A stretch of 64,000 nucleotides of DNA from a virus. Location of the stretch: IMG/VR virus record IMGVR_UViG_3300027782_000032, positions 126,372 through 190,371 of that record; one strand, written 5' to 3'. A program made the position numbers and the translations under genes. The notes beneath the pieces are model-generated. The model was not told where the DNA came from. It did no database searches and saw only the letters and a list, made by a program, of their open reading frames with translations. This document shows, in pieces, positions 1-64,000 of the stretch (positions within the stretch are counted from its first letter, which is position 1; every line of letters begins with the position of its first letter).

Positions 1-19
1 TGTAGTGCTCAATATAACC

Positions 20-928
20 TCAGCTACTTAGCTTAGAGTCTATAGACGCTGGCCTCCTTGACTTAGTCTTGGATAGCGCTTCAGACTTGTCAGCGTCGGT
101 TAACGCCTTCTTGGCAGTGGCCCTTTCTTCTATGGCCTTCTTGGTAACAGATGGAAGGTTTTCAGTAAATACTAAAATCCTAGCCAACATGGTACTAAGA
201 GTAGCTACAGTCTCGTGCATCTCCTCTACTTTTGATAGAAACTCATCAGGCTTTTCTATCTGGTTTACAACCTCAGTAAAGTCAGCTAGCACGTTCTCAA
301 CCTGAGCTTTAATCTTTGCCTGATATCTTTCAGTACCACTAATAACTTGCTTAATTGTAGAAGACACTTCTGAGCCCCTGTTAGCAACCCTCTTAGCTGT
401 AGTGCCCCCAAACTCAGACTTAATCTCAGACATAAGATCCCTAACCGACAACTTACCAGATATAGCCTTATCTATCATCTTTCTTCTATTATCGTGTGGA
501 TCCGTTTCTGAAGAGCTTGGAAGATGCATAACGCTAGCAAAGTGAGACCAAGTTAAAACAAACCCAGAGTCTTTAGCTCGCTGGACTACCTTGTTAAGCT
601 CTGACTTAGTAGCGTACATAGAGCTGAAAGTAATCGTCTTATAAACTGTTGACTTATCAACTGAAAGAGCTTTAGATAGCTGCTCTACAGCCTTGTCTCC
701 TAGCTTAGGGTTACCCCTAACTGTTCTAGCTACACTACCCCTGTCGTAGTTAAAGCTGATCATGTCGTCTCTAAACTCTTGATAAGCCTTCTTTTCCTTC
801 TCGTAAATTTCAAACAGCTCGTCGCTCATTGAGTCAGTTATATCTGGCTTGTTAGGCTCACTTGATTTGACATGCTGATTTGCAGCCAACTCAGTATCCT
901 TTTCAATTGCTTCTAATTTGTCTTTCAT
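20..928 (-). CDS. ParB/Spo0J-like helix-turn-helix DNA-binding protein with no N-terminal CTPase domain (also resembles DUF1016 N-terminal domain)
   Basis: HTH-like AVEQLSKALSVDKSTVYKTITF, then LTWSHFASVMHL and KAISGKLSVRDL, paralleling ParB LSxGHARALL and EGLSVRE; C-terminal coiled coil. Confidence 0.45.
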   Translation of the reverse strand: MKDKLEAIEKDTELAANQHVKSSEPNKPDITDSMSDELFEIYEKEKKAYQEFRDDMISFNYDRGSVARTVRGNPKLGDKAVEQLSKALSVDKSTVYKTITFSSMYATKSELNKVVQRAKDSGFVLTWSHFASVMHLPSSSETDPHDNRRKMIDKAISGKLSVRDLMSEIKSEFGGTTAKRVANRGSEVSSTIKQVISGTERYQAKIKAQVENVLADFTEVVNQIEKPDEFLSKVEEMHETVATLSTMLARILVFTENLPSVTKKAIEERATAKKALTDADKSEALSKTKSRRPASIDSKLSS

Positions 929-955
929 GAATCACCTCAGTTGTAAAAGAAAAGA

Positions 956-2146
956 CTATTCACCGGAAACACTATCCGGCAAAACCAACCTGTTAAAAAA
1001 CAAATTCCAAGCTACTCGCTCGTACTTGTCCGTGTTGGAGAAGTTGAGAGATCTCTGCTCAAAACTCTCCATAGTTATAGAACGCACCAAGTCCATAGCA
1101 GATCTACTTGGCCAGTTCTTAGATCTATCTAGCATGAGGAAATTGTTTGAAGCAGGCTCGTCACCAGTCAGAACCATAGACAGGCATCGCCTAGACATAA
1201 AGTAAGTTAGACCACCCCTGTCAGTTAAGAACTCAACTAATGAACTGAACCTAGCTTCATCCTTCTCTTCACCTGTAAAGCCTAGAAGCCTACCCTGAGC
1301 ATCTGACTCTTTCTTAGCCAGAGACTCTTTAGAAAATGTCTTGTTTTCAAGCTTAGATACTACACCAACAATGAGTTGAGATAACTTACCAAGAAGGTCT
1401 CTTCCTGAATGAGCTACTCTTCCCATTCTTCCATAAGAAGACTGCATAGTGGCTCCCTTACTATCAATAAGAACTACAGCCGCTTTTATGGCTGAGTCTC
1501 CTATCTCGCTGTTAACAAGCCTTATGCCTGGTGTAAGCCCTGTCTCATCGTAGCCATCCATAGAGTACACTAGGGATACGCGTCTTCCGGACAGCTCAGC
1601 AGAGAAGAAAGAAAGGCTTACGCTACAAGAACCCATAACACTAGAAACAGCCGATAAAAAGTCACTATTGGATAACCTCCTGTATCTATTGCCTACTAGA
1701 GCCTCTATGACCCTCGTCTCAGAGTTTCTAATGGCCTGGAAACCAAACAATCTGCCAAACCTTTTCTTGAGAACAAGGTTGTATAAGGATGCAGCCTCTC
1801 CGACTGTAAAGTCTTCGTCAGGGTCTGCTTTAACCTTTGACGGTTTATCCATGGCGTCTGCAGACCTCCTCATGCCTAATAAGTCGGCAAGAGAAGATGC
1901 CAGACCTGCAGATAGAGCTTTGCAGATCTGGCGCATAGCCAACCATGAGATACGATCGCCCCCAGCTGTTAAAGCTTTTCTAGAAAGTATAAGCTGATCC
2001 TCGGAGTCTATCATCCAAGAATCAGTAGTCCTTTCACAGTCAGCTAAAACATTAACTAGCTTTTCATAGTCGGTTCTATGGAACAACGCACCCCGTAAGG
2101 AGACGGCGAGGTTGGTAGGTTCGTTACTAGGGGATCTTGTAGCCAT
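956..2146 (-). CDS. DUF932-like phage/plasmid protein
   Basis: LVGNRYRRLSNSDFL and PGIRLVNSEIGDSAI resemble the family's S.RY..LDN and GIxIxNSEVG motifs. Confidence 0.45.
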   Translation of the reverse strand: MATRSPSNEPTNLAVSLRGALFHRTDYEKLVNVLADCERTTDSWMIDSEDQLILSRKALTAGGDRISWLAMRQICKALSAGLASSLADLLGMRRSADAMDKPSKVKADPDEDFTVGEAASLYNLVLKKRFGRLFGFQAIRNSETRVIEALVGNRYRRLSNSDFLSAVSSVMGSCSVSLSFFSAELSGRRVSLVYSMDGYDETGLTPGIRLVNSEIGDSAIKAAVVLIDSKGATMQSSYGRMGRVAHSGRDLLGKLSQLIVGVVSKLENKTFSKESLAKKESDAQGRLLGFTGEEKDEARFSSLVEFLTDRGGLTYFMSRRCLSMVLTGDEPASNNFLMLDRSKNWPSRSAMDLVRSITMESFEQRSLNFSNTDKYERVAWNLFFNRLVLPDSVSGE

Positions 2147-2152
2147 GGTTAG

Positions 2153-2536
2153 TTACTCTGGTTTAGACCATGAAAACTTAACTGTCTTACTACAGAACCC
2201 AAGCTTATCCACGTCATTAGACAGGCTAACAAGCATCTCTACTTGGGCTGGGTTAACTTGAGAAATGAGAGCCTTGGCTGCTTCCTTTACAGCGTCTCCA
2301 AGGTTATTTATAGAAGGGTTAAAGTCTACAAGAGTCTTGAACCAATCTCGGTCAAAAGCCTCTAGAGTGCTAGCTACTTCTTTGTCACAGGAAGGTACAT
2401 ACTGTAGAGCAACCTCCAAGTACTTACAAGGAACTGAAGCTGCACACGAGGGGCTGTCACTAACCTCTAAAGGTATGTTGGCAGACCTGCTCATTTCTAC
2501 ATACAGGTTTCCACCATCTTTACTGTTATCTTTCAT
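2153..2536 (-). CDS. hypothetical protein
   Basis: 127-aa ORF packed co-directionally in the operon. Confidence 0.6.
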   Translation of the reverse strand: MKDNSKDGGNLYVEMSRSANIPLEVSDSPSCAASVPCKYLEVALQYVPSCDKEVASTLEAFDRDWFKTLVDFNPSINNLGDAVKEAAKALISQVNPAQVEMLVSLSNDVDKLGFCSKTVKFSWSKPE

Positions 2537-2550
2537 TAGAAATCCTTTCG

Positions 2551-3108
2551 CTAATTAGACCATGTGATCGAATCAAGAAGCTGCTCGAACGGCTCGATCA
2601 CAAAGCTTTCTCCGTTCTTTAAAGATTTGTAAATCTTTAAGCAGTCATCGTCTTTGGCGGCGGCCACGCTGTACCAAGAACCGCCAAATTGTTTCGACTC
2701 TAAATTATGAATACAACACATTTTCCAACTGGGCCAGTTGAACACTACTGCTGTAGGCTTTGTAAGAAAGTCATCAACACCGCTAAGCTTGATGGCATCT
2801 TCATTACTTTTCCAAGCAGCATATAATTCGGTCCTCTTAAAACCGCTATGTAGACCAGCCCACATGTCTCGTATCCATGGGATGTTTTTATAAACTACCC
2901 TAATTGGAAAATTAGGGTACTCTTCGTAAAACCAAGATAATGTAACCTTGGCATCACCAGTTTGTTCTTTGCAAAGCCTCTTAAGATGAGGAAACGAACC
3001 AATGCAAGGAAACCTATTAACAAGGACTCTTAAGGCTGCCTCAACTGAGACAGCCTCCGAGTCTATTCCTACCGGCCTCTTGCTGAAGAACTCTTCACTA
3101 CTTACCAT
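2551..3108 (-). CDS. hypothetical protein
   Basis: 185-aa ORF abutting the recA stop codon. Confidence 0.65.
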   Translation of the reverse strand: MVSSEEFFSKRPVGIDSEAVSVEAALRVLVNRFPCIGSFPHLKRLCKEQTGDAKVTLSWFYEEYPNFPIRVVYKNIPWIRDMWAGLHSGFKRTELYAAWKSNEDAIKLSGVDDFLTKPTAVVFNWPSWKMCCIHNLESKQFGGSWYSVAAAKDDDCLKIYKSLKNGESFVIEPFEQLLDSITWSN

Positions 3109-4320
3109 TTACACACCCACTTTCTCAACTTCTCCAGCTTCACATGCTTCTCTCATCTGAGTTGAGTAGGGAACTCCTAAGACAAAAGGCCTACGCTTTC
3201 GTATACCTTGAGAAGCATCAAGTTCTTCCCTCATAGCTACGTCTGCGTCGATAGCTGCTCCTACCTCGGTCCAGCTAGCTCCTACCAATCCCAACTTTGA
3301 GCAGTCAGCAGTTCTGCGTGACTTATCAATGTTTTTAAGTCCTGTAATGTCAGTAATAACCTTCTTGCGTACTGAAGTCATACCTTCTATGATGCGTATG
3401 CTTGCTTCATGCCAATCCCACCAAGTGGTTTGAACACCATTTTCGTCAAATGTCCACTTCATAGGAGCTAGTATGGACCTTCGCTCTGGAGCCGTTCCAA
3501 GGCTGTTCTTATCCATAATAAACTTAATTAAACGACCAGACTCATCAAGCCTGTCTATGTCGTCCTTCCTTTGCATTCTTATTTTAAAAGTAGCATAAAA
3601 ATCTAACGATTGGCCTCCAGGTATCTTATACTCTGGAATACCGTTTGCGTCCTTACCTATCTTCATATGGTTAACCCCAATGAAGCTAAAAGGCCACACT
3701 CTAATCTCTGAAAACACAAACTTACAATAGGTGTTAATAATGTTTGCACCTTTTGCAAAGTTTATCTGTGCAAAACCTTTTTCCCATATCGCAGCAATCT
3801 CTGCTCTAGTTGCAACAGCTGTTAAAGAGTCGACTCCAATAGCTCCAGGAAAAGGACAAGATCCTGACTCAGAAAAAGCTTTTCTACTTTCTTTAAGCCA
3901 TTTTGTTATGTTCTCTTGCCAGTCCTCTATGCTGTTACAAGTCTGAGTTGGCCACTTTCTATCAGCTTCATGGCCAATTATACTAGACCTAAGATCAGGG
4001 CTATCTTTAGGTTCGGCTAGGTTAAAGATGTACCCACCACCTGCATTAACATGCCATCTAAACATCTCATACAACATCGCTGATTTACAAGATTCGTTAA
4101 TGCCGTACAACTCTGTCATCCTGCTTAATGGAAAGCAGTCGTTCTGGAACAAGTATCTTAGGCTAAACGCAGGCAATGGAATGCCTATGATAACCCTTTG
4201 AGACTCTGATCCAATGTAAGTATCGTTACGTCCGAGCTCAGCTTGTGAAGATGTCATCTGTGAAGAAAAAAAGTCAGATGCTGTTATCTTTACGTCTGGG
4301 TCCCACTTCTTCTTAGCCAT
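3109..4320 (-). CDS. recA: RecA/UvsX-like recombinase
   Basis: RMTELYGINESCKS (Walker A variant), IFNLAE (catalytic Glu), IGVDSLTAV (Walker B), FIGVNH, PGGQSLDFYATFKIRM (cf. PGGRALKFYASVRL). Confidence 0.85.
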   Translation of the reverse strand: MAKKKWDPDVKITASDFFSSQMTSSQAELGRNDTYIGSESQRVIIGIPLPAFSLRYLFQNDCFPLSRMTELYGINESCKSAMLYEMFRWHVNAGGGYIFNLAEPKDSPDLRSSIIGHEADRKWPTQTCNSIEDWQENITKWLKESRKAFSESGSCPFPGAIGVDSLTAVATRAEIAAIWEKGFAQINFAKGANIINTYCKFVFSEIRVWPFSFIGVNHMKIGKDANGIPEYKIPGGQSLDFYATFKIRMQRKDDIDRLDESGRLIKFIMDKNSLGTAPERRSILAPMKWTFDENGVQTTWWDWHEASIRIIEGMTSVRKKVITDITGLKNIDKSRRTADCSKLGLVGASWTEVGAAIDADVAMREELDASQGIRKRRPFVLGVPYSTQMREACEAGEVEKVGV

Positions 4321-4351
4321 GTGTCTATCTCCTTATTTCTATGTGTATTAG

Positions 4352-4378
4352 AGACCCTCCAGTAACTCTGGAGGGTCT
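4352..4378. terminator. intergenic stem-loop, possible terminator or processing site
   Basis: AGACCCTCCAG / CTGGAGGGTCT, 11-bp perfect stem with 5-nt loop. Confidence 0.5.
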
Positions 4379-4389
4379 TGTGTTAACTA

Positions 4390-5679
4390 CTACTTACCGT
4401 CAGTAATTCCAGCCTTAGCCCTTAACTCCCTTAACTGAGCCATAAGCGCATCCTTGTCCAAGTCAATCTCTGGTGCAGCAGCGGCTGCATTAACGATCTT
4501 CTGTGGATCTGGATAAGGCTGTGGTGCAGCTTTAACAGGAGCCTGAACAGGCACAGGTTGGTGTGGGACGTTAGCTACAGTAGCCGGAGCGTAAGCAGCA
4601 GGAACTGGAGCATAAGTTGGTATAGAAGGAGCATATCCTGGGTTAGACACTGCAGTAGCCATAAGCCCTACCTGCCTAAGGTATTCATTACCAAAGTTCA
4701 GGAAGTCTGCAGGTAAGAACCGCTCATATCTATCACGTAAAGCATGTACTACTAAACCAGCGTGCGAAGCTTGGCCTCTCATACTATCAACAACGTATCT
4801 AATCTGCTCTTCGTCAGAAGGGAAGTTTAGGTTGTCTCTAATAGGAGTAGCAGTCCTTCTAGCCACGATCTCCATCTCTGCATCGGTAAAGCTGGCCGGT
4901 TGGCCTCTGTACGTTTTGCTGATTAAACAATCGTAACCTTTGCCCTGTGGCTTGCCGTAGCTAGCTGGCGATAAAGCAGGCGCTTCATAACCTCTAGGAG
5001 TCATTCCAATCTCGTAAAAGACTAGGAATGCTCCGTCCTTAACGGACACTACGTCGCCACTCTTAAACTTGTCATTAACATTACCAGTGGAGCTGGCTCC
5101 GTCATTCTTCAACAAGCTTAACTCTCTAATAAGAGCTTGAGCAGCTGACTTTTTTAACACCATAAAAACAGTCTGATGATGAGGCGCTAAACCGTCAACA
5201 GGTTGCTTTGGCTCTCCCTTATACTCATAAACTGCGCATCTTACGATAAGCACTCTATCAGGCTTAGAGACAGTTGCTGACTTACCAGCGCCGCCCTTGA
5301 TGGCAAGAGCCCATTCTTGAGGACCGCGCACGTTGGTGTTGTTGGCTACTTGATAAGCCAGATCATATACCATGACGCTAGGATTGCTCCTTACCTCATA
5401 GTTATGGTCCTCTGGATCGTAAGCAATCCAACTCTTCTGAGGGTTACCAAAGCTTGAAACCATGGTAGCTTCAAAGAACCACTTAGAACACTCAGATTCG
5501 CTATACCTTGCTGGCTGGAAGCTATTGCCTTCAGTACAAGGGAAAGGACGAATTACAGTAGCATCACTTTTAGTCCATGAAGGACGCATGATGATGCCAG
5601 CCCCTGGCTTAAGAGTGTGATCACCCCTGTTAGAGTCTGGTCTGGAATCAAAGTTTGGCAAACTAATACCTAAAGACAT
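4390..5679 (-). CDS. hypothetical protein, possibly a single-stranded DNA-binding or recombination mediator protein
   Basis: Start moved to MSLGISL (GGAGG RBS); lies directly upstream of recA; long Pro/Ala-rich C-terminal linker. Function inferred from context only. Confidence 0.3.
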   Translation of the reverse strand: MSLGISLPNFDSRPDSNRGDHTLKPGAGIIMRPSWTKSDATVIRPFPCTEGNSFQPARYSESECSKWFFEATMVSSFGNPQKSWIAYDPEDHNYEVRSNPSVMVYDLAYQVANNTNVRGPQEWALAIKGGAGKSATVSKPDRVLIVRCAVYEYKGEPKQPVDGLAPHHQTVFMVLKKSAAQALIRELSLLKNDGASSTGNVNDKFKSGDVVSVKDGAFLVFYEIGMTPRGYEAPALSPASYGKPQGKGYDCLISKTYRGQPASFTDAEMEIVARRTATPIRDNLNFPSDEEQIRYVVDSMRGQASHAGLVVHALRDRYERFLPADFLNFGNEYLRQVGLMATAVSNPGYAPSIPTYAPVPAAYAPATVANVPHQPVPVQAPVKAAPQPYPDPQKIVNAAAAAPEIDLDKDALMAQLRELRAKAGITDGK

Positions 5680-5703
5680 AAAAGACCTCCAAATGAAAAA
5701 ATT

Positions 5704-5724
5704 GGAACAGCACAACGCTGTTCC
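5704..5724 (-). terminator. intrinsic terminator
   Basis: GGAACAGC/GCTGTTCC 8-bp stem followed by AATTTTTT on the minus strand. Confidence 0.5.
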
Positions 5725-5819
5725 GGAACACTGTGTGACGGATTTAAATAGCCTAATAGACTTTTTGGATTTTTAAAACGAATTGTCGATGTGCTGTACG
5801 TCACGTAGACTCGATTCAT

Positions 5820-6323
5820 CTAAAGACCACTAGGAACCATTAGACCATTAGACCCGTTAGAAAAATTTACACTTATGAATGCCGTTATCTGGTTGTTAAG
5901 TTCTCTTAAGTCTCCAGCGTTGTTCAAAACATGAGTGCAGTTAGAAGAAGTATAGGTTACCGTTGGGTCTTTGGCAATACCTGGCCTATCAACCCAAACT
6001 GCTATTTTTATAAGTCCTTCCTGTAAAGCAGTTTGCAACTCTAAAAAAGTTCTTGCACCACACACAATAGGGCTAAATTTTAAACAAGTTCTGATTAATT
6101 TGGCAGGGTCATCACCCCTGTATTCTTCTAGTATTCGCTTCCAGTCTTCTCGTATCTCATGCCTAGTATCCCAAGCTAACTGGTCAGGAATGCCTAGTTT
6201 TGCAGCGACTATCTCTTTGTGCATCCAAGATATGCTGCCTGCGTATGGAATACCTGTAATTTTAGAAAACATATAAGCAGACGTGTCTTTACCAGACCTA
6301 CCGTATCCACAGAAAGCTATCAT
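5820..6323 (-). CDS. deoxynucleoside monophosphate kinase-like P-loop protein
   Basis: N-terminal MIAFCGYGRSGKDT is typical of phage dNMP kinases; later IAVWVDRPG. Confidence 0.6.
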   Translation of the reverse strand: MIAFCGYGRSGKDTSAYMFSKITGIPYAGSISWMHKEIVAAKLGIPDQLAWDTRHEIREDWKRILEEYRGDDPAKLIRTCLKFSPIVCGARTFLELQTALQEGLIKIAVWVDRPGIAKDPTVTYTSSNCTHVLNNAGDLRELNNQITAFISVNFSNGSNGLMVPSGL

Positions 6324-6390
6324 AGTTACCCCTTTAAAAAGTTAATAAGGGCACAGTTTAACATTCGTATTTGCGATGTAAACAAAATAA

Positions 6391-6999
6391 CTATGAAGGC
6401 GTTAACCATGTCTTAAAGTCGCCTAAAGCATCTACATCTACTTTTGGATCCTTACTAACTTCAGGTTCTTTAACTCCAGTAAAATAACCTTTGTCGTAAG
6501 TGTTAGTACCTAAGTCGTTACAAACTTGCTCGTACTCTGAGACCTCAATGTCTATTGTTAAGCTGTTAAAGTAAATGTTTATAGTGCCTCTGCATCCTTC
6601 ATTATTAAAATCAGACCTAGAATCAAGATCTATAATTTGAAACAAAAGATCTTCTTTAGCAGCCCATAAATTTACATTAGAGAGTGGAGCTTCAGTTCTA
6701 GTATCTACAGGAGTAAAAGCAATAACGTCTAAAGCCTGCTGCTCAAACTCAGCAGCCAAAGCGCTGCTTATTGAACATGGGCATTTTGTATCATGAGCTG
6801 TAATCGGTCCAATAGGAGAGCTTCTGTATAATAAATCAAAAGAAGTTCTTGTTACACCACAGTGTATGCAAAATACAGCCGTATTATCAAAGTCACTAAA
6901 TGAATCGCCTGAGCCTGAAAAGTCTGTACTAAAACTTCCAATTAAATTGTAAGTCATAGCAGCATGTTCAATATAAGTCATAATATCTTCACTTCTCAT
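6391..6999 (-). CDS. DUF6878-like protein with C-terminal LGDFKTWLTP tag
   Basis: FSGSGDS and DFNNEGCRGTINI resemble the G.GDSG and WENNDGAYG motifs; adjacent to a DUF6915-like gene. Confidence 0.4.
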   Translation of the reverse strand: MRSEDIMTYIEHAAMTYNLIGSFSTDFSGSGDSFSDFDNTAVFCIHCGVTRTSFDLLYRSSPIGPITAHDTKCPCSISSALAAEFEQQALDVIAFTPVDTRTEAPLSNVNLWAAKEDLLFQIIDLDSRSDFNNEGCRGTINIYFNSLTIDIEVSEYEQVCNDLGTNTYDKGYFTGVKEPEVSKDPKVDVDALGDFKTWLTPS

Positions 7000-7427
7000 T
7001 TTACTTCTCCAATTGATTGCAGGTTAATTGTTCTAGTTACTTTTCTAAGTTCAGATTCAGAATCGGCCAAGTATGTCTTAGTTCTAGGGGCTGGCCCCAT
7101 AGCATTATTCATCCAAGGCGTGAGATTCATCTCAGAAAGATAATCCATCACGTTTGGAAAGAACTTAAACTTAAAGTCCTCGTTTATATGCTGCTCGCAT
7201 ATCCGATATATGCTAACTATCTTTCCGTCACTATTTGTAATTGTCTTGCCAAAAATAGGCTCCATCACCTCAAATATCCAGAAGTGGCTATGTGTAAGTG
7301 CTCTATGTCGGTTATCTCCGCAGTACTTCTTGCTGCAATCCATCTTTTCATGGATTGCCATATAATCCTCAGGCTTACCACCAAACTGCCTAGCCGAACT
7401 AAGCGAGTGAACTAGAGGCTCTGCCAT
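6996..7427 (-). CDS. DUF6915-like protein
   Basis: MAEPLVHSLSSARQFGGKPEDYMAIH, DNRHRALTH, IFGKTITNSDGK, EQHINEDF. Confidence 0.7.
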   Translation of the reverse strand: MAEPLVHSLSSARQFGGKPEDYMAIHEKMDCSKKYCGDNRHRALTHSHFWIFEVMEPIFGKTITNSDGKIVSIYRICEQHINEDFKFKFFPNVMDYLSEMNLTPWMNNAMGPAPRTKTYLADSESELRKVTRTINLQSIGEVK

Positions 7428-7663
7428 TACTCGCTCCTATCTGTAAGCCAAGGTTTATTACTTCTCCATTCATCAATACCTGCTTGCCAGTCATCTGTGA
7501 CTCTATTGACTCTCATAATAGCGTCCATAGGATCTGTAGCAGGCATGTCTATCGTAGTGCCGTCAGACATAGTAACAATATGAGGCACTACGTGCCAAAG
7601 GTCTGACTCTTTTGTATTTTTATTCTTTGTTTTTGCGCTAACCGGCCTAGGTAATCTACTCAT
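7427..7663 (-). CDS. hypothetical protein
   Basis: 78-aa ORF with stop/start coupling to neighbours. Confidence 0.55.
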   Translation of the reverse strand: MSRLPRPVSAKTKNKNTKESDLWHVVPHIVTMSDGTTIDMPATDPMDAIMRVNRVTDDWQAGIDEWRSNKPWLTDRSE

Positions 7664-7665
7664 GG

Positions 7666-7863
7666 TTACTCTCCTTTGATCATAGTTTGTGAGTACTCTA
7701 ATTGGTTCTGACTGGCCATAAACTGCTCTCCTGAGAACTTGTTCTGCGTTCTCCGCAGAGCCACCTGATGGGATCCTTTAATCTTCCATCCCTTACTGAG
7801 CATCTCTTTCACTTCGTTTGTAAGCTCGTAACCATTGTCAGCAACTACAACTTGATATTCCAT
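7666..7863 (-). CDS. small protein, DUF1737-like
   Basis: Start moved to MEYQVV (GGAG RBS); EVKEMLSKGWKIKGS and YSQTMIK. Confidence 0.4.
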   Translation of the reverse strand: MEYQVVVADNGYELTNEVKEMLSKGWKIKGSHQVALRRTQNKFSGEQFMASQNQLEYSQTMIKGE

Positions 7864-7874
7864 TTTTACTCCTT

Positions 7875-8522
7875 TTAGTTTGATGGGTCTAGCCACTGTC
7901 TAAAATCACCTAAAGTATCTTCTGTTACCACCTTATGAAGTGGAAACATTTGTCTGTATTTATGTAACGTGTACTCTTCTGTAGCTATCACTGGTTCACC
8001 CAACGGAAAAGGCGCTTTTAAAACGTCCTGCGCATAACAATAAGAATAGTATGCGCTTATAGCTATTGCAGCTTCTCCTAGTGGAAAAGAACCCTTTAAA
8101 ATATACTTTGCATACATATAAGAGTGTTTTGCAACTTTAGATATAGCGCGCTCTCCCAATATAAAAGGAGCTCTTAAAACATCCGTTGCATAATAGTAAG
8201 AGTATAATGAGCTTTTAGATATTGCATCCTCGCCCAATGGGAAAGGTGCCTTTAAAACTTCGTGTGCATATTCATAAGACGTTACCGCACTTGCGGCTAT
8301 CGCAGCTTCTCCTAGAGGGAATCTACCCTTTAAAACATCTTTAGCATAACGGAAAGAGCAGCTTGCACTTGTAGATATAATACGTTCATTTTTTGTGGGC
8401 TCCGTGCTGCGTATTATCTTGCTGCGTATTCTCCTACCAAAGGCATCATGCAACTGAGGATCTTGTAAGTGCCGGATGTAAGCTTGCAGTTCTAGGCTGT
8501 AAGCTGTTTCTGGGCTCATCAT
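7875..8522 (-). CDS. helical-repeat protein with about 5 copies of a 25-aa unit; paralogue of 8528-9211
   Basis: Unit S.xxSYxYAxDVLKAPFPLGExAIxx; C-terminus LGDFRQWLDPSN. Confidence 0.75.
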   Translation of the reverse strand: MMSPETAYSLELQAYIRHLQDPQLHDAFGRRIRSKIIRSTEPTKNERIISTSASCSFRYAKDVLKGRFPLGEAAIAASAVTSYEYAHEVLKAPFPLGEDAISKSSLYSYYYATDVLRAPFILGERAISKVAKHSYMYAKYILKGSFPLGEAAIAISAYYSYCYAQDVLKAPFPLGEPVIATEEYTLHKYRQMFPLHKVVTEDTLGDFRQWLDPSN

Positions 8523-8527
8523 GTATT

Positions 8528-9211
8528 CTAAGCTGTTGGAACTAGCCATGCTTTGAAGTCTCCTAAATTAGCATTAACAACCTTCTCTGCTCTCTTAGGA
8601 AAAAGAGCTACATATCTTTTTAGTGTGAATGGGCACTTAGATATAACCGCCTCACCCAATGCAAATGGAGCTTTTAGAACATCTCTTGCGTATTCAAAAG
8701 ACCACTCCGCACTTGTAGCTATTGTAGCCTCGGCCCTAGGGAAAGGCGCTTTTAGTATATCCCTTGCGTAAAAATGAGAGTGCCTTGCATTATTAGATAT
8801 TTGAGCTTCCCCTAATGGGAAGGCCGACTCTAAAACGTCTTTTGCATACAAATAAGCATGAACTGCTTCGGTAGCTATAGCATCCTCTCCTTTTGGAAAA
8901 GGACCTTTTAAAACCTCTTGTGCATAACAACGAGAGTAATAAGGATCAGCGGCAATAGCAGCTTCGCCTTTTGGAAAAGAACCTCCTAAAACGTTCTTTG
9001 CGTAATAATAAGAATTATATCCACTAGAGGCTATGCAGTCCTCCACCGACGTAGCCCTGCCCTTTACAATTTCTTTTGCATACTTGTATGCTATGCTCGG
9101 GTCTTCAAAGATAAGTGAACGGGCAGCAGAAAGCTTGTCCCAATCTAGCCCTGCGGCTTTATCAGGTACAATAACTTCTTTAAGATATTTAAAACTCTCA
9201 TCTGTGGTCAT
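8528..9211 (-). CDS. helical-repeat protein with about 6 copies of a 25-aa unit
   Basis: Unit YAKxVLKGPFPKGExAIA; C-terminus LGDFKAWLVPTA. Confidence 0.75.
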   Translation of the reverse strand: MTTDESFKYLKEVIVPDKAAGLDWDKLSAARSLIFEDPSIAYKYAKEIVKGRATSVEDCIASSGYNSYYYAKNVLGGSFPKGEAAIAADPYYSRCYAQEVLKGPFPKGEDAIATEAVHAYLYAKDVLESAFPLGEAQISNNARHSHFYARDILKAPFPRAEATIATSAEWSFEYARDVLKAPFALGEAVISKCPFTLKRYVALFPKRAEKVVNANLGDFKAWLVPTA

Positions 9212-9228
9212 GTTGTTCTCCTTTAGAG

Positions 9229-9675
9229 TTACTCAATGTAATTAGCGTTCTTAAGTGCTGTCTCAAGAGATGAGCACAGTTCAGCCAAAGGCTCAGTCGG
9301 TTTCTTGCTATTTGGATTTGAAAAAGTAAATTCTATATTACTATCAGTAACTAACACGGATAGGTCTTTATATGATGCAAAATTAGATATAGTTGATTCA
9401 TCAAGCTTTATAACCTCTCCAAAGTCATCTCCGCCTACCAAGCTTCTAGCAGTTTGATAGTAGTCACTGTCTTTACTAGGATTGCAGCCTTCAGCATAGG
9501 CTACGTATGATTTTGGTCCTTCTAAATCAGCAGGGCTAGCATTGCTCATAATGTACACGCCGCTATCGTGCACTAATAGTACTGACGGAACAGAAAAACC
9601 GTCGTCTGGAGTGTTCTTTACAGCGTGAACTACACACCTTAACACTTCGCTAACTTTAAATTTACATACGCCCAT
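9229..9675 (-). CDS. DUF3085-like protein
   Basis: LLVHDSGVYIMSN, AYAEGCNP, GGDDFGE. Confidence 0.65.
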   Translation of the reverse strand: MGVCKFKVSEVLRCVVHAVKNTPDDGFSVPSVLLVHDSGVYIMSNASPADLEGPKSYVAYAEGCNPSKDSDYYQTARSLVGGDDFGEVIKLDESTISNFASYKDLSVLVTDSNIEFTFSNPNSKKPTEPLAELCSSLETALKNANYIE

Positions 9676-9698
9676 GGTTAGAGCCTTTCACGTTTGAG

Positions 9699-10181
9699 TT
9701 AAGTTTCCGAAACACATTCATCTCCCTTAAGGTTTAGGCCTACTCTCTTTAGCTCAGCACGAAGCTGCGCAAGAGAAATTACACCCATGTTTCTCCAATC
9801 AAGAATGTCCATAGCTGATAGCTGTACAAACTCCGAAAGAGTTTTGCCCTTAAACTCATGCAAAATAGATCTAACAGTTCTAGTATTAAGCTTTAACGTA
9901 GGAAATATTGGCTTGTTTAGAATATGGTCCTGACTAACTATTGACTTATAAGCCTCGTCGCTTTTATTAATTTGTAAATATTTATGATAAATGTCCTTTA
10001 CGCTTTCCAATACGTCAAAGCTGACACCTTGAGAGCAAGCAACTCTAGACGATGGACGTCTAACGTATCTAGTTCTCATCTCTACGCATCTAACCGAGCT
10101 TACACTTACAATATGGTCTACATTTATTAGTATAGACAGGTTGCTTAATGCCTCTGTAAGTTCTATTAAGTTACAGCTCAT
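9699..10181 (-). CDS. protein with C-terminal RNA polymerase alpha-CTD-like domain and FlbD-like N-terminus
   Basis: LKLNTRTVRSIL, KTLSEFVQLSAMDILDWRNMGVISLAQLRAELKRVGLNL match the RpoA CTD pattern; N-terminal LIELT..ILINVDHIVSV. Confidence 0.6.
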   Translation of the reverse strand: MSCNLIELTEALSNLSILINVDHIVSVSSVRCVEMRTRYVRRPSSRVACSQGVSFDVLESVKDIYHKYLQINKSDEAYKSIVSQDHILNKPIFPTLKLNTRTVRSILHEFKGKTLSEFVQLSAMDILDWRNMGVISLAQLRAELKRVGLNLKGDECVSET

Positions 10182-10196
10182 GTAATCTCCTTTTAA

Positions 10197-10529
10197 TTAA
10201 ATAAAAATGTCATCAAAAATACCATCAGGTCCTTCCATTGCTCTTATAGCGTTTGATTGGCTTGGGCTGATGTCGTCCTCGTATCTTTCGTTGTTATAGT
10301 CAGACCTACCCCCAAAGAACGATATGTTCTGATTTACAATCTTGCCTAGGTGTAGCTCGCGGTAGCATACAAGGCATAAAATGGGGTAACGAGCCGTTTC
10401 TAATACCCTGGCATAAGTTATACTGTATTTACAACACGAGCACTCTGCATTATTACTAGATCGAAGAGCAGGTCTAACATCCATCTTAAGCTGTTCAACT
10501 ACCGCTCTATCCTTTTGTTCGGCGGTCAT
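10197..10529 (-). CDS. hypothetical protein with CxxC pairs
   Basis: CSCC and CLVC, possible Zn ribbon. Confidence 0.55.
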   Translation of the reverse strand: MTAEQKDRAVVEQLKMDVRPALRSSNNAECSCCKYSITYARVLETARYPILCLVCYRELHLGKIVNQNISFFGGRSDYNNERYEDDISPSQSNAIRAMEGPDGIFDDIFI

Positions 10530-10816
10530 GGCTCATTCTCCCTTTTACTCTCGGCAACAATGTTTGCATTATTAATTGTCCTTTTCTTATCAATAGACTC
10601 GTATTTTTCTTCGTTATATTTTGACCAGAACTTTGATGACCTAGACTTTTCATATTTTGTTCTTGGTACCTTTAAGTAGCATGCGTGAATATGCAGCTCT
10701 TTCTTGTCTAAGCTCCAAAACCTCTCGTGTCTACAAAGGTCTTTGCTTGGATAATATAAAGCATCTTCACCGCACCTTTTACACTTTACGACAGTTATCT
10801 CTATCTTTTTTGCCAT
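10526..10816 (-). CDS. hypothetical basic protein, possible Zn ribbon
   Basis: CKRCG; GGAG RBS; ATGA overlap with next gene. Confidence 0.55.
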   Translation of the reverse strand: MAKKIEITVVKCKRCGEDALYYPSKDLCRHERFWSLDKKELHIHACYLKVPRTKYEKSRSSKFWSKYNEEKYESIDKKRTINNANIVAESKRENEP

Positions 10817-10840
10817 AGTCGTCTCCTTTTTAATTAAAAA

Positions 10841-10868
10841 ATGATCCCTAAAGCAATTTAGGGATCAT
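10841..10868 (-). terminator. intrinsic terminator
   Basis: ATGATCCCTAAA/TTTAGGGATCAT 12-bp stem, 4-nt loop, U-tract on the minus strand. Confidence 0.7.
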
Positions 10869-10891
10869 AGGTTATACAGCTTAGGCTAACA

Positions 10892-11431
10892 CTAACTTGG
10901 ATGGTCTTCCGCCTCAGCTATAGAATCGTCTTCATCGTCTTGGTCTTTATCATCACGTAGTTTAACTTGTTGCTCGCAGCAAGACTTGCATACCGTCTCC
11001 CCCTCTAATTCATCGTTTCCTATAGCATGAGGGGCATCATGGTCTATGCACTCTAAACATGTAGGCATGTCGCAGAAATAACATTCTTGGCCGTGGTCTG
11101 TACCAGTATTTGGTTGTGGCCAATGCATTTGCGGCAATGACTTGTTACATACGCAACATTGGTGAATATGTGATACATCATCAGCCCATTTTCTCTTTTC
11201 TTTTAAAGTTCTTTTGTTTTTTTCCATGGCATCCTCTTCCATGGCATCCTCTGCTAAAATCATGTCCTCCGCAGCTTGAGAACCTGACATTAGCATCTCC
11301 ATACGCCTATCCATCTTAAGTCTAGCGTTTCCTTCTTTTATAAGCATTTTCCTTACAGCCGCTGCACTATGTGGACCTAGTAGTTCAGCAGCTCTAATTG
11401 CAGCTTTATCTCTCTTATTCAACTCGTACAT
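10892..11431 (-). CDS. Cys-rich zinc-finger protein with acidic tail
   Basis: CCVC, CYFC, CLEC, CKSCC pairs. Confidence 0.6.
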   Translation of the reverse strand: MYELNKRDKAAIRAAELLGPHSAAAVRKMLIKEGNARLKMDRRMEMLMSGSQAAEDMILAEDAMEEDAMEKNKRTLKEKRKWADDVSHIHQCCVCNKSLPQMHWPQPNTGTDHGQECYFCDMPTCLECIDHDAPHAIGNDELEGETVCKSCCEQQVKLRDDKDQDDEDDSIAEAEDHPS

Positions 11432-11440
11432 ACCATCCTC

Positions 11441-14400
11441 CTAATGCTGGGCAAACCTCTCAGGTATGCCCATAACCTTACAATCCTCCTTGGTAAGCGG
11501 TATCGACCATTTGGTAAATACTTCAGTCGCTATGCCTAGATGAAAAGGACCGTTACTACCACTCCTCATCGTTCCGTCTAAGTTACAAGATCTAATCTCA
11601 ACCTTGTCACTCATACAGACCGGCAAGACAGTATCAACTACCCACTCTACACAAGCATAAGGAACCTCAAGGATCACGGCATCGTGAACCTGAAGTATTA
11701 TGTCGTAGGTCATGCCTAATGGTGCAGAGTTTCTGTAGCTGTATATGTGATCTAGTGCGCACGACATAGCATCAGCTACCGCGGATTGGATTGGAAAATT
11801 CATGCTTTGACGTTCATACTCAGCGACGACAAGCCTGTCTTCACTAGGAGAGAATCGCCTGTATCTTCCAAAAGCATTACTCATCCAACCTGGGTGCTTA
11901 ACTCTTGACTTGCACTCATTGAAGTACAAAGGAAGCTTAGGGTACATTGCAACTAACCCGTCTATAAGCTCTTGAGCTTCTCTTACCGATATTATGACAC
12001 CCTCTTGCTTTGCCTTTCTAGCTGTAGAGTCAGCCCCTTGACCATAGGCGTAACCAAATACCACAGCTTTAGCAGCTGTTCTAATGCCTGACTTACCTAT
12101 ATCCTTAAGGCCTTTCTTGGTAGCTGGGCAATTCAACTTGAATGTATTTACAGCCACATTACTATGGATGTCGTAGTGATCTGGGTGATCCTCTGGAAGG
12201 TTAGCTCTACGAACGTGATCTATCATGTTCTTATCACCAGACTGCCAAGCCATAATAGCAAGCTCTGCGCCAGTATAGTCAGCCTCTACCAGTACAGTTC
12301 CAGGCCTTGCACTTATCACAGACCTGAGAGGATACGTATAGTTCATTCCAAGGTCTTTACCATGCAGCTTGAATATACCCTTATACTTTTCTTCTATAGT
12401 CTTTCCAAGGTTCTGCATGTTTGGCCTAGATGACGAAGCGCGGCCTGTTTCTTTAGTCTGGCTAAACATAGATCTAACTCTGTCGTCAGCATTCATGTAT
12501 GAAAGAATGCCTTTGTCATAAACTATGTCACCTTCAGAATCAGTCTTCTCATTACCTGCGTCATCAAAGTCTGGGCCTCTAAGAACAGTAGTTCGTAAGT
12601 AATGAAGCGACCTTATATCTCTAAGCATAGCCACTACTGGATGCTTTTCTGCCAATATGGTAAGAGTCTCCTTGTCTACGGCAGCGGTATACATGTGCTC
12701 TTCCCTTTTGGTTATAAGGTCAGCCCACAGTTTACCTTTAGATCCTGTACCAGTACTCTTATAAGGTGTTAGAGAAAGAGTCATAGCATCGTCAGGTCTT
12801 TGCTTTATGAATCCTCCGTTTATGTCCCTCTTACCAGATAGCTCCTCACCAAAAAGAAGCTCTCTGTTATGAAATGTACTCGATGGGTTATAGTCAGGCC
12901 AATGTATGACAGCTCTTATCTTAACCATAAGGTTTTCATAAAGAAGGTTGTATGAGTCAGTAAGCTCCAACACCCTTGCTTTATCTATTAATATTCCCTT
13001 TTCATGCATCTCTATAAATGCAGGATAAGCTCTAGATGACAGCCAGAAGGCTGGCCTGCAGTTGTTACCATACTTATCAGCGTCAAGTTTACCCTTAACA
13101 CCACTATGCCCGTTGTAGTAGTCAAAGAGCCTTCTTGTAACATCTGCGTCATAACACCCATAAGGTATGATGACATCGTCAGGGCAGTCTCCGTATCCTT
13201 CAAGCTCTGAGTCTTTTATACCCTTAGCCCTACAGTGAGCCTTACGCCAGTCCAGAATAGGACCTTCCCATCTAGGCACTCCGCAGTACCTTACAGCCTG
13301 CTCCTCTAGATTAAAGTAGTCAGTCTCGTTTACAGAGTGAGCAGCTAAAAGCGTATCAAAACCACCAAAGTCTCTAGTCTTTTCGAAACCAAACTTATAG
13401 TCAGGCCCGTACATGCTTATAGGGTCGTCTTCTGGAGCCATGAACAAATTTGAAAGATCTACACCTATAGACTTAAGCCAAGGTAAGTCAGAGGTAAGGT
13501 AGTGACCTACAACTCTGACATGTCTTCCATCTTCTGGATAAAATATAGAGTTCAGTATAGAGCTTAGAGCGTCAGGACCTCCATCAAATACAAAGCCTCC
13601 TCCAGCTTCATTTACAATTATGCTGCAAGCTACTCCAGACTTCCAAGACAGCTGTACTGTTCTAACGTAAGAGTTCTTATCTCCAGGCCATGCACCATTC
13701 CACTCAAGGTCAACTGCTACTACTGGTACAGGATCTTTAAGTATCTCGTCTCTAACCTTTACAAGCTCTTCGCTAGTTCTAACAGCAAAGTGATTTATAT
13801 TAGCTTCTTTAGACAAGAACTCTACGTCATTGCATAACGCAGAGAAGTGATTCAAAGAAGCTTCAAACCTATCACTATGCTCAGGGTATCTAAGTACATA
13901 AGCTGGGTTAACGCAGGTTATAGCCTTTGCTATGTGGAAAGATCCATCAGGCAAAGGAATGTTAACTTCAAACACCTTACCAGTAGATGTATGTAAGCGT
14001 TTGTCTCTACCAAGGACAGCCTTAATAGCCTCGTCACCAAGTAGAAGCATGAAGTCAGGTTTAACCAATGCCATTTCTATCTTTAGCAATGGAGCACAGT
14101 TGTGTATCCAATTTGCTTTAAGAGCATTGCTAGCAGGATCAAGCAAAGTATGTTTTACAGAACAAGTCATATAGAAGTCAGATTCAGATAACCCAGGTAT
14201 TCCTGAAAGGTGTTTATACAGCTGACTTTTTCTTGTTCCTGAAAGTATTCTTCCAGCAGCCTCGTCTTGACTTGAAGCACACTTACCAACCACCATGCAT
14301 TTAAACTTCCTAAAAGGACCAGGCCTGCAGTTGTCCATCCAACCGCTACCAGGAACCATGTTTACACTTAATATGTTTCCGTTAAACATGACTGGAAGGC

Positions 14401-14647
14401 TAAAGTTTTGGCAGTATAAAGCCCTGAAGTAAAGAAAGTCACAATAGAAGTCTACTGCTTCAGGATACTCAGGGCCAGCTAGCTTGTCAGCGCACTGATA
14501 AAAGTCAGGACCTGGCTTTGCTACTATGTGCTTATTCTTAGAAGGAAATATAAAAGGGTAATTTATTAAAGGACCTGTCCCCTCTTGTAGTAAAAGAAAG
14601 TTTCTATAAGTGCATATACTTTTAAAGTCTTTTATTAAATCAATCAT
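11441..14647 (-). CDS. polA: family A DNA polymerase with N-terminal uracil-DNA-glycosylase-like domain and 3'-5' exonuclease
   Basis: Exo motifs VAVDLEW, FDTLLAAH, YGCYDAD; TGRASSSRPNMQN; motif A EADYTGAEL, motif B RTAAKAVVFGYAYG, motif C LQVHDAVILEV; N-terminal CMVVGKCAS, YMTCSVKH, KPDFMLLLG, NPAYVLR resemble family-4 UDG. Confidence 0.95.
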   Translation of the reverse strand: MIDLIKDFKSICTYRNFLLLQEGTGPLINYPFIFPSKNKHIVAKPGPDFYQCADKLAGPEYPEAVDFYCDFLYFRALYCQNFSLPVMFNGNILSVNMVPGSGWMDNCRPGPFRKFKCMVVGKCASSQDEAAGRILSGTRKSQLYKHLSGIPGLSESDFYMTCSVKHTLLDPASNALKANWIHNCAPLLKIEMALVKPDFMLLLGDEAIKAVLGRDKRLHTSTGKVFEVNIPLPDGSFHIAKAITCVNPAYVLRYPEHSDRFEASLNHFSALCNDVEFLSKEANINHFAVRTSEELVKVRDEILKDPVPVVAVDLEWNGAWPGDKNSYVRTVQLSWKSGVACSIIVNEAGGGFVFDGGPDALSSILNSIFYPEDGRHVRVVGHYLTSDLPWLKSIGVDLSNLFMAPEDDPISMYGPDYKFGFEKTRDFGGFDTLLAAHSVNETDYFNLEEQAVRYCGVPRWEGPILDWRKAHCRAKGIKDSELEGYGDCPDDVIIPYGCYDADVTRRLFDYYNGHSGVKGKLDADKYGNNCRPAFWLSSRAYPAFIEMHEKGILIDKARVLELTDSYNLLYENLMVKIRAVIHWPDYNPSSTFHNRELLFGEELSGKRDINGGFIKQRPDDAMTLSLTPYKSTGTGSKGKLWADLITKREEHMYTAAVDKETLTILAEKHPVVAMLRDIRSLHYLRTTVLRGPDFDDAGNEKTDSEGDIVYDKGILSYMNADDRVRSMFSQTKETGRASSSRPNMQNLGKTIEEKYKGIFKLHGKDLGMNYTYPLRSVISARPGTVLVEADYTGAELAIMAWQSGDKNMIDHVRRANLPEDHPDHYDIHSNVAVNTFKLNCPATKKGLKDIGKSGIRTAAKAVVFGYAYGQGADSTARKAKQEGVIISVREAQELIDGLVAMYPKLPLYFNECKSRVKHPGWMSNAFGRYRRFSPSEDRLVVAEYERQSMNFPIQSAVADAMSCALDHIYSYRNSAPLGMTYDIILQVHDAVILEVPYACVEWVVDTVLPVCMSDKVEIRSCNLDGTMRSGSNGPFHLGIATEVFTKWSIPLTKEDCKVMGIPERFAQH

Positions 14648-15698
14648 TAGGCCACTCCTTTGATGCTTCTGGCATCGACTCTCCTATGTCTTGAAACTGA
14701 GATTGGAGACGTCTCCACAACTCCATCTTTAAAGCGCCTGGGTCTTCATGCTTATCCATCTTAACTTTTATGATCTTAGACCTTGGAGCAGCCTGCTGAA
14801 GCTTGTCAACTAAAGACTCAGCCTTGTAAGCCACGTCTCCGTCTAAAGCTATAGCTATGGGCTTACCATTAAAGTTCTGTCCGATTAAAGCAAGCTGACC
14901 AGCACTACAGTCACTGCCGAATATAGCTACACCTGCCGGACCTATTGACCAAACATCTATTGGACCCTCACACACTACTATCATTGGTTGTAGCTTCGCA
15001 TTGTCTATGTTGTAAAGAAGCATGGACTTCTTCATTCCAACTGGGTTTATATATTTTTGTTTCTTCTTCAATGGGTCGTCATAAATTATTCTTGCCTGAT
15101 AACCCATTAACTTTGAACCTTGAAATATGGGTATGTAAAGTCTTTCTCTAAGGGTTGGAATAGCCATGTCGTCTATCCAGCCTACACCTAGATACTTATC
15201 AAGAACGGCTGGGTTATATCCCCTAGACTCAACATACTTTATGGCTTCGTGATCCTTGCTAAGAGACGATAGGCTTGTAAGTCTTTCTGGAGGTCTGCAT
15301 TCAGTAAGAGCTATCAATGCCTCAGAAGACATAGGCTTATCAACTACTGAAAGAGTTATCTTAGAAGACGTATTGAACAACCACATGTGAAGTTGATCTA
15401 AGTTAAGCTTACCTAGCTCGCCTCTAGTGCATGCTGTCTCGTTAAAGCAGTTTGCCATGTGTCTGTACTCAAACCATCTGTGGTTTATGTACAACCTATG
15501 TCTTGTCTCTTTACAAAAAGGACAGCAGACCCTGTAATATTCTCCATTTACTATAGAGGTAGGCCTCTCTCCATTAGATGAGGGGCGCATCACCATGCCG
15601 ACCCCTCTATTATTAACATAGACCTGACCAAACAACTTCTTAAGCTTAAAGTATAGTTCAGGGCACAACACGTCATCATAACTAGTCGAAGTGCTCAT
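14640..15698 (-). CDS. dnaG: DnaG-like TOPRIM DNA primase
   Basis: Zn finger CPFC..HRLYIN; IVVCEGPIDV; IAIALDGD. Confidence 0.85.
   Translation of the reverse strand: MSTSTSYDDVLCPELYFKLKKLFGQVYVNNRGVGMVMRPSSNGERPTSIVNGEYYRVCCPFCKETRHRLYINHRWFEYRHMANCFNETACTRGELGKLNLDQLHMWLFNTSSKITLSVVDKPMSSEALIALTECRPPERLTSLSSLSKDHEAIKYVESRGYNPAVLDKYLGVGWIDDMAIPTLRERLYIPIFQGSKLMGYQARIIYDDPLKKKQKYINPVGMKKSMLLYNIDNAKLQPMIVVCEGPIDVWSIGPAGVAIFGSDCSAGQLALIGQNFNGKPIAIALDGDVAYKAESLVDKLQQAAPRSKIIKVKMDKHEDPGALKMELWRRLQSQFQDIGESMPEASKEWPND
14704..14717. repeat. dispersed palindrome TGGAGACGTCTCCA, copy 1 (inside primase gene)
   Basis: Perfect 14-bp palindrome; read as W-R-R-L. Confidence 0.95.
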
Positions 15699-15709
15699 AA
15701 CTTTCCTTT

Positions 15710-17368
15710 CTAGGAATCCCTGTCAGAGTAATCATCGGAAGCTGCTTTGTAACTTCGGCTTGTTGGTACATCCATAGAGCTGCCTGAGAACGATGCTCTT
15801 ATAAAACCTGCTTGCTCATCTATGACCCATTCGTTGTTTAAAGAGTAAGTGCACGAATCAGCTTCAAACTTTATGACTGCACAATTCTTAGAAGTATGTT
15901 CATCCTCCCTATACTTAGTAGCGTCAAGCCTTTGACATCCGCTGTTTAAGTCCTTCTGCCCAAGGCAAAACATCCTATGGCAGTTTTCAGCAAAGTCCTT
16001 ACATTCGCTAGCCATGGAGTGATGAAGCGGCTTATGAGCTTTAATACTATTAGCTTCTCCACTAAGCTGATGAAGAAGCCAAACGCAGCAGTTATAGCTA
16101 AGACCTATATTGACTGATACGTCTTCAGCTAGCTTTCTTATGTAGTGACGCATGTTCTCAACTTTTATACCCTTAGCCGATATGTGCCTGTCAACGATAA
16201 GCTTAACGTAATCGACAACCATCAAAGCTATCTCAACGTTCTTAAAGTTAACTAGCTTGTCAACCTGGGCTGTAAGCTCAGAAGTGTAGCCATGCCCGAG
16301 CTTAGTACCTCCGGAGCCGCTCATGTCAAGAAGTTGAACATACGTGTTAACTAATGACTTTGTATCCCTGAACCTATCTGACTCTGAAATCCTAAGAACT
16401 TCTTCTATAACTCCTGAGTATCTCTTTAGCTCGTAATCTTTAAGGTTGCCGCTAGTTGAAAGAAGAGCTCCATTAATAACGTGGGCCTTAATAGTATTTA
16501 ATGGAGTTTTAGACACAGTTGCAGCAAGCCTAAGTCTTATAGAGTCTATGTTACCTTCGTAATTAGCATAAACGCCTACTTTACGCTTATACGGCCTTCC
16601 TTCGGCTAAACATAGAATCTCTCTAGCTCGCTCAGTAAAGCAATGGTTGGCTATAATGTTTATACCCATCCAAGTCTTACCTGCGCCTGTACCAGCAAGA
16701 AGACCGTAAATGTCTCCAGCTGCAACCCCTCCTGTCATAAACTTGTCAAAGTAAGGTAGACCCATTGGAGCTCCTATAGCTATGTTAGGTTTCCAAACGT
16801 CTGGAATAGACTCACACATTGCTGATGAGCCAGCTCCTTTAAAGTTGTTGTATATTTTGCTAAAATGACCTAACAAGATAGAAGGGTCTTTAGACACTGA
16901 TTGAACAGATGATGTCTTACTAAAGTGACTGTACAGCTTATCGTGTACGCCTCTCTCGGTTAAAAACCTTTGAATAACTTCTCTACATATATGACGGTTA
17001 GCCTCTACGTTGTCTTTAGGAACTAAGAAAGCCTCGTCTATTATTTGAAACACAGACTGCTTAAGTTGAGCTGCCTCATGAGTGCCTCCCCTGAGCTCGT
17101 CATCATCGATAGTTATAGTTTTGAATATTTCAGCTGTAAGCGACAGGTCTTTGTAAACCGTCTTCATGTAAAGCTTAATACTATTAACGATAACTCTGTA
17201 AGCTCTTTCATCGTGACTAAAGTATCCTGTGTTAAAATACTCTAGCGACTCAAGTATTAGCAGACGGTCCGCTATAAGATGCTTTACCATGAAGTCTACT
17301 GTAGTTGAATCAAGCCTGTAGACCGTCTCTATAGTAGTATCTACTAAACTTTCAGATTTATCATGCAT
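15710..17368 (-). CDS. dnaB: DnaB-like (SF4) replicative helicase
   Basis: GDIYGLLAGTGAGKT, LMVVDYVKLI, VWLLHQL; adjacent to primase. Confidence 0.8.
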   Translation of the reverse strand: MHDKSESLVDTTIETVYRLDSTTVDFMVKHLIADRLLILESLEYFNTGYFSHDERAYRVIVNSIKLYMKTVYKDLSLTAEIFKTITIDDDELRGGTHEAAQLKQSVFQIIDEAFLVPKDNVEANRHICREVIQRFLTERGVHDKLYSHFSKTSSVQSVSKDPSILLGHFSKIYNNFKGAGSSAMCESIPDVWKPNIAIGAPMGLPYFDKFMTGGVAAGDIYGLLAGTGAGKTWMGINIIANHCFTERAREILCLAEGRPYKRKVGVYANYEGNIDSIRLRLAATVSKTPLNTIKAHVINGALLSTSGNLKDYELKRYSGVIEEVLRISESDRFRDTKSLVNTYVQLLDMSGSGGTKLGHGYTSELTAQVDKLVNFKNVEIALMVVDYVKLIVDRHISAKGIKVENMRHYIRKLAEDVSVNIGLSYNCCVWLLHQLSGEANSIKAHKPLHHSMASECKDFAENCHRMFCLGQKDLNSGCQRLDATKYREDEHTSKNCAVIKFEADSCTYSLNNEWVIDEQAGFIRASFSGSSMDVPTSRSYKAASDDYSDRDS

Positions 17369-17380
17369 ATGACCTCCGTG

Positions 17381-18079
17381 TTACAACACTATGCTTTTGG
17401 TATTAATTAGAAGCTTGGACCTTTCCTGATTTAAAGCTGATAGAGCTTTATCTGCAAAAGATTTATGTATAATGTCAGGTATAACAGTTTCATAAACATC
17501 AACTCTCATCAAATAGTCTTTAATGGCTGTGCTTATCATGTTAGGCGGTATGTCTGCTGACTCATTCATAAACATAATAGAGTTTACTTTGAAGAAACAA
17601 GACACGTCGCTACTCACTATGACATCCAAGAAAGAACGTTCGTTCTTTATAAGGTGCATTGAGTTTACAAGGTTAACCTCAACAACCTTTCTATAAGACA
17701 TTATTAAATTGTGAGTCTCTTGTCTTTCAGCTTCTCTGCTAGAGTTGGTTATCGACACTGCCCTTTCTGTGTAACATGCACTAGCTGCAGGTGGTCCTCC
17801 CATAGACGTGTCAAACTGAGTTCTTATTAGTTCTAGCAGTGTTACTTTGTTATCAATCGAGCATTTAGCTATTAAAGGCCAGACAGGCTTGTAGTCCTTG
17901 CCGTACTTATGAAGTATAGCTTCCCCTGGCCTTGGTCTTAAAACAGAAGTTCCATCGTAATTGGGTATTACTCTGGAACCGTAGTTGGACACTACCCCCT
18001 TAGTCTTAAGGAGGTAGTCGCGCATAAACATGCAATAAATACGTCTTGCTTCAAGAGCTAAGGTTCCAATAGACTCCAT
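17381..18079 (-). CDS. hypothetical protein in the replication block
   Basis: 232-aa ORF coupled to neighbour by TAATG. Confidence 0.65.
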   Translation of the reverse strand: MESIGTLALEARRIYCMFMRDYLLKTKGVVSNYGSRVIPNYDGTSVLRPRPGEAILHKYGKDYKPVWPLIAKCSIDNKVTLLELIRTQFDTSMGGPPAASACYTERAVSITNSSREAERQETHNLIMSYRKVVEVNLVNSMHLIKNERSFLDVIVSSDVSCFFKVNSIMFMNESADIPPNMISTAIKDYLMRVDVYETVIPDIIHKSFADKALSALNQERSKLLINTKSIVL

Positions 18080-18828
18080 TACTTTGCGCCTTCAAGAGCG
18101 CTTATCTCTGCTCTTTCAAACTCAGCAGATTTTATTCTAGACATAACAGCAGCTGAACTCTCTAAAACCCTTAGCTTTCTAAGCCTAGGAATATTTGTAT
18201 AAATTGTGCTTCCAATTTTACAATTGTCTTCACCAAACTTTATCTTAAGTCTCTTTGTAAGGTTGTAATCATCTATTATGCCTACTATAGAATCTATTTT
18301 TAAGTACGTTAATTCGTACTCTTCTTCGTAAGGTTCTTCATTTAAAAAAAGCTCATCATTATCGCCTAATACTACATCGCCATTTGTCATAAAAGTTTTA
18401 ATAGCTGTTACTTCTATGAAGTTAGAGGCAGCAACTACTGTCGGATGGCCTGTAACAGCAGTAGGCTGTACATAAATGCATGGTACCTCTTCCAGACTTA
18501 AAGTAATAACAGTGTCGTACTTATCTGAATATTTATAAACTGCATACTTTTTATCAACCAATGTAGCTAGCATTTTTTTAAACTCAGGAGAATCATCTTT
18601 AAGTAAAAACTCCATAAGCCCCTGATCACCTCCAGACGCGTACGCTATGCTGTTTATAATCTTCTTACTTAAAGCTGTAATAGTAGGGCAGTATATAACC
18701 TCTTCGAAGTAAGGAGCAACTTCTCCTCTCTTTTTCCATGAAGGCATGTTTTCATAACCTAAAACAACCGACCAAACCTTAGGTACTTTTTCTGAAAACC
18801 TTGTCTTCTTTTTAGTTTCTTCTGTCAT
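18079..18828 (-). CDS. hypothetical protein in the replication block
   Basis: 249-aa ORF. Confidence 0.65.
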   Translation of the reverse strand: MTEETKKKTRFSEKVPKVWSVVLGYENMPSWKKRGEVAPYFEEVIYCPTITALSKKIINSIAYASGGDQGLMEFLLKDDSPEFKKMLATLVDKKYAVYKYSDKYDTVITLSLEEVPCIYVQPTAVTGHPTVVAASNFIEVTAIKTFMTNGDVVLGDNDELFLNEEPYEEEYELTYLKIDSIVGIIDDYNLTKRLKIKFGEDNCKIGSTIYTNIPRLRKLRVLESSAAVMSRIKSAEFERAEISALEGAK

Positions 18829-18854
18829 GTTGTACTCAATTCTTTTAAAAAGGT

Positions 18855-20408
18855 TTAAAGTTCTTCATCTACTGAATCAAACGCTTCATCTAATATGTCT
18901 GCTTCAAAGTTATGAGTATCTATCTCAGACTTAATAAACTTCTCAGCCCAACCCATTTGCTTGTAGCTAGCCCTTCTACTCTTACTTCTATTAAGGAAAG
19001 TAAAATCGAAGGCATCCATGAAATCAACAACCAAACCAAACTTTTTACCTGACTCGTCATGTTTTCTAGCAACTCTACCTGGAGCTTGAATATCTACTAT
19101 CTTGCTAGATCTAGCATCTGCTCGTATCAACACGCAAAGCTGTGCAAAGTCTACACCTGTAGACCACACGTCAGTGCTTATAACTTTTTTTAGAGTAGCC
19201 CTCTCAAAGCCAAGTCTCATATCTTCTCTTCTAGCAGGAGTCATCAAAGGCTCGGCAACTGGGTCAATAAGTTCCTTGTTTACATAAGCTTGGTAGTCGT
19301 CTGGATCCATTGAGTCATAACACAGCTGAAACTCAGGTAGAAACTGCTTAAGATGTATAGCGTGCTCTATTGACTTAACCATGATTAAAACCTGATCATC
19401 ATCATCGTACTCTCTAGCTTTAGCCGCTATAGCTTTATTTCTTTCTTCGTTTCGCCATATACCCCACCTCTCCTTAGACACTCCACTCATATCTGAAAAT
19501 GCGCTTGGACCATTACCCTTTACATACACCCACTCAACCTTGATAGGAACTACAAGGTCTACGCTTACAGCGTCGCTATATGATAGTTGGAATATCCTAG
19601 GCCCAAATATTGCTTCTAGCATGAAATGAGCTCCATCCATTCTTCCGTCTGGAGAAGCAGTGAACCCAAACTTACGTGTCCTCATAAACTTACCTAGTTC
19701 ATGCTGATACGTTGGAGCTACAGCTTCGTGTGCTTCATCGTAAAGAAGGATGTCTGCCAGACCTTCGCCTTCGTGGGATATCCTATGCATACTATCAGCA
19801 GTAATAACTGTAACTCTATCCCAAGTCTTCTTCCCGCTACCAACCATTCCAAGAGCAGGTATAAACTTTGACAACCCAGAGTGAATGCGACGCATAACGT
19901 CAACTCTTCTGGTTACTATCTGAATCTTTGCTTTTGGATAAGCCAAGCATACTGCTGCAAACATAAAAGTCTTACCAAAGCCTGTTGGCCCTACGATGAT
20001 GCCGCCGCGAGAAGTAAGTATAGCTGCCAAGCATTCATCCTGCTTGTCTCTAAGCTCCATCCTACCCTTTAGTCTCATTATGTCGTACTTGAAGGCTGGG
20101 CCGCTGTGGTATTCTTTGTCTATGTCTACAATTGAAACCTTGTAGCCTAATCGCTCTGCATCAGCTTTTACCTTTGATAAAAACCCAGCTGGGCAAACCA
20201 AGTTATTAAGACCGTCATATTGAAACACTCTTCTTATCTCTGTGGTTATTCCACCCTTCTTTGAAAAGTAGGTGGGTTGGTTGTAAGTGTTGTGAGTGTA
20301 ACAAAGCCTGCTCTCTAAGCTTTTAGACAAGTCTTCCGGTAGAGAACTCATTCCTGGCACTGACACTTGAAGCAGAGAGTTACCTATAGTAAATAAAACT
20401 TCACTCAT
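18855..20408 (-). CDS. superfamily 2 (UvsW/XPB-like) helicase
   Basis: Start moved to MSEVLF (GGAG RBS); LRDKQ, GPTGFGKT, LLYDEAHE, GFTASP, STDVWSTGVD, QAPGRVAR. Confidence 0.9.
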   Translation of the reverse strand: MSEVLFTIGNSLLQVSVPGMSSLPEDLSKSLESRLCYTHNTYNQPTYFSKKGGITTEIRRVFQYDGLNNLVCPAGFLSKVKADAERLGYKVSIVDIDKEYHSGPAFKYDIMRLKGRMELRDKQDECLAAILTSRGGIIVGPTGFGKTFMFAAVCLAYPKAKIQIVTRRVDVMRRIHSGLSKFIPALGMVGSGKKTWDRVTVITADSMHRISHEGEGLADILLYDEAHEAVAPTYQHELGKFMRTRKFGFTASPDGRMDGAHFMLEAIFGPRIFQLSYSDAVSVDLVVPIKVEWVYVKGNGPSAFSDMSGVSKERWGIWRNEERNKAIAAKAREYDDDDQVLIMVKSIEHAIHLKQFLPEFQLCYDSMDPDDYQAYVNKELIDPVAEPLMTPARREDMRLGFERATLKKVISTDVWSTGVDFAQLCVLIRADARSSKIVDIQAPGRVARKHDESGKKFGLVVDFMDAFDFTFLNRSKSRRASYKQMGWAEKFIKSEIDTHNFEADILDEAFDSVDEEL

Positions 20409-20631
20409 AATCGCTCCTTCGAACTTTAAACTCAAAATAATAGATTTATGGCAGCCTCTGGAGGTACCAGTGATTGCCACTTTTGTTGTTACTAAGTAGG
20501 TCTTTCGGATTCTATTTTGATAGAAGGTTTGAGTCAATTACTGAACTTAAAACAAGTTTTGTAATTGATTACAAAGCGTTACATGCTAGTAAGTTAAACT
20601 TAATAATATTAAAAATAAACTTACATGTACA

Positions 20632-21546
20632 CTACTTCAACTTGCTAAGGTGAATAGCCAAACCTATTGAATCCTTCTCTTGTGAAAAGAAAAGATCTGG
20701 ATCAAACACTTTCTCCATCCAAGGGTTTGGATATGGATATATGCTGTCCATCCAAGCCATACGTACAAACTTGATAAAGAGCTGAGACATTCTTAACGAA
20801 CTAACCCAAGGTTTGTGGTTTGCCCATTTAGTACTGCCTTCTCTTATAATAAACCAACCAGGCCTAGTCATCTCGGATATGGAAGCTGACAAGCCCTTGG
20901 ACCAGCAGGAGTAAACGTCAAACTTCTTTACAAGCTTATCGTCAGTCTGTGGTCCATTGCACAAGCCAAGCCAAGAATACAACCTTGAAAGCCTAGATGG
21001 ATGGTTAGGGTCTATATACCACCTTGGGTCACCTATTCTAGCCATAACCTTTGTGAAGAACATGTCATCTATATGAGGTATGAAGCTTACATAGTTCCAT
21101 ACAGGATGCTGCTTCATTAGCTCACAAGCTTTTATGTGAGAGCCTTCTGTCTCTGATCTTATAAGAGCCCCAACCCCGTATGAAGCGCAATCTAACATAT
21201 CAGCCTCATGCCAACCACCTAAAGACGGAATAGCTGAAGCCATTCTCATCTTAATAAGATTAGCCGGCGCATCGTTGTTAGATACTATGATTGGGCTGCC
21301 TATCTCAAGAGACTTGAGCCTGTGCTTAACTTTAAGCCGGTACAATCTTACAATCATACCGGCGTTTGAACCACTACCTAAAACACGAATCTTATCAGGG
21401 CAGTTTCCAGAGGTCTCAAGCTTGTCTATGTAACCCTCAACAGTAAGCTTAGTGCTGTAAGGCATTCTGTCGCCTTCTATAACCCACACCTCACTGTTGC
21501 TGTCTAAGGCAAGCTTGAAAACCGAACCTTCTACTGTTGTACCCAT
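20632..21546 (-). CDS. protein with degenerate IS110/IS116 transposase C-terminal-like domain
   Basis: HPVWNYVSFIPHIDDMFFTKVMARIGDPRWY and SRLYSWLGL echo IPGIG..AA.LLAEIGD..RF and L.SYAGL. Confidence 0.45.
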   Translation of the reverse strand: MGTTVEGSVFKLALDSNSEVWVIEGDRMPYSTKLTVEGYIDKLETSGNCPDKIRVLGSGSNAGMIVRLYRLKVKHRLKSLEIGSPIIVSNNDAPANLIKMRMASAIPSLGGWHEADMLDCASYGVGALIRSETEGSHIKACELMKQHPVWNYVSFIPHIDDMFFTKVMARIGDPRWYIDPNHPSRLSRLYSWLGLCNGPQTDDKLVKKFDVYSCWSKGLSASISEMTRPGWFIIREGSTKWANHKPWVSSLRMSQLFIKFVRMAWMDSIYPYPNPWMEKVFDPDLFFSQEKDSIGLAIHLSKLK

Positions 21547-21553
21547 CTATCAC

Positions 21554-23668
21554 CTATTTATAAAGAGTCAGCGTATGATCGCACATGCGCTCCATAGCTT
21601 TCTCGTGACTGACTACAATAACTTGCAGTCCAGAGGACTTAGACATAGCTCTTAGTCTATTGAAAGCTGTGTCTAAACATTCGATGTTGTCATCGTCTAG
21701 ACCTACGGTTGGTTCATCAAGTACTAACAGGTTTACACCTGAAGCTACTCCAAACTGAACAGCTAGCCTGAATGCAAGAGCCAGAACAACCTTCTCACCG
21801 CCTGACAATCTAGCCGCTGGTAAGTCTCTTCCGTCATTGAACTTTGCCCAGAACACAAGCTCGTCATCAGAGTAAACTCTGAACGGAGCGTTAAAGTCTT
21901 CTAGATACTCATTCAACTTAATCACTGTCCTCTTTAAGTAGTTTACCGTAAGTCTCTTCGGTAAGTTAGACTTATGCATAACTTCTTTAAGATTTTCAAA
22001 ATGATCCTTAGCAACTTTATTAACCCTAGCTTCTTCTATGTCTCCAACCAGCTTATCTCTTCTATTATATAAGTAATCTAAAGTTTCAACAGTTGCTTTT
22101 GATTGCTCTTCAAATCGTATTTTCTTTTCTCTGTCTTGATTTACTAAATTGATGCTATCACACAATACTCTTTCTTGCATGTAGTAGTCTTCACTTATGT
22201 TGCATTCTTTACTTCTAGTTTCAATCTGAGACAAAAGTGAGTCTCTGGTTGCTTTTAAAGAAGTTATGCAAAAGTCTAAAGCAGAAAGCTTTGATGACAA
22301 AGACTCATAGGATGTTCTAAGCTCAGTAAAGGTAGAAATAAACTTATTAACCTCGTCTTCAGAAACAGAAGGCTGCTCAGGTCTTTCAGTCTGAAGTTTT
22401 AGTGTAATTAACTCAAGCTTACTGTTAAGACCAGCTAAGTCTGAAGAGTGTTTGTAATTAGCAGTGTCGTACTCTCTGCTAAGCTGATACTGCTTCTTCA
22501 TGTGGTCTATGAGTGGAGACGTCTCCACTAGATGCTTAGATATAGCGTCTATTGCAGCTAAAAGTACTTCTCCGGTAGTACCACATACAGGGCACTCTTT
22601 CTTTGAAGTAAGTTGAATTAGGTTCTGCCTCTTAGCTTCTAAAGCCCCAGCCGACTGTGAGTACTTCTCAAAATCTAAACCACTAGACTCTATGTAAGGA
22701 GACGGCTTTATAGGAGCAGATGCAACTAGTACTGATATACTTTCTTCAACTATAACAAGCTGAGCCTCATTAGCTGCTTTGCTATTGTCGTACTTATGTA
22801 TAAGACTCCACTGATACTGATGTTTTTTATACTCAGATAGAGCTGCATCTGAGTCTTTAACTAAAGACAGGTCATCAACCTTTGCTGAAAGAGGAGGCCT
22901 AGCTTCTTCTGCCTGACTTAGATCAGACAAAACTAAACTTAGAGTTTCTGAACACTTGTTGATGTCACGTTTTACATCTTTCTTTCTTCTTACTTCGCTG
23001 AGGTCTTTTTGAAGCTCAGTGTCGTCTACTACGTTTAAAGACACTTCCTTCAAAGATTTCGATATAGACTCAAGTAGTAGAGTCTTCTCTCGTATCTGAG
23101 CAAGTACAGACTCTACAGTTTCAGATGGAACCTGCACTAATATCTTAGATGAATATTTATTTATCTCGTCGTAGCAAAGTTCTGCTTTGTCTAAACCGTA
23201 TAGCGACTGCAGAGCTGACAGCCTGTCAGATTTAGGTAAAGTAAATATGCTGAACATCTGCCATTGGTCTACAAATATGTAGTCAGACAATATGTTAGAG
23301 CTTACTCCGACCAAACCTTCGATAGCAGTAGTAACTTCTCTGTCTCCAGTCAGTGGAGGCATAGAGTTTATAATTAAAGACCGCTTGTTAGGTCTTAGGT
23401 TCCTCTTTATAACAGCCTTACCGCCTGTTGTAGAAAATGTTAGCTCTACAAATGACTCATCTTTATCTGAGCATATTTTATTAATGTTTTCTGATAGAAC
23501 ACCTTCATTCCTTTTAAAATCTCCAGTAAGAGCTGCGTACGCTCCCTTGATAGCGTTAGACTTTCCTCCACCGTTAGGCCCTGTTATGGCAGTTATGCCA
23601 TCAAGAAAAGTCCAGTCAAGTTCTTGATGCTGGCAGAAGTTACGCAACCGAAGTTTATCAAGTCTCAT
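21554..23668 (-). CDS. sbcC: SbcC/Rad50-like ABC ATPase (gp46-like)
   Basis: TGPNGGGKS, coiled coils, zinc hook CPVC, LSGGEK, LVLDEPT, VSH. Confidence 0.95.
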   Translation of the reverse strand: MRLDKLRLRNFCQHQELDWTFLDGITAITGPNGGGKSNAIKGAYAALTGDFKRNEGVLSENINKICSDKDESFVELTFSTTGGKAVIKRNLRPNKRSLIINSMPPLTGDREVTTAIEGLVGVSSNILSDYIFVDQWQMFSIFTLPKSDRLSALQSLYGLDKAELCYDEINKYSSKILVQVPSETVESVLAQIREKTLLLESISKSLKEVSLNVVDDTELQKDLSEVRRKKDVKRDINKCSETLSLVLSDLSQAEEARPPLSAKVDDLSLVKDSDAALSEYKKHQYQWSLIHKYDNSKAANEAQLVIVEESISVLVASAPIKPSPYIESSGLDFEKYSQSAGALEAKRQNLIQLTSKKECPVCGTTGEVLLAAIDAISKHLVETSPLIDHMKKQYQLSREYDTANYKHSSDLAGLNSKLELITLKLQTERPEQPSVSEDEVNKFISTFTELRTSYESLSSKLSALDFCITSLKATRDSLLSQIETRSKECNISEDYYMQERVLCDSINLVNQDREKKIRFEEQSKATVETLDYLYNRRDKLVGDIEEARVNKVAKDHFENLKEVMHKSNLPKRLTVNYLKRTVIKLNEYLEDFNAPFRVYSDDELVFWAKFNDGRDLPAARLSGGEKVVLALAFRLAVQFGVASGVNLLVLDEPTVGLDDDNIECLDTAFNRLRAMSKSSGLQVIVVSHEKAMERMCDHTLTLYK
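22512..22529. repeat. dispersed palindrome, copy 2 (AGTGGAGACGTCTCCACT, inside sbcC)
   Basis: Perfect 18-bp palindrome; read as V-E-T-S-P. Confidence 0.95.
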
Positions 23669-23709
23669 GATACCTCCAATCTAGTAGGGTAAATGATACA
23701 TACTAAACA

Positions 23710-23745
23710 AAATAAGCCCACCCCAAAGAAGAGGTAGGCTTATTT
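23710..23745 (-). terminator. intrinsic terminator
   Basis: AAATAAGCC/GGCTTATTT arms plus ACC/GGT, U-rich tail on the minus strand. Confidence 0.55.
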
Positions 23746-23763
23746 AAAATATAAAACAGTATG

Positions 23764-24438
23764 TTACTTAGTCATAGTTTTATCAGGACCTATGCCTGTA
23801 TATGGTCTGCCATTTAAGGAGCCTCCTGGCACGGCTTGCATAACTGCAGGAGCTATAGATGGAGGAGCAGGCTTTGGAATTCTTGTAGCTGGCCTGCTTC
23901 CTTTAATTGTAGCAGGCTTCTTTACTGAAACTGGCTTTTTAGGTTTAGCCTTATTAATACCTTTAGTCTTAGGAGGAAGTACCTTAGGCTTACCGGTAGG
24001 CTTACCCTTAGGCTTTGGGTTACTAGGAGCCAACGGAGACTCAACTACAGGCTTAGTTGATGGAGGATCAGGAATAGGCTCAGCTGTATTAGATGGCGGT
24101 GGAAACCCTGTACAAATCTCAGGAGGAATACTCCATGTGTCAAAGCTTCCATAAATTCCAAAAGAATTAGTAGTAGTAACAGTTGGCGGTGAAGGAACTT
24201 TTACTCCTGGAAAGTCTTTATACTGTTTAACTAACTGGTTATAATAATCACCTGCTGAGTTAACTTGTGCTCTTGCAGTACCCAAACTTTGAGAAATAGT
24301 ATTGTCCCATCCTGTATTATCTTTAAGCTGTGATCGTTTATTATCTAAATCAGTTACTGCTGCTTTAAGATCGTCTTTAGCAGCCTGCAGATCTTTGTTA
24401 GCCTTGTCTGGGTCAAACTTAAAAAACATGCTGGTCAT
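23764..24438 (-). CDS. hypothetical protein: N-terminal coiled coil, Pro/Lys-rich disordered C-terminus
   Basis: Composition; RBS-like GAGG upstream. Confidence 0.55.
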   Translation of the reverse strand: MTSMFFKFDPDKANKDLQAAKDDLKAAVTDLDNKRSQLKDNTGWDNTISQSLGTARAQVNSAGDYYNQLVKQYKDFPGVKVPSPPTVTTTNSFGIYGSFDTWSIPPEICTGFPPPSNTAEPIPDPPSTKPVVESPLAPSNPKPKGKPTGKPKVLPPKTKGINKAKPKKPVSVKKPATIKGSRPATRIPKPAPPSIAPAVMQAVPGGSLNGRPYTGIGPDKTMTK

Positions 24439-24509
24439 GTTATTACCTCGCTAACTGAAAATATGTGGTAGCCAGTTGTAGCCAGCTACCATTATCTCCT
24501 ATAAACCTT

Positions 24510-25646
24510 TCAAGTTCCACCACTTTTTATGTCACTAAGCATGTTATCCAACTCGCCCCTCAAATCCTCTACTGATCTGCTAGACCATAGCTTTATAAGG
24601 TCATTGTAGCTTCTTTCGGTAACATCACAAAAATCCTTTAAAGACTCATGAAATGACGAGTTTATATCAAAAGATCCTACTAGCTTGTCCAAGTCAGAAG
24701 CTACTGATGGCAAGTCAACTATTTCTTCAATTATAGGCACAAGGTCCACGTGAGCCTTGTCCTTAAAAGCTGAAGTTATAGCTGCGTTAACGTTATCTAA
24801 CTTAGTAGAGTAACGTATCCTAAATATAGGCCGTCCTATGTCGTTAGGCATATCGTCAGACTCAACTTTTTCAGCAACCTTTACCATAGTGTGAAGGTCG
24901 CTTTCTGAGTTTATTACTGACTGAATTAGTCGCCTTGTCTTATAAGGTGCTGATACAAACCCAAGGTCTTCAGTCATAATCCAAGCTGCTTTGTTGCAAG
25001 ACTCTTTCAAATCTTGAAGACATATGCTGCCTGGAGATACAAACTTCATGTCATTAACGTCTGATATAAAATGTGAGTGAAAGTCTCCACTTATAAGAGC
25101 CTTGTACTTAAGGTTGTGTTCTACTAACGAGTAAGAGCAGCAAAATTCTTGTCCTGTATGAGGAAGCAGCTCGCTCCAAACCTGATGAGTAACTAGAACA
25201 TCTGCAGGTCTAAATCTGTTGTAAGAGTCTTCAACAGACTTAGGAAGAAAGTAGTCGTAACCAAAAAAGTCCACTCCTTTTATTTTAAAGTTCTTGTTAT
25301 GAACGTTTTCACAACCTTTAAACAGACTAAGCCAGGTAGGGTCTGACATCTCGTGCTGACCTTGCACATAGTATACCGGCAATCCTTTTTCATACATCCT
25401 TGCCATCTGGTTTGAAACAACATGTATGCTGTAAGAGTCAGGATTCTTTATGTCAAACAAATCACCAGCCGCTATAAGCGGTACGCTTAGGGCTATAGCC
25501 ATATCAACTATTTGTGTAAGAGAGTATTCAGCATCTCCTTTTATACTTGGAAACTTCTTCCAAGCATTAAGTGCAACATGCCAATCAGATGTAACTACTG
25601 CCAAAGGTTTTGAATTTAAAGAAACATTATTAATAGGATTTTTCAT
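24510..25646 (-). CDS. sbcD: SbcD/Mre11-like metallophosphoesterase nuclease (gp47-like)
   Basis: Start moved to MKNPIN (GGAG RBS); VTSDWH, AAGDLFD, VQGQHE, SGDFH, SPGS. Confidence 0.9.
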   Translation of the reverse strand: MKNPINNVSLNSKPLAVVTSDWHVALNAWKKFPSIKGDAEYSLTQIVDMAIALSVPLIAAGDLFDIKNPDSYSIHVVSNQMARMYEKGLPVYYVQGQHEMSDPTWLSLFKGCENVHNKNFKIKGVDFFGYDYFLPKSVEDSYNRFRPADVLVTHQVWSELLPHTGQEFCCSYSLVEHNLKYKALISGDFHSHFISDVNDMKFVSPGSICLQDLKESCNKAAWIMTEDLGFVSAPYKTRRLIQSVINSESDLHTMVKVAEKVESDDMPNDIGRPIFRIRYSTKLDNVNAAITSAFKDKAHVDLVPIIEEIVDLPSVASDLDKLVGSFDINSSFHESLKDFCDVTERSYNDLIKLWSSRSVEDLRGELDNMLSDIKSGGT

Positions 25647-25724
25647 GAATGCTCCACTGTCCATTGGATTTAAAACAATATAATACTCTAGGCGGTAACT
25701 GAAACCACTTCAGGAGAACTAAAA

Positions 25725-25910
25725 ATGCTAATATTATCAAGAAAAGTAGAAGAGTCTATAAAGATATCAGACGATATCGTAATAAAGATAGTTCGTATAA
25801 GTGGCAACCAAGTTAAGATAGGAATAGAAGCACCAGCTCACATGACTGTTAGCAGGTCAGAAGATAAAACTAGATCTGTTGGTAAGTTTAACCTTAAACA
25901 TACCTCATAA
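25725..25910 (+). CDS. csrA: carbon storage regulator CsrA/RsmA homologue
   Basis: [44 protein letters not shown]; AGGAG RBS; perfect TATAAT at 25679-25684. Confidence 0.92.
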
Positions 25911-27096
25911 TAAGTTTATTCCAATCAATAACAGCTTTAGACCAAAGCTTAAAGTAATCGCAGCACTCCTGTGAGCAGCCGCTTTCGTCTGGTGTTAGCG
26001 TCATCATCGCTTCAGCTATGTAATTAGACATAACACCAGCATCTGCCTTAGCCTCCTCAGGAGGAGCACTGTAGTTACTTAAAACCCACTCTAGACCTCT
26101 CCACACATCTTCATTAAGTCTTATACCTGAAGCCTCTGCCACTAAGCAATTCATTCTGTCACTAAGCCTAAGGTGATCTAAGTTAGGGTAGCCATAGCAC
26201 CATGCGTCACCACTAAGCTTTAAAGCAGCCTGAGCAAACAGACCAAACCATATATCATCGAATCGTTTGTAATTAGACAGCATACCCATAGGAGGAAATA
26301 AAGCATGAGGCAACATCGAGTCTATAAACGCTAGGTTCATTCCACATATAGGGTAAACCACAGAAGGATGAGCTAACACAGGACCGTGAAGTAAAGGAAG
26401 AACTGCTTTCTCAAGAGATGGGTTACTTATTCTTTGTATTGAATCAAAATCAGGCATTCCCTCCCACGTACCTACGCTCATTGAAACAAAAGGTTTGTGT
26501 AAGTGAGTTGTATTAGTAAAGTACGGCACACCTCTTACGCGCACTCCAGGCACTGTAGAAGACCAGACGTTAAAATCAAATAAATTTGATAAATGAGACT
26601 TAAAGAAGTCTCCGCCTCGTTCACCTTTTGAAGGACGACAGTCATCATCTAATGTAAATACAACATGTTCTCTATATTCATTTATCTTTCTTTTAGCGTT
26701 TAAAGAACAAGCTTGAAGAAACCCGTAACTTCGTATTGCTGAATCTTTTTTACTAAAACAAGAAAAACCTGCGTATTCAAACATATCTATAGGTATAGGC
26801 AAGCAGTCTATCAAATTGTAGTCTGAGCTTCCTATGTAGGTTGCGTCCCAACTATGAAAATGCAAACGGTATTTTTTAATGTTGATCAGGTCTAACAACT
26901 CGCTAAAGTCTTTAAAACCTGATGAATGACCGTCATATACTATGTGAACGTCTTCAGGAAAACACTCTAGAGATTCCCAAGCTAACAAAAAATCACTTAT
27001 CTCATTCAGCCTTATAGTTGGTACTACTAAGGAAGAATATACTAAAGGAACTTTTGATAAGTTTTGAAGATAGAACGGTTTAAGGATGTTAGTCAT
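25894..27096 (-). CDS. GT75 / reversibly glycosylated polypeptide (UDP-arabinopyranose mutase)-like protein
   Basis: [41 protein letters not shown] and GYPNLDH are colinear with plant RGP/UAM FTIDDDC, VRGYPF, GLWLNIPDYD, FPMCGMNLAF, RYDDMWAG and GLPYIWH. Confidence 0.75.
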
Positions 27097-27106
27097 GTAT
27101 ACCTTT

Positions 27107-27922
27107 CTAGATTACACCGCGCATAAACGATGGAATAGGTCTTAAACTTGAATCAATAGGTCCTTGATTACCTCTAAAGAACCATTTGTCAAATCCAGCA
27201 CCGTCAAAAACCCTGTTATGAAAACCAAGACCTTCAGCTAAGTCAACCGGGTTCCAAGTTCTGCTTACTTGTTCACGGTGTTTATTTTTACACATGTCGT
27301 AGTCAAGTTTATGAAGGTGAACAAGGAAAAGGTCGTTGCTTACTTTTGGCTGAGATGGCACGTTTAAAATATGAAAACCAACGTCCCACTTACAAGAAAC
27401 TTTAGATATAAGAGTCTTGTTATAAATAGTGTCGTAACGCCAAAAACCTCTTTGATTAAAAATAGGTTTTGACAAATCTATAGAAGGCTCTTTGGCTGGG
27501 TCGTGGTCTAATGCCAAACCTACACATCTTAAAAGTGACAATCCTGGCTCAGCAAACCGCTTAGACACGTACTCGTTAAGGCCGTAAGGATGTAGCTCTG
27601 GGTTAGGTACTAATATCTCATCAGACTCTGCAAACGCTACTACATCATAGCTTTGAAGCAAAAACGATTGAAAAGATTGAACTGTGTCTCTTAGCCACCC
27701 ATGATCAAAACTAAAAAACCTATGCACCGGTACAATATTAACTCCAGCTTTCCTATGTCTGTCTAAAGACGCTAAAGAAGATTCTGTTGCAGAGTTGTGA
27801 TTAAGTATGTATAAATCTTCTTTAGGAATGGTCTTAGAATAGTAGTTAACCCATATATCTAAAAAAAAGTCTTCGTTTTGAACAATAGTAAAGGCCGCTA
27901 GTTGTTTCTTTGACTTTGACAT
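27107..27922 (-). CDS. GT-A fold glycosyltransferase family 2-like protein
   Basis: AAFTIVQNEDFFLDIWVNYY, LYILNHNS, AFAESDEILV, KTL, GFH. Confidence 0.7.
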   Translation of the reverse strand: MSKSKKQLAAFTIVQNEDFFLDIWVNYYSKTIPKEDLYILNHNSATESSLASLDRHRKAGVNIVPVHRFFSFDHGWLRDTVQSFQSFLLQSYDVVAFAESDEILVPNPELHPYGLNEYVSKRFAEPGLSLLRCVGLALDHDPAKEPSIDLSKPIFNQRGFWRYDTIYNKTLISKVSCKWDVGFHILNVPSQPKVSNDLFLVHLHKLDYDMCKNKHREQVSRTWNPVDLAEGLGFHNRVFDGAGFDKWFFRGNQGPIDSSLRPIPSFMRGVI

Positions 27923-27945
27923 TGTAAATCCTTAGAAAGAAAAAC

Positions 27946-28590
27946 ATGAACACATGCTACGCTATAATAAGCACTCCAAGGTCTGGGTCAAGCGCATTAT
28001 CGGGGGTGGTTCATACTTTAGGAATAAGCATGGGAGATAGGCTTTTGCCTCCTATGGAACAAAACCCAAAAGGGTTCTATGAGGACATGGAGTTCTTAGA
28101 GCACCACGCTAACATGTACGGAAACATACCTTACTTGATGGACGGCTTAGAACCAGGAACTCCATCTCCTCCAAACCCTGCGTATGCAAGCCTGATAAGA
28201 AGAAGATGCGTAAAACCAAAATGGGGACTAAAAGACCCTAGAATGGTATTTCTAGTTCAAGATTTCAAAGAATACCTTATGAACTGCAAACTAAAAATAA
28301 TCAGTACATCAAGGCCTATAAATTTGTCTGCAAAAAGTATGAGCAAAGTTATAAAAGTAGATTACAGAAGAGCTACTGAAATTATAGGAAGATATGAGGC
28401 TGCAAGACTTGACACACTAGCTTGGGCTGCAGAAGTTGGAATAGAAACGCTTATAGTTCCTTACAACGACTTAATTGACAACACAAAAAACACAGTTAAA
28501 AAAGTAGCTGAGTTTTGCGAGATTACTGATGAAGCCTATATAGCAAGAGCTACGAGCATAGTTGACGTTTCTTTAAGAAACAACAAGTAA
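27946..28590 (+). CDS. sulfotransferase-family protein
   Basis: IISTPRSGSSAL (5'-PSB-like), NPKGFYED, WGLKDPR. Confidence 0.75.
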   Translation: MNTCYAIISTPRSGSSALSGVVHTLGISMGDRLLPPMEQNPKGFYEDMEFLEHHANMYGNIPYLMDGLEPGTPSPPNPAYASLIRRRCVKPKWGLKDPRMVFLVQDFKEYLMNCKLKIISTSRPINLSAKSMSKVIKVDYRRATEIIGRYEAARLDTLAWAAEVGIETLIVPYNDLIDNTKNTVKKVAEFCEITDEAYIARATSIVDVSLRNNK

Positions 28591-28842
28591 CTAAGAGTTG
28601 TCTTCTGAATCAATTGATAGGCCAGACCTGTATACTCCAGGAGACCACTCCTTGCAGTTAAGCCTAGTGCATGGAACGCATATCCTGTTTCTACATACGT
28701 CGTTAGACATAAACTGCTTGCCACATCTAAGGCAATTCTTGTAGCCACAGTTAGCTCGCTTGTTATATCTGTTGTCCACTTTCTTTGCAGGCTTCTTACC
28801 TACTTTTTTGGACTTTCCTTTTTCTTCTTCTCTTTTTGACAC
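28591..28842 (-). CDS. small basic Zn-ribbon protein
   Basis: CLRCGKQFMS and NRICVPC. Confidence 0.6.
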   Translation of the reverse strand: MSKREEEKGKSKKVGKKPAKKVDNRYNKRANCGYKNCLRCGKQFMSNDVCRNRICVPCTRLNCKEWSPGVYRSGLSIDSEDNS

Positions 28843-29288
28843 TTATTGCCACCTCCATGTGGCTTAGCCGTTGTTTCCGGTACCTCGTCAAGATCATCCT
28901 GATCATCCAAAGAACAGTCAAGGCTAAGTAGCTCATTAATAAACTTATTAGAAGACTCCCGCTCAGATACAGCTTCAATGTAGGCGTCGCTGGTTATAGC
29001 TGAATATATGATGTCTCTAGTAATACGGTCTGACCCAGGGATCTCTACTCCTTCCTTGGTTGAAGCTACTGCAAACGGCTCCCTATCTGGTATCGAGCCT
29101 GCAGACTTCCACCTTTTATCAAATATAGAGATCACATCAGACATCTGGCTATAGTTGTAACTCTCTCCAGGCATAGGGTATTTAGGCAAGACATCAGGAA
29201 GTTTTTCAAACACAGGAGGTACATATACTACATAGGTTTTAAACTTAGTGTCTTTATGCATGGAGTAAGATTCCTTTCTTAATACCAA
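28800..29288 (-). CDS. hypothetical protein
   Basis: 162-aa ORF; start uncertain. Confidence 0.55.
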   Translation of the reverse strand: MVLRKESYSMHKDTKFKTYVVYVPPVFEKLPDVLPKYPMPGESYNYSQMSDVISIFDKRWKSAGSIPDREPFAVASTKEGVEIPGSDRITRDIIYSAITSDAYIEAVSERESSNKFINELLSLDCSLDDQDDLDEVPETTAKPHGGGNKCQKEKKKKESPKK

Positions 29289-29300
29289 CGTATAGTTAGG

Positions 29301-30098
29301 CTATTCCTCATCAGCTGAATAAAACGAACCGTATTGCCTTATCAGCCTTCTACGCCTAAAAGCCTCGTCTACCTTAATAGACCTTAAGGGGCCATCGTAA
29401 AGCATGGATACAGGAAAGCAACAAAAATTAATAGCAGCTTTTCCAAATCTTTTTGACGAGCACAAAGAAGACTTAGCGGTCTTAGAGTCCTTGTGACAGT
29501 AAGATATCTGCTTAAGAGTAAGCTTGTATACTCTCTCTCCATCTAGTAAGTGAGAGTGTACTATAAGCATTTCAGATACTCCTGCAACTCTATTAGCTGA
29601 AAGAGAAGCAGGACGCATCTTCCATCTTGGAGAAAACATGCTTAAACCTTTGTCAGATATGGCTTTACTGCTAGATCCTACAGGTATATAAGAAACTTTC
29701 TCACTGTAAAAAAAGCCATAGTCTTTATACTTATCGCTGCCTTTACATAAGCTACTCGTCATACGCCTATAAGCTCTGCATATTGACCTATTCCAACAGT
29801 ATGGGCAATATCTTATCTTACTGCATTTGTAAGCCTTCTTCTTATCTTTGTCTTTAGAGAACCTAAGGTAAGAAGGAAGTGTGCATTTTCTCAAAGAAAA
29901 GCATAAAAAAGGATAACGTGTTTTAAGGTCTTGCAATCTTTCAAAAGCCTTAAAAAAAGCTTTAATCTTTTTACTTCTCAAGTATAAAAACTTTGACATA
30001 GCGCCAGCACGACTTTTAATGCCGTGCTGCGCTACAGTTGCAAATAACTCTAAATAAAAACAGCTTTTATAAAACCTAGATACGAGGCTGGTTGCCAT
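29301..30098 (-). CDS. highly basic protein with C-x4-R-x-C-P-x-C motif, possibly a degenerate HUH Rep-like protein
   Basis: YKCSKIRYCPYCWNR and LIVHSHLL. Confidence 0.3.
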   Translation of the reverse strand: MATSLVSRFYKSCFYLELFATVAQHGIKSRAGAMSKFLYLRSKKIKAFFKAFERLQDLKTRYPFLCFSLRKCTLPSYLRFSKDKDKKKAYKCSKIRYCPYCWNRSICRAYRRMTSSLCKGSDKYKDYGFFYSEKVSYIPVGSSSKAISDKGLSMFSPRWKMRPASLSANRVAGVSEMLIVHSHLLDGERVYKLTLKQISYCHKDSKTAKSSLCSSKRFGKAAINFCCFPVSMLYDGPLRSIKVDEAFRRRRLIRQYGSFYSADEE

Positions 30099-30116
30099 TT
30101 CTTGCCTTCAATTCTT

Positions 30117-30629
30117 TTAGTTAAACTCAGCCATAGCTTTTCCAAACATATCGTTAAACCTTCCACTGTTAGTTGAAGCTTTCTTATCAGTAGGCTTAGT
30201 GCTGAAAGTCTCCCACTCCCCTAACGATACATTATCGCCAGATCTGATAATGTCTGCCTTATACAGAATTTCTTCTTTAACAGAAGAGTACTGCATAAGC
30301 ATTATTTCCTTCCTTAGCGGGTGATTGGCAACAGAACCGTATTCATCAAAAGCTTTTTCAACTCCACCTTTTTCGGATTCTAAGCACCAGCTCTCAGCAA
30401 CAAATACGTACTCCTTTACAGAGCCATTCTGTATTCTGGCTTTCATGTCAGACATTACGTTATCTTTGTCTCTGTTGTTTCTGAACGCTACAGGTTTAAC
30501 TTCAATCTTCTCATCTTCTGATGAAGTAAAGAATACCGGAGGGTGCTCACAGTTAGCCTCCATTACAGACTTTACAAGCTTTTTAATCATAGGAATTTTG
30601 TTAAAAAGTTTGCTGTTAATATCGCTCAT
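30117..30629 (-). CDS. hypothetical protein
   Basis: Start moved to MSDINS (GAGG RBS); YVFVAESWC. Confidence 0.6.
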   Translation of the reverse strand: MSDINSKLFNKIPMIKKLVKSVMEANCEHPPVFFTSSEDEKIEVKPVAFRNNRDKDNVMSDMKARIQNGSVKEYVFVAESWCLESEKGGVEKAFDEYGSVANHPLRKEIMLMQYSSVKEEILYKADIIRSGDNVSLGEWETFSTKPTDKKASTNSGRFNDMFGKAMAEFN

Positions 30630-30651
30630 AGTACACCTCGATAAAAGTTGT

Positions 30652-31365
30652 TTAAACATCATCGCCTACGTTGGCGTTTGAGAAAAAATGAGAGTATGCT
30701 TTTTTACCTTTAAGCATTCTCCTAATCGTATCCATAGCTTTTGCCAATATTTGACGAGCTCTTTCTCTAGTAATTCCAAGTTTATCTCCTATCTGCTGTA
30801 AATTTAGACCTTTGTTGTATTTGTATTTAATAATCATCTTAGACCTTGAATCTAAATGCTCTGATATAATATCCCACATAACTTCGTTTCCGCCCACGCT
30901 ATCAATAAGATCTAAGGCCCAACTAGTTTCTTTTTCTTTATATTCTAAATCTTTAAAAACAGATCCAGCAGAGTTAACTACTTTAGTTTTTACAGAATAA
31001 TAAGATACAAAAGTGCAGTAAGGAAATATTACCTCATGTGAGTCTTTCAACTCTTTCCAACTGGCAGCCATGTGATCAGATTCAAATCTTACAAATGTAG
31101 CTTTAACGTGTTTAAAACAATAATTAAAAACTCTATCTTTAAAAAAGTTATCGCTATAACAGTTAGCAAAAAACAAAGAACTGTTAAAAGATAAAGCTAT
31201 AGAGCCAAGGTAGTCTTTGCTATCGCCTCCAAAGACTTTAGCTAGTTCATCAGACAGTGCAATAATCAAATCTTGGTACCTATACCACATGTATTCAAAA
31301 TTATAATGTTTAGTTACTCTACCTCGTACCTTAACCGGCTTAGTTAGCACTTCTTTTACCGACAT
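30652..31365 (-). CDS. sigma-70 region-4 HTH protein, putative phage sigma factor
   Basis: LDSRSKMIIKYKY..GLNLQQIGDKLGITRERARQILAKAMDTIRR. Confidence 0.75.
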   Translation of the reverse strand: MSVKEVLTKPVKVRGRVTKHYNFEYMWYRYQDLIIALSDELAKVFGGDSKDYLGSIALSFNSSLFFANCYSDNFFKDRVFNYCFKHVKATFVRFESDHMAASWKELKDSHEVIFPYCTFVSYYSVKTKVVNSAGSVFKDLEYKEKETSWALDLIDSVGGNEVMWDIISEHLDSRSKMIIKYKYNKGLNLQQIGDKLGITRERARQILAKAMDTIRRMLKGKKAYSHFFSNANVGDDV

Positions 31366-31408
31366 GATTCAATCCTAGAAATGTAGTTAATTTGTAAATT
31401 AAATAAGT

Positions 31409-31440
31409 CTGCAGAGCCTATTTTAAAGTAGACTCTGCAG
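31409..31440. promoter_or_regulatory. inverted repeat upstream of the sigma-like gene
   Basis: CTGCAGAG (31409-31416) / CTCTGCAG (31433-31440). Confidence 0.45.
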
Positions 31441-31492
31441 TAAACAAAAGTAAACTGTTTACCGGTTAGTAAACGAAAGTAAACCGTTTACC
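31439..31492. repeat. two 25-bp direct repeats at 29-bp period, each containing palindrome GTAAAC-N-GTTTAC; operator-like
   Basis: AGTAAACAAAAGTAAACTGTTTACC (31439-31463) and AGTAAACGAAAGTAAACCGTTTACC (31468-31492). Confidence 0.85.
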
Positions 31493-31499
31493 AAAAGTG

Positions 31500-31766
31500 C
31501 TAGTTAAAAGAAACAACAGCACCCTTGGGATCGGCTACTACAAACCAAGACCCTTCAACCCTGGCATTGTTATCGCCAAGAGTCCATATGTTAACTCTCC
31601 ACCTGTCGCTATAAACGTTTATGGCTTCAGATTTTATAACTCCAGAAGGATAGGTCACAAGTTTAGAAAGGTTGTTAATAATAACCTTGTCTATTTGAAC
31701 CTTACCTTCTTTCTTAAGCTTTGGAGACGTCTCCAACTGCTCATCTTCTTTATGATCAATAGCCAT
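31500..31766 (-). CDS. hypothetical protein
   Basis: Start moved to MAIDHK (GGAGG RBS). Confidence 0.6.
   Translation of the reverse strand: MAIDHKEDEQLETSPKLKKEGKVQIDKVIINNLSKLVTYPSGVIKSEAINVYSDRWRVNIWTLGDNNARVEGSWFVVADPKGAVVSFN
31721..31736. repeat. dispersed palindrome, copy 3 (TTGGAGACGTCTCCAA)
   Basis: Perfect 16-bp palindrome; read as L-E-T-S-P. Confidence 0.95.
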
Positions 31767-31802
31767 TCTACTTACCTCCAAGTAAGAGTTTGTCAGCCAA
31801 TT

Positions 31803-32123
31803 TTACCACTGCAAGCTCTCACCAGCTACGAAGTTCTCACATTCTTGCATAGCTCCCCAGAACTGCTTTCTTACTTCAGACATGTAGCCTGTAAAAAGCT
31901 CTTCTTGTTCAGGAACGTTAGGAGTCTGTATGCAACAACTAAAGAACTTACCGTTATCAGCGGTTGCTGATAAAACTATTTCATTAGCTGTATCTTTGAA
32001 CACTAAGTCAATATTTGTAAGTATAGTTTTACGTAAAATGTGTTCTTTAATAAAAAGAACCGGATTCTTATCGGTAGAAAATCCAACTAATCCGCTTGCA
32101 ATGCAGGTAGCTAGTCCATCCAT
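31803..32123 (-). CDS. hypothetical protein
   Basis: Start moved to MDGLAT (GGAGG RBS). Confidence 0.55.
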   Translation of the reverse strand: MDGLATCIASGLVGFSTDKNPVLFIKEHILRKTILTNIDLVFKDTANEIVLSATADNGKFFSCCIQTPNVPEQEELFTGYMSEVRKQFWGAMQECENFVAGESLQW

Positions 32124-32149
32124 GGCTTCCTCCTTTAAAAATAAAACTA

Positions 32150-32734
32150 CTACTTTCTCAAAAACACACCTATTTTCTCTAAACATTCAATAACCCTGCT
32201 AAGCCCCGTCTTAGTGACGTAATCGCTTAATTTTAAGCTACTGCAGGCCGCTAGAATCAAAGACTCAGTAGACTTTGTTATATCAGCCAGCGTTCTGTAC
32301 CCTATCTCATAAAGAAAGTTCTTTGTCTTCTTATCAAACAAATCGCAGTCTTTGATTAAAATAGCCCTCATGCTAGGAGCTGAAAGCCTTCCACTATGAT
32401 GTGCAATATTCATTGAGTCTCTTAGTTCTAGATGCTTCCTAGTAATACGAGTGTGCTTTCCAAACCTACGCTTTTTAGGTTTGTTAAGCTTAGGCTCCTT
32501 GACAGCTGGAAGACCAAGCCTACACCCATCGCGTTGTACATCTAGCAAGTTTAACTCTTCAAAGTTATCGCTAAAGTCATCTCTAAATTTATCTGGACTA
32601 ACCACCTTACCTAATTTAAACCTAGCTTTGTTACTAGGGCTAAGTACTATGTTCAGGTTAACCTTATCACCAATACTGTTTAAAAGTTCGGTGAGTTGAT
32701 CCATGTCTAAGTTGAGTCTTAGGTCTTTTATCAT
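32150..32734 (-). CDS. protein with C-terminal RNAP alpha-CTD-like domain
   Basis: DLFDKKTKNFLYEIGYRTLADITKSTESLIL and GLSRVIECLEKIGVFL. Confidence 0.5.
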   Translation of the reverse strand: MIKDLRLNLDMDQLTELLNSIGDKVNLNIVLSPSNKARFKLGKVVSPDKFRDDFSDNFEELNLLDVQRDGCRLGLPAVKEPKLNKPKKRRFGKHTRITRKHLELRDSMNIAHHSGRLSAPSMRAILIKDCDLFDKKTKNFLYEIGYRTLADITKSTESLILAACSSLKLSDYVTKTGLSRVIECLEKIGVFLRK

Positions 32735-32761
32735 GTTAAAATCCTTAATGAGGTGTTGTTC

Positions 32762-32816
32762 TGTACACGTTCCACTTAATTCACTATATTCTAAAGAATA
32801 TAGTAGTATACTTTTA
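32762..32816 (+). repeat. 55-bp inverted repeat, left copy
   Basis: TGTACACGTTCCACTTAATTCACTATATTCTAAAGAATATAGTAGTATACTTTTA is the exact reverse complement of 33214-33268. Confidence 0.95.
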
Positions 32817-32826
32817 GCTCTATTTA

Positions 32827-33201
32827 TTATTCAATTTCGTTTGGAAACTGGTCAGCCTCTTCTCCATCGGAAAGCCAAGGTGAAACTGGTCCTATAGGTT
32901 TGATATCAACTAGCTCAGCTCTTCTCCATATTTTTAGAAAGTTACTGCTTTCAAACAAACTGTTCATAAAATAACCTTCTACGTAATCAAAACTTAAAAA
33001 GTCAAAATCATCAGGATTAAGACCTTTTTCAGTTAACTGTTCTTTAACTTTTGCTATTGCACACTCATGGTGCTTTCCTAAAGACACTTGAAACTTTGTA
33101 CACGAGAGCTTTACAAAGTGAGGTATCTTTGAATATTTAGTTCTTACAGCTTCACTTTTATCCTTATGATTTTTTAAAACTACACACCTTACAGAAGCCA
33201 T
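32827..33201 (-). CDS. hypothetical protein enclosed by the 55-bp inverted repeats
   Basis: 124-aa ORF with AAGGA RBS; fills the interval between the repeats. Confidence 0.65.
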   Translation of the reverse strand: MASVRCVVLKNHKDKSEAVRTKYSKIPHFVKLSCTKFQVSLGKHHECAIAKVKEQLTEKGLNPDDFDFLSFDYVEGYFMNSLFESSNFLKIWRRAELVDIKPIGPVSPWLSDGEEADQFPNEIE

Positions 33202-33213
33202 GGTTTAATCCTT

Positions 33214-33268
33214 TAAAAGTATACTACTATATTCTTTAGAATATAGTGAATTAAGTGGAACGTGTACA
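33214..33268 (-). repeat. 55-bp inverted repeat, right copy
   Basis: Exact reverse complement of 32762-32816; contains internal palindrome CTATATTCT-N2-AGAATATAG. Confidence 0.95.
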
Positions 33269-33317
33269 AACTACTGTACAAATTGTTTAAACAGTTCCAC
33301 TTTTAAACCAAATCTAG

Positions 33318-33533
33318 TTATTCATTCTCTTCTTCTTCATTATCACCATTCCACTCTGCGAGCTCCATCATTAGGGATTCTAGCTCTTCAAAAGTAAGAT
33401 CTTTGCATTCGTCTTCTAAACCTCTCTCGGCATAGAAGATCATCTCTGAGCCATCGCCGTCGTCTTTCATTGTTGCCATTTTGACTTCAATGTATTCAGC
33501 TCTTAACTGCTCAAGTTCTTTCTGATCTTTCAT
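33318..33533 (-). CDS. small acidic hypothetical protein
   Basis: 71-aa ORF, Glu/Asp-rich. Confidence 0.55.
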   Translation of the reverse strand: MKDQKELEQLRAEYIEVKMATMKDDGDGSEMIFYAERGLEDECKDLTFEELESLMMELAEWNGDNEEEENE

Positions 33534-33638
33534 AACTTACCTTTCATTTTGTGGTTTAAAGGAAATTTTATCTAAATTTTAAACTCTTTATGTCAAAAGA
33601 CTTACGAGCTTAAATAGACTATTTATAATTCTATATAT

Positions 33639-33666
33639 TTGACAAACCTATTAACATTTGTAAACT
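33639..33666 (+). promoter_or_regulatory. sigma70-like promoter for the 33712 gene
   Basis: TTGACA-N16-TAAACT; AGGAGG RBS at 33701-33706. Confidence 0.5.
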
Positions 33667-33711
33667 TTCATCTCCGGCAACAGGGCCGGTTAGATTTAAC
33701 AGGAGGTTAGT

Positions 33712-33963
33712 ATGTTTCAATTCGTAGTGGCTGCAAGTATCGCTCTAGGTTCCGAGTCAGTAGACGGAGTCTTTGCAAAAAGACAGTCTTCTTGCTCAGG
33801 TGGCTCTTGTTCTGTAGCTAGTAGCCCAGTTGTAGAAGCCAGGAAGGTAGAGGCTGTTAAACCAGCAGCCACTGTTAAGGAATCGACACCGGCCTGTAAA
33901 GCTTCCTCTTGTGGTAAAAACACAAGAAAGCTATTTGGTAGATCAAGAGCTAAGTGCTCCTAA
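33712..33963 (+). CDS. small secreted Cys/Ser-rich peptide
   Basis: AGGAGG RBS, hydrophobic N-terminus, CSGGSC, CKASSC and RKLFGR; has its own promoter and terminator. Confidence 0.65.
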   Translation: MFQFVVAASIALGSESVDGVFAKRQSSCSGGSCSVASSPVVEARKVEAVKPAATVKESTPACKASSCGKNTRKLFGRSRAKCS

Positions 33964-33982
33964 GTCGGGTTTGGGTTGTATG

Positions 33983-34010
33983 CACGGGCGCCCTTTAACA
34001 GGCGCCCGTG
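33983..34010. terminator. bidirectional terminator between convergent genes
   Basis: CACGGGCGCC/GGCGCCCGTG perfect 10-bp stem. Confidence 0.75.
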
Positions 34011-34018
34011 TGTATTTA

Positions 34019-36214
34019 CTAAACAGACGCAGTGGCAGTCGCTGGAACTTTTACTAACGCCTTAGCTGCTTTTAAAGTCTCATCTGAGTTAATAATACTT
34101 AGATACAGCCCGTCACCAAAACTTGCTCCGTACTTGATAAGGTTGTGACCATATATGCTTATATCTACTGAGTTAGCATTCTCAGTAGCTCTAAACAAAT
34201 CTAAGTATTCTTTAGTTTTAACAACAGGAACTCCGTTTACGTCATATCCTACAAATGGAACTGTTATGTCTCCATTTTGTCCATAAGCATACTTATGATT
34301 TTTAGCTTCAGCTGCTGTTATAGCCTTATTATTGTTACTGTCTCCATACTGTTTGTCATACGGATTTAGATGGCTGTACGATAGACAGCTTCCCTTAAAA
34401 GTAAACTTATGTCTTACTGTTGGTGAAAAAGAACAAGCTGGCCTTTCATTAAAGTACTTTATTCTTTTTACCAAAGACTTAGATATTGGGCAGGTTGCTG
34501 GAATAATTATATTAACAAGAGCCCCTGCAGTAGCCTCTATAATGTACTTAGAAAGTCTATATCTTGTGTATATATCGTAAACTAAGGTAGACCCTATAGG
34601 ATTACAAGGAAGCAGTATTACCTTAGCTAAGTTGTAAATTGCATCTTCAGACATAGCAGTGTGCTTTCTAAAGAATCCACAAACTAGATCTAAGCTATTA
34701 GCATCATCGAGCTTAGCTCTTTCAGGTATATCAGAGATATTACCTGGTACTAAGTTCTCAATATCTTCTACAGCTTCAAGTATAGGATTAATATCTTCGT
34801 ATTTAACAGGAATACCTTGAGCTAGTTTAATCATAAATCGTCTGCCACTAGCTTCTGATATTTTAAAGTAATGCTCTCTAAATCTATCAGTCTGTCTATG
34901 CCTGTCAGCGTACTGGTAATCTTTGTACGTCATGTATGAATTAGGCTGGACTTTAAGAATAGGAGCAATAAGTGTGGTAGTTACAAATCCTTTTAAGCCT
35001 TCGCTTAAGCCTGCATCTGCCACTCCTGATGTATCTACAGATTCCATAAAAACAGGTACAGATGTTTCTGCACTGTATTTTCTTATTACGTCTAGGTTTC
35101 TTAAGTTTATAGTGCTTGGTGATACTACTTCAGGGCTGAACATAGTATCATTATTTTGGCAAGCTCTTGACGCGCCTTTTATACGTATACCGCTTTTGCT
35201 TACGTTTATGATCTCGTTAAGCATATCTTCTGAGTAAGGCACACTGCCTTGCTCTACAGCAAGAACCGTATCAAAGTGCGGACCAGGCATAGCATTGTCT
35301 TTATCTTCCATGATTTTATTCATGTGCTTCATAAAAGATATAACTTTCTTTATACGTTCAGCCACATGTTTAGTTCTTTCTAGTCTACCTGCTCCTCTAT
35401 CATAAAGAACTTGAGGTATGTTTGATAAATTATTATGTATGTTCAACGACGTAGTGCTAACTGGCAGCATCTTATGAGCTGAAGAAAGGTTTAGCCTTCT
35501 ATAATTTTTAATAATTATAAACATAGCTTCTGCTAATAGTTCAGGAGTTACCTTTGTAAGGTTTGTAAATATTGTATTGAAATCGTAGTCATCAATATCT
35601 GCTTGAATATCGTCATGATTTCCTTTTAAGTCTAATATTGTAGACGTTATTAGTATTGGATATTGCATTCTTATTAAAGCTGCAAGTAGACTTGCGTCTT
35701 TAAACTCTAAGTCTGGAACTTTAAATAACGAATAATTTGAAGACACAGGCGTGTCTCTAGCTTCATCGTATAGAAAAGGAACTAGATCTTTCTCAAGCCC
35801 TGAGTTTACAGAGTCTAAGATAAGCTCTTGCATAGGGTCTTGTGGAAGACTTAGAGTGTATGTTCTATCAATAGGAGCTAGCGCTGCCGCTACTCTCTTA
35901 GCTTCCATAATAATAAATGCAGCTTCTTTTGTACAACTTCGCACTGTTAATTGATTAGGAAACGGCATGCTAACTATTTCTCTAGCATCATCTTCATTTA
36001 TTTTAAAGTATGATCCAAAGCTCAAGCTTAAATACCTTGAGTTATCTTCTGTAACTTCTTCTGGCTTTAGGTGCACTATCTTATTCAAAAGCTCTAAAGC
36101 GCCTTTGTCAACTTTAGTTATTGCTTCAAAATGATAATCAAAATTAGGCAGCTTACCGTATTTTCTAGCTGTTTTCTTATCCAAGTGTTTGACCAAGTGT
36201 TCTCTAGTTTTCAT
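34019..36214 (-). CDS. large hypothetical protein (731 aa)
   Basis: Long ORF with GGAG RBS; no motif recognised. Confidence 0.75.
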   Translation of the reverse strand: MKTREHLVKHLDKKTARKYGKLPNFDYHFEAITKVDKGALELLNKIVHLKPEEVTEDNSRYLSLSFGSYFKINEDDAREIVSMPFPNQLTVRSCTKEAAFIIMEAKRVAAALAPIDRTYTLSLPQDPMQELILDSVNSGLEKDLVPFLYDEARDTPVSSNYSLFKVPDLEFKDASLLAALIRMQYPILITSTILDLKGNHDDIQADIDDYDFNTIFTNLTKVTPELLAEAMFIIIKNYRRLNLSSAHKMLPVSTTSLNIHNNLSNIPQVLYDRGAGRLERTKHVAERIKKVISFMKHMNKIMEDKDNAMPGPHFDTVLAVEQGSVPYSEDMLNEIINVSKSGIRIKGASRACQNNDTMFSPEVVSPSTINLRNLDVIRKYSAETSVPVFMESVDTSGVADAGLSEGLKGFVTTTLIAPILKVQPNSYMTYKDYQYADRHRQTDRFREHYFKISEASGRRFMIKLAQGIPVKYEDINPILEAVEDIENLVPGNISDIPERAKLDDANSLDLVCGFFRKHTAMSEDAIYNLAKVILLPCNPIGSTLVYDIYTRYRLSKYIIEATAGALVNIIIPATCPISKSLVKRIKYFNERPACSFSPTVRHKFTFKGSCLSYSHLNPYDKQYGDSNNNKAITAAEAKNHKYAYGQNGDITVPFVGYDVNGVPVVKTKEYLDLFRATENANSVDISIYGHNLIKYGASFGDGLYLSIINSDETLKAAKALVKVPATATASV

Positions 36215-36216
36215 TG

Positions 36217-36432
36217 TTACTGCTCTCCTTTAAATTTAGCCAACATTTCCTTGTTGAGTTCTTCCATACGGTTTATCATAGCCTGCTCGTTACCGTCATT
36301 GCCTCTGAGGCATATAGTCCAAGTGTACCCTTTGGTATTCTTGGTAAGTTCTACTTTTGATGGATACTCAACTGTCGGATTGTTCGACAGTTGAGTCTGC
36401 TTGTACATAACGTCTCCATTAATATTGCTCAT
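36217..36432 (-). CDS. hypothetical protein
   Basis: 71 aa; VELTKNTKGYTWTI followed by a helix. Confidence 0.6.
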   Translation of the reverse strand: MSNINGDVMYKQTQLSNNPTVEYPSKVELTKNTKGYTWTICLRGNDGNEQAMINRMEELNKEMLAKFKGEQ

Positions 36433-36936
36433 TTATTGCTCCTTTGATTTTTGTTTGTTTAACTTATCTTTATTCTGCGCAAACCATGCTTTCCACATAG
36501 TTTGACTGGCACAAGCTCCAGCTCGTGTCTTATCTCCAGGTATCGGACCAAAATCTACTGATCCTAACTTTTTATTGCTGTTTGTTAGCACAGCCAAAAC
36601 TATTAGACTTTCCCTGCTTGCCTGTCTAACTAGCTCGCTGTCATCAGCTACTGACTCTATCAGGTCTTCTAGGTATTCATCTCCAAACCTTCTAGCAAGT
36701 ATGCAGCCAGCTGACTTAACTCTGAAGTCAGCTGACTTCATAGCTAGCTCTACCATAGGCTTAGAGTCGGATTTTGATATAGATGCTACCTGCATCTGCA
36801 TGTATCTTATGTCAACCACTGTCAACTTTTTATCAGCCCAACTGGCTGATGACGCTGAGCTGCCTCAGCCTGCACTGCTTTGTTTTGCAGATACAAACAA
36901 TACAACTACGCTAGCTAGTATCAGTCTAGTCAACAT
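36433..36936 (-). CDS. secreted HEAT-like repeat protein with one in-frame TGA (36867-36865): candidate selenoprotein, readthrough product or recent pseudogene
   Basis: GGAGG RBS, then MLTRLILASVVVLFVSAKQSSAG*GSSASSASWADKKLTVVDIRY, in frame with the track ORF 36433-36825; LIESVADDSELVRQASRESL is HEAT-like. Confidence 0.6.
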
Positions 36937-36953
36937 AACAATACCCTCCAATG

Positions 36954-36983
36954 AATCAGGCGGCCTTAAAGGGCCGCCTGATT
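36954..36983. terminator. 12-bp stem-loop just upstream of the TGA-containing gene
   Basis: AATCAGGCGGCC/GGCCGCCTGATT. Confidence 0.6.
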
Positions 36984-37019
36984 TTAGTTAATGGTTTTAC
37001 TTTTACTTTAGGTCTACGT

Positions 37020-37682
37020 TTAGTTTTTACTTTTGGCACTACCATCCTCCCATAGCTCGTCATTAAACAGCTCGTCTCCTGTAGCTGCGTATTTATTAAG
37101 CTGTAGCTCTGTTAGTTCTTTGCCAACTAAGCAGCTTCCTACATAATCCAATCCTTCTTCTTTTTCTTTGGTTTTGTATATAAAGCACTCTACCCAGTAC
37201 TTAGGGTCAGGAACTTTCATTCCAAGCCTTTTGAGCTCGTCACTTACCTTTGCTCCGCAGTTTCTGAAGCTAACTATTTTCATAAACCATTTTAGTTTAG
37301 AAGATTCTACTAGAACTAACTTATGGTAAGTTCCAGTTGGAATGCTTTTTAATATTCTTCCAAGCATCATGTTTGGAATGGTTGTCTCTACTTCGTACTT
37401 GGCTTCTTTAAAAGCTTCGTCAGTGGAGACGTCTCCATCTCCTGAATACTCTAGAACGTTATCGTATTCGTCAGCGGCTGAATCTACCGACTTGTATATT
37501 GGGCTATTGAACGCCTCTAGCATACCTAGCGCTTCTTCCTTTGATGTAGGAGCGCCATCTTCTGCAGCTGCAACTTCGCCATTATCTAACCTGTGAATAG
37601 CTAGCGTGTTTCCCACGTCGCCAGGTCTACCACCTCTATCTGATTCATAGTACTCTACTACCACGTACTTTAGTTCGCTCAT
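37020..37682 (-). CDS. hypothetical protein
   Basis: Start moved to MSELKY (GGAG RBS). Confidence 0.6.
   Translation of the reverse strand: MSELKYVVVEYYESDRGGRPGDVGNTLAIHRLDNGEVAAAEDGAPTSKEEALGMLEAFNSPIYKSVDSAADEYDNVLEYSGDGDVSTDEAFKEAKYEVETTIPNMMLGRILKSIPTGTYHKLVLVESSKLKWFMKIVSFRNCGAKVSDELKRLGMKVPDPKYWVECFIYKTKEKEEGLDYVGSCLVGKELTELQLNKYAATGDELFNDELWEDGSAKSKN
37424..37437. repeat. dispersed palindrome, copy 4
   Basis: TGGAGACGTCTCCA; read as D-G-D-V-S-T, a third reading frame. Confidence 0.95.
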
Positions 37683-37701
37683 TAGATCTCCTTGGTTAGT
37701 T

Positions 37702-38028
37702 TTAAACATCATCTCTACAACCAGCGTTGTAGCTGTTATCGTCGTCATTCAATCCAAAGCTTTCAAGGTGTTCAAGGTCGTATAAGTCCCTTTCATACGA
37801 GCTAGGCTTACGCTTTTTACGTATTTTACCTTTAGGAGCATCAGGCGCAGTCCTTGGTCTGCTACTTCTTTTATACTCGTGCATTGTTAGAGACTCATTC
37901 TTGTAATGCTCCTTAGACTTATCACATACATCTGTATGAAAGGATACGCCATCCTTGTTGTATACTCTTCCATTAGATATTTTGAAAAGAGTATCGGCTC
38001 CGCAGAACTTACACTTAGTCTCTTCCAT
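37702..38028 (-). CDS. hypothetical basic protein with CxxC
   Basis: CKFCG and HTDVC. Confidence 0.55.
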   Translation of the reverse strand: MEETKCKFCGADTLFKISNGRVYNKDGVSFHTDVCDKSKEHYKNESLTMHEYKRSSRPRTAPDAPKGKIRKKRKPSSYERDLYDLEHLESFGLNDDDNSYNAGCRDDV

Positions 38029-38030
38029 GT

Positions 38031-38306
38031 TTATTCCCTTTCTTTAATATCATTCCTTTGTTTCAATATCTCTTTACTTAAGTCTTGTCTATCTAGTTCG
38101 TTTTTAATTATTTCAGACTTTGTTTTATCTAATATTTTTTTAATGTCTGCGTATTTTGGGTCATGAATCATTCTAAGAAAGCTTTGATAATCTGGGCACT
38201 CTATTGCTTTTCTATCTTTCTTTATGATCTCCATTATCATGTCTAGAACTTTTAAACTGTCTGAAGCAGCCTTAGCCACTATTTCATCTTTGTAAGGGTC
38301 TTCCAT
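38031..38306 (-). CDS. hypothetical helical protein
   Basis: 91-aa ORF with GGAG RBS. Confidence 0.55.
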   Translation of the reverse strand: MEDPYKDEIVAKAASDSLKVLDMIMEIIKKDRKAIECPDYQSFLRMIHDPKYADIKKILDKTKSEIIKNELDRQDLSKEILKQRNDIKERE

Positions 38307-38322
38307 GTAACTCTCCTATTGT

Positions 38323-38787
38323 TTACAAGAACCAATCAGGTTTACTGCGTTTTTTCCAAGAAGCCAAGTGGCTTTTACCTTTAACGTAGTACAGTCTGTA
38401 AGCTGCAATAGCGCATTCACCTTTGTATTCTATTGGCATAGCTTGAGCAAAGCTAGTTAACGAACCTGAAGGTATGCTACTATGTTTCTCATAGCAGCTA
38501 AGTATTACTTTCTCTGAAGCATGTTCTCTTCCGTATCTATAAGTGTATTCAGAGCATAACTCTATACCCAGTCTGCACAGCCACTCAAAGTTATCCCTAG
38601 TAGCTGCAGCCCACAGCGTGCATGGGTGCTTAACGTGAGCCGGCTTGTATGCTACGTCATTGCAGCCATTTAGGATTAAAGCCGTGCATAGCATTTGGGC
38701 CGACTCTAACGGCATCTTTACAACATGCCTGTCTACGTGCCATTCAGCCGCTTCCCTGACGTTTTCTGAAAGCACGAAGATGTTCAT
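38323..38787 (-). CDS. pyrimidine-dimer DNA glycosylase / DenV-superfamily protein
   Basis: MNIFVLS, HVDRHVVKMPLESAQML, YKPAHVKHPCTLWA, EYTYRYGREH, AYRLYY. Confidence 0.75.
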   Translation of the reverse strand: MNIFVLSENVREAAEWHVDRHVVKMPLESAQMLCTALILNGCNDVAYKPAHVKHPCTLWAAATRDNFEWLCRLGIELCSEYTYRYGREHASEKVILSCYEKHSSIPSGSLTSFAQAMPIEYKGECAIAAYRLYYVKGKSHLASWKKRSKPDWFL

Positions 38788-38800
38788 GCTTACCTCCCTG

Positions 38801-39109
38801 TTACAATAATTTATCTATGTAGTTTACAGCTTCTTCTTTAATCTTATCCATAGTTGTAACGCCTTTAATAAGGTCATCTTCAAATGCTCGTTCATACCCA
38901 TCGGATCTAGTCCAACCGACACAAACAATACGATTCTTTTTTAATCCATCTAGTTGATATAATTGAACGGCACGGCCTGCTCCATAAACACCTATATTCA
39001 TTTCTTTTAAAATAAAAGTGTGACCTTTGCGTTCAAACTTTGTTTCAAAAGACGAAAGCTTTGTGTATATGGGTTTTTCTTGTTTATCAGCTTTTAGTAT
39101 GCGTGTCAT
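38801..39109 (-). CDS. hypothetical protein
   Basis: 102-aa ORF with ATGA coupling. Confidence 0.55.
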   Translation of the reverse strand: MTRILKADKQEKPIYTKLSSFETKFERKGHTFILKEMNIGVYGAGRAVQLYQLDGLKKNRIVCVGWTRSDGYERAFEDDLIKGVTTMDKIKEEAVNYIDKLL

Positions 39110-39345
39110 TGCTTCTCTACCTTTATGTTTAGTTGTTTCCCAATTTCAAGAACTTTTTGAAACATATCAGCTTGTGCTTCTTCTCCATAAGAGTCGGTTG
39201 GCATTGAGTCTATTAATATTAACTTGTCTCCTTGTTTTACAAAGGTTTGACCAGTCATAGGAATTACCCAAGAGCCACCTTCCTTTAGCATAGCTATGAC
39301 GTTACGAGTCCACTCTATATCTGAAGGCCTAGGGTTCCATGTCAT
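39106..39345 (-). CDS. hypothetical protein
   Basis: 79-aa ORF with ATGA coupling. Confidence 0.55.
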   Translation of the reverse strand: MTWNPRPSDIEWTRNVIAMLKEGGSWVIPMTGQTFVKQGDKLILIDSMPTDSYGEEAQADMFQKVLEIGKQLNIKVEKQ

Positions 39346-39665
39346 AAACAGTCACCCCCTATAAATCCCCATAAACGAGCTGCTACAGATAGAACTTCTA
39401 TGGTTTTATCAACTACATAGTGCGTCCTATCATCTGGGCATTCGTGTATTATTCTAAATGTAAACTTGTATGTGTTTAGTGCTATGCACTCTAGTTTTAC
39501 AGCTTCTAACTCAAGGTTTAATTCACCAGTATTAGGTATGCCTGTATGACGGCATGCGCCCTTCAAGAACAGGGTGAGCAGCTTTTCGAACGGCATGTTG
39601 TTAAGAGTAGCGTCTAAATAAGACAATACCTTAGCAGGAACTTCTATGCTTTTACTCATCATCAT
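39342..39665 (-). CDS. hypothetical protein
   Basis: 107-aa ORF. Confidence 0.55.
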   Translation of the reverse strand: MMMSKSIEVPAKVLSYLDATLNNMPFEKLLTLFLKGACRHTGIPNTGELNLELEAVKLECIALNTYKFTFRIIHECPDDRTHYVVDKTIEVLSVAARLWGFIGGDCL

Positions 39666-39810
39666 CTTCCTTTATAGGTTTAAAGTTTCCAACTTTATTA
39701 ATATGCTTATCTAGGCATTTTGCGCAGAGCCTGTCTGCGTAAGATGCTAGGTGGTGGTATTTCTTAACAATTTTATTGCACTTGGGACATTTACATTTTA
39801 TAGTTTTCAA
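39652..39810 (-). CDS. small Zn-ribbon protein (52 aa, TTG start)
   Basis: GGAG RBS then TTG; CKCPKC and LCAKC. Confidence 0.5.
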   Translation of the reverse strand: MKTIKCKCPKCNKIVKKYHHLASYADRLCAKCLDKHINKVGNFKPIKEDDDE

Positions 39811-39820
39811 TTTTAATCTC

Positions 39821-40189
39821 CTATAGTGCGTAAAAAGAGTTAGTAACAAGATCTTTAGATACTTTACAAATAAGGCTAGATCGCTCATTATCGTCAAGTT
39901 CTGCGGCTGTGCACGCTGCATCAACTTTACACTTTATAATATTACAAGCTTTCTCAAACGGCTCTAAAATGTCATTCTTGCGGGACCTCGCTGATTTACC
40001 ATGCGATCCCTCCATCGCAGATACAACTTGTAAAACTAACCCAAGATGCCGCCTGTCGAGGTCGTTGACCGCTAGGATTAGCATTTGTTTTGCTTGAAGA
40101 CTTTCGCTTAATGCGCTATCCCCAAATGCTTTTAGTTTTGATGAAAGACTCTTAGATATTCTAAATATAACATGAGTGCTTGCTGACAT
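39821..40189 (-). CDS. ribbon-helix-helix-like protein
   Basis: THVIFRISKSLSSKLKAF and SESLQAKQMLILAV; similar to 41142 and 41484 genes. Confidence 0.45.
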   Translation of the reverse strand: MSASTHVIFRISKSLSSKLKAFGDSALSESLQAKQMLILAVNDLDRRHLGLVLQVVSAMEGSHGKSARSRKNDILEPFEKACNIIKCKVDAACTAAELDDNERSSLICKVSKDLVTNSFYAL

Positions 40190-40211
40190 TTTGTTGTTCC
40201 TTTATCTAAAT

Positions 40212-40276
40212 GTTTGGGGTGCCCGTAGACCCTATCTACGGGCTGCCCTTATCTCACCAAGGGCTTATCCCCAAAC
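40212..40276 (-). ncRNA. candidate three-way-junction structured leader RNA
   Basis: Stems GTTTGGGG/CCCCAAAC, GCCCGTAGA/TCTACGGGC and GCCCTT/AAGGGC in a GC-rich intergenic island upstream of the 40189 start. Confidence 0.45.
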
Positions 40277-40309
40277 TAACGTGAAGGGCTCGGTAACCCC
40301 TTCACGTTA
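40277..40309. terminator. 12-bp stem-loop overlapping the stop codon of the 40307 gene
   Basis: TAACGTGAAGGG/CCCTTCACGTTA. Confidence 0.55.
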
Positions 40310-40741
40310 TTCCTTATCGCCTGGCCTCAACCAAGCTAATCTTTGAGATCCATTTACCATGGCTCTCATATCTTTAACGTCAGGGTGCTTCATAACTTCT
40401 GTAGTCTTATAAGCTACAGAGATAGAGAAGTCTGTAATCTCTATTGGATCGTTACCGAATGGAAGTCGTTTGTTACACATGGATACCATGTGTACTAGTG
40501 CTCCCATAAGCTCGTCATAGTCGAATTTATTATAGATGTACTTACCGTCTTTTTTTGTTTTAATTTTATTAGCGTCTATATGTAACTCTTTTCTAACTAT
40601 TTTTCCGTTTTTGTTACCTTCTATTTCTACTATGTCTCTGCCAAATTTTAGGTAAAGTGGGTTACCTGAGATTGGCACTTTTATTTTCTTAACTGCCTTA
40701 ACTTTGTTTTTAGCTTTTACCTTAACTGATTTGCTTTTCAT
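40307..40741 (-). CDS. hypothetical protein with Lys-rich N-terminus
   Basis: 144-aa ORF. Confidence 0.6.
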   Translation of the reverse strand: MKSKSVKVKAKNKVKAVKKIKVPISGNPLYLKFGRDIVEIEGNKNGKIVRKELHIDANKIKTKKDGKYIYNKFDYDELMGALVHMVSMCNKRLPFGNDPIEITDFSISVAYKTTEVMKHPDVKDMRAMVNGSQRLAWLRPGDKE

Positions 40742-40757
40742 GTTACGTTCCTTTTTG

Positions 40758-40922
40758 TTATTCTTTAACTTTTTCTTTGAACTCTCTCTCAGCCTGCTCA
40801 GACACTACACTACGGATGTAGTCTCCCCACCGAACTCCTTTGTTGGCAGCAGCGAAAACAATCTTTGCATACTGATCATGTGAAAACATAATCTTTACTA
40901 GTTTTTTATCATCTGAACTCAT
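40758..40922 (-). CDS. CopG-like ribbon-helix-helix protein (54 aa, not in ORF track)
   Basis: Translated by hand: MSSDDKKLVKIMFSHDQYAKIVFAAANKGVRWGDYIRSVVSEQAEREFKEKVKE; AGGAG RBS. Confidence 0.6.
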   Translation of the reverse strand: MSSDDKKLVKIMFSHDQYAKIVFAAANKGVRWGDYIRSVVSEQAEREFKEKVKE

Positions 40923-40961
40923 TTTTATTCTCCTTTTAATTTAATTAATGTTACTGTACTG

Positions 40962-41117
40962 TTACTTTGCTCTAACTGCATGGTTTGTATTATCTTCTAT
41001 TATTTGTATTCCCCGCTCCTTAGCGAGTTTGTCTATGCCTGCTCTATTAGCTGCTTTAGCTGCAGCTGTATCTTTTTTATTTGTTTTTATTGTTAACTTT
41101 ACTAAATCTTTTGGCAT
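40962..41117 (-). CDS. small basic hypothetical protein (51 aa, not in ORF track)
   Basis: Translated by hand: MPKDLVKLTIKTNKKDTAAAKAANRAGIDKLAKERGIQIIEDNTNHAVRAK. Confidence 0.45.
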   Translation of the reverse strand: MPKDLVKLTIKTNKKDTAAAKAANRAGIDKLAKERGIQIIEDNTNHAVRAK

Positions 41118-41141
41118 TATAAACATTAGGACTTTCCTTTC

Positions 41142-41474
41142 TTATTCTCTAGATCTGATGTACCTATCTGTTTCTACTTGTATCGCTTCGTGCACTTTAT
41201 TAAAATCTGCGACCCTAACATCGTCAAAATGTCCTTTTAAAAATGAACCCATATGATTAGCGCATTCTTCGAAAGTATTAATGTTTTTATTGGCTTTTGC
41301 CATATAGTATATGGCTCCATAGCACCTTATGTCTATGAAGTTTAAGCTTAGAGCTAGTATGTTCTTAGCTACTTGGTTTACAGATATATCCCACTTCTTA
41401 GCTATTATTTCTAATTCTACTAACATTGTTGAAGCAGGTTTAAATTGTACATGCCCAGTTGTCTTCATTTTCAA
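41142..41474 (-). CDS. ribbon-helix-helix-like protein
   Basis: HVQFKPASTMLVELEIIAKKWDISVNQVAKNIL. Confidence 0.5.
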   Translation of the reverse strand: MKMKTTGHVQFKPASTMLVELEIIAKKWDISVNQVAKNILALSLNFIDIRCYGAIYYMAKANKNINTFEECANHMGSFLKGHFDDVRVADFNKVHEAIQVETDRYIRSRE

Positions 41475-41483
41475 CCTTTCTTA

Positions 41484-41969
41484 TTATTCTGAGAGGTCTA
41501 CTGTAAACGACAATTTACTTGCTGGTTCGTTAGCTTTTGCGATAGTGATTAAGCGATCTTGTGCTTCGCTAATTCCCATAAATTGTAGTTCAAAGTCTTT
41601 GACGTCATCTCCGTGCTCTTTGCACGCTGAGCGTACAATACTGAAAATAAGTCCGCACCTTTGGTCTTCGCTGTGCACTTTAACGCCCCCACTTTCAAAC
41701 ATTTTAATAGTATCTTGAATTCGTTTACAGCACCCTTCAAAGAAGTCGGCGGATTTAAGACTGGGGACTATTCCATAAGATCGTATTAAGCTTTCTGTCA
41801 TCTTTGAAATAAAACTTAAATATCTACAATCCATGTCATACATTGACAATATTGCTAATCTTTTAGCAACTAAAGATTCAGAAATTCCTAATTTATCAGC
41901 AAGATTTTCGAGCGCTTTATTAGTCGTTATGCTAGTTCGATAATTCATCTGCTTCCGTAGTGTAGCCAT
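41484..41969 (-). CDS. ribbon-helix-helix-like protein, paralogue of 41142
   Basis: Start moved to MATLRK (GGAG RBS); QMNYRTSITTNKALENLADKLGISESLVAKRL and DCRY. Confidence 0.5.
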   Translation of the reverse strand: MATLRKQMNYRTSITTNKALENLADKLGISESLVAKRLAILSMYDMDCRYLSFISKMTESLIRSYGIVPSLKSADFFEGCCKRIQDTIKMFESGGVKVHSEDQRCGLIFSIVRSACKEHGDDVKDFELQFMGISEAQDRLITIAKANEPASKLSFTVDLSE

Positions 41970-42002
41970 AAATATTTCTCCTTCTAAATACCTGTAGATA
42001 CG

Positions 42003-42033
42003 AAAAAAGCCGTGACTCAACGAGAGCCACGGC
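42003..42033 (-). terminator. intrinsic terminator
   Basis: Minus strand GCCGTGGCTC-TCGTT-GAGTCACGGC followed by TTTTTT. Confidence 0.75.
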
Positions 42034-42243
42034 GCATGTCCTGATTGTTACCCACCTAAGATTTCAATCAGGGCTTATCAATGGACTTGCAACGAGAACA
42101 CATTATGCGGTCTGGCACGTCCTTTAGTTTGACTACACTTGTATCATTCACAAAGGAATGCTTACAAGACGGTATGACTAGGTATTTGTTAAACTTGAGT
42201 AGTTCAACACCGACTATTTTGACACTTTTCAAGCCTCACTTCC

Positions 42244-42459
42244 TTACCGGACTAGGCTTGCAAGGTCGTAGGCTTTTACAAGCCTGTCCGGTATCTTGAA
42301 TTTTCTTTCATACAACTCTCGTACCCTTTCACAGAAGTCATCATCATCAAATTTGCTTAGGGGCATAGCCCTAGGGTTGACCTTAAATATCTTAGAAGCC
42401 ATTCTTCTACTACTTAGTAGTATAATCCTTCTGGCTTTACATTGCCTGCTTTTTTTCAT
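42244..42459 (-). CDS. small basic hypothetical protein
   Basis: 71-aa ORF coupled to the upstream gene. Confidence 0.45.
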   Translation of the reverse strand: MKKSRQCKARRIILLSSRRMASKIFKVNPRAMPLSKFDDDDFCERVRELYERKFKIPDRLVKAYDLASLVR

Positions 42460-42460
42460 A

Positions 42461-42859
42461 TTAAACTTTGCCTTTCATAGCTTCTAGTTGGGCTTCTGAG
42501 TTATTTAGTTCTTTCTTAAGCTTAGTTATTTGCAAAGCTAAATCGCTAGCAAGTTTATCCATACCTGCTAATATGCCGGCCATAACATCTGACTGATGTC
42601 TCACTAGCTTTGCTGTTTGTATCATCAAGCTATAAAGCTCATCAGGCCTATTTACTGACCCTCGTCTTCCTATCATTATTCCGTAAGGAAATAGTTCCTG
42701 CCCTACTGACCAGTCTATTACTAAAGCTACAGATCTAACTTCAGGAATGTTTTCAAGCACTTCATTTATAACTTCAGTAAACCTATCAGTAGCTTCTTCG
42801 TGTCTAAGCTTTACTGTTTTTACTGCTTCCGACTGTTTAATCATTATCTCTTCGCTCAT
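42461..42859 (-). CDS. hypothetical protein with C-terminal coiled coil
   Basis: 132-aa ORF with GGAG RBS. Confidence 0.6.
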   Translation of the reverse strand: MSEEIMIKQSEAVKTVKLRHEEATDRFTEVINEVLENIPEVRSVALVIDWSVGQELFPYGIMIGRRGSVNRPDELYSLMIQTAKLVRHQSDVMAGILAGMDKLASDLALQITKLKKELNNSEAQLEAMKGKV

Positions 42860-43166
42860 TGCGTCTCCTAAGTTCTAGTTCTATTTCGTGCTCAATAGCT
42901 CTACTTGCCAACCACACAGGCAGTAACAGTATAAGGCTGAGACCATTAAAGCAACATAAAACTGTAATCCAAAATGATACGTGGTATCCAAGGCAAAATC
43001 GGCAAGATAAAAGTTCTCCTGCTAATGATGTGTATGCTGATTTAGATTCTCTCCACGCTTCAGCGTGAGCTCTAGCTGTAGAGAATATAGTGCCATCAAA
43101 CCAAGCGTCTAAAGTTCCTTTGCTTGCTAATGCAATTATTAAAGTTGTTAGAATGGCTTCTATCAA
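42837..43166 (-). CDS. DUF1360-like membrane protein
   Basis: TTG start with GGAGG RBS; hydrophobic helices; LAGELLSCRFCLGYHVS. Confidence 0.5.
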   Translation of the reverse strand: MIEAILTTLIIALASKGTLDAWFDGTIFSTARAHAEAWRESKSAYTSLAGELLSCRFCLGYHVSFWITVLCCFNGLSLILLLPVWLASRAIEHEIELELRRRNERRDND

Positions 43167-43179
43167 TTTAGCCTCCTTG

Positions 43180-43752
43180 CTATATAGAGTAATTATCAAT
43201 CCTAGCGTACCCAAATAAGTGAGACATATTATCTATTTCTTCTACTACTTCTGGCCACTTTTTAAAGTCGAGTCTATTTAATTTTGCATGTCTTCTTGAA
43301 TTTACTTTTGTAGGTTTAGGAAGTTTGCTTATTCCTAGCGAGCTTGTAAGAAGGTAGTAACCTTCGCTACTGCTTGACCTAAGGTCTTCAACCCTATAAA
43401 ACTTGTCAGTTAGCTGCATACACAGCTTGTTCCAATTTATCCAAAACATAGCTGCCCTTAGAGCGCTATTTTTTATTTCTAATAAACCAGCTGATTCTTT
43501 TGACACAGCTTTCCATAAAGACCTTTTGTGTGTGGTTAGGCTAGATATAGCCGACCAAGGTTCTCTAACTTGATGAAGTACCGTAGGGTTTAGAGGCTGC
43601 CATATGTCCTTCAGCCTACTCATTACCATAGGCCAGCCTATTCCTCCGTCTTCCTGTAAGACTTCATGACCTATCTTGAATCCAGCGGCTTTTAGCTGTG
43701 AGTGTACAGCTGACGTTCCACTTCTTCCACATCCTACTATTACAAGCTTCAT
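43180..43752 (-). CDS. sulfotransferase-like P-loop protein
   Basis: VIVGCGRSGTS, IGHE, VLHQVREPWSAISS (3'-PB-like R..P..S). Confidence 0.6.
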   Translation of the reverse strand: MKLVIVGCGRSGTSAVHSQLKAAGFKIGHEVLQEDGGIGWPMVMSRLKDIWQPLNPTVLHQVREPWSAISSLTTHKRSLWKAVSKESAGLLEIKNSALRAAMFWINWNKLCMQLTDKFYRVEDLRSSSSEGYYLLTSSLGISKLPKPTKVNSRRHAKLNRLDFKKWPEVVEEIDNMSHLFGYARIDNYSI

Positions 43753-43779
43753 GCTTGGACTTCCTTGACTAGTAAAATA

Positions 43780-43813
43780 ACAGACCGATCCTTTATTACC
43801 AGAATCGGTCTGT
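43780..43813. terminator. intergenic stem-loop
   Basis: ACAGACCGAT/ATCGGTCTGT. Confidence 0.5.
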
Positions 43814-43818
43814 CCTCC

Positions 43819-44109
43819 TTAATACCTGTTCTTAGATCTCCTCTTACGATGATAGCCGCTACCGTTATATCGACTTTTTGTTAGTCTTATATAGGAGCTG
43901 TCAAGGTGACGAGTAAACTTACCTGGCGCCCAGAAAGGTTTACCCTCATTGATATTACTATCGGTTCGTAAAAATATGTAACAAAGAACAAAGCTAAAAC
44001 AAATAGGTATAATTGACTTAAGAGCTGCTGCAGCCACTAGGCCACCTGCGATAACCCAAAAGCTTATTGTTACCTTATCGTCCTCAGGAGTGTACAATCT
44101 ATAGCTCAT
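43819..44109 (-). CDS. small membrane protein with basic tail
   Basis: Hydrophobic ISFWVIAGGLVAAAAL and IIPICFSFVLCYIF; start uncertain. Confidence 0.5.
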   Translation of the reverse strand: MSYRLYTPEDDKVTISFWVIAGGLVAAAALKSIIPICFSFVLCYIFLRTDSNINEGKPFWAPGKFTRHLDSSYIRLTKSRYNGSGYHRKRRSKNRY

Positions 44110-44455
44110 TATTATTATAGAGTTCCATAGGGCCATTCACGTGATATACCTCTATCAGGAGGCGGCGACCCTTCATTAGGTCGATTGTGCTCTATATCGT
44201 AAGGAGGCTTAAGTGGATAATTCATGGAAGCTAAGTTTCCAAGCGCCAGTCTACTAGCTGGCAGCCTTTGGGTTGAAATCAATCCTGAACGCTCTAGAAA
44301 CCTCTTAGGTGAACGGTTTGCCATTGAAACTTTACCTCTTTTTTTAAAGTAAGTGTATGTACCTAACGGGCTCACAAGGCTAGAATCCAGCGAAGGCTAA
44401 GACCATCAATAGAGCTATAAGACAGGCTAGGCCTATCGGCTCCATTGAATCAGCC

Positions 44456-46321
44456 ATGCTGTATCCGTCAGAACCATACTCGTCCTCTACCCTCTCAGAG
44501 ATTCTGTATAACATGATTAGTACTCCAAACCCAACAGATAAAGCCTCTAAAAGCCAAAAGAGCTTAGACGAAGTAGTAGCCAGAATAAAACAGGGGGCTA
44601 TTCCTAACCTATCCTGTATTCTACCAGCAATACTCAATCTCGATGGTAAACCCTACAGCTTAGAAAAGCACTATCAATTTGAGTCGCTCTTCAATGTTTA
44701 TATGCCTAGGCGCACCATATTGAAGACTGGGCGTCAGGTTGGTAAAAGCACGGTTATCTCGGCGCATGGAGTTATAACTTGTGCCACTATACCTTACTTT
44801 AGAAACCTTTATATTACTCCTTTGTTTGAACAGGTGCGCCGCCTGTCCAGTAACTACGTTCGCCCTTTTATAGAGCAGTCTCCGGTTAAATCAGTATTGA
44901 TAGGCCCAGAGACAGAGAACAGTGTTTTGCAGCGAAGCTTTCGCAACAACAGCATGATGCAGTTCTCATTTGCCTTACTCGACGCCGACCGAGTGCGTGG
45001 TATTCGGGCTGATCAAGTGGTTATTGACGAAGTACAGGATATGGACGGTGACCATATACCTGTTATCCGTGAAACCATGTCAGCTAGCGAATGGGGAACC
45101 ATGAAGATAGCTGGAACCCCTAAGACACTTGATAATACCATTGAAAGGGAATGGCTATCATCTTCACAGGCTGAGTGGTGTATAACCTGTAGCGCCTGCA
45201 AGTATCTAAATGTTTCGTCTGTTAATCATGACCTTATTGCCATGATTGGCCCGGTTAGGGCTGATATATGCGAAGAACGACCCGGCACAGTTTGCGCTAA
45301 GTGCTTCGCTATTATCCATCCCAGAAATGGAAGATGGATTCACAAACATCCTGAAAGAAGGTTAAACTATGCTGGCTATCATATTCCGCAACCAATTATG
45401 CATATTCACTACTCACGACCTGATAAGTGGGCTGAGTTGAATGCAAAGAGAGAAGGGATGGGAAACTATACGCATGAGAAATTCTTAAACGAAGTATTAG
45501 GTGAAAGCTCTGGAGCAGGTTTACAGCTTGTGTCCATGCTTGAACTGCAAGCAGCTTCAAATCCAGATCTTAAAAATAATCCTAGAGATCCATCTGCCAA
45601 CTGTAAGGAAGAACTACTAAGAAAGTACGCACATCGAGTTCTCGCGGTTGACTGGGGAGGTGGCGGTGAGAAAGGCGTAAGCTTGACCGTGCTTGCTGTA
45701 ATGGGAATTACGGCTACAGGTTTAATAGAGGTAATATGGGCAAAGAGGTTACTTACGCCTCATGACCATATGGCTGAAGCTGCAGAGTGTCTAAAGATTT
45801 ACAGAATGTACAAATGCGAGTTTATAACTCATGACTTCTCAGGAGCAGGTGTAGTCAGAGAGACAGTGCTTGTTCAGTCAGGAATATCTCCATCTAGCTT
45901 GCTTCCAGTGCAGTACGTTAGGGCTGCTAGCAAAGGTATGTTTACCTATGTTCCAGCCGCTCCAGCTCATCCTAGGCCTCACTACAGAGCTGATAAGACT
46001 AGAAGCCTGCTTACTACATGTTCTGCAATTAGAACCAAGAAGATACGATTCTTTGCCTACGATTATATTAGCTCTGAAGATCCTGGACTTATTCAAGACT
46101 TCCTAGCCTTAATTGAGAACAAGACTACTACAGCTGCTGGATCTGACATATACACTATTCAGAGAAACCCAGCCATGTCTGATGACTTTGCTCAGTCAGT
46201 AAACATTGGAGCTTTGTGCTTATGGCACATGACAGGAAGATGGCCTGACTTCAAGACAGACAAGTACTCTATAACTAGAGAGCAGTCTATGGAGTCTGGA
46301 ATGTCCGGTTGGAACACTTAA
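44456..46321 (+). CDS. terL: terminase large subunit (GpA-like, with Zn finger)
   Basis: TGRQVGKS, RVRGIRADQVVIDEVQD, AGTP, CSAC and CAKC, VLAVDWG, THDFSG, DDFAQS; start may be 44513. Confidence 0.85.
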   Translation: MLYPSEPYSSSTLSEILYNMISTPNPTDKASKSQKSLDEVVARIKQGAIPNLSCILPAILNLDGKPYSLEKHYQFESLFNVYMPRRTILKTGRQVGKSTVISAHGVITCATIPYFRNLYITPLFEQVRRLSSNYVRPFIEQSPVKSVLIGPETENSVLQRSFRNNSMMQFSFALLDADRVRGIRADQVVIDEVQDMDGDHIPVIRETMSASEWGTMKIAGTPKTLDNTIEREWLSSSQAEWCITCSACKYLNVSSVNHDLIAMIGPVRADICEERPGTVCAKCFAIIHPRNGRWIHKHPERRLNYAGYHIPQPIMHIHYSRPDKWAELNAKREGMGNYTHEKFLNEVLGESSGAGLQLVSMLELQAASNPDLKNNPRDPSANCKEELLRKYAHRVLAVDWGGGGEKGVSLTVLAVMGITATGLIEVIWAKRLLTPHDHMAEAAECLKIYRMYKCEFITHDFSGAGVVRETVLVQSGISPSSLLPVQYVRAASKGMFTYVPAAPAHPRPHYRADKTRSLLTTCSAIRTKKIRFFAYDYISSEDPGLIQDFLALIENKTTTAAGSDIYTIQRNPAMSDDFAQSVNIGALCLWHMTGRWPDFKTDKYSITREQSMESGMSGWNT

Positions 46322-48810
46322 AGCTTGGTAGACCACTCATCCCAATTAATTGGGTCTATTACCCAGCAAGGTATTCTTGTGTCTGGATTGTTAGCGTAGT
46401 CTAGTATCGTCTTAGTAGCCAGTAGCGATTGTGCCAGTCTACTGGGCTCTAGCAGCGGTATGTTGTGAGCTTTACATGCGTTAAAGAGCTCTCTGCATTC
46501 CATCCATATATATTCACCAAACTTGACTACTCTTGTTGACTTACGCTTACAAGACTTTTCAAAGTAACCCATATTGATGAACTTACCACATAGAGCAGTG
46601 AACGAGTTGGTTATAGACTTGTTCAGGCTGTTTGATAAGTCTGAGTCTATCATGGTAGCTCCCATGATTAAGCCGTGAGTGGCTATCTTGTTTGCGTTGC
46701 ACCAGTCTTCCAATGCATTAACTGTTTTGTGGATCAGATCGAATCCGGCTGTTTTATAACCGCACTTAGCCATCCAAGATAGAAAGTTTAGAGATAATTT
46801 GTTTAGTGCTGACTCTGTGTCTCTTGTTATCTCTACAGCACTTGGCCTAAGGTATACCCATCTAGATATGGTTCTACAGCCAAGAAGCGCCATGTAGTCC
46901 ATTGAAATTATGCAGTTTCTAGCCCCTGTAGCCTTTTCTACTCCAAGCCTTTGAATAGGCGCGTCAGGCTTATCTGGAGCTATCACTACAGGTAATGTGC
47001 TTTTGGTTTCGTCGGCTAGGGTCGTAGATATGACTGACTTGGTAAATACAGGGCCTGTAAGTTTATTCGTATAGCACCCCAGTTTATTTCCAATAAATTT
47101 AATATCTTCAAAAGATTCTGGGTCTACCCCTATACCTACTGTGCCTAGTCCTATCTTGCTAGCTATTGCGTTAGCCATGCAAGGTATTATTACAGCCCAC
47201 ACCAATGCCGATTTCTCATCTGACAGAGCTCCTTTTTCAAAGGCTGTCATAGGCTCGTTAATAAAGCATTCAGTTCCGTTAAGCTTCCTATAGGTGTTTA
47301 TGTCTGTTATCTCGCCTTTTGAGCCTATTTCGAACTTGTAGAAGCTATACTCTATGTCTTGCTTCTCTGCTGCTATAGCTGTAAGTACTTCTCTATCAGG
47401 AGGCTTAGACATCAGAGCTATCTTTGCTGCTACTTTAGAGTATCTGTTGTTACACACAGGTAGCTGCATATCGTTTTTAATACAGAATGCTTTAAGCCAC
47501 TTTGAAAAGTTTTGATCTATAGCTGTCATGTTAGCTTTAAACGGAGCTTCTACTCCTCCACACTTTACCCTTCCTGTGTAGTAGTTCTTAGATCCCTCTA
47601 TGGCTATCTTGTCTATTTTAAGAATAGCATCGCACATTAGCTTTTCTTTGCAGTAGATTCCGTCTGGTCTTTCTTCGTAGCTAACTCCATCGTAGGTTAC
47701 TCTTGCCCAGCCTACGTCCAGTGGAGACGTCTCCACTTTCTTCTTAACAACACCAGAGGCATGGACCTTAGCTATCCACTTTGAAGGACCCATCCATCCA
47801 GCTTCCCAAGACCCTGGGTTTTGAGATACTCTTATAACCGAGCTAAAGGCTGATAGTGTTTCAGCTTTTTCACCTACTACTGTAATAACTTTGTTTTCAG
47901 AACTTAGCACTCTCCATGCATCCGACAGTCTTGATTCGTCTTCAGGTATGGCTAGTATTGGTGGAAAGCTGTTGTGCCTATCTACGTAGTCTAAGGCAAG
48001 CCTTACAGTATCTATCATGTCTCCGCTCACAACTAAGTTATCATGGCTTGACCTTAAGGCTTCCTCTAGGAACAGCATTCCGCATTCATTGTCGTGAGGA
48101 CCCCATAGTTTATAGGACATGTGCCTACACACTACTCTTAGATCTGGGCTGGCAAGGTTTCCTATAATTACAAGCGTCTTTATTCTTCCTGGCATGTCAA
48201 AGGCTGGTATTACACATACTTCGTCCCATCCTTCTCCTGTAAATGTTCGGTTGTTTCCTAGGTTTACGTGGTCATGCCCGTTGTTTGACATAGTAAGTGC
48301 TTTATCTACGTCTAACTTATTGCAAAATCCTACAAGAGTGCTTCCTAGCGCTTCCCAGTTATGCCCTATTTTTAGACCCATCTTAGCAGCTATAACCCTG
48401 TGGTCTGGTAGCATATTCTTGCTGTTTTCTTTACACTTCTCCCATAACTCAAGCACTTTGACTCTCATGCCTATTGTTCGTATTAGGTAGTCTTGAACCT
48501 TTTTACCGTAATTTGCTGGTGAGTCGTCTATATCCCCGCTAGCCACTAACGCTGCAATAGCTTCGCTTACAGTTATTTTAAGCTTTCCAGCCATAAGCTC
48601 TATCATGTCTCCAGACTTGCGGCATGACTTACAGTAAAACCATTGTCCTGTTGTGGAGTAATCGTCATATATGGTAAGATTGCTTGGGCAGAAAGCGCAC
48701 GGTATTTCAATTGGTAGCGCGCTGCTACTGGGTTTGATGTTTAGAATAGACATCACCTTGTTCCAACTAACACCGGCATGGAAGTTTAAACTAATCGGAG
48801 TATTTGCCAT
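46318..48810 (-). CDS. large protein with N-terminal CHC2-type primase zinc finger, probably a degenerate primase-like protein
   Basis: IPCAFCP and QWFYCKSCRKSGDMIELMAGKLKITVSEAIAAL; no intact TOPRIM acidic motif or Walker A seen. Confidence 0.55.
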   Translation of the reverse strand: MANTPISLNFHAGVSWNKVMSILNIKPSSSALPIEIPCAFCPSNLTIYDDYSTTGQWFYCKSCRKSGDMIELMAGKLKITVSEAIAALVASGDIDDSPANYGKKVQDYLIRTIGMRVKVLELWEKCKENSKNMLPDHRVIAAKMGLKIGHNWEALGSTLVGFCNKLDVDKALTMSNNGHDHVNLGNNRTFTGEGWDEVCVIPAFDMPGRIKTLVIIGNLASPDLRVVCRHMSYKLWGPHDNECGMLFLEEALRSSHDNLVVSGDMIDTVRLALDYVDRHNSFPPILAIPEDESRLSDAWRVLSSENKVITVVGEKAETLSAFSSVIRVSQNPGSWEAGWMGPSKWIAKVHASGVVKKKVETSPLDVGWARVTYDGVSYEERPDGIYCKEKLMCDAILKIDKIAIEGSKNYYTGRVKCGGVEAPFKANMTAIDQNFSKWLKAFCIKNDMQLPVCNNRYSKVAAKIALMSKPPDREVLTAIAAEKQDIEYSFYKFEIGSKGEITDINTYRKLNGTECFINEPMTAFEKGALSDEKSALVWAVIIPCMANAIASKIGLGTVGIGVDPESFEDIKFIGNKLGCYTNKLTGPVFTKSVISTTLADETKSTLPVVIAPDKPDAPIQRLGVEKATGARNCIISMDYMALLGCRTISRWVYLRPSAVEITRDTESALNKLSLNFLSWMAKCGYKTAGFDLIHKTVNALEDWCNANKIATHGLIMGATMIDSDLSNSLNKSITNSFTALCGKFINMGYFEKSCKRKSTRVVKFGEYIWMECRELFNACKAHNIPLLEPSRLAQSLLATKTILDYANNPDTRIPCWVIDPINWDEWSTKL
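47720..47737. repeat. dispersed palindrome, copy 5 (AGTGGAGACGTCTCCACT)
   Basis: Perfect 18-bp palindrome; read as V-E-T-S-P-L. Confidence 0.95.
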
Positions 48811-49927
48811 GATCTTAGACCAATCTAATGATGGAGCTGGAGTAGGGTTGCATAGTATGACCAAGCTTTACGAAGTTCCTGAGTTTGTTAAGTCAGCTTC
48901 TACGTCGGACATTACAGGACAAGGAGGCAACCTAGCTCCTAACGTTTATGGCGACACTAGGACTTTAAAGTTCCCATGCCACAGCTCACCTGCAACGTAC
49001 GTTTCAATGTCTTACTTTTTAGACCAAGAACAGTCTCTTGGCAAGGTGGCTTCTGTAATCAAGTCACGAATACTTAAAGCTGCTGACTACTTTGGAATCC
49101 GAGCAGACGTCGATAGCCTTGTAGAAAAGCACGCAGCTCTCAGGACACATTCTGAGAACGACCTGTCTGACTCTGACTTCGCTATGGTAGTTAACTTTGA
49201 AGACGGTAACAAGTCTAGAAGCTACCCTTTGCGTAACTCTGGCGAAGTTAAAGCTGCAGCTGATTGGATTGAAAAGTTTGCTGGAGACATAAACTTCCAT
49301 GATAGAAAGATTATATCTAGCAAGATATTAGACAAAGCTTCCGAGTATGGAGTCAAGTTGGACAACGATGATACGTTGAATAAGTTAGCAGCCAATGGCT
49401 TAGTGTCTAGGACTAAAGCCGCCAGCATGCTATTTGACAGAGCTAAGGCTCTTAAGACATTAAAGAAAGACTCAGACATACAGACTATGCTAGCAAAGAC
49501 AGCTCAGCACGTATTAGAGTCTACTGATGCTGATTTAGATAAAGCAGCTTCAATTATAGAATCTGTAGATAAAGAGTATAAGCTTAAGTCTCTAGGTTCT
49601 TATTCTGACCTTTATTCTTTGTCTATTAAGAAAGCTTCAGAAACTTTAGACAGCCATGTTCAGCTTACTAACGGATCTGTATATAAAAAGGCCGCACTTG
49701 AATCTATAGCTCTAGATGAGTTAAGGAGCGTTTTCGGTGAAGAATTCACTGATAGGGTTTCAAGCGGCGGCCTCTTGGTGGACTCTGAGAAACTAGCAGA
49801 AGAGCTTACAACACTTCCTAGGAAGGATGCAGGCTTATTTGATAAGCTTGTAGACAGCCTTGGTGTAAAGACTGCCTACAAGAAAGCATCTTTCGATGCT
49901 ATAAGAGTTGAAGACTTTATTCGGTAG
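48809..49927 (+). CDS. hypothetical protein (372 aa), possibly virion-associated
   Basis: Start moved to MILDQSND (GGAG 8 nt upstream); internal similarity between KFPCHSSPATYVSMSYF and SYPLRNSGEVKAAADWI. Confidence 0.6.
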   Translation: MILDQSNDGAGVGLHSMTKLYEVPEFVKSASTSDITGQGGNLAPNVYGDTRTLKFPCHSSPATYVSMSYFLDQEQSLGKVASVIKSRILKAADYFGIRADVDSLVEKHAALRTHSENDLSDSDFAMVVNFEDGNKSRSYPLRNSGEVKAAADWIEKFAGDINFHDRKIISSKILDKASEYGVKLDNDDTLNKLAANGLVSRTKAASMLFDRAKALKTLKKDSDIQTMLAKTAQHVLESTDADLDKAASIIESVDKEYKLKSLGSYSDLYSLSIKKASETLDSHVQLTNGSVYKKAALESIALDELRSVFGEEFTDRVSSGGLLVDSEKLAEELTTLPRKDAGLFDKLVDSLGVKTAYKKASFDAIRVEDFIR

Positions 49928-51908
49928 AATCAGCAAGCTGATTCAAGAACCTAGATAGATAGCCTATACTGGACTTAACATCACTGATGATGATGTTATT
50001 ACCAGGGCCATACATCTTGTCTCCAAGTGCAGCAGGATAAGCGTTAGCTACTCCGATTGCGTATGTCTCAACGCCAAATCTAGCTCTGGCGTCTTTCCTA
50101 CACATATTAACATGCTCATGAGCAGAGTCGCCTCCGTAATTAGATCCGTTAGGTTGACCGTCAGAGATGACGATCATAACCTTACGTTTGTAATCAGGTC
50201 TTGATTCCTGCAAGTGCTTAGCTGCGTGCCACACAGAATAACCATCAAGGTTATTACCATGACCACACATCTTTAGGATGTTGTCAAGCGGTACGCTAGC
50301 ATCTAGCTCATCGTATATAAGACGCATGTTCATCTCGTCAGAAGAACATACGCCCATATTATGCGCTTCACGAGATGACTCTTGAGCGCTGAAGCCTACT
50401 ACAGTTAGGTCTACGTCTTTGATACCTTTACACAGCTTGGCAAGAATATAGGCAACCTCTGCGGCTTCCCTTATCCTTGACGAGTTGTTTCCGGTCTCGT
50501 TCTTCATAGAACCAGATTGATCTACAAGAAGGCAGATAGCTGTCTTATCTGAGTCACAGTGACTTCTACGGTAAAACACTGTGTCTAAGTCCATACCTAT
50601 TTTGTATAGGCTGTTTGAGTGCAGCCTACCTGAGTTGTATCCAAATATCTTTTTGGATGCCTCTTTAGATTTGAAGCTAAACGAATCTCTAAGCCTTTCT
50701 GTAAATGCTTCTATCATTTGAATCCTAGCAGCGTCAAAGTATTTGGCGTTCTCGTTCTTGCTATCAGGAGGAACCCACACAGCCTTGATTGACAGACCTC
50801 CACCTCCGATACCACAAACTATTGGAACCCCTGGAGGAGAGATAGTGTCTTTCAACTCTGACGTTTTATCACCAGATATTGCATCTATTGAAGAAGCGTC
50901 AAAACAACTAGAGTTGCCTACTTTAGCAAGGCCGAATAGGCTCTCGTCTATTCCTGAGAACTTATCAGCACCTTTCTTTGGCAGAACAGGAGCTGGCTTT
51001 GAGCTTTCTTCTATTAAGCCTTCTTTGCTTAGTATGTTGACCATCTCTTCAGATGGGTCAGTCTCCTCTTGTTCTTCAGGAGCTACGTCGTATAGCTTTC
51101 TAAAGAGCTTAACTACCTCCTCTGCTAGGTACCACCTATCCTTAGGAGTTCTTACACTAGCTAGCCCTTCAGCTATAGCCATCTTACCTTCGTTGTAGCA
51201 ACTTGGGATTTTGATGGGATCATGGCTGTGATACAAGTTCCACGCTAGACCTTTGACAAACGCTTTACTAGACGTTTTGCTTTCAGGTCCAGAACCATCG
51301 TGGTTCTTTAGCAGTTGCTTAATAACCTTTGAAGTTACTACGCTACTTGCTATTGAGTAGTTATCAAAGTATGGCTTGAAACCTCTCCAATCGTTGATAA
51401 CATCTCCCCTAGCTATGGCAAACTCAATAGCCGACCATACGGATTTGACGTCCATATCATCGCTTCTAATAAACTCTTGGTAGGTGTCGTTGTCTATCTG
51501 CCTTTTGAGCTGCGCTGCCATCATAACTTGGCCGCACAAACTGTCTACAACGTCATCTTCTGTAACGCCACCGTCTGCCTTGACCAAGTCGTCAGGGCTG
51601 ATGTAAATGGTGTTGTCACTGATTGTATTAACGTCAGTGCCGTCACTAAACTTAACTGAGAGCTTTCTCTCGTTCTCGTCACCTGAGTTCAGAATGACGT
51701 TAGCCGAACGACCTATAGCGCGTAAACCATCCTCGCATACCTTTTTAGCTTTATCCTGAGGGCTCTGAACTAGAGCCGTCGACGTATAACTTGTGTATGA
51801 ATTGTAGTCATACCCACCATACAAATCGTCATTCCACGACTTCCAGTAGCTTTTTCTACCATAGTCAGCTCTGTATGCTGGATCATTGAACCATTCTTTG
51901 AATCCCAT
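49917..51908 (-). CDS. von Willebrand factor A domain protein (CobT/NorD-like partner)
   Basis: MIDAS ICLLVDQSGSM, VVGFSA, GNNLDG, IVISDGQPN. Confidence 0.85.
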   Translation of the reverse strand: MGFKEWFNDPAYRADYGRKSYWKSWNDDLYGGYDYNSYTSYTSTALVQSPQDKAKKVCEDGLRAIGRSANVILNSGDENERKLSVKFSDGTDVNTISDNTIYISPDDLVKADGGVTEDDVVDSLCGQVMMAAQLKRQIDNDTYQEFIRSDDMDVKSVWSAIEFAIARGDVINDWRGFKPYFDNYSIASSVVTSKVIKQLLKNHDGSGPESKTSSKAFVKGLAWNLYHSHDPIKIPSCYNEGKMAIAEGLASVRTPKDRWYLAEEVVKLFRKLYDVAPEEQEETDPSEEMVNILSKEGLIEESSKPAPVLPKKGADKFSGIDESLFGLAKVGNSSCFDASSIDAISGDKTSELKDTISPPGVPIVCGIGGGGLSIKAVWVPPDSKNENAKYFDAARIQMIEAFTERLRDSFSFKSKEASKKIFGYNSGRLHSNSLYKIGMDLDTVFYRRSHCDSDKTAICLLVDQSGSMKNETGNNSSRIREAAEVAYILAKLCKGIKDVDLTVVGFSAQESSREAHNMGVCSSDEMNMRLIYDELDASVPLDNILKMCGHGNNLDGYSVWHAAKHLQESRPDYKRKVMIVISDGQPNGSNYGGDSAHEHVNMCRKDARARFGVETYAIGVANAYPAALGDKMYGPGNNIIISDVKSSIGYLSRFLNQLADSTE

Positions 51909-51921
51909 AATAATACCTCCA

Positions 51922-51947
51922 AGGACGGCGATATAAACCGCCGTCCT
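51922..51947. terminator. stem-loop between the AAA and VWA genes
   Basis: AGGACGGCG/CGCCGTCCT 9-bp stem. Confidence 0.5.
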
Positions 51948-51962
51948 GCCTTAATTAAAACC

Positions 51963-52919
51963 CTAGAAGCTTGACACAAGATCGCTAGCGGTAGCGGCCT
52001 TAGCCGTATCACCATCGATTGATCCAAACTTACCTTTCAGCATTTCTAGAACCTGAGCCCTCTCAGAGTCTGCACCTGTACCTGCGCTGAAGTGATTGAT
52101 AAGAGAAAAGCGAAGAGTCTTAACACCCCCACGCGTGAACTTACGAGCTGCGTTTAACAGCTCACGCGTGGAAACTGTGTGAGTGAACACGCTATCTATA
52201 CCTTTTGCCTTACGGCGGATAGTATCGGCAATGTCCACTAGTTTAGTGGCGTTATCCACACTGATGTTAGTTCTCTTAACTAGCAGCTCGATCTCGTCTA
52301 CCTTTGACAGGTAAGTGAGCTCTACAACATCGCTGAAGCGAGCACGTAGCGCTCTGTCTAACTTGATTGTACCGGTGTAAGCGGCACCCTCGTTCATAGT
52401 TGCGAACCAAACCAAGCCACCGCCGTCCCTAAGTATTGGTGATGGTTTGCGGTCCTGAATAAAGGTAGACCGATTGGTATCGAGCAACGGTAACAACACG
52501 TTCAGCACCTCGGGTGCCGCCCTGTTGATCTCGTCTAACAATATGACGTGGTTACCGGCAGATACAACCCTATCGAATGGAGATTCTTGCCAAGACATAT
52601 TACCGCCTTTGAGGTCGAAGTGTCCGAACCACTGCTGCGCCTCCGTTACGTTAGCACAATCCATTTTTAGTAATGGTAGCTTATGCATAGCAGCGAACTG
52701 CTTTGCAAACTCGGTCTTACCGCAGCCGGTTGGACCTACCAAAATAACGTTTTGGCTCTCAGACTTACGCTCCTCTTGGAGCACCTCAAACAATTCTTTT
52801 GTATCCTTTGGCATGACATACGTCGAGTCCAGTTCCGGCACGAATGTACCAGTTCTATAGCTGAAACTTGTTTCTTCTGACCTCATATCTACTGAACTCC
52901 TTAAACCATTGAAACCCAT
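51963..52919 (-). CDS. MoxR-family AAA+ ATPase (CobS/CbbQ/NirQ-like)
   Basis: VILVGPTGCGKT, ILLDEINRA, FATMN, YTGT..LDRALRARF; start uncertain (52886-53000). Confidence 0.9.
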   Translation of the reverse strand: MGFNGLRSSVDMRSEETSFSYRTGTFVPELDSTYVMPKDTKELFEVLQEERKSESQNVILVGPTGCGKTEFAKQFAAMHKLPLLKMDCANVTEAQQWFGHFDLKGGNMSWQESPFDRVVSAGNHVILLDEINRAAPEVLNVLLPLLDTNRSTFIQDRKPSPILRDGGGLVWFATMNEGAAYTGTIKLDRALRARFSDVVELTYLSKVDEIELLVKRTNISVDNATKLVDIADTIRRKAKGIDSVFTHTVSTRELLNAARKFTRGGVKTLRFSLINHFSAGTGADSERAQVLEMLKGKFGSIDGDTAKAATASDLVSSF

Positions 52920-52953
52920 TTCGTCCACATTTTTACCAGCTTGCTTTGGTTGA

Positions 52954-53298
52954 TTAATCACAATAATTCTCCTCATCGAATTGGCCAAACAGATCAACAT
53001 AGTCTTCCTCTACCACATCTATGGCAAAGGATGGAAGGCACGCTAACGTAGCGGCCTCCTTTTTTGATAGTAAACTCTTATCAATATAAGGCTCCATCAA
53101 TAGCCGAAAGTACCTATCTACAACTTTCTTGTTGATAGTACTGCAAGGTATAGCTTTAGTCATATCCCAGCTAACTGAACCTAGTAACTTAGCTGGTATA
53201 CTTTTTATACTTTTTAATTGTAGGGCACTTAACGTCTTTATGAACCTATTCTTTATAGCCTTATTATTGAATTGAAGTACTTGCTCCGTGCTTAACAT
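52954..53298 (-). CDS. hypothetical protein
   Basis: 114-aa ORF with AGGAGG RBS. Confidence 0.55.
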   Translation of the reverse strand: MLSTEQVLQFNNKAIKNRFIKTLSALQLKSIKSIPAKLLGSVSWDMTKAIPCSTINKKVVDRYFRLLMEPYIDKSLLSKKEAATLACLPSFAIDVVEEDYVDLFGQFDEENYCD

Positions 53299-53309
53299 AG
53301 CACCTCCTT

Positions 53310-53504
53310 TTAATACTTTCTAAAATCATAGTAAAGTAGAGGGTCTAATTGCCTAGAACAAGATACTATCTTGCCGTTTTTATTCTTAAGAACTGCCGAC
53401 TCATTAGTCTGCATTTCTATAGTGAACCTTTTCTTTAGCTCCTCTAAGCTAAGTACGTTTTTTATTCCGTACTTAGCTTCAAGGTATTCTCTAGGGGCAC
53501 CCAT
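53310..53504 (-). CDS. hypothetical protein
   Basis: 64-aa ORF with GGAGG RBS. Confidence 0.55.
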   Translation of the reverse strand: MGAPREYLEAKYGIKNVLSLEELKKRFTIEMQTNESAVLKNKNGKIVSCSRQLDPLLYYDFRKY

Positions 53505-53515
53505 TTTGGATCCTC

Positions 53516-54391
53516 CTAGTTCTCAGAGAATTTTATACGATTTACTGGCTTCACTTTGTGAGCAGTCAAAGGCTTATCTTCTTTATCATTATTAAGATTA
53601 AATCCTTGTTTCTTAGCAGTCTTCTCTATTAACCTTTTGACCCACCTATCGTGAGCCGACTTGCTTCTGAACGAAGCTTTAGGTTCTTCTTCTATTCTTC
53701 CTTTCTTTGACACCCTGAAGTAATTTACTTCGTATATCTCTCCGTGAATGAAAAGGGTGCACGCAACTAAGTTGGCAATTTCCAACTTACGTATTTCCAC
53801 AGCTGAAGCTGATGAATCAACTCCCTTCTTTACGAAATTATCCATATCACTAATTTGGGGATTTTCGTCATCAAGCTGTATGCATGTAGTTTTGACAGTA
53901 GCTACGTCGTTTTCACACGTAAATTCTACCAATACTGAATCAGGCCTTCCGCCTTTTCTTTTGCTAAGTCCCATGTATTCAGGGAATACTTGAGACCTGA
54001 AGAATGCTCTAGTCCAAATTCTCAAGCTTTTTCTTTTTGAGAATATTGAATCTATAGAGGTATCTACTTCTTTTCCGTTTACAATGGAAGTTATATCTTC
54101 ATTTGACACAGTGATTACTTTTACACAGGTTTTAATTTCTTTTTTATTACTATCTGCCTTAGCCTTATCTGCTTTAAGAAACCCTGAAAATATCTCTTCC
54201 GGTGCTATTTTGTACTTCTTGATATCTTCCTTCATTGACTCCATCTTAGCGTATATGTCGCTCTCAGAATTATGGAGCATTACTATAAGTTCTGGCGTAG
54301 AAACGCCCTTCTTTCTTAAATCTTTTACAGCGTCATCTATTATAGCTATCAGTTTAGCCACTACTTCTTCACGTTCATAATCGTTATCCAT
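53516..54391 (-). CDS. hypothetical protein
   Basis: Start moved to MDNDYE (GGAG RBS). Confidence 0.6.
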   Translation of the reverse strand: MDNDYEREEVVAKLIAIIDDAVKDLRKKGVSTPELIVMLHNSESDIYAKMESMKEDIKKYKIAPEEIFSGFLKADKAKADSNKKEIKTCVKVITVSNEDITSIVNGKEVDTSIDSIFSKRKSLRIWTRAFFRSQVFPEYMGLSKRKGGRPDSVLVEFTCENDVATVKTTCIQLDDENPQISDMDNFVKKGVDSSASAVEIRKLEIANLVACTLFIHGEIYEVNYFRVSKKGRIEEEPKASFRSKSAHDRWVKRLIEKTAKKQGFNLNNDKEDKPLTAHKVKPVNRIKFSEN

Positions 54392-63244: not shown

Positions 63245-63690
63245 TAGTATGCCCCTCCCATTACACATACTTGCAAAGCTGTAGTACTAGCAGTAGTAGT
63301 AACACTAACAGAGGCAAAAAGCTTAAATGTTGAAGGAAGAACTAGAGGGTTAGCAAAAGTTAAAGTAGTAGTAAATCCAGCAACAGTAGTCGAAGGAGTT
63401 ATAGCGGTCACAAGTATTTCTGTGAATAAGAAAGCTGTAGTACCATCCCATACCCAAATGCCCACTATGTTACCGGCAGTTGCTGATGTAAAAGAAGTAG
63501 AGCAAGCATTAACTTGAATACTATCAATCCTTAGCCCATTGGTAGAAGTCGGCACAACTTCGATAATGTTTGCTGCTGCAAGGCTAGCTGTTGCTGTTGG
63601 GCCTCTAGTGGTACAGGCTGTTTGTGCTGCTAGTGTCTTTGCTACAAAGTACGGTGCTTGAGCAAATATAGGTGTTGCTGTTACTGGCAT
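63244..63690 (-). CDS. Thr/Ala-rich beta-strand protein, probably virion tail-associated
   Basis: 148 aa, TAATG-coupled on both sides within the tail block. Confidence 0.55.
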   Translation of the reverse strand: MPVTATPIFAQAPYFVAKTLAAQTACTTRGPTATASLAAANIIEVVPTSTNGLRIDSIQVNACSTSFTSATAGNIVGIWVWDGTTAFLFTEILVTAITPSTTVAGFTTTLTFANPLVLPSTFKLFASVSVTTTASTTALQVCVMGGAY

Positions 63691-63998
63691 TATAAACCTC
63701 CAAAATTGTTAGCTAAGAAAATATCGCTTCCTGATGACTTAGAAGTTTGTGTACCCCAAGAAGGTGCTGCTGTTCCATTGGATTGCAATACTTGCCCCGC
63801 TGTTCCAGCAGCAAGAAAACTAGTTGCACCAGATGCAGTGTTGTAAGGAACTTGGCCAGCACCACCGCCAGCGAGACTAGTTGCAGTTGATGCGTTCCCT
63901 GTTAACGCTGCGGTGATAGTGCCAGCAGAAAAGTTACCAGAAGCATCTCTTTGAACTACATAAGAAGCGGTATTTGCACTTGCTGCGTTTATTCCAAT
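63690..63998 (-). CDS. 3' end of a tail fibre protein (truncated by window edge)
   Basis: Translated by hand: ..VVQRDASGNFSAGTITAALTGNASTATSLAGGGAGQVPY..GTAGQVLQSNGTAAPSW..FGGL*. Confidence 0.8.
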   Translation of the reverse strand: MGINAASANTASYVVQRDASGNFSAGTITAALTGNASTATSLAGGGAGQVPYNTASGATSFLAAGTAGQVLQSNGTAAPSWGTQTSKSSGSDIFLANNFGGL

Positions 63999-64000
63999 TG

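Follow-up and report, generated by a model that had tools for sequence, protein, structure and literature searches.

Does a bacteriophage encode a selenoprotein? The question is raised by a small gene on the minus strand of the window, by which we mean the whole stretch of 64,000 nucleotides that was analyzed, i.e. the final 64 kb of an IMG/VR virus record of 190,371 bp (a freshwater phage, estimated to be 92% complete and with a GC content of 42.6%). A Shine-Dalgarno sequence, GGAGGG (36944..36949), lies 7 nt before an ATG (36936-36934) that opens a reading frame of 167 codons. The frame begins with what inspection suggests to be a Sec-type signal peptide of 23 codons including the start (36868..36936), composed of one Arg, a hydrophobic core of 11 residues and then S-S-A-G. 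Codon 24 is an in-frame TGA (36865..36867), the proposed selenocysteine codon, which would specify the second residue of the predicted mature protein. It is followed by a Ser-rich linker (residues 25-39, 36820..36864), a HEAT-like helical repeat domain of seven helices (residues 40-166, 36439..36819) and a TAA stop (36433..36435), with 143 codons open after the TGA. The linker, which forms the unstructured part of a fixed 20-codon stretch between the TGA and a conserved Tyr-Met, also carries a SECIS-like hairpin, AUCAGCC-AGUUG-GGCUGAU (36832..36850), with seven perfect pairs (stem 36850-36844, loop 36843-36839, stem 36838-36832).

The original prediction had regarded this arrangement as a candidate phage selenoprotein or a case of programmed readthrough, and its description of the locus was accurate. 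The GGAGG ribosome site, the ATG, the signal peptide, the TGA, the hairpin and the open frame to the TAA were all located as first described, the frame continues into the ORF of the annotation track (which starts only at TTG 36825, downstream of the TGA), and the perfect 7-bp stem does begin 14 nt after the UGA, with a loop that starts at 21 nt and has G in its second position.

The surroundings of the gene have some features of their own. On the opposite strand there is an ORF of 138 codons (window 36575-36991, +), longer than the annotated 130-codon piece, which a choice of the longest ORF would prefer; it can almost certainly be dismissed as a gene. The gap that separates the ribosome site of the UGA gene from the 242-codon gene upstream contains a 9-bp GC-rich hairpin (CAGGCGGCC / GGCCGCCTG, with a 6-nt loop, window 36957-36980, -), which resembles a terminator but is not followed by a T-run and failed a simple terminator scan. 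In several relatives the gap upstream of the UGA gene (L004:2491-2782, L002:2640-2880 and L010 before position 220) is filled, over 250-300 bp, by degenerate repeats of 5 and 10 nt similar to GGCAAGGCG (TRF periods 5, 10, 20 and 54), which are absent from the window. Downstream, synteny is kept (window 34019-36432; L002 and L004): a protein of 61-71 residues, often with an ATGA overlap, is followed by one of 731-868 residues that has no Pfam or PHROG match.

The null hypothesis formulated together with the prediction was a recent nonsense mutation of TGY to TGA. It is refuted by the conservation of the codon, since each of the 42 related loci for which the DNA was read, representing about nine clades, has one in-frame TGA immediately behind the signal peptide. 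The close relatives comprise 25 loci from viral and metagenome collections, which fall into two clades with about 50% identity between them; without exception they have a Shine-Dalgarno sequence, an ATG or GTG, a signal peptide of 22-24 codons ending in (S/K)-A-G, the TGA, and the same frame beyond it. In both clades a Ser/Asn-rich linker with a constant length of 20 codons leads, always in frame, to the conserved domain. The distant relatives (L028-L035 and L037), which came from a profile search of 1.8 billion representatives, contain exactly one in-frame TGA each, at the same place. The flanking signals are also shared: AGGAG, GGAGG or GGGAG is present 6-8 nt before ATG or GTG in 19 of 19 distinct relatives, and in 13 of 16 clade representatives the signal peptide shows the pattern [A/S/L/T]-x-A followed by one residue and then by U or C. 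At the nucleotide level, comparison of the region with 50,697 phage records by blastn gave no match.

In the databases the family looks different. The initial protein search returned relatives called as 120-136 residues only, which indicates that gene callers begin after the TGA, and upstream of P0011 and P0012, two of the proteins called in truncated form, both the signal peptide and the TGA are present. Several other public proteins have a 'W' after the signal peptide, and this residue could be reproduced only by a translation with TGA read as Trp, so that it must be an artefact of code-4 gene calling. The public calls that begin after the UGA or put Trp there (code 4) include P0013, P0020, P0022, P0027, P0066, P0067, P0089 and P0002-P0012.

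If the gene callers were right, the locus would consist of two cistrons, of which the first encodes a leader or membrane peptide of 23 residues that ends at the TGA and the second a HEAT-like protein that starts at TTG 36825 or at the ATG of the Tyr-Met pair, with the hairpin as a regulatory element between them. This agrees with the annotation and with the preservation, in clades 1 and 2, of an ATG some 20 codons downstream of the TGA. However, in other clades the same ATG is replaced by Ile, Val or Thr, and none of the downstream starts is preceded by a Shine-Dalgarno sequence, whereas in every locus the upstream ATG is equipped with a strong one. Furthermore, the length of the linker varies among clades from 21 to over 40 codons, and yet the frame is maintained between the two parts throughout, with no other stops. 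The n-h-c layout and the AxA site of the upstream peptide are those of a cleavable signal peptide and are sensible only if there is a passenger to be exported. We consider two separate cistrons very unlikely.

The code-4 calls could, on the other hand, be taken at face value, as a sign that TGA is reassigned throughout the genome (code 4 or 25), or the codon could reflect a broken gene or a sequencing error. Against an error speaks the presence of the TGA in independent assemblies from many samples and clades, and against reassignment speak the other genes on the contigs called with code 4, including the neighbors of the UGA gene, which are free of internal TGA. In the phage record, greedily chosen ORFs cover 93.2% of the sequence under code 11 and 93.0% under code 4, so reading TGA as sense does not raise the coverage. 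TGA terminates 30 of the 214 ORFs, and the ATGA overlaps at 6996, 10526 and 39106 were verified; the prediction's view of TGA as an ordinary stop elsewhere in this genome, without genome-wide recoding, is thereby borne out. The record contains no tRNA or tmRNA genes, hence no suppressor tRNA, and its 190 kb include no second coding-looking gene interrupted by TGA; another TGA-joined frame (G000 124722-126398) turned out to be merely two adjacent genes. Moreover, in L002, L004 and L010 the UGA gene itself stops at TGA, which means that within one mRNA the same triplet is passed by the ribosome at one place and ends translation at another. Genome-wide reassignment was therefore rejected, and this whole group of explanations, a broken gene and a sequencing error included, is extremely unlikely. 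It should be added that selA, selB and selD were searched for in the phage record and none was found, so that any selenocysteine insertion must use the machinery of the host.

The hairpin downstream of the codon was compared with the published model of bacterial SECIS elements (PMC13188914), which specifies 3-9 nt for the loop, 4-16 bp for the stem, a distance of 16-37 nt from the UGA, an MFE <= -7.5 and a G among the first two nucleotides of the loop, with G or U usually coming next. The window hairpin agrees with the model in every respect (5-nt loop AGUUG, 7 bp, 21 nt, dG -9.6 kcal/mol), and the same is true of those in clade 1, L034, L038 and L060. By way of background, of the 6,345 TGA trinucleotides in the genome 1.1% precede a hairpin compliant with the model (dG <= -7.5) and 0.43% one that is as stable as -9.6 kcal/mol; the string TGA..CCAGTTNGG was found once in the 190-kb genome.

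The comparison of relatives argues that this structure is conserved at the RNA level. The stem occupies the same columns in 19 distinct close sequences, and two of its pairs (33:45 and 34:44 in alignment A2) covary, with the changes AU/CG/UG and AU/GC/GU. The covariation score was reached by none of 500 column shuffles, and in a control in which the partner was shifted by one to three columns the pairing collapsed. Since the compensatory changes alter the encoded residues (Ala/Thr, Ala/Val, Trp/Ser), the RNA is conserved at the expense of the protein. The loop is always [A/G]GU[U/C] across the clades (AGUUG, AGUUC, AGUUU, AGUU, GGUCA and GGUC), and the sequence CCAGUU(N)GG is found in each of the three possible codon phases (as AGT TGG in the window, as CAG TTT in L031 and L033, and as CCA GTT in L037 and L029); consequently, a protein motif cannot account for it. 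In clade 2, synonymous divergence amounts to 0.13 in the signal peptide and linker versus 0.46 in the domain, and this low value near the UGA points to an overlapping constraint at the nucleotide level. The pN/pS ratio of the linker is 0.5-0.9.

The hairpins of some relatives are less regular. In clade 2 the stem has 5 bp and an energy of -4.3 kcal/mol, so that the geometry fits the model but the energy misses -7.5 unless a non-conserved lower stem is counted; the hairpin of L017 consists of 4 bp, and L029 has its AGUU hairpin at a distance of 53 nt from the UGA, with another hairpin in the interval. In most clade-2 loci (e.g. L011, L019 and L028) the segment UGAGCA, which includes the UGA, can pair with UGCUCA about 45 nt downstream; such pairing, absent from L017, L023 and L025, would enclose the apical hairpin in a second, lower stem, an arrangement known from two-stem SECIS elements. 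An Rfam search at E <= 10 returned no SECIS family and chance matches only.

The weakness of the clade-2 hairpins as SECIS elements would be easier to understand if the UGA were subject to programmed readthrough, i.e. if a near-cognate tRNA (Trp, Cys or Arg) decoded it at low frequency, with the hairpin as a stimulator or pause site, to give a little exported protein without selenium. Conservation of the UGA, of the frame and of a downstream structure would be expected in this case too, the phage has no Sec genes, and there is a phage precedent in the A1 protein of Qbeta, a product of programmed UGA readthrough. There, as in the gene studied here, the ribosome passes a phage UGA to make a longer protein. 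However, both Qbeta products are functional and no SelB-type hairpin is present, whereas termination at the UGA of our gene would release a bare 23-residue signal peptide, so there would not be two useful products. It is also relevant that the GU of the loop is kept in about nine clades and in three codon phases, while a roadblock to the ribosome needs no loop sequence. The remaining evidence on this point comes from the residues that replace the UGA and from the bacterial homologues.

The homologues were inspected for TGA, Cys or Trp at the site, a check that had been proposed with the prediction; either TGA or Cys was found and a true Trp never. Relatives that lack the TGA have a cysteine at the corresponding place, residue 2 after the AxA cleavage site, where the equivalence of Sec and Cys is positional, relative to the predicted cleavage site, and the linker aligns poorly. 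The best bacterial matches comprise TGA forms (L055, L060, L061 and L064) and Cys forms (L054 and L056-L058); in Gemmataceae the former read AEA-G-U (L055, L060) and the latter A(S/R/F)A-Q-C. Two adjacent cysteines (CC) are found in L036 and P0015, and C-x4-C in P0016, P0017 and P0021 compares with U-x4-C in L031, L033 and L061. In L036 the second Cys is located 21 residues before the domain Tyr, which equals the spacing of the U in the window. Apart from these Cys forms, no relative has Trp, Arg or another sense codon one step from TGA at the site. The absence of Trp and Arg, and in particular of any change from TGA to TGG in sequences whose adjacent codons vary, argues against decoding by a near-cognate tRNA.

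The predicted position of the selenocysteine near the mature N-terminus, specified with the help of the SECIS-like hairpin, is thus supported by the TGA and Cys homologues, by the covarying hairpin and by the use of TGA as a stop elsewhere. The suggestion that this position might be that of a lipobox (SAG-C) fared worse. In the TGA forms, position -3 is occupied by S, K, Q, E, W or Y rather than by L, V or I, several forms have E, D or Q at position -1, and the Cys-form relatives have AxA-Q-C. The pattern [LVI][ASTVI][GAS]C is not found in these sequences, and the lipoprotein reading was abandoned.

The bacterial homologues also bear on the identity of the host. The 75-kb contig that encodes P0012 bears genes of planctomycete type (PSCyt/PSD domains, HXXSHH, rhodanese), and an identical protein is present in a Gemmataceae MAG (L040, JBDNHI010000098.1); L040/L038 and the window protein share 42% identity over 137 residues. 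A profile scan of genome contigs with the close alignment A1 gave no match, and a scan with alignment A4 found the Gemmataceae MAG. In G001, the Gemmataceae genome with the closest homologue, selB (406.8 bits), selA (541.6), selD (347.6) and tRNA-Sec (66.7) all score over the curated cut-offs. SelB exceeds its cut-off in all four genomes with TGA forms, in three of the four with Cys forms and in 90 of the 101 Gemmataceae sampled, and complete sets of genes for Sec insertion have been reported in Gemmata obscuriglobus (PMC4807772). The Sec machinery is therefore seen in the bacterial carriers of the homologues and not in the phage. The loop is GGUC in all bacterial TGA forms, which in this respect resemble the selD SECIS of G001. 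This selD gene (L050, G001:C80:22840-23769) encodes a selenoprotein in its own right: its single in-frame TGA lies in C-A-G-U-A-G-K, and its SECIS loop, GGUCU, starts 32 nt after the UGA.

The profile of the family matched 135 of 201 Gemmataceae genomes (E <= 1e-5), mostly weakly and inside longer HEAT proteins, and 1 of 401 genomes in a phylum-wide sample, in which fewer candidates per genome were scored. When all ORFs around the Gemmataceae copy were compared with the phage by tblastn, only the UGA gene was found in common, which implies that the bacterial copy is not part of a prophage related to the phage. The genes around the bacterial homologues (isopropylmalate/isocitrate dehydrogenase, a flavoprotein, PP2C and a peptidase of family S51) give no functional hint. 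The GC content is 41% at the G001 locus versus 42.6% in the phage, and 26-32% in some related contigs, unlike known Gemmataceae. The sharing of the family with Gemmataceae suggests a Sec-competent planctomycete as the host, possibly a low-GC member of Gemmataceae like G001, for which gene sharing is the only ground. We infer that the SelB of the host reads the AGUU-type loop of the phage, from which the GGUC loops of Gemmataceae differ at loop positions 1 and 4.

That the bacterial homologues reside in genomes with complete Sec machinery, and have the same type of loop as the selD gene of their own genome, is again not what would be expected of readthrough. Taken together with the loop conservation, the useless short product and the nature of the replacing residues, this makes programmed readthrough, which the original prediction had kept as an alternative, unlikely and much less likely than selenocysteine insertion.

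We propose, with a probability that we put at about 0.8 and on the strength of comparative sequence evidence, that the UGA is read as selenocysteine, directed by a SECIS and with the use of host machinery. Selenocysteine insertion is favored because it accounts for the invariant UGA, for the conserved GU loop at a fixed distance and its covarying stem, for the maintenance of the frame across linkers of varying length, for the Cys in relatives that lack the TGA, and for the occurrence of homologues in Sec-competent bacteria. According to this proposal, translation from the ATG at 36936 would yield a single precursor of 167 residues, in which the UGA at codon 24 would be decoded by the SelB and Sec-tRNA(Sec) of the host, recruited by the hairpin 14 nt downstream; the latter, situated within the coding sequence, would play the part of a SECIS of bacterial type. 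Cleavage by signal peptidase I would follow at the predicted site, after the Ala at -2, and the mature product would be an exported HEAT-like protein with Sec as its second residue, on a flexible, Ser-rich tail. The contribution of the phage would be limited to the UGA and the hairpin, with the Sec genes provided by the host.

What such a protein might do has to be judged from its fold. In the AF2 model, built with an alignment of 17 sequences (mean pLDDT 83), residues 1-38 are disordered and seven helices are found at 40-166. The nearest structures in the PDB are alphaRep/HEAT-like repeats (E 0.1, probability 0.94-0.98), and with Foldseek no PDB entry matched at E <= 0.001. In comparison with the Pfam family HEAT_2 (PF13646), the window protein scores 18.1 bits (E 0.0034), under the gathering cut-off of 27.7 bits, and its bacterial homologues score 35.5-45.8 bits; the look-alikes in the ESM Atlas are exclusively small HEAT_2 proteins, commonly from Planctomycetota. 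PHROGs yielded nothing for the protein or for three neighbors, and Pfam nothing for six neighbors. A HEAT-like scaffold is not a known redox fold, and the family members have no universal partner Cys, both of which count against the selenocysteine reading. The protein may serve as a binding scaffold that is exported and presents a reactive selenol or thiol on its flexible N-terminal tail. One may go further and suppose that the placement of the UGA, slow to decode and dependent on SelB, precisely where the signal peptide ends makes both synthesis and export depend on the selenium status of the host and pauses the ribosome just before the signal peptide emerges, and that the selenol at residue 2 serves as a warhead that forms a selenenyl-sulfide with a target in the host envelope or binds a metal on it; as a joint claim, this is a speculation that we regard as rather doubtful.

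The proposed gene can be placed among known systems. The archetype of a bacterial SECIS that is located in the ORF and bound by SelB is that of E. coli fdhF. With bacterial SECIS genes in general, the phage gene shares the in-frame UGA, a hairpin in the coding region, G-U at loop positions 2-3, the existence of Cys homologues and the use of TGA as a stop elsewhere; it differs from them in residing in a genome without Sec machinery, in having the loop AGUU(N) instead of GGUC, and in that the Sec would be found at the start of an exported protein rather than in the active site of an oxidoreductase. The Gemmataceae homologues (L040, L055, L060, L061 and L064) have the same succession of signal peptide, AxA, one residue, TGA, hairpin and HEAT_2 domain, but their loops are GGUC, some of them reach 220-390 residues with further HEAT repeats, and their neighbors are housekeeping genes.

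Among viruses, selenocysteine is known from the glutathione peroxidase homologues of molluscum contagiosum virus and fowlpox virus, and its insertion is attributed to cells and to a small number of eukaryotic viruses. The eukaryotic viral selenoproteins resemble the proposed phage case in that the gene with the UGA-Sec codon is viral and the insertion machinery is supplied by the host. However, they have a SECIS in the 3'-UTR and the fold of a redox enzyme, whereas the phage gene has a bacterial-type SECIS and a scaffold that is not an enzyme. The occurrence of UGA-Sec in viruses is mentioned in passages of one published paper (PMC8310308). No published bacteriophage selenoprotein was found in the literature searched, and the text of a 2026 review of prokaryotic selenoproteomes (PMC13188914) contains neither HEAT nor phage, virus or Planctomyc.

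The public gene calls for the family are systematically in error, being truncated at the UGA or given a Trp under code 4. If selenocysteine insertion is the true explanation, the gene would encode a phage selenoprotein, and a phage family that keeps a UGA and a SECIS without machinery of its own would indicate that phages can exploit the recoding systems of their hosts; the supply of selenium could then affect infection. The protein would also define a new family of selenoproteins, exported and HEAT-like, with Sec or Cys at mature residue 2, and common to Gemmataceae, whose selenoproteome has been little studied. Should the idea of conditional export and of a selenol warhead prove true as well, it would reveal a class of phage effectors that work through selenium chemistry.
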